Source of the DNA: Tubiluchus corallicola
Lineage: Eukaryota > Animalia > Priapulida
Direction: 5' to 3'
Length of the DNA stretch: 64,000 bases
Assembly (NCBI GenBank): GCA_030141605.1
Contig: JAQGDQ010000071.1
Location: 127,787 to 191,786, forward strand
How positions within the stretch are numbered: the first letter of the stretch is position 1; each line of letters begins with the position of its first letter. This document shows, one piece after another, positions 1 to 64,000 of this stretch. The notes beneath the pieces were generated by a model, which was not told the origin of the DNA, ran no database searches, and saw only the letters and a program-made list of their open reading frames with translations. A program made the position numbers and the translations under genes.

Positions 1-274
1 CTTCCCCCAGTTTTTCTCGGAAAAACCCCGAAGTCGTCAGCCTCCTTGCGGAAATTATGACCTGTGTAGCATAGCCCACGTAAAAGTGACGCTCATTGCA
101 TAGCATAAAAACATTCCCTAATGAAGACTAGCCTATTTGAAGTCGATATTTTTTGTTTTTAATAGGAAAAGGCGGTACTGAAATATTAAATATCACATAT
201 TACTTCACACAATCATTGAGAAGATATGGCAATTTAAAAAATACTGTAATTTAAATATTGCTTCATAAAGCCTG

Positions 275-300
275 GTGTGTGTGTGTGTGTGTGCGTGTGT

Positions 301-349
<49 letters not shown>

Positions 350-370
350 CGTGCGTGTGTGTGTGTGTGT

Positions 371-403
<33 letters not shown>

Positions 404-445
404 CGTGTGCGTGTGCGTGTGCGTGTGCATGTGCGTGTGTGTGTG
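275..445. repeat. (TG)n/(TGCG)n compound microsatellite
   Basis: Directly visible; explains the spurious CV/HT ORFs at 205-614. Confidence 0.97.
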
Positions 446-504
446 CCATCATATATTATGTTTATTACCCAATAAAATAGTATTAAAACTCCCCTCCTTC
501 CCCT

Positions 505-537
<33 letters not shown>

Positions 538-601
538 TTCCCCTTCCTACTTCCCTCTCCCGCCTTCCTCTCCCTCCCACTTTACAAAAAGCAACAATTT
601 C

Positions 602-930
602 TGCAATTTTGTAATATAAAGTAAAATTATGTAACGGAGAAGGGGCAGCGAAGGGACCATACGGTCATCTTAGTTTCGAATCTTTCAATGAAATATGACT
701 GACTATATGCAAATCTGGTTGAGTAACGATGTACAGTAGAAGCAGTGGTGTAATAATTTGAGAATGGAGATGGCAGCATTTGGTGATTTAATTCGAGCAT
801 AAACTTTGCCAGTTCAAGCTGGTAAATGTCTTGAAGTTTTAGAAGGTCGAGATTAAAATATAAATGTGTCGTGTGGTCCTTCGCTGCCCACTTCTCGTTA
901 CATAATTTTACTTTATATTACAAAATTGCA
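602..930. mobile_element. MITE-like foldback element with terminal inverted repeats of about 65 bp
   Basis: Left arm tgcaattttgtaatataaagtaaaattatgtaacggagaaggggcagcgaagggacc (602-) is the near-perfect reverse complement of ggtccttcgctgcccacttctcgttacataattttactttatattacaaaattgca (-930). Non-coding interior. Confidence 0.7.
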
Positions 931-1134
931 AATGACCTTTGGAGAGAAGAAGAAATGAAAGTGTGTGTGTGAAGAAGAAATTTGATATTTTACACACACA
1001 CACACACACGCACTTTACACACACACATACACACACAGATAAAACAATAAATTAATATTTATTATCAATGATGCATAATTTATATTATTACCATAAAACA
1101 AAAAATATCATCGTCTGTCATATGGGAAAAATCA

Positions 1135-1168
<34 letters not shown>

Positions 1169-1257
1169 GTCAAAATAGATATTATATTTATTTATAGTTA
1201 GTAGTAATACGGCAATGTTCGGCAAATGCCTTTACAAATGCCTTTGTAAAATTTCAG

Positions 1258-18315
<17,058 letters not shown>

Positions 18316-18584
18316 ATTGTGGTTTTTCGCCTGCTATCAATCTGCACAGGAACAATTACATGACTGGAAAACGGCGTTTCTTCTTAAATTATTGCAAAAA
18401 ATTGAAAAAAACTAACATGGTTGTACACGTGTGTGGGCAGACTGGGCCTCAGACCTCTAGCGTACTGTTCCTTTTGTAAAGTATTTATGAAAAAAAACAG
18501 ACAGTCTAGTGCAACGGAATCATTAAGTCAGAGACCTAAACTTCGATGTAGTCAAACTTCCGCCACTGTTTTGGCTGTTGATGT

Positions 18585-18635
18585 AATAAAGTGTTGTTTG
18601 GAATGTTTCGCTCTATCGGACCTTGTTTAAATAAA
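18585..18635 (+). terminator. Candidate polyadenylation signals of the NDST-like gene
   Basis: AATAAA at 18585-18590 followed by GT-rich gtgttgtttgg, and a second AATAAA near 18630, about 270-320 bp after the stop. AT-rich context makes chance hits likely. Confidence 0.3.
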
Positions 18636-20106
18636 GTTTAAATCGTCAATTGAACTATATTAGCTTTTTATTTGATATACATAATGAAATTTATAAAATA
18701 ATTAAGTTTACAAGTTACGCATTCAACAAAATACGAGAAGGTCAACAATTGTAGGGTTTATAGGTCCAGAACTAGGGCATACCCTAACATTAACGGCGTA
18801 AATCTGAAAATCACAGCAAAGTGTATTTTGCAATGCTGAATGAATATCTAGAATTACGGATTAAATCCATTTAGTATCGCAAAAGTGTTGAATTCGATTA
18901 TGTCATATTTTGCATTGCCACCTGTGTACAGGTTCACAGGTCTGCATCCCGAGAAAGATTCAATATTATCCGCAATTAACCAAAAGCAGTACTTTGAACC
19001 AAACTTATATCGAAATTTCGTTTATAGAAAACAAAAACGAAAATTTAAAACATGCGCATAGTTATTATTACATTACAAAAACATTTCCCAAGTGATATAT
19101 ATACAAGGATTATATTAATTAGAACGATTACATGATAATTAGAATGCGAAGAAAGAAAAATAGAGGAAAAATGCAACGTAAGAGCCATTGGTAAACGTTA
19201 AGTTAATGACAACATCAAAACTAACATGAATGAAACAATTTACACAATCACTACAAAATACAAATATAATGACTACATACCGAGAACTGGCTACGGATTG
19301 GAGTGTTATAACGTAATATTTTGTCACTTCAAGCTAGCTAGAAAATAGATGCAAGATTACAACTATATATACCTTCTGAGAAAGAAGCCTATATGCAAGT
19401 GATTACACGTCTGATTGAGTACAAAACTGGTTTACATAAAGTTAAATGTAGACTATGAAAACAGATTTACTAGTTCTTGACAACAAAGTAAATCACTCTA
19501 CGCACAGACTAATACATAATTAAGTAAAATACACGTAAAACAGCTAACTTTAGTGAACTGATGCGGGTTCTTGGTTTACTAACGTGTCACGTGACAGTAA
19601 CTAGATCTTTAAAAGATTCTGCTGCAATTAGTGGGTGGTTCCTCCCTTACTTTTTACAAAATGTCTGGACTAGTAATCTTCGTGCTCCTTACACATACAA
19701 GAAATAAAGTCTTGGGAATCTGGATAATTTATCCAAAAACTGTTACGACTAAAGACAGATATTAATTTACCGTAGGACATTGCTTTATCAAGGTTTTGCT
19801 TTATGTAACTGGACCTTACACAACATACAAATGCAAAGAAATACTAACATTTCAGTGCGCATAATATTTTTTGTGTTAACTCAGTTTTGCTTTATTTTCT
19901 ATATAGGCTAGACGAACAGTTTAAAAGCCTCAGTGTGAAAACACTAAACCATGAAAACAGAATACAAAAAAAAAACAAAGAGCCCTCTTGCTTCATTTTA
20001 TTGTAGTTTTACAGGAATCGATTTCAATACATTTTACAAGCACACGTTTAAATTTAATAGATTTTATTACCACATCTAGGAAACTCAATAAGCAATTGAC
20101 GCATCT

Positions 20107-21114
20107 CTATTTAAATGGCTTCTTTCTTCCTATGAAATACACTCCTGTCTCATGGCACTTTCGCTTTAAACTTTCTAAAGTTGGTTCTCTATTAACAAAA
20201 ATGGGTTCAAATGCATCTAAGAACTTTTCCACCACGAGTAATGATATTCTAATTGGGTGAAGTTTAAACGATCCCAACACACAGTTGCCTTGTTCTGGAT
20301 CTTTGTACCATCGTTCATGCCAGATTATTGTGCCATTGTCTTTCAATAATGTGTGGGCGTTGTGAAGAAACAATAGAGCATCCTGTACGTGTTCTATTAC
20401 ATTGATACTAATGAGCGTATCGAATGTACCAGGTTTAGTGAACGTTTCTGCTGGAGAGGAGACAATAGTTGTTGGGTAATTAAGAATTTTACCATTTTTG
20501 TATGTACATGTTTTTACGTGTTTCATGTACAAATCAGCCATTGGTTCAACAAGTGTGACGTGACTCACATTTACTTGTTGATTGTCTTTTAAAATGTAAT
20601 AACTTTGAGTAAATGGACCGGCGCCAATTTCTACTAAGTTACCCAGGTGTTTTGGCAGCAGTTTGTAACCATGAAAACCTTCTACATGTTCATTTGCACG
20701 GTCACCTTGAGGTCTTTCTATAGTCCATCTACCAAATTCCTTCTGCTGAGCAGCTTTCCACAGGAACGTTGGCACTTGGACTATACCCGTTTGTGGATTC
20801 ATAAAACAACTCGCCGACAAAGAAGTTTTGGGCATTTGTTTGTCATACGTTAAAGATTGCCTTAAATTAGGGCACCGGTTCAGCTTGTTGTCAGTAATCA
20901 AAAGCTTTTCACAACATTGTGCTCCAGTGTATCCAGGATGGCAAAAACAATAGTTAAAATACCAACTTCCATGATGATGACAAGCACATCTGCTGCCAAT
21001 AAACGATTTCGCGCTATTTTGCCATTGATTTTTCAAAATCACGCGGAAAACTGTTAGTAACAACAACGTGGCAGGTAACTTCAATTTTGCCGTGTTCCTC
21101 AAAAACGAATGCAT
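20107..21114 (-). CDS. Intronless type II membrane protein with an EGF-like Cys module and a class I SAM-dependent methyltransferase domain, 335 aa
   Basis: Single open frame; first ATG at 21114 (ORF track starts at a GTG, 21135). Hydrophobic anchor LPATLLLLTVFRVIL; EGF-like CACHHHGSWYFNYCFCHPGYTGAQC; MTase motif I LVEIGAGPF, beta-2 acidic TLVEP, and FDTLISINVIEHVQDALLFLHNAHTLLKDNGTII (Methyltransf_11/23-like). Confidence 0.85.
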   Translation of the reverse strand: MHSFLRNTAKLKLPATLLLLTVFRVILKNQWQNSAKSFIGSRCACHHHGSWYFNYCFCHPGYTGAQCCEKLLITDNKLNRCPNLRQSLTYDKQMPKTSLSASCFMNPQTGIVQVPTFLWKAAQQKEFGRWTIERPQGDRANEHVEGFHGYKLLPKHLGNLVEIGAGPFTQSYYILKDNQQVNVSHVTLVEPMADLYMKHVKTCTYKNGKILNYPTTIVSSPAETFTKPGTFDTLISINVIEHVQDALLFLHNAHTLLKDNGTIIWHERWYKDPEQGNCVLGSFKLHPIRISLLVVEKFLDAFEPIFVNREPTLESLKRKCHETGVYFIGRKKPFK

Positions 21115-23929
21115 AATTTCGTTAAAAATGAACACTGTCTAGTTTTGCATTCAGCTTCATTTTGGATTAAAATACGTGAAACATAACTTTGAAGATAAAT
21201 GACAAACGGGAAAACGTACGCCAATTATTCAGAAACAACTCAGTTCTCTTCTTTTCCTACTAGAATCATTAATCAAAGGATCATAAATCAAGTTTTAATT
21301 ATAAAAAGTGCACAAGTTCGACCGCAAAACCTTAAAAGGTGATTAGTTTACTTTGATTAAGCAGTGTACAACAAACTAACGTTAATGATCCATAATAGTA
21401 TCACGGTAGAAGCTAATTAGAAATGAACTGGGCAGGAACTGAATCAGACTTGAATGATTGCGTGAACTCCGGTGTGCGTTATAAGTGTTCGGCTGTAGCT
21501 TCTTCCTTACCACTGCTTCACGAGACAAGTAATAAGATTAAGAAAATAGACACTTTGTCAATAGTAAAATCACTGTAGTGGCTGCGAATGTAGCAAATGG
21601 TACTGAAAAGAGTGCAGCTTTTCTAACGTGTTGGCTATAATTGCTTCCAACTCGTCTGTGTTAAGTTTGATAAATAGTTGTGCGCTAAAAATGTACCTTT
21701 ACGGGTAAACTTAGAAAATAGTTAAATTTCAACATTTTGCTTTAAAATCTGTAGAAGACGACACCATTACCTTCCCCGACATGCACGCGATTTTACACTG
21801 CTACCTGCTAGGTCATAAAATTGTAGCTTTTTCGTACATTCACATGGTAAAGGACTCCACAATTATTTAAAAATACATTATTTCTCTTGAATCTTCACGG
21901 TATTACGTAAAATTAACCTCTTTACTTTCTATTTCTGAACATAATCATCGCATTATGCTGCGGGTTAGAAAAATGTGCGACATTTTGGGTGCTTAACTAG
22001 CTCCATGCAGCGTTGCCATGCAACAATCGCTCAAAATCACAAGATTCTAACAATGTCTTCTGAGTATAGAACTGTATTGTACAGTACTTATATGCTGTAT
22101 TGCGTTGAAATACTGTACCATCTAAACCGTTACTTGCTGTACATTTTTATTTTCTACTGTTTTTTTTTCACTTTAGTTTCCGCCTTTGTTGTTACTAAGT
22201 TCTCATAAAAATGTTTTTCGCCACACTTTCGTGCAGTCGTGAAAAAAATAATACGATTTTCAACAAACAACAATCGTAAGAAATAACTTGTGTTCTGTTC
22301 CGCTGCATGCAAAACCACTAAGTGCACGGGTTTGGCATTACTGGTTGCCGTGTTTCATAATCACACTGTTATTAAAACTTGGCTGTTTTTCAGTTAATGG
22401 TTTTGTTTTGGTTATCGGTTCAAAGACATGTGGTGTGGTGGGTTTCGGTTAACCTATTTACTACTAACACGTTCGTCATTAGGTTTTTTTTGCAGCACTC
22501 ACTAATGGTGCAGTGTAGTGAAACTAATCAAATCTTTTTTTACCATCTTCGATTGATATTTTGCTCAAAATACGTTTTTCAAATTTCATGTTTGACAAAC
22601 AGTCTTGAAGGACTAGTGGGCTAAGCTAAAGAGGGATCAGGGCCTACGGCATAATTATTACACTTTTTCATTCTATTTAAAGAATTTTCGAGTGTGTAGC
22701 TAATATACAACTGTTTTTGGAATGTTTGCTTCTATCGAAAAACTGTATTTGGATTCGTTTTTTAGTTTTAATATGAAATAGCTTTAAGGTGTGAAAGTCT
22801 ATCCAGGCTGTGCACTGATAACTTTTTGTAATCAGTCAAATAGCTGATTGGCGATGGGCAAATGGCAACATGAGAAAATTATGTAATTTACAGACCCCAC
22901 AGTAGACTATTGTGTATTATGAAAGTATCACGAAGCATATTATACGTCGACAAATGTTGGTATATTCTATAGACTCCATTAGCTGAAACAAGGGCATGTG
23001 AATGGAGTCTAAGTAACAGTTTTGCATTGCAGCACACGTCATTTATGTCCAATTAATAATAATAATTATTATTCCCATAGCAGCATCATATTACTGTGTT
23101 TATGAGATAATCTGTGTTTAGTCTGTCCTTCAAGTGGTGGACTAGGTAAAAATTTGAGCTTTGTATGCATGCATATTTCTGCATCTGTATAACTGTATTA
23201 TTATTTCCATATTATGTTTTTGAATAAAAGATTTAAAACAATAATTAATCTGTTTTAGGCAGCATTGATATAAACATTTAACACTAAATACATTAAGTCT
23301 TCATAAATTCAATTAATAATTTTTTATTCAAAACAACTAAATACATATCACTTTAAAAGAAAGTACCTAAACAAAAATTACATTAGAGTTCATGTTTTAT
23401 GTCTAAAGAAAAACTATCATTTATTTAGATGAACTTATTAAATTTGTAACTATTATGCTAAAAAATTCGTGCTTCACTAATTGAGGCCTTTTGAATATAT
23501 TATTGCACGGACAAATTTACAATTAAGTCATTTTTCAAATATAATTTAAATAAAATAGTTAACTAAGCTAGGTCTATGTTAAGCTTGTGTAGTCTTTTTA
23601 GACTGATCATGTATAAATTTTATGTCTATATACCAAGGCACACAGCTAATTTTATTGCAGTATAATTATTAAAGAAACTATAATTTCACAACTAGTTTGT
23701 ACTGGAATTGACATACGTACATATTGATATATCTATTATTACCATGGCCGGATTTTGTATGCCCCTGGGCACAGATACTATGCGGCCCATTTCTTAACCT
23801 GCCATGGATTTATGACTATATTTGAAAATACGATAACGTTGCTGTAAAACGTTAATACAAATCATTGCAATGCTATTAACGAATATTGTGATGCAATAGT
23901 TAATGTTAGCATCAAGCTCAGTCAAAATG

Positions 23930-24605
23930 CCAAAAACTTGGCAAAGAGAACAAAAATTTGTAGAACCGGCCCACAGAACGTCCTTATTTTGCCATGACTT
24001 TGGGTTGTTGCCGGCATTGTCAGTGATATTAGATGCCGTTTGCGAAATCAATACGCCACATTAAAAGAATGAAGTCCATATGCGTAAACTCAGGTTTGAC
24101 GAACATGTCCAAAATAATAACTCTTCAAAATCTAATCTTTTAAAAAAATTAAGTGCAATGAAAGGCGACAATAATCTTATTGCCACTTGTGTTGAAGGCC
24201 TAAAGATGAAAATGAGATTTCAAACTCATTTTGCTGAAAAACTTTACAACATCGTTGTCTATGATGCTAACGAAAAGCAGCTTTTAAATAAACGTTTTCA
24301 GGATAACATTGAACATACTAACAACTTTTTGTTTTCAGTGAGTGACATAGCTACAACCATTACTCACCTAAAATCTGTAAGTGCGACGGTTCTGATTGTC
24401 TCTCTCTCCTGATCATTTAACAATGGCTCACATATTTTATTTATTTATTCAACTATGTTGCTCACCAAGATATTTAGTCATAGCACAGTTCCTAACAATT
24501 TCCTTTATTCTAACAATGCACATAGTTAAAGATAAGCGAGGTAATTTGTCAGCCATATCTAACTACAGAGCCATTGCACTGACTTCTTCTCAGCAAACTA
24601 CTAGA
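23930..24605 (+). mobile_element. Degenerate LINE ORF2 fragment (pre-RT/RT start)
   Basis: Frameshifted remnants SVSDIATTITHLKS..SPDHL..IVKDKRGNLSAISNYRAIALTS resemble the NYRPIAL region of LINE reverse transcriptases. The left boundary is approximate. Confidence 0.7.
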
Positions 24606-24793
24606 TTTGTTAATTTTGAGTCAATCATCAAACTTGAACTTCGATTTGAATCCTTGAATGGTGGACTAGGACGTGAACTTGGACTTGAGCTAGGACCCTG
24701 AAGTTTTCCACCTCCTGGCACCATTGACTAGCTGTTGTTTGCTTGATGATTTAATGCTGGTTTTATAGTTACATATGCGATCACTTAATATCA

Positions 24794-27700
24794 TTAATTT
24801 TTAGAAAATGGTGCCATTTCGTAAACTTTGCTAAGTTTTTGTTTTGTCCTACATTTTTTAAATAAATATGTTTTATTTGCATAAAGTATTTTGGTTTCTT
24901 GCAGAAATGTGTTGTAGAGTCTTGCGTTTACAAGTGAGAGTCTGCAGTCTTTTTCCTTACATATTTTGTCCTTGCCTGCTATTCCTTCATGCACAAGAAA
25001 CGTATTGTCTAAAACATGAAAATTGTAATCCAGTAAACACATCTGAAAAGTTTGTTGAATTTTGTTAAATCCTCTTCCTCGAAATCTTTCATCGTGCATT
25101 GGCTCTTTGTTGTTTCCTGCAGTAAAAAACGTTTAGCCTGTAGCAAAGATGAAGTGTTTTGAAATAGTTGGCAATGGTACTTGATTTCTTTTACATATTT
25201 TTAGATGAGACAAGTCCTTTACTATTAGTGATATAAGTAAGAATAAAATTAAAGGAAAAACCGACACTAGAACAACATTCAGTGTGTTTTAAAAGTAAGT
25301 TAAAAATATTGAAATTACCACACTATACATACGCATAAACTGCCTTGCTTAAAAATGCGAAGGACATTTAAATAATTCTTATCTCCAGCCAAATGAACCT
25401 CGCTGCATATTTTAAAAAAATGACGTAAGCTGGTGGACAGCGTGAACGCCATGATGGTACGCCTAGCAAAACTTCTGTAGTTTACGGAGAAGTTCCGCTG
25501 TTTTAGCGCTGTGTTTAATTAGTTGTCGGATCAATTAGCAAAAAAATGCTTCCACAGCTTTAATACACAAGATTGTACCTTACTGTACAAGTACTGTACA
25601 AGTAATTCACAAGTACTGTATAATGTGTACATCATCAATTTGCAGCTTTTTGTTAACTTTCTGATTAGCATGCAATTCTGCGAAGGTATAGTAGGCTTTT
25701 GCAATTTCAGTTTTATCTTGTTAAAATAGTTATTCTCTTATATTGTCGGAGTTAGTGCTGGGTGTTATACGATCATTGGTAACTGCTTTTCATTAAATTA
25801 GTGGAATAAGTGATTTAGTAAGAGATTCCGGGTAGCTAAAGTTAAAATGCATTTTCATTGAGCCCTGTTTAATAAATACAAGTATGCAATATAACAAATA
25901 CACAGTAATTCTTCGTACCTATGTACACAGGCTCCCAGAAGGGTGGAATCCACTTTGTTTTACAGACCTCTGCAAGATCGTTTGTTACATTGATTCTTCT
26001 CCACCAGTCGTAACAAGGTATCAAATGGCACAGTCGGCACATGTTCTAAAGTAGGTGAAACTAGTTGACAAAATTTGTGATGTGATCAGAAACTGAATAA
26101 TTCGCAAACATTAATTACAGAATTAGACCTTGAAATGACATTAACCTGCTGCTTGAAGGTCATAATTTTGATTTAATGAATTGTCATTGCATAGGTCAAA
26201 GATCAGCCAATCTCCTGTCAACTAGTACCATTCAATTCGCCTCATCGATACCTTCCCGTTTATGTACTGCAAGATAGTTTTTCCCGACACTGGAAGCACT
26301 TGTTTTCCTAACCCATATATTGTACCTAGTGGGGTAGGTGGTCAATCAATCTTAGCTTATTCAATTATTCCCAAAGTTTCAAGTTAAATATCCATCACAG
26401 ACTCTAAGTGAAGTGGCACAACCAGCTAGCTAAGGGCTGCAGCAGCAGAAAGCAACCGGGTAAGTAGAACCGCGATAGTCTACAGAGTAAAATTTTGTAA
26501 AAAATCTCAGTTTAACTTTTCATCATAAGTTGTAAGTCAGCTAGGTCAACAAGTAACAAAACAACTGAGGGCATGCAGAAAGCGCGCTTAGCTCCTCCAA
26601 AGGATTAACACGCTTTTTCTTCACCGTTGAGTGCCTGCAAACAACAAAGAACACTTGTGAAGCCTCGGCAGCCTCTGCTGACCACAAGTACCGAGATCGA
26701 TTCGTGAATGATTTCAATTTAACCTGAGACCACGTTTTCGCTGACCCACATCACTTTTCCACAAATTGTACATAATCTTCAAGAAGCCCATTGAATATCA
26801 CACTAAATTAATTTTAACTTTACTTAAGTTTATAATTTATTAATGTTTTCTATTGTTATTAAATTGTTATTGTAAAAGTGTACTAACAGCACTATGGAAC
26901 TACTATTATGGAAGTACTAAATTTGAATACTATTTTCAATTTTTTCGGCATGTTATTTAAGATGCCTCTTACAGTGGTACAATCTTGGAAGACGAGAATG
27001 AAATTCTGACTTGGGCAAGTAGGATGCATGGGACGGAAAACTGTGAACTAAAAAGATCGACAGACAGTTGCACAAACAGCTTAATGAAGCTTTCTGTCAT
27101 GTCTCGTTTCGTCTCGTTTTGTTTCACCACACCTCTCCTCATCTGATCCATTTTAACCAAATATCTGTAAGAAATGCCCAAAAAGCTACAAGAAGATCTA
27201 TGATTTTCGTTTTACCTCATGAAATGGAACAGCCGCTTTGTTATTAATCAGCATGAGCAATTCTGTTTTTGTGTTTGGTACTGGTGTCCCTGGAGCTAAT
27301 TCAAATACGGGAAGCACATAAACGATATTTAATGTTGCATTTACATTAGACTTGTCAAGCATTTTGAAGAACTTTTCCATAAGTCTTGGAGTTGGTTTCA
27401 GTTCCACATCCATTAACAAAACACGTTCTGTGTAAACAGCACGACGTGCTGTATTACGACCCACATTTACAGGATACGGTCCATATTGTGACATCTCAGG
27501 ACCATCAACAGGAGGCACCGTTAAATCATAACATGTTAAATTAGATGTGTTTTTGCTGTGTGAAATTGTCGGTATTCTATTTGAAGGAAAAAACAGAGAC
27601 ACCGCAACCTTATCTAAAAACCGCCAATCACATTTGCGATACAAAAGGATTCTGTCAATTGTAAATTCGTAGCTGTTTCCTGGCACGTACAGGGCTGCAG

Positions 27701-28121
27701 ATATTGGACCATCAAATCTTTCTGCTAAGTCCAGCAAATGATGCATATATTCCCAAGAGGTTTGTGTTGCTATAGACAGGGTCCTCGTGGAGTTAAATCG
27801 CTTGTTTGGCAGAATAAAGTTGATAACTTTAGTATAAGAAAGTACATCGTGAGTAACAAAATCAGGAAACTTTGTTATAATAACATCCGTCGTATTTCCT
27901 TCTAATATAGTTAAGGGTTGAACTTGAAAAAGCCGATTTAAACGGATTTGAGATGTTGTTTTGCTTGCGTTTTCGTATTTTATAGCTTTGTGGACTTCTT
28001 CCGACACCAGTGATGTATTTGCCAATTCAAGGTAGTCTAGTAACATGTGTCTCTTCTGATAAAACAGAATAACAACACCGATCATCAATATACAGACGAA
28101 CCTACGTATCACTCGCTGCAT
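24794..28121 (-). CDS. B4GAT1: Beta-1,4-glucuronyltransferase 1-like (B4GAT1/LARGE-type, CAZy GT49), 3 coding exons, 451 aa
   Basis: Exons 28121-27216 (ATG; TM FVCILMIGVVILFY; SIATQ, RFDGPISAALY, YPVNVGRNTARR, LLMDVELKP, VYVLPVFE, VPFHE), 26045-25919 (MCRLCHLIPCYDWW..WEPVYIG) and 25116-24794 (EPMHDERFRGRGFNKIQQ..FHVLDNTFLVHEG, TAA). Phases 0 and 1 join correctly with GT-AG. The symbol denotes family likeness, not proven orthology. Confidence 0.88.
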
Positions 28122-28991
28122 GTTTCTAGTCTCCAAGATTTAATTGTAGACATACTGAGTGCTGAGGTACCCAAAGAGATTACGAGCATTTTTGTTACCA
28201 GGCTAATTCTTCACAATAGCGCAGCTCCATTAAGTTTCACTTTTACAGCATTTAGTATCGGGTAATGGTATTGATGATGGCCAAACAACGATTATCAACG
28301 GGAATTATTCACGATGTAGTTAGTCATCAAAACTAATGCGCAGAAATAGTGAGCGCTGAATGCTTTATAGATTTATGCACATATTTTCTACAAAAACAAT
28401 TTTCCCTAAATATTGAAAACTATCGCCAACAATAACTTTATTATTATTAACATGATTTATTTTCGAACACACATGTGCAGTCAAGTTACATAAGTGATTC
28501 AACTAAAAGCAATTGGTAGATTAGTAGTGAAAGTAAAATAAATTTTAAACGCTGACGACAACAACAAAACGCAAGCACGGATATTATTTACATACACGAG
28601 GACAAAGCAACTAATTTAAAAACATACCACGTATTCTAATATTTCTCTCAATTGATACCGTCATAAAAAATTAAATTTCCGGTTTACAATACATAATATT
28701 CAATCTTTTGCTAAGCTTATTGTTGCTGGCTGCCTCGAACTTAACTCGCGTCTTTTTACAATTTTTACAAGATAATACATCTAAAATATCTAAATGCATT
28801 TTCCAGGGTAACATTATTTTCTATAACAATTTTATACAAGTTGAACCCCTTTATTGAGTTAACGTCATACATCGTATGTTTGGCTATAAAGTTAATTGTC
28901 GAGTTACTACTATTTTTACATATTACATAGAATTTTAAACTGTTTATCAAAGTGCTTACTCGGCTGAACGATACCAACAACATGGGGCAAA

Positions 28992-28998
28992 ATTATTA

Positions 28999-29035
<37 letters not shown>

Positions 29036-29055
29036 TATTATTATTATTATTATTA
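28992..29055. repeat. (ATT)n microsatellite
   Basis: Directly visible. Confidence 0.9.
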
Positions 29056-29062
29056 TATATAT

Positions 29063-29655
29063 TAATATTCTTGGTATATATATATATATATAAGATTCGA
29101 GGCTACAGCCCGGACGAGGGCACCATTTGTGGCGATCTATACATCAAACGAAAGGTCTCGATCTAGTGTCGTCTCATTGGGGGTTTATTTTTCGAATCGG
29201 GCCCACCGCGATAATATTCTTGGTATATATATATATATAAGATTCGAGGCTACAGCCCGGATGTGGGCACCATTTGCGGCGATCTATATATCAAACGAAA
29301 GGTCTCGATCTAGTGTCGTCTCATTGGGGGTTTATTTTTCGAATCGGGCCCACCGCGAGGAACGGGGGGCGAAAAACCTCCAAAAATGGCCATTTTTCGG
29401 CCGTTTTTTGCAAAAGTTATACGCCTGAGATGTAGAGAACGGGAATGGGCCGAGGGTGGTGCTGGGTATGGATAGATAGCCCGTTCAGCGATGGGTGTCA
29501 TAGGCCTATTTAGAATTCGCGAGAGGGCCACGGCGCCCCGCAACGGGCGTTTTTCCGGACCCAACTCGCGATTTTTTCGAAATTCTGATTAAACAGCATG
29601 CGGAAAAAACGTTCTAGCGGCGCCTGGTGGGACTCTCGGAAGGAGATATATAGCT
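29063..29655. mobile_element. GC/CpG-rich non-autonomous interspersed element with an internal tandem duplication of about 149 bp
   Basis: taatattcttggt(at)n aagattcgaggctacagcccgg...gggcccaccgcg occurs at 29063-29210 and again at 29212-29357. Composition shifts sharply to GC/CpG-rich sequence bounded by (TA)n. Family assignment (Helitron/DINE-like) is only a guess. Confidence 0.55.
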
Positions 29656-29995
29656 CTTTACAAAGAGAAAGAACGGGGCTACACGATGATGTGGGCTATA
29701 TTTTAGGGCAGTTCCACCGAGAGGAGTACCGACGAGTTAATTGGATGTTCTATTTTCGACAATTTTCACTTAGAAAACTGCTGACGCAAAGCCATTGTAG
29801 TGACGTCATCCATTGTACTCTGTCTATAATCTTATAGCTTTAATTCAGCAAAAAGCTGCTACAGGCAAAGTAAACAAACAGTAGGCAGGATGTTACGGGC
29901 TTTGTGTTATAAATGAGTACTAGGTAGAATGTTCGCGTATTATTGATTACACGTGTATTTATACGCAAAATCTTTTGCGGGGCCTTTGCTAGTTA

Positions 29996-30048
29996 ATATT
30001 ATTATTTTTATTATTATTACTATTATTATTATGATGATGATGATGATG

Positions 30049-30107
<59 letters not shown>

Positions 30108-30110
30108 TAT
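29996..30110. repeat. (ATT)n/(ATG)n/(ATC)n compound microsatellite
   Basis: Directly visible. Confidence 0.9.
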
Positions 30111-30578
30111 GTAATATCACAATAATATTTATAATATTCTGTAGTTCATGTGATTTATTTTTAATGTTTTATTTGTTTGTAACACTTCTGTATACGGTAG
30201 TCAACTGATTTTTGAATTGTTCCTAAACGTGAAAGCACCATGAGTATGTATGTGTAACAAACCTGCGCACCTTCCTAATCAAATCTGACTGTTTGAAGAA
30301 TCTTCCTAATAGTCTTCCTAATAGTCGTTATATACGTAATAACACTGTTCATGTAATAACGTATCCTGCGTTACGTGACTCTCTGGCAGTTCGCATGCAG
30401 GATTAATTAAACAAATATATGAGTCTATGTTGACCAATACTATGTTACTACAGCAGAAACAACCTTTTTGTATATTAAACGTACTGGTGCAGTCTGGGCT
30501 GTTTCACAAATAGTTCTTCTTGACAAAAGTCGTATAATGGTAACAGTAATTTATTTTTGTTTAGGTTACACGATCAAA

Positions 30579-42031
<11,453 letters not shown>

Positions 42032-45000
42032 AACAGTTGCTTCGCCAGAATAAATTTTTTTCTTAAAACATTCGTTTAAGGTAGGGTAAAGCTGCGGAAT
42101 GTGGATCACTGGATTTGGGGACACTATACAAAATGGACACAGCTTAAGTACACCACTATAACAGCTTAAAAAGTTAATTTGAAAGAGACAGGATTCCTTT
42201 AACAGAAAAACACAATAAAATGATTCCGACGGAACAACGGTGAATGAAGTGACTGGGGAATTAGTTTCAGTTAAAGGTCTTGTTTCTGTGTAGCCACATA
42301 CACAACTGATTTTACTGGAGCAGAGAAAACCGTCAGAACACGTGTGGCTGACGAATTCGAATCTTGAGGTAATTCGCGCATTTTGCATTCCCTTTTCCAA
42401 GAGGTGTATTAATGGGGGTGCGAGTGGGTCAGCCACACTCAGCTATCAGCTATTTTGGTCATATGCTGCTTGCGTGAGCATTCTTTGGTTGATTCTTGGG
42501 TCGACCCAGGGCATTCCCAATAATCAGGTTTATTTAGGCTGACCAAGGTAAGGTTGGTAGGACCTCAATTTGTAGGTCCCCTGATTGTCCAAGTGTGTCA
42601 TGCCGTCATGCAGCGTACGTAGTCTGTCGTCCGTTCACAATTGGAGTTTAACTCAGTTATACCTGAGCCACTAGGAGTAGTCTTGAGATTTTTGCTAAGA
42701 CTAACGTAGTTAACTTTGGGAAAAACTGATGTCATTCCGAGGGCATACCCTTCAACAGCCGCTCTGCAATGCTGGGTATAGTGTGAACACCTCAGTCAGC
42801 TCAGTGCGAGTAATTAGAATGGCCTGGCACTTAATATTAACACAACATAGGCAAAAAAAAATTTACCCCTTCTATGCCACTAATCCCCTGCAGGATGCAT
42901 ACTGTAGTGTTATAAAGTTTTCTACCGCAAAACTGTCAAGCCTAGAACTTTCGGAGAATGACATTAATTTTAATAACCTTGGGTCAATGCTAAAGATCGT
43001 TGAATGTGGCCAAAAGCCCCAGCGAAACTTGCTGCATGAATTTTGGACCTGAAAACCGTTTGACCAGGAGGCATTGGGAAATTAGTGTTCTTTGCACAAC
43101 ATTATTGCCAATAAGATTTGGCCAAAAGATGATATTGTGTCAATGTCAATATCCTGAAGTCGCTAGACATGAAGGTCATCGATGCTCTGGTTAAGGTTTT
43201 CTAAGTTGGATTACTTTTGGGATTGTCCCTTACTTTTCCCAGATTACTCATCTATAGCGACTGGTCGTCCCAGCATGTACTGCCCTAATGGAATGGCTGA
43301 AAAGTTTTACTCGCAAGATTGTCGAAAGTCTCATTCTCTTTCTTGTATATAGTACTTATGATCACATGCAGTGGCAATACAAAATAAACGGCTTTTTCAC
43401 ATGTTTCTTTAGGAGATTACATTTACATATTTGGACAGAAGGAAATTATTTAATTACTCTAAATTTAAATTTATATTGTATTTTCATCATACTTTTTTAA
43501 ACTTTTGCATATTGCTGCCACCTTCAGGTGTTCTTGTTAAAATTGCTGAATCTTCCTCTTTACTGTTTAAATTTCGTTGGCTTCTACAGTCTTTATGAAT
43601 ACATAATTTCCAAACCTATTTTCACACCTACTGATTTCACCTGCAATTTTGGTCACTTGTTTTTCTGCTTTTCAATATGACACTACTTCGCATTGAACAC
43701 TACTTCAGAATAAAATCTTTTGAACTAAATTTAAAGTTTATTTGGTTTCTTCAAGCCAATATTGTTTATAGATGGCTGATAAGTACTAAGTTAATATTAA
43801 TTAATAAAATCTCTGCTCAAATTTTTTCATAACTAACAAAGTGGGAACCAATAAGATCTTACGTTGAAACTTCTTGCTGAACACAGGTTTGAACAACGAA
43901 TTATCTCATCAATCAAAATACATACCCATTGATAACATGCTTTTTCTGGCCAGGCATTGAAGGTGAAAAGTGAGCGGTTCATTGAAATGGTGATGCGACT
44001 GCCCTCAAATTCACTCACAATAGCTATTGACATGAAAATAAGAGTTGTTAACATGTGTGATGATACACACACCTCTGGGAATTGTGAAGACAGCAAGACT
44101 GCCAAAACTGATACTGTGAGACCAAAGCCAGTTGCTATGTGTTGTGAACTGTGTTAAGAGCAGAACAAAAGTTGTGAAATGCTTAAACTTCTTTGGAGTA
44201 AGAAAACGAACACTAGGTAGAATGAGCTTGGTCTGGAAAAATACTTGTTCTTACTCATGTGTTTTCTTTGAGTTACTGACACACCTTGTTGAACAGTTAT
44301 TGCCAGAGTATGACAGAGTAAAGTTTGACGTGGTCTAAAAATGCGCCAGTTTTTTGTCTGTTTTAGTTTGACAGCTTAAAAACTGATCTTGTAAACGGAC
44401 CATTATACAAATAAATTATTTTGATCTTGCTCTATTACTGTTGTTCCTTTGGCAAATAAACCCAGCAGCCAGTTTCTCTCGAAGCCTAAGGGCAGATAAT
44501 ATATTTATATTATATTTGATATACTTTTTGATAGATTAAATGGTAAAAAACACATATACAAATATTAGTTAAATTGTTTACACTCATTTACATACACACA
44601 CAACCCAAAAAACGACAATATTGACACATTTACATTGTAAAGACGACTTAATACCTATACAATAATATAAACGCAGAATTTTTGATTATTGGGTGCAGCA
44701 TCACTTCAATTATTAGTCATCAACAACTAAATTCATGATCTGTACATAAACCAATATACATAGTTACACATTTGTATTTAAAATATCTACATCATTGGTC
44801 CCAATTAGAAAAATCTTCATTAGTCGCATCTAGAAAATCAGGACAGGGAAATGCATCCGGAATGCGCTCCGTCATTACGTATCCAGCCTTGTACAAAAAA
44901 TCAATAGGAATAGCTGCAGAAGGCAATAACGAAGGTCTGATAAACGAGTTCATTGAAAACAATATAAACAAATTTCTACGCATTAACGCATAGCGCATTC

Positions 45001-45118
45001 CAGATGTCTGGTAATCGTCGCTTTACTTGAAGTACGTCCTAGTCTCACGTAAGCGAAAATTTATTCTTTGCGCGAAGCCACAGCAAAACTGGTGGAACTA
45101 AAACACTCGTTCTCAACA

Positions 45119-46177
45119 ATGCGAAATGTGCGAAGCAAAGTCGTTGCTGTTAGTTTATGCATGGTCAGTTTATACTGTCTAAGCCAAATTTTAGAAATAG
45201 GCAAGAAAATTGAAAAAAAGAATTTCTCAGTCAGTTTTTCATGGCAAAATTTCACTGTAAATGTTGAGTTGCAGGACCGGAATCAACGCTTTCACCTCCA
45301 ATTAGCAGTCCTTACTTACAACAGACCGTTGTCATTGTTGAGGTTGCTGAATTCGTTAACTGTTGCTGATTACCAAAACGACAACGTAACATTAAAAATA
45401 TGTATAGATAGAAAAATGCAGAACAATCTTGTCTGCAATGAAACCATATCTATATCTAACTCGTTCATTTGGCCGCATGGAGAGAAGCTGGTTCACGTTC
45501 ACTCTAAGCATGTGGGTCCATATATTCAGTGGTACGATTGCTGGAAACCGACAGGACATTCAAATGATTTTGGATTGATTTTAGAAGACGACTTAGAACT
45601 GTCGCCATATTTTTATCTGTGGCTGAAACCTGCACTTTTGTTTTACCAAGACAACAAGGACGTTGGAGCCGTGTCACTGCAGAGGCCAACACTTGTGGTG
45701 AAGATGAAAAAGGGACGCATGTTAAAGAAGAATCCTCTGTGTGCAGAGTGCAAAGATTCTGCATTTCTCTATCGCTTACCAGGATCATGGGGTTATGCCC
45801 CTATGCCAAAAGTCTGGATACGATTTCGCGAGTGGGTGTTTGACGTTTTGAAAAATCAAACCTTTGTCCCTTACATTAAAAATGAAAAATTTCTTGTTAC
45901 TAATAAGTGGGTTAATTTATTCCACCGAAAGTCAATGCCAACTTCATACTTTCTATATTACAATGATATAAACCATCTTTACACACTTTATAGTAATCTC
46001 CCTTTCAACAGAACTCTATCGTGCAACAGAAGAGAACCAGGAATGCATTATAAAATTAAAGGCCAGTATGCTCCTACTTGCGACTTTAAGCCTCTGGACA
46101 TGTGGATTGAAAGTTTTACTTCTTTTCCAGTCAAGCCTTTGAAACTAAACTGGGCAGCAGAACTAGAATTACCATAA
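45119..46177 (+). CDS. Intronless type II membrane GT-A fold glycosyltransferase (GT2-like, uncharacterised family), 352 aa
   Basis: First ATG at 45119 within the 45068-46177 ORF. Signal anchor VVAVSLCMVSLYCLSQIL; LAVLTYNRPLSLLRLLNSL, LKICID, WPHGEK, LILEDDLELSPYFY (DxD-type EDD motif), GSWG. Confidence 0.85.
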   Translation: MRNVRSKVVAVSLCMVSLYCLSQILEIGKKIEKKNFSVSFSWQNFTVNVELQDRNQRFHLQLAVLTYNRPLSLLRLLNSLTVADYQNDNVTLKICIDRKMQNNLVCNETISISNSFIWPHGEKLVHVHSKHVGPYIQWYDCWKPTGHSNDFGLILEDDLELSPYFYLWLKPALLFYQDNKDVGAVSLQRPTLVVKMKKGRMLKKNPLCAECKDSAFLYRLPGSWGYAPMPKVWIRFREWVFDVLKNQTFVPYIKNEKFLVTNKWVNLFHRKSMPTSYFLYYNDINHLYTLYSNLPFNRTLSCNRREPGMHYKIKGQYAPTCDFKPLDMWIESFTSFPVKPLKLNWAAELELP

Positions 46178-46412
46178 TCGTTCCTTTTTGTCAATTAGTA
46201 AAAAGCGGTTGTTCAAAAAACGTTTTTGTAGAAAAGTTTAGATAATGTTCATGTACACTGTCAAAACTAGCGCAAAATACACTCATTTTCGGTTGCGTAC
46301 TTCGGTCAGCAAAGTTGTTGTTCAGTTTAATATTGAATTCGTTTAAGGGCTAAATTCTCACGTAGATAGCCAACTTTAAAAGTAATACTCCACAAACTAC
46401 AATGTTGTTATC

Positions 46413-46444
46413 GTTGTTGTTGTTGTTGTTGTTGTAGTTGTTGA

Positions 46445-46494
<50 letters not shown>

Positions 46495-46510
46495 TTGTTG
46501 TTGTTGTTGT
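46413..46510. repeat. (GTT)n microsatellite
   Basis: Directly visible. Confidence 0.95.
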
Positions 46511-46759
46511 CTTTATCGCTCAGTATTAAATGTGTATGAAATTAACAGTTTTTTACATGATTATGTTGTTTCCCAGAGCAAAAACAAAGCATGATTAAAA
46601 TATGCGCTTGTTATTATTATGGCAACATCATAATAATCTTTACAAAGACAAAAAATGTGGGTGCTTTCGACCAGTATGAAAACGACGAGGAAAATAAATC
46701 GACTAGAACAAGTTAAATCATAACGTCATAATGTAATGCGAACCTATACTTGATAAATA

Positions 46760-48700
46760 TGAACGCTCCAGATCTGCTTTCCTATCGTGAAAGGTGCCAG
46801 AGTGAGGTATTTGAAGATATGAAGGTTTCTCGAACTAGTTTTAAGCTTGCCTCCAGGAATGTCAGTGCACAAGAATTGTCCACTCATAATGATAATTTTG
46901 CTCGTAATTTATTTAATGAGACACTTTATAAGTTTTGGAGAAAGATTAAAACTTGTTGTAATAATAATATTCCGCTCCCTGACAAAATTGATGATGTGCA
47001 TGGTGGAGGAAATATTTGTAAACTCTGGAAGAGGCATTACGAGCCAAATAATTCAGTGTCAAATAATAAGTTAAATAGTGATTGCGAACAGGTAGATATT
47101 CCAGCTGGTGGTGAACCTGTGTGTGTAATGTATCAGAAATATGAGCTCTATTAGATCTCTTAAACGACATAAGACATATGGGCTTCATTGTATTGCTGCT
47201 GAACATGTGATTTTTGCTAGCTATAGAATTTATGTATTGTTGTCTCTGTTGTTCACTGGTATGTCTAACCACGTATATGCACCTGCTGTTATTACTGACT
47301 ATGTAATTGTACCTGTTATCAAAAACACGAGTCTTGATATAACGGATAGCGATAATTTCATACCAATAGCTTTATCTACAGTGTTTAGTAAAATATCACT
47401 TTGCATTCGAAAAGGTATATAGCACTGAATTATATATATATATATATATGCAACTGAAAAAGACACTACATACTTATAACAATAACTGTAGTCCTACATT
47501 AATGTGTCTAATTTGACGCCAGTAAGGCATTTGATCGCCTGAATTCATACAGGCCTTTTAAGAAACTCACTGCTGTTGGGTTACCAGTTTCAATGTTGTC
47601 TATGCTGAAATATTGGTAAACTTCACAGCGGGTATGTGTTCGCTGGGACAAAACTTACTCTGATTATTTTTCTGTGTCAAACGGCCTGAGACAAGGTGGA
47701 ATTCTATCTCCTTTGCTTTTCGCAGCCTATATTGATGACCTCTCAAAATATCTGTCGTGCGAAGAAAGTGCATGTTGCCACATTGGCGAAAATGCAATCA
47801 GTCACTCATGTATGCAGACGACTTATGTCTCGTAGAAAACTTCTTACGGTATGTGAAAAATACGCTGTTGAAAATGATATCGTTTTCAATGTAAAATATA
47901 CGATGTATATTTGCATCTATTTTTACCCCTTAGCTTCCGGCATGTTGTCCCTGGAAGGGTTTTCTGTTTGGCAAAGAAGTTAAAGTTAACCATAATGAAA
48001 AGTACCTTGGCCATTATTTGAGTAATGACTTAAGTGATGATGCTGACATCTTGAATCAGCTATGATTAATTTAAATAATAGTCAATTGTATTATTAGGGG
48101 ATTTGGTAACTGTTCTGCACAAAGATTTATTGTTCCAGTCATATTGTACTCAGTTCTACTGTTCTAGCATATAGGTGAAATTAAATTGCACAAAATTCGT
48201 AAACTTAGATCTGTGTATAATACTGCTGTTAGAAACTGTTTTAATTATGAATATGGCACTAGAGCTTCGTATATGTATGCAATGAACAGTATTCCACATT
48301 TAACTGTAATTCTTCTTATAGTATCTGGTCAAGAATCAACGAAAAAAGTGATAATTTCATTATTAATGGTCGTGTTAATGTATCTGACATACGATACAGT
48401 TCAAACTTCGTCTTGCACTGGTCGCAGGTACTTTTACCAAGTTCAATTATATAACCTGTGTGCATACGATGACTTTTACTTTGTATATAACTTTTTACCC
48501 TAATATCTAATCATATGTAATTTTTTTAGTTAAAGATTTTCAACATTGTGTGCTGTAGTTTAAATTTTATTGTATGTGTGTATATATTTGTATATGACAT
48601 TTAGCTGAAATAAGCTGATCAATCAAAATTAGAAAAATAAATTGTCTGTGTTTATGTATTTCATCTTGTATTTTATGTGTGTCGTAGAGTAAATAAATAA
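46760..48700 (+). mobile_element. Degenerate LINE ORF2 (RT) relic between the two single-exon GT genes
   Basis: Frameshifted pieces FWRKIK, IAAEHV, IVPVIKN..DNFIPIALSTVFSKI, GLRQGGILSPLLF..YIDDLS, YADDL and KYLGHYLSNDLSDDADI. Many stops and frameshifts. Confidence 0.85.
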
Positions 48701-49860
48701 AAAGTAAAATAAACCAAATTTCATCAGAATCTATATAGTCGGCTCTACCAGTCAACCTATTATACAGCTAAGAAAACTGTGTTCAAAGTGAAAGTAATAG
48801 CGGTTTTGCTAACGTGAATTTAGTGGCTCTATGCCATTCATCACAAAATTTTTGCTTTATGTTTGTGTGGTTTTCATTGGATTTTTTATTCATGAATAAT
48901 ACAGTGTGACTATATCCGTTTTAAGTATGATATTTTTTGTGTTAGTAATATTAAAAAACATTAGCTTTTAGTGCATTTAGTAATCTTGTGATTTTTTCCC
49001 TTTTTAGTATTTTCCTTGAGTATAAACCATGGTATTGTTTTGCTGTTTTAATGTTTACTTCTTGTTTCTTTATTGCAGCTATATTTGTTAATTGCCTGCC
49101 ACATTTTTGTCATTCGAAGTTCAATTTTCGCTATCATGGAATATGCAGAGCACTCTGTATGTTAATTTTTGCTGGTTTACTTTTGAAGAAATAAAGGCTT
49201 ATATGTATGCGAATGTCATGCATGCGAGGCTCGCGTATAAAGTTGTAATACATTTCACCTTACAACGCTAAATGCAAAAATATATTTACTTCATGTTTCC
49301 AGATTACAGACGCAACCGTCAGCTCGACTTCCGAGAATATCTCATTGCATTCGATGCCATGTTGGCACAACGTTGTTGAAAAACTTATTAAAATCGACAT
49401 ATTGCAACTAGTGGGCTTTAGCCAAGCTCAACTCAGCAAATTATTAGCACCTGGTTAAGACAGGAATTTAAGTGTTGTGGGTATTCAACGAAAAAAAAAC
49501 ATTATCATAAGTGTACTGACTGAAACCTCACACTGTGCTATTTAAATTTATCTATGCTCAATGATAAGCTTATAAAAAACGGAAAACATCGCTATTCGCA
49601 AGTGCTTTATACTTTAAAATTTCAAAATGTTATACAAATTATAACGTTTCGAACAAAGAAGGAAAATGTGGTCATACAGAGACAAGCTAATTTACCTTCG
49701 ACTTCGTAGCGAAGAATATCTTTCAAATGATGTTAAGAATCAAGTGCATATAGATGTTGAAAATAATACGCATAATTAAAGTCTGTCTAAGATGCAACAA
49801 CAAAAATTTAACAGAAACAAAACAAACTTTAGTAGCTGAACGCGATTTGATACAGCTAAA

Positions 49861-50901
49861 ATGAGACAATTAAATTTTAAGTCATTTCTTATTTTTTGCT
49901 GTTCATTTGTGCTTTTTTACATTGCATTTAAGGAATTTTGTGCGTATAAAAGACTTGACAAATTTGCAAATACGGAAATAGTTTATAGCAACGAAAAAGA
50001 ACGTGTAAGAGCAGCGAATGGAACAACCAAAGAGCAAAAATCAAGTGAGATGTTTAAAACTGTTAAAATGCAAAAAATTATGGAAATGGTCAACAACGTC
50101 GAGAAAACTGGGAAAATTTTGCACGTGGCGATGATCAATGAAGGCTATCTTCCATTAACACACAACTGGTTGTGTAATACGCAGATTCTTGATGTCCATG
50201 ATCAACTGCTGTTTATTGCAACAGATGAAGTAGCATATACTTCATTACAGAAATCGTCGCCGAAAGTAAATGTTTTTAACTTGCACACTTTGAGCAAACT
50301 CAACGAAAAATACACATTTGACACATGGAATTATAAATATTACTTACTACTCAGAGTAAAGTTTTTGCTGGACTTACTAAGGCACAACGTTTCTTTTGTA
50401 CTTTTTGAAACAGACAGTTTGTGGTTAAGAAGTCCAAATGATCTTATAAAAAACTATAGTAATTATGATATCATTAGTGCCCAATTTAAGGGAGTAAATT
50501 TGAAACAACAAAAATATACAGTTGGTTACATTTTTCTCAACTCAACAAATGAAGGCATTAAAATCTGGAGTGAAATGATAATTCGTTTAGAAAGCGAAAT
50601 CAATAATACTTATGAACAAATTATTCTCGACAATTTGTGTAAACAGAAATTTTCTTCAGCCAAATGCACATTGCTTCCATACCAGTATGTTACTGATGGG
50701 GTCTGGTACAAAATGAATCTTAGCATGAGGGCAAAAATTGTTCCTAATCCTTACTTAATAAATAACAACTTTATTAAAGGAATACCTCAAAAAATGGCTA
50801 GGGCAAAAAGATATGGTCATTGGTTCTTGGACGAGCATGCAAAGTGTAATCTAACTCATGTAAAGTATGTAATGCAAAGATTCAAAATTTCTGTGCAGTA
50901 A
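49861..50901 (+). CDS. Intronless nucleotide-diphospho-sugar transferase-like protein (PF03407/GT77-like), 346 aa
   Basis: ATG-started 346-codon ORF with TM FLIFCCSFVLFYIAF; MINEGYLPLTHNWLCNT, LLFIATD, RVKFLLDLLRHNVSFVLFETDSLWLRSP, GYIFL, EQIIL, INNNFIKGIPQKMARAKRYGHWFL. This matches the recalled pattern of this family. Confidence 0.82.
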   Translation: MRQLNFKSFLIFCCSFVLFYIAFKEFCAYKRLDKFANTEIVYSNEKERVRAANGTTKEQKSSEMFKTVKMQKIMEMVNNVEKTGKILHVAMINEGYLPLTHNWLCNTQILDVHDQLLFIATDEVAYTSLQKSSPKVNVFNLHTLSKLNEKYTFDTWNYKYYLLLRVKFLLDLLRHNVSFVLFETDSLWLRSPNDLIKNYSNYDIISAQFKGVNLKQQKYTVGYIFLNSTNEGIKIWSEMIIRLESEINNTYEQIILDNLCKQKFSSAKCTLLPYQYVTDGVWYKMNLSMRAKIVPNPYLINNNFIKGIPQKMARAKRYGHWFLDEHAKCNLTHVKYVMQRFKISVQ

Positions 50902-53900
50902 CTTTTGACGAAGAACTAAAATTGATTTTTGATTCCACATTAATAAGACTTGCAGCAAAAATAAGACAAGGTAAAGCTACTTTAGTATTGTTTGCACAAG
51001 AAATATTAAATATGAGAAGTTTCTTAATGTTAAGCAACATCTTATGCTATAAGATTCAGTTCAGAACGTCCCTGGGAAATATCACTCTGACTATGAAAAC
51101 AGAAACAGACATTTTTTGCTACAGATTTCAAAAGAGCTTCAATTTCAAACAGTATGTCGTGATTTCAAATAAAACTTCACTCTTTCAGGACTCCATCAAC
51201 CAAAATAGGTCTTATACTATGAATTTTCTGCGACATTTCTGATCAGAGACAGAACCAAATGACTACAAATTAGGAACTATTCTATTCAAGAGGATATCAG
51301 CCATCCAATCATGCTATTTGTTTAAACATTTAACAGTGATTTAATTGGATAAAATTAAGAAAATACACCCTGTCAGGCACTCCAACTTAGCGTATTGAGT
51401 AGCTTAGCTTGGTGTACACTTTGCGTGATTGCACATATTAATTCATTGATCTACTGCTTGCTGCAGTAGAAACTGTGCAGTGTTCTGTTACTATTCCAGG
51501 AAAAACCAACGGATCAACCAAGGACAAATTAATCTCGTTTCATCTTTTAATCTCCATAAAAAATATAAAATAGACTTGAGGCCAAAGTGCATCAGAGTGT
51601 TGTGTTTGAATATTTTATTTTTCTGCATAAACCGATTTCACACAAGCGTGCTGTACTTTGTTACAGAGCAAAGGCTAGAGCTACTGACATTTTTTTTAAA
51701 TTTATTTTTCAAAAATCGATTTTTAATTGGTCTAAGGTAAGCAAATGCATTTCATACGTAATTTTGCATGAAAAACCATTGTGTGAGGAAAGGAAACCTG
51801 CAAAAAGAAATCAAAATAATGTAACAAGCAAATGTTTGCAGTCCTGAAGGAGTTAAAGCCTGCCACTTTCTTATACTTTGGCCTAGGACTGCCCAGAAAT
51901 CAGTCTTTCTGCTTCGTAAGTTGTTTTGTGCTTAAAAGACTTTAACGGTTGTTTGCTCCCTCTCTGACGTGCATTTGCATGAATTAGCCTGGCTGTTTTG
52001 TCTGTGGTAATGGAATAAGCACCCAGCAGAGTGATCAGTATGCCATGTCCAGAAGATAACTATTTGGATTCCTCCGTTCTTAAAGCGAATTTTCTAATGT
52101 TATAAGCTTACTAACTGACCTGTCATAAACTTATGTTAACGAAGTTTTCGCATTGTTATGATTAGTTAAATTATTACAGTAATCCTGGTCTATAATAGTT
52201 ATATAATAGTTCCTATATAATAAACTGCATGCACTATTTTAATTACAATTTTCAGATCTTATTTTTTATTTTGCCACCAAGATTAGTTTAGTTTAGATTA
52301 CTTCACTGCAAGTATAAAAATAAATTATATCAGATAGGGCTAACAGCCAGAATGCATATTTGCTGCTTTTGCATCAAATACATGACCATTAAAAATATCA
52401 CACTTCAAAAGTACAAATAAAATCATACAGACATGTAAGATACAATGACGTTGCAAAAAATATTGGAGTGAATCAGAAATGTCTCAATCATGATTACATA
52501 TAAAACTGTTAAATTTACGGTCTGTCATAAAATTTGTCTTCGACAAGTACATTACAAGAGATTTTTTTAATAACAACAAATCCTTTGCATGTGGGAACCA
52601 CCGTTACACAAATTATTCCACGATGGCTGTTTGACAGCTACTTGCCTTGAGTAGTGGCGCTGCAGTCTCACCATAGTGATCAGGCAGACAAATTTAAAAT
52701 TATTTGGTTCACATTTTCATTCCTCAAACGATTAACAGAGTGTAGTCTATGACATTTTAGACACAGCAATGAGCACCAATATTCTTGAGTGCGCTTGGCG
52801 TATTGGGTTGACAGCTGATATTAGGAAAGAATTAATATTTACACGTTTTCTTCAAGCATTGAAGTAAACCGCCAATATTACTGTAAACAAACTTTCTTTA
52901 GATTTTTAGCAGAATTTTTTTAGGGCATTTTTCTCGAAATATTGGCTTTCGCATTTCGCAAATTTCGCCTTTTTCATTTAAACCTCTATTGCAGACTGGT
53001 AATGAACGTGACGTTCAAAAGATTGGCTTAAAAATTTATTAAAATCACGGTCCTAAAATGTTCACATGACTAACGCAAAATGCTGACTAATATATATCAC
53101 AATACACATTGGTGTGCTTGCAAACCAAAACCGTCCATAAGTCGGCATAGTTAAAACTAAGTTATGATGCTTCAAAGTAGAAAGCACCAAAAATTTTGTC
53201 AAATGTGGATTTTTTATTTTTTTTATGAAAAAAATGCTTATTGGACTTTTATATTCTAGCATCAGGAAAATGTCCAAAAATACTAAAAATCAAAATTTAT
53301 AACTAATTACTGTAATGATGGCCTTTCCACGTGTTTGATAGTAATTAGTAACTTATGCAATATGAGTAAGAAGCGCTTTTGAAATGCGGAGTTTTCCTTG
53401 TGGTTTATGTGTACCTGTTTCTGAATACAAAGCTTACTGAAAGCTTAGTTACAATAGCTATGGATAATATATTAAGACCAAGATATTATAATCCAAGGCT
53501 TTTGTTCTACTGACAGACAATCTGAGTAAGCAAGAAAAAAGTAAAAAATACATTACAATAACTAAGATGGCCATTTCAAGAATTACAGCACGAGTTTTTG
53601 GTACCAAACAGTAACCTAATAGTAACTGCAGTTTTATAAACATAAAAGTTTGTACACAAGATATCACCAATTTGAGTAATCACAATTGAGCTCAAAAGTA
53701 AACTGTTACTTCCCTCTGGAGTGAGCACTCAGTATGTCAGTCTATTGGCAATCGCTGGGGTACACCCTTCGTCTCTCCATGGAAGGATACCACCTCCAAA
53801 ACATCGCATACCACTCTCGACAGTACTAGGTGCCAGTCCGTCCACACCATGACAACAAGTGCTGGATTGCTTATACTGTGTAAAAGGCTCAAAGATGGTT

Positions 53901-56900
53901 TTTTCTCCACTCAATTGCATCACAACACATTGCCCATTAGGACAGTATTTCACCATTCACAACTGTCCAGGATTTTTCACCAATAAAACATCAGTTCAGC
54001 CAATTTCAACAGATAAATCTTAGGTTTGTCCTCAAAACTATAAAACCCATCATTTTAGCTGCCATCACTTTCCAGCTTATTCCACACACTTCTGAATATC
54101 CAAAGCACATTTTCCTGTTACTGGAACAGTTCATTACATTTTACTTTAGACAGGTAACTATAGTACGATATAGGCTGGGTGGGAAAGTAAAACACCCCGG
54201 CAATAAAAAATAAAGTAAACTATGTAGGTAGTTTCCTTATACAAAAACAAACTAAGTTAGGCCTCTTCAATCGAACAAAACATTTATCATTGAACCAAGT
54301 TGCATAGTATAATGTACAAAGGTGGTTGCTTGTAATGTGCAAGAACACATTTTAGCTAAGGGGTGGACCTAGTATGGTCCATCACAATTGCCCACTTTTC
54401 TGTCTAGAAACTTGTACTGCAGTTGTAAAATTTGCTAACTCCAATTGTAGCTCGTGGAAGCAGCTGTTTTGCTTAGGGTTCTTTCTGTTGCCAAACCAGG
54501 ATCTTCGTCAGGAAGAGCCATCTACAGGATTTAAACGTAACTTCAATTTAATCTTGTAAAATCGATAGCAATCGCACTTTAGTACGGTTGCTCCGAGCTT
54601 TGTAGAGACGCGACAAAAACAATGGCTGAATCTAACAGTGTTATCCCAAGTTTACGTTTTTCAGTGCATAGCTTGTACCTCAAATTCAACGTGGATTATC
54701 TCAGCTTAGAACATGCAGCATAACATAGAGCAATGAGCTTGGTATCAAAATGATCCTTATGAAATGGAGATTCAGGATTTGTGAATATCTAGAAAAGCTT
54801 AATTGCTGAATTAAGGACGATTTTGGTATGCAAGCACACAAATTTTAATGTATATTAATATAATATACTATAACCGTATATTAATATACGGTTGACAAAT
54901 TCTACATAACTTGTATTATAACATTGGCAAATTTAAAACAGTATAATACAGATACAGATAAGGAAGCTTTCAATTTTCATCTCTGATGTGGAAGAGGCTT
55001 TCGCCTAAGACTAAAATGTGTAGAAGAAACTAAAGGTAAGCTGCCTCGAAGATATATCTATTGATTTATTTTTTAATTAAAAACTTACGAATACAAAGTA
55101 AATGGGCACTGCACATAAGAAATGTAAACTTAGTACTGCATAATTGTTGCGTCTGTGCCGCTAATGCGCATAGTTGTGGTCGTGGAGAAGGGTTTATTTT
55201 TCTTTCCCGCGCTTTCTTAGACAGAAGCACTCGCCATGCTGGCGCGATGGCTTTGTTGCATGCTAGTTCACGCTTGTTAGTTATTAATGAGTCATGGAAA
55301 GCTCAACATTGTAAGTTCGCATTATTACAGAGAGTAAAAGCACATAATAATGGAATGCTTACATCACTGACAATCAGCAGGCAGTTATTACATTTATAAA
55401 AGAAATCTTATGGACTATAGAAGCCAAGTGTACATATATATGTTTATATATGTATATGTTTATATATGTATATAAATGTATATGTATTTATTTATTTCTT
55501 GTACCTAATAAATAATAAAAAAGTGTTTTTACTTCTTTTGGATGTCTCAACTATACGAAATTTAAATTATTTGACCACTTGTTGAGACAGTAATTATAAC
55601 ATAAATTGTTGCTATTGCTTTACTATTATTTTTTACTTGTTTTAACAAATTAACAAAGCTTTTTTCATTTATTATTTACAGCTTGAACTAATTTATATCA
55701 TAATTCTCATCAAGTGTTGTTTTGCGTATTTGTTGTACCTTATAAGAGCGCAAATATGTGGCATAAATAAATAAATAATTACTTAAAAACCTCTGTTTCA
55801 TTCGTTTATACTGTGCTTTCAAGTTGTAATTATTTCTGTCAAAACGTAATGCCATTTTATACTGTTTTTATACCAAATTATTTATTATTTACAGAAATAA
55901 ACAACATTGTGTAATTCAGTAAAAATTCCTGGAAAGTAATAAACTATGATGATAAGAATGATATTTCTTTGGCGAACTTGAACCTCAATAATTGACATCT
56001 AACATAATGTCAATCATTTTTGTTGACTGACCAATCAGCGTGCAAATTATTTCGCACCCTGCAGAGCTTAATTAGCGCAGGTACGTTCGGGACCTTTAGC
56101 TACAGCTGCGTCTAATGCTGTTGTGAAAAAAGCTCAACTTTTCGTGAGATTGCGGGTGAAATATTGGCTTGGTTCTAGATTTTGTTATTGTCAATTGAAA
56201 TTGCAAATGAATTAGTGGAAATATATAGTCTAGTTTCGTTTATTGGAAGAAATGCGCAACGCTTACGTCTATGAATTGCTGATTAAACCATTTTGCAATC
56301 AAGAAAATATGCAGTTTAGTTTAGTTCATGGCTTTGCAAGTTAGATAAAAACAACTATTTGAATAACTTTAAATAAAGACAAAACAAAATGTTTTCTTTT
56401 ATGGCCAGTTTTTTATAAACCTCAATGAGACCTTCACAATCAAAATTAATTCAAATGTCGTCAAAGCTTACATTATACATTAATGTAATATTACCTAATT
56501 TTACACTACTTTTCTGGTTATAATCATGGTTTAAAATGCCATTGGGACTTATGTGACACGGCCATTCAATATAAGGGTCGTCTGCGTAATGGAACAGTCA
56601 AATGTATTCCATTTCCGTAGCCTGACAAACGGAAAAATACAACAACTGAATAAATATTGCAGATGAGCACATGATCAATTAATATAGAAAAAATACATCG
56701 CAGGCTTGATGTTCGTTTGTTTAAAGGCAAGAAAGACTTAATATTTTTTTTGCTCATTTATTGTGAAGCAAGGCTAACTGGCTTAGTTTCTTTATTGTAC
56801 ATTGTTTAAATTGAAAAGTCATTTTCTGCTACCTGAAGTGTTAATTTCGTGTAAAAATAGCTGCTACTCTGCAAATTTGAGTTTATGAAAAAGTGCAATC

Positions 56901-59900
56901 AGTTTATACTTAGACATTAGTTGTGTTGATGTTGTTAGTTTAGTTTAGTTTAGCTTAGACAGTTGTTATCCTGCGTGATCTGTTGTCCCGAATGCTGCTG
57001 AGCGTTGTGACGTTACCGCAAAGGCGGAACGATAGACCAAGATGTTTGACGTCAATTATGACATCTCTGACCATCGTTTTGTGCGAGTAGTCACTACATT
57101 GATAAAACCTGAAGCTGAAGTAAAAAGATTATATTTATTAAAGATAGAGTCATAATTTCAAAAAAGACATTCGAAATAGCCGACAATTTCTCCTAAATAA
57201 TTCTGACTAACAATTTATGAGCTAATGAGCCAGCCATGTTATATGACGATGGTATTTTGGCCTCGCACGCAACCCGAGATCCCGGAAGGTGATAACGGTT
57301 ACAGCCACATGACTGTGGTAAAACGATAACCTAAAATTGCTGAAAAAAACAAAGAAGAAAAGCTGAGGATAGGTGGCTGAAAGGTAAGTAAGGCTGAGGA
57401 GGCATTCCTGTGCGAGGGGGTGCGACGAAACTAAGCAGCGTTGTTACTCAAAGTAAGTACAAAACTATGGCGGTGATCAAAAGAAGCTACATCCTCTAAT
57501 CTCAAAAGTAGCGCACGGTGGTAATAAGATTTGTTTCCTGACAATGAGAATGAACAAAATGGAGGGATAGAATTTAGGTGATACTTTGTTGATAAGATGG
57601 TAAAATGGAGTTATTAAGAAACCTGAATCTCAGAAACTAAGCAGCGTAGAACGAAAAGAACACCAGATTCTAAATGCTTGCGTTTTGGCTACAATTTGTA
57701 CAATTTTATGATGTTAATCCCTAGTCACCAAAACTGCGGATTAAAATTTTAGTTTACAGATAGATCTTGGAGTCTTGATGGCTTCCAGTGCTGGTATGCT
57801 TAGGTAATGTCGTTATCTAGTGTTAGTCACTTGATTCCAAATGGCTTCATTCAGGAGATATGGCTTCATTTCAAATCCAATGATTTAAGGCACGACTTAC
57901 GTCTTCCGTTCATTTAAAAGAAACCATGTCGCTATCCAATGGACAATGGCCTAATGACTTCTAGGTAGTAGTAGGCCAAGGTCAGTTTAGTCTTTAATCA
58001 CAATACACTGGCGAAATGGAAACCTAAAAGATAAAATTAATTTTAACGGATAACGTTTTCACGCGAAATGGTATCGGAACCGGAAATGAAACAAACAAAC
58101 AGCATTTGTTTATGATTTTGTAAAACTTTAATGTGTTATAATATCGATTATAGGAGCTTGGTCTGGAAAAATACTCGTATATTATGTTTGAGTTTATATG
58201 AGTTTAGTAATGAATAAAAGTGCTGGCACGATTCAGTGGCATTACCGCAAGTTTTCACAAGAAAGTTTGCACCAGAAAGATCATCTTAAACTGTTAATGC
58301 AGTTTTATCTCTTGACGATTTCACGGTTATTATATTGCGCATTTATGTTTCTCGTTAGCGCATTCCTCTGTTAGGCAAATAAATTCTGTGTGATTTGAAT
58401 TACAAAATAATAAAGATGCGTGATGAACTTTCCGGGCGAACATGTTGGCTAACTTCTTCGGAGATGTAATTCTATCATCATGTCGTGGAGATGATAAAAT
58501 ATCAAACTCTCTGTTAACCTGTGTCGGAAACAAAGTTCAATTTGTGATTCTTGTTGCAGTGAAAACAGTGAATGCGGAAGAATTTGAACCTTCAATTTTG
58601 CTACAAGATCCAAACCTAAAACTCGTTTCCCTACAAAGTTTATATGTAAGTGAAAATAAATTTGTTAACTATATTGTTGTATTGAGAAACTGAGAAAAAC
58701 CAAGAATAACGGATTAATATATGGGTGACCGGTAATAAAGTCACAAAAGTCACAATTTTGGAAAAACTCACGAGTTAAAAGTTACTATTAATTTATGTTG
58801 GCCGGAAAAAGTCACAATTTTGGCTGAGAATGAATCACATTAGTACAGAAACGATAGAATATCAAAAAGACTAAATTTTACATAATGAATAATATCTTAA
58901 TAACGTGAAACATACCATGTCTTATACGTGGCTGCAGATTAATCTCAAAGAGCTTCGATGGTAACACAGTGCTGGGTTTTGGACAGCGTACTAAATGTAT
59001 ACAAAACAGATAACCATAAGTTACATAGATATAATGGGAAGCCTAACTAGAATGAATAGTCTATTCAAAAGCAATTAAGTAAAACAGTAAATAATATAAC
59101 CTAAAAGTCATACATTCACAGAAAACGGCTACTGTTCACTCAATGGTGTAACGGGACCTGTTTGCTAAGGCAAGCCTTGGCAAACTTTATCAAATAACAA
59201 TTTTCTTTATATAATAGTTTTAGTGCCAATACGACTGTCCTGACTTAGGCTATCTCAAAGCAATCACTAACACATGATGAATCCACAATTATAAACAGGT
59301 GTTAATTGTTTCTCTCTCTGCCAATAAATACTTAAAATAAAAAAACGAACAGTTGATTATTTTTGCGAATATGTGATTTTCTTTATGCATATAAAACAAT
59401 CAATCAATTAATCAGTTAGCCTAACAAACAAGCAGTATTGGATGGCATTGCTAGTTTATTTAATACTTTTTTGATTAAGATCTATTTGTTTTAACAACAC
59501 AATGCATTTTGAAACTCGTCGCCCTGTTGCATTTCCTAATATTACAACATTGCATGAAATACGTTAATTTTTACAGTAATATAATTTGAAATTTTAGAGA
59601 ATTATTTCGGAAACCATTCAAGATAAAACTTCGGATTAAGAGCACTTTTCTAAATACACTCGAAAATTCAAATTTCCATCCACCAAATTCGATAAAAGTT
59701 TTAAAAATAGCAAATCCACAATTTTTAATTTCATTGATGAAACACACTTCTGGCATCATATGACATTTCTGCTCCTCTTAGATCTTTTTTTCAAATATCA
59801 TAATAGCGCCCTTTCATTTAATTATTAACATCTTGGTTTTACGACGAAATTTTGGTAAACAAATTAGCAAATATCACATTTTTGCTACACTTGGACCGAA

Positions 59901-62879
59901 TCATCTTTTCTAGGTATTCTAGAACAGTCACAAACATTCGTTGCGCGTCTTTGCCTTATTGTTAATCAGCGAAATTTGTTTGCTGGTTCCATCCCACATA
60001 CTATTGTCTAACCATGAAACAATTCTCTCATTTAAGTTCTAGTGATGATCCCTATTATTGCATTTAATGCGTAGAAGCTATTTTCTCTTTTCAGAGCTGT
60101 GAAGATGTTGATGTTCAGGAATTATTTTCTATGACCAGTGTTACTACTACTCCTTTAGCTAATCTGTTATCTTTCTGAGTGCTCTTCACTACATTCACAA
60201 TCTAGATGTCTATGCAAACACTTATGATAGTAAGTATGATAATTTAAACTCCGTTACATCGAATCCTGATTCTAACGAATTTAACGTTTTCAATTTGCAC
60301 ATTTTAAAGTTTATAAAATATTTGCTAATGTGGCTGACAGCCCAGTAGTTTTTCTCAACCGTCTGAGATCATTAAAACTTTATGATAGAAACAGTATAAT
60401 TAGATTCATTAAAATAATTAAGCAACGCTGCTTTTGTTAACGTCTTGTTTACGAATATTCATATTCTTTATAGTTTATCTTTTTTTTATTTATTCCAGAA
60501 TTTTTAATTTTAATAACTTAAAATTATAACTTTAAAACTGATAGACTTTGAATTTGATTTTCAAACATTTGTTGTAATTTTTAATCTATGTGCATGAGGT
60601 GTCGTTTTAAGCTTTTTAAGCATTTTGTCTTTTGTTTTTTTGAACAAAATTTAATAAGCGAATTCCTGACACGTTGCGCCCCTGTTTCAGGAATTCGCTT
60701 ATGTATAAGCGAAGCCAGTGTTTTACTAGCCCCTTTTTTAGTTCTGTTCAGTTCAGTACTTCGTTGCTTCCACTAATATGGTTGTAACAGTTTTTATCAA
60801 CTAAATAAAACTTACGTTTCTTTAACTTTAATTTATCGCTTTCGAGTTTACTCTGCACCAAATACTATTAAAGTAAAATCTTTTGAAGTTCCTTTTTCCA
60901 TTCCTCAATAGTTTTTTTGCGCATAAAAGGTGTTGCAATCAGATTTGATTTAAACAAAGTATTTAATGAAGTTTGCTCTTGACCCATAGATTGGCTTGTT
61001 TCCTGCATAAATTAGCCAGTTTGTTGACTAACTGTACACTGTCACTTATCAGACGTTATTTTCGAACTCAGCAGTATGACGTTTGCTAATGTCGAGCTGT
61101 TCATTTAAGTGTGGCATTATGCGTATATGAGCAGTTAATCCTGTAATAATTTCAGCTGTTTGCATGCGTATCAGACTCACTACTGTACTCCTGCAAATCT
61201 GCCTGTTCGCGGGTTCTTTTGATAGACTGACTGGTTGCAGCTACGTTTGAGCTGGCAAGGTAATATTCTAATGTAGATAGCTTTTCAGATTTGCTAATTT
61301 CAATGTCACTATCTAATCTCTCTTTTCCACTATTAACATTATCAGTAATGAAGAAATTTTCTGTTGGTTGAAAGACACTATCTGCGTGTTTGCTTATTTC
61401 ATTATTTTATTGAGCTGTGGCATGTGTTGGAAAATTTGTTCGCTCACTAGAAGAGGTACTATTATGCTTCAATAAATCATAGTCTCGAAATATAGCTTTC
61501 TTTCGAAATGGGAGTTTTCTGCTTGAAATCTCTCCAGGTTTTTCTCTACATGTATCAATTGAATCAGTATTTCCCAATCTTCATTTAAATTTGCTAATCA
61601 TCTAGATGTTGAAATAAAATTCGTCCAATAAACGCATTTATGATTCTAATATGCACTGGGTCAATTACAGGAGTCACAAAATAATTTTCCGCCCATGGCC
61701 TAATTGGCTTCTTATCAGATAATTCGGCTCTTTTCTTTCTTAAAAATACTTGTTGTCCCGGTGTAAATTACACTGAAATTTACCTTATCTCTACGCTTCA
61801 TACGCTACTTCCGAGCCATGTGCCTAGCCCTAACAAATGTTTAATGTAATTTATCAGATTTTGCGTTAGCTGATCATTAGGATTATAATGTGTCGGTCTT
61901 AATATATTATCCATAGCTATTGTTGGTGTTTGAAAATAAATTAGAAAGAATGGAGAATTGCCATTGGCAGAATATGGCATTGTACGCATGGAGACTATGG
62001 CGAATGGGAGAAAGTCTAGCCATTTTGAAAGTTCATCAGCACATAAACAACTTAACTGATCTAATTATGGTCTATGGACTCGTTCACAACGAGAAAGTGC
62101 ATTATTAAGGTAGGGAGGCGAGAGAATTTGATAAATATTAAGGTGTTTCAATGACTATTTCATGATTTCACTGCAGTTCTCAACCACGCTGTCCATCAGA
62201 TGTGTCTAGCTACACGCATAACGAATTACATAATTATTTAAGGCGTTAGATGTTATTTGATATTATGTTATGTTGATCTGAATCATACTTGCTCACAGTT
62301 AACAGATAAAGTTTCCTCAGTCTTGCATAGCAAATTGTCTTCTGCTATAAAGAATCTCCCTATATCTTGATATTGTTGTTTAGTGTTGAAAGGCCAGGCA
62401 AGATTTTCGATAATTTGAGCTAAATGTTCATCCTCAGCTTGCCATTTTAATACGAGGTTGAGATTTATTGGGAGATGTTATTTCTGTGCATTGGTCTGCG
62501 TTTGTCCATTTAACTGTTCGTCCCCTAATTATGGAGTGTCAGTATTTTCAGTATTATTTGACGGTGCCTGATCCAGTGCATCTAAGACATCTGGTGTGTC
62601 TGTTGCATCTTGCACATTCAATATTGGATCGACTTCTTTCCAAATATCTTCTTGCTGTAAGTCCAAAGGCATTATAGTTTATCTTTCTATCATTAATTCA
62701 TGTTCATTTTGATCAAAACACAGGGTTTCTTGCTCTGTGCTTTCGTCACTTATGTAGTCTTGCATTTCTGAATCGCGTTGTTTGCTTTGTATTAGTAGAC
62801 TCGGTTCGCCTTTTTAACTCTTCCGGGTGTTTCTGTACCTTTCCAGTGGTATTCAGTAAATCAAATTATCTCTGATACT

Positions 62880-64000
62880 CTTGAAAAGTGGCTCCAGTCG
62901 ATGGAGTTTCCGGTACTGGGTTCATAGCTGCTACTACGTTTTATTATCCAGGTATGTAGTACAAAGTAAAGTCATATTCAGACAATGCCATCATCCAACG
63001 TTGCAAAAGACTAGATCCCGGGTAATTTCCCACGAAAAGTTAGCTTAAAGGTTATTTATTGCAGTAAACAAGATTTTGTGAACCGTAAGGATAGCTTTTG
63101 AACTTCCTTATGCAAAAGCCTCTTTTTGACTAATTGGCCATTTTCGTTGAATGTCTGATAACGAGTGTGGGAAGTGCGCAATTGGTCTTGCAGTTGCTTG
63201 TTCAAAACTCCTGAGATAGAAAAATTACTTGAGCCTGTATGCAGAATATAAGGCTTACTAGGATCCGAAAATCAAAGGATCGGTGTCTTAATCAATGCTT
63301 TTTCAAGTCACAAGAAGCTTAATTTCTTTTCGAGTTCCATATAAATATCCGTCCTTTTCTCAACAATTGCAAAAGTAGTTCAGCTTTTTCAGCAAAATCA
63401 GGAATAAACATATAGGAATAAATTTCCTTTAAAAGTTCACCAATAAAAGCTTTTACTATGTTTTGCACCGCTGTTATTTTATCTGTTTCTGTACGTATTG
63501 CATCTGAGGTTACAACATAGTCTAAATTATCTACTTTCTTTGTTAAAAATATACATTTTCGCCGGTGGCATTTCAAATTAGTTTGCCTAAATCTATTGCA
63601 AACATCTTGCAAATCTTTGAGACGAGTTCCTATGTCTGGACTACAGACCAGCAATTAATCAACAGAAGAATGCAAACGATGCCTCCTACCTTCTGTTATC
63701 AAATCTTTAGCTAAGCTGTGATCTAATTTAAGAAATGCTGACGGTGAATTTGTAGCTCTAAAAGAACATGCATTGAATTTATATATGCCACCATCATGAA
63801 TAAGAAAAATCGTATAATCTCTGGAATTCTCTTCCATAGGAATCTGGTGAAAAGCACTCACAAGATCTAAGAGTTTCTCTCCTTAAACGATTTAGAATAC
63901 TATCGATAGGAAGTGGTTGTGCGTTGGCCTTGACTGTTCTTGAATTTAGAAAATGAAAATCCACACATATTCTTAAATATTCTTAATCCACAAATACTAC
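62880..64000 (-). mobile_element. Degenerate Ty3/Gypsy LTR retrotransposon pol fragment (RT and RNase H), runs off the window end
   Basis: SAFHQIPMEENSRDYTIF..GIYKFN..ATNSPSAF, KCIFLTKKVDNLDYVVTSDAIR..DKITAVQN, FIPDFAEKAELLLQLLRKGRIFIW, and downstream PIAH..LSDIQRKW and LQRWMMALSEYDF. Stops and frameshifts present. Confidence 0.85.

What the first reader, a model, noticed from the sequence alone, without database searches (positions are those of the whole stretch)
20107..21114. Intronless membrane-anchored EGF + SAM methyltransferase next to NDST: candidate Golgi glycan methyltransferase
Seen: the architecture is short cytosolic tail, hydrophobic anchor, EGF-like Cys module, then class I MTase. 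It is encoded convergently 1.8 kb after the NDST stop. Established: O-methylated sugars occur in glycans of molluscs, annelids, nematodes and plants but not mammals, and the animal enzymes responsible are poorly defined. Inference: type II topology places the MTase in the Golgi lumen, and the genomic context suggests sugar O- or N-methylation of the cluster product. One possibility is action on the free amine left by the NDST deacetylase.
Basis: partly seen in the sequence, partly recalled or inferred. Interest (0 to 1): 0.72.

Follow-up and report, generated by a model that had tools for sequence, protein, structure and literature searches.

The report
Candidate animal Golgi sugar methyltransferase
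An invertebrate gene sitting among five sugar-chain-building genes encodes a methyl-transferring enzyme of an unstudied family that likely adds methyl groups to sugar chains inside the Golgi, a step whose animal enzymes are largely unidentified.

Summary
The ORF is real: 335 aa, one open frame, minus strand, 1,791 bases past the NDST stop. It encodes a weak N-terminal anchor, an EGF-like module lacking one canonical cysteine, and a class I SAM methyltransferase fold (pLDDT 93) with no close solved relative. It belongs to an uncharacterised family (638 representatives) found in protists, bdelloid rotifers, Mytilus, a giant-virus-like contig and, without anchor or EGF, large phages. The family's context points to glycans. 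10 of 11 longer homologs carry a glycosyltransferase domain, and 8 of 10 phage or bacterial loci have glycosyltransferase or nucleotide-sugar genes nearby. One 2,111-aa homolog also contains a relative of this window's glycosyltransferase at 45119. All five other host genes recognised in the window are glycan enzymes. Best reading: a lumenal glycan O-methyltransferase (0.6). The proposed link to NDST's free amine has no specific support: no homolog examined was fused to or next to an NDST, and NodS is not a standout structural match. Activity, localisation, expression and acceptor are untested.

The parts
20107..21114 (-). Single-frame ORF, 335 aa: anchor + EGF-like module + class I SAM methyltransferase
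21034..21078 (-). Predicted signal anchor, residues 13-27, after a basic 12-residue tail; weak, contains Arg24
   Evidence: hydropathy; modelled as part of helix 8-39
20911..20988 (-). EGF-like module, residues 43-68, third canonical Cys replaced by Trp
   Evidence: sequence
20116..20817 (-). Catalytic domain, residues about 100-333, with family-conserved W119, E126, W130, D138, R139, H143, Y196, N238, E241, H242, H286, P287, R289
20605..20634 (-). SAM-binding motif I, residues 161-170 (E162 and G166 invariant in 189 of 189 rows)
4749..18315 (+). Neighbour: multi-exon heparan sulfate NDST (5' end not mapped, lies further left)
24794..28121 (-). Neighbour: GT49 (B4GAT1-like) glycosyltransferase, at least two exons, nearest gene on the same strand
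30537..42031 (+). Neighbour: multi-exon EXTL3 (GT47 + GT64)
45119..46177 (+). Neighbour: single-frame anchored GT13/GnT-I-like protein; its homolog is fused with this methyltransferase family in L126
49861..50901 (+). Neighbour: single-frame anchored nucleotide-diphospho-sugar transferase (PF03407, GT77-type); same Pfam family is fused to this methyltransferase in 4 homologs

Best explanation
The gene encodes a class I SAM-dependent methyltransferase that is likely anchored in the secretory pathway (predicted type II, catalytic domain in the Golgi lumen) and likely O-methylates a sugar residue on glycans made by neighbouring glycosyltransferases. Shown: ORF, fold, intact motif I, family membership, repeated fusion and clustering of the family with glycosyltransferases. 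Inferred: the short anchor holds the enzyme in the Golgi, the EGF-like module acts as a disulfide-bonded stalk, imported SAM binds motif I, and the conserved Trp/Asp/Arg/His residues hold a sugar acceptor whose hydroxyl takes the methyl group. The likeliest partners are the GT13-like gene at 45119 and the GT77-type gene at 49861, not NDST. The acceptor sugar is not determined.
For: Fusions: 10 of 11 homologs of 588-2000 aa carry a glycosyltransferase Pfam. Of the 150 best representatives, all 31 of 430 aa or more were scanned: 16 carry an extra non-EGF domain, of which 13 are glycosyltransferase domains (10 GT64, 1 GT77 only, 2 below curated cut-off), 1 TylF, 1 Methyltransf_24 only, 1 WW. Fused forms fall at five separate places in the tree. 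One 2,111-aa ORF (L126) holds this EGF+methyltransferase (28% identity, E 1e-35) and a homolog of window gene 45119 (29%, E 7e-29). Neighbourhoods: 8 of 10 distinct phage or bacterial loci have a glycosyltransferase or nucleotide-sugar enzyme within 8 kb. Giant-virus-like L068 fuses it to GT64 + Methyltransf_24 with a TylF gene nearby. Topology: 59 of 84 full-length non-phage homologs have an N-terminal hydrophobic segment (KD19 >= 1.6) and 48 of 84 an EGF-like motif, against 0 of 35 in the soluble phage-type clade; Cys278 and Cys320 are both present in 21 rows, both absent in 157, single in 6. All 5 other host genes recognised in the window are glycan enzymes.
Against: No family member has a measured activity in anything retrieved; best solved matches are 19% identical or less and are small-molecule, peptide and lipid methyltransferases. 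This protein's own anchor is marginal. Among stand-alone eukaryote-type homologs, glycan genes were neighbours in only 2 of 10 independent contexts scanned, with short flanks. The nearest fused relative, P0098, carries a WW domain, not a glycosyltransferase. Fusions and phage blocks are not independent: most GT64 fusions form one clade and L002/L004/L007/L010 share one gene block. The L126 fusion is a single case among 158 loci, and the window's GT77 is only weakly like the fused ones (E 2e-7 to 3e-4; none to P0147). No neutral baseline of class I methyltransferases was run for neighbourhood enrichment.
Confidence: 0.6

Rival explanations
1. It N-methylates the free glucosamine amine left by the NDST deacetylase, working like rhizobial NodS after NodB and giving an N-methylated heparan-type chain.
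For: Closest gene to NDST, with EXTL3 about 9 kb away. NodS methylates N-deacetylated chitooligosaccharides (PMC11681206 passages) and is among the Foldseek matches (rmsd 3.6). DUF2334 genes lie near homologs in L086/L093; that DUF2334 is deacetylase-like is recalled, not tested. GT64 fusion partners include HexNAc transferases (recalled).
Against: NodS is rank 34 of 50, Z 13.7, rmsd 3.0, 169 aligned, below unrelated enzymes at Z 15-16. The NodS NCBIfam model did not match the protein at E 0.01. No NDST domain was among fusion partners or neighbours scanned. A paper search returned 0 occurrences of 'N-methyl glucosamine' in the 12 listed of 35 hits. NDST normally sulfates the amine itself (established).
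Confidence: 0.08
2. It is a lumenal glycan enzyme but methylates an acidic group: a uronic acid carboxyl (methyl ester, as on pectin) or a sugar phosphate.
For: Conserved basic residues R139, H143, H242, R268, H286, R289 would suit an anionic acceptor; the nearest same-strand gene is a GT49 glucuronyltransferase-like gene; methylphosphate on glycans is known in Dictyostelium (PMC6994554 passages).
Against: Positions of these residues relative to SAM could not be measured (no coordinates available); reported invertebrate glycan methylation is mostly on Man, Fuc, Gal and GalNAc (PMC6935376 passages).
Confidence: 0.12
3. It is a secreted or otherwise non-Golgi methyltransferase acting on a non-glycan substrate, or its real N-terminus lies on an unseen exon; the neighbourhood is incidental.
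For: Weak anchor with internal Arg and an acceptor-like motif inside it; top structural matches act on heterocycles, peptides and phosphoethanolamine; 8 of 10 stand-alone eukaryote-type contexts showed no glycan gene.
Against: Glycosyltransferase fusions at five places in the tree; no candidate upstream coding exon; no canonical signal-peptidase site close behind the hydrophobic stretch (read from sequence, no predictor run).
Confidence: 0.15
4. It is a silent or decaying acquired gene, or an assembly contaminant.
For: No RNA data could be tested; the family is patchy among named animals.
Against: Intact 335-codon frame with the family's invariant residues; GC3 0.35 within the 0.31-0.40 range of flanking host genes; lies between multi-exon animal genes; AATAAA at 41, 107 and 213 bases after the stop codon's start.
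Confidence: 0.05

Closest known systems
Class I (Rossmann-fold) SAM-dependent methyltransferases, Pfam Methyltransf_11/12/23
   Same: Fold and motif I; matches above curated cut-offs; Z up to 15.9, rmsd 3.6, 204 aligned.
   Different: No solved chain above 19% identity; family-specific N-terminal lid motifs, anchor and EGF-like stalk.
Plant Golgi polysaccharide methyltransferases (DUF579 GXM; QUA2/QUA3; CGR2/3)
   Same: Proposed role: Golgi methylation of glycans using imported SAM (bioRxiv 2021.07.06.451061 passages).
   Different: No DUF579 or other plant-family Pfam matched at E 0.1; EGF-like stalk; no land-plant name among the named hits.
Chlorovirus PBCV-1 A064R domain 3 and A061L
   Same: Class I methyltransferases, one fused to glycosyltransferase domains, that O-methylate the sugar just added (PMC9614988 passages); the same logic as this family's fusions.
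   Different: No direct sequence comparison was possible; neither appeared by name among the 50 BFVD matches shown.
NodS chitooligosaccharide N-methyltransferase
   Same: Class I fold, sugar acceptor; follows a deacetylase.
   Different: Not a standout structural match (Z 13.7, rank 34), NCBIfam NodS not matched; cytosolic bacterial enzyme (recalled).
Mytilus and Nannochloropsis proteins named 'EXT2/EXTL3' (Methyltransf_24 + this domain + GT64)
   Same: Same methyltransferase domain, 38-42% identity for Mytilus.
   Different: Fused to GT64; a separate branch: one clade with the query is rejected, p-AU 0.001. Uncharacterised and named only for the GT64 part.

Membership tests
Class I SAM-dependent methyltransferase | Rossmann-like seven-strand fold | tested here: met
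   Model pLDDT 93; Foldseek and VIA matches all class I
Class I SAM-dependent methyltransferase | Motif I (acidic residue then GxG) and acidic residue after strand 2 | tested here: met
   E162-x-G164-x-G166 conserved; E190-P191
Class I SAM-dependent methyltransferase | Methyl transfer from SAM | not testable with these tools
   needs assay
Golgi type II membrane enzyme | Short basic tail followed by one hydrophobic anchor | tested here: inconclusive
   KD19 1.61 with internal Arg; neighbours 1.83-2.53; 59 of 84 homologs at or above 1.6
Golgi type II membrane enzyme | Disulfide-bonded lumenal domain | tested here: inconclusive
   EGF-like Cys module; Cys278/Cys320 co-occur 21, neither 157, single 6, rows not independent; two N-glycosylation sequons
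Golgi type II membrane enzyme | Golgi localisation | not testable with these tools
   needs imaging
EGF-like domain | Six cysteines in EGF spacing | tested here: inconclusive
   Six Cys in residues 43-68 but third canonical Cys is Trp; family profile matches teneurin/reelin EGF; no Pfam EGF on this protein
DUF579 (GXM) polysaccharide methyltransferases | DUF579 domain | tested here: not met
   No match at E 0.1
NodS | Match to NodS family model | tested here: not met
   No NCBIfam NF041650 match at E 0.01; no Pfam NodS match at E 0.1
TylF / Methyltransf_24 / FkbM sugar methyltransferases | Match to these Pfam models | tested here: not met
   Not matched by the protein itself; they occur as fusion partners or neighbours of homologs

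The most novel reading that the evidence does not exclude
This is the founding animal member of a new glycan methyltransferase family shared by phages, giant viruses and protists, taken up separately by several animal lineages, and here placed in a 50-kb animal glycan-biosynthesis gene cluster (NDST, GT49, EXTL3, GT13-like, GT77) that makes a methylated, possibly heparan-related, surface polysaccharide.
Probability: 0.25. Interest if true: 0.85.

Novelty: new variant of a known kind. Interest (0 to 1): 0.62.

Why it matters
Methylated sugars occur on glycans of molluscs, planaria and nematodes (PMC6935376) and are reported absent from vertebrates and targeted by innate defence (PMC6272458). 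Papers from 2019 and 2023 state that the C. elegans enzymes remain to be identified (PMC6422873, PMC7614267). This gene gives a compact, expressible candidate with nominated partners, and a positive assay would assign a function to a family of several hundred sequences, including misnamed Mytilus genes. The limit: named animal hits were only bdelloid rotifers and Mytilus, so the family probably does not explain nematode or snail methylation in general.

Tried and rejected
Expression: no RNA holder listed; the one run offered gave 7 short repeat-like pieces at 19487-19545 and no cover of any gene in 12480-28200, so it is uninformative. No whole genome is held, so paralogs, a Golgi SAM transporter and wider synteny were not checked. 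Upstream coding exon or fusion to the GT49 gene: no candidate found; GT49 ends in its own stop. Transposon-like ends around the gene: only short chance-level repeats. Cultured phages: no match; PHROGs: none; bacterial genomes: 1 close locus of 57, the rest generic methyltransferases. Viral scan with P0120 and metagenome scan with the single protein found nothing. Single-sequence fold of the 45119 protein failed (pLDDT 29.5) and was not used. Host phylum from an EXTL3 tree: unresolved long branch. No known sugar methyltransferase stood out in the PDB or BFVD lists; a weak or missing match excludes nothing. Earlier scan notes: nothing. Literature: searches listed no paper describing this family or this cluster; most subscription papers are not held, and two key papers (PMC3795332, PMC4103367) were unavailable. 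No complex prediction was run, as no binding is claimed.

Full report
Observation. The ORF at 20107-21114 (minus strand) is one open frame of 335 codons. Pfam class I methyltransferase models match residues 157-264 above their cut-offs. The gene to its left is a multi-exon NDST whose last exon stops at 18315; the gap is 1,791 bases and the genes converge. Base composition at third codon positions (0.35) lies within the range of the flanking host genes (0.31-0.40), and AATAAA signals follow the stop. The N-terminus has a basic 12-residue tail and a 15-residue hydrophobic run containing one Arg; it scores lower than the anchors of four neighbouring glycosyltransferases (1.61 against 1.83-2.53, recalled Kyte-Doolittle scale). 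I tested whether this run is intron read-through, since an acceptor-like motif sits inside it. No upstream ATG exon with both an anchor and a donor site was found in the 3.7 kb searched, and homolog P0106 aligns over residues 6-94, so the single-exon model stands, unproven without RNA. A single open frame is common in the family: 63 of 80 metagenome loci, phages included, give one open match of 190 aa or more.

Structure. An AlphaFold2 model from 62 sequences has mean pLDDT 93. Both fold searches return class I methyltransferases in a flat list: top Z 15.9, rmsd 3.6, 204 aligned; identities 19% or less; NodS at rank 34 with Z 13.7. The fold therefore fixes the chemistry class but not the acceptor or N versus O. 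Conserved across phage and eukaryote-type members are motif I and a set of Trp, Glu, Asp, Arg, His and Tyr residues, which I infer form the acceptor site.

Family. 638 representatives at 50% identity match at E 0.001 or better. Named members are bdelloid rotifers, Mytilus, Nannochloropsis, Mastigamoeba and marine protist transcriptomes; most have no name. A clade of 35 rows (support 99) lacks anchor and EGF and its loci are mostly large viral contigs; only 1 of 57 bacterial-genome loci was a close match. Of 84 full-length non-phage rows, 59 have an N-terminal hydrophobic segment and 48 an EGF-like motif. The query groups with two unnamed proteins, P0001 (53% identical) and P0098, not with Mytilus; holding query and Mytilus-type rows together is rejected (p-AU 0.001, group chosen after seeing the first tree). 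Separate acquisitions and ancient origin with losses both fit; no root or donor was established. Tree rows: 234 domain sequences reduced to 189 at 80% identity.

Context evidence. 10 of 11 longer homologs carry glycosyltransferase domains. Among the 31 representatives of 430 aa or more, 16 have an extra non-EGF domain and 13 of those are glycosyltransferase domains, 2 of them under the curated cut-off. Partners are GT64, GT77, GT32-like, GT8, RXYLT1_C, GT1/GT2, TylF and Methyltransf_24, at five separate places in the tree. For 10 distinct phage or bacterial loci I scanned 61 hand-picked ORFs; 8 loci have a glycosyltransferase or nucleotide-sugar enzyme within 8 kb, though four share one gene block. 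Of 80 metagenome loci, 24 longer ones were listed and 66 ORFs scanned: fused forms sat beside further glycan genes in 4 of 5 loci, while stand-alone eukaryote-type genes did so in 2 of 10 independent contexts. No neutral baseline was run.

Which neighbour matters. All five other host genes recognised in the window are glycan enzymes: NDST, GT49, EXTL3, a GT13-like gene at 45119 and a GT77-type gene at 49861; the remaining hits among 126 short frames were their exons or reverse-transcriptase remnants. One 2,111-aa ORF in L126 contains both this EGF-methyltransferase (E 1e-35) and a homolog of the 45119 protein (E 7e-29), and the GT77 family is fused to the methyltransferase in four homologs. 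No NDST domain appeared as partner or neighbour. The fusion evidence thus favours the two single-frame glycosyltransferases over NDST, on one case and a family-level link.

Mechanism. Most likely (0.6): anchored in the Golgi, the enzyme takes imported SAM and methylates a hydroxyl on a sugar just added by a neighbouring glycosyltransferase, as chlorovirus A064R domain 3 does for rhamnose. Shown: ORF, fold, motifs, family context. Inferred: topology, compartment, acceptor class, partner. Rivals: methyl ester or phosphate methylation (0.12), NodS-like N-methylation after NDST (0.08), non-glycan substrate (0.15), silent gene (0.05).

Literature seen. Passages only: PMC7614267, PMC6272458, PMC9614988, PMC6422873, bioRxiv 2021.07.06.451061 (93), PMC6935376, PMC6994554, PMC11681206. 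They support methylated glycans in molluscs, planaria, nematodes and echinoderms, unidentified enzymes in C. elegans, and a candidate Golgi SAM transporter. A starfish sialate 8-O-methyltransferase activity was isolated in 1998 (reference title), so animal glycan methyltransferase activity is not unknown. No supplements were read.

Verdict. A real gene of an uncharacterised methyltransferase family with good circumstantial evidence for glycan methylation in the secretory pathway; it works like plant and viral glycan methyltransferases but belongs to none of the families tested. The NDST-amine link is a minor possibility.

Noticed in passing
window 4749-50901: Six consecutive recognisable host genes are all glycan enzymes (NDST, methyltransferase, GT49, EXTL3, GT13-like, GT77), an operon-like grouping in an animal; whether it is conserved or co-expressed is unknown.
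   Followed up: partly
window 45119-46177: Single-frame anchored GT-A-like protein with no Pfam match; Atlas look-alikes are an unnamed, mostly mollusc cluster (0.98) and GT13/GnT-I clusters.
   Followed up: partly
L126:3795-10127: 2,111-aa single ORF joining this methyltransferase, at least one further methyltransferase domain and several glycosyltransferase-like regions.
   Followed up: partly
L068:5568-8993: Giant-virus-like contig (Ras-family GTPase, SET protein) with an anchored GT64 + Methyltransf_24 + this-methyltransferase fusion resembling the Mytilus genes, plus TylF and Stealth-like neighbours.
   Followed up: partly
L002, L004, L007, L010 around 8001: Large phage contigs share a block of GT2, GT1, sugar epimerase and radical SAM genes around the soluble form of the enzyme.
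   Followed up: partly
L005:8728-9387 and L118:5306-5911: The same unannotated ORF type lies next to the methyltransferase in two loci without glycan genes by Pfam.
   Followed up: no
window 16871-17605, 39756-40034, 46732-48503, 61800-63982: Retroelement-like remnants, one inside the last NDST intron; RVT_1 matched weakly at three of them.
   Followed up: partly
window 6168-7241: Tandem repeat unit giving repeated open frames inside an NDST intron.
   Followed up: no
window 30537-42031: EXTL3 is unusually divergent (branch 1.35; best named match 37%), so the host phylum could not be placed.
   Followed up: partly
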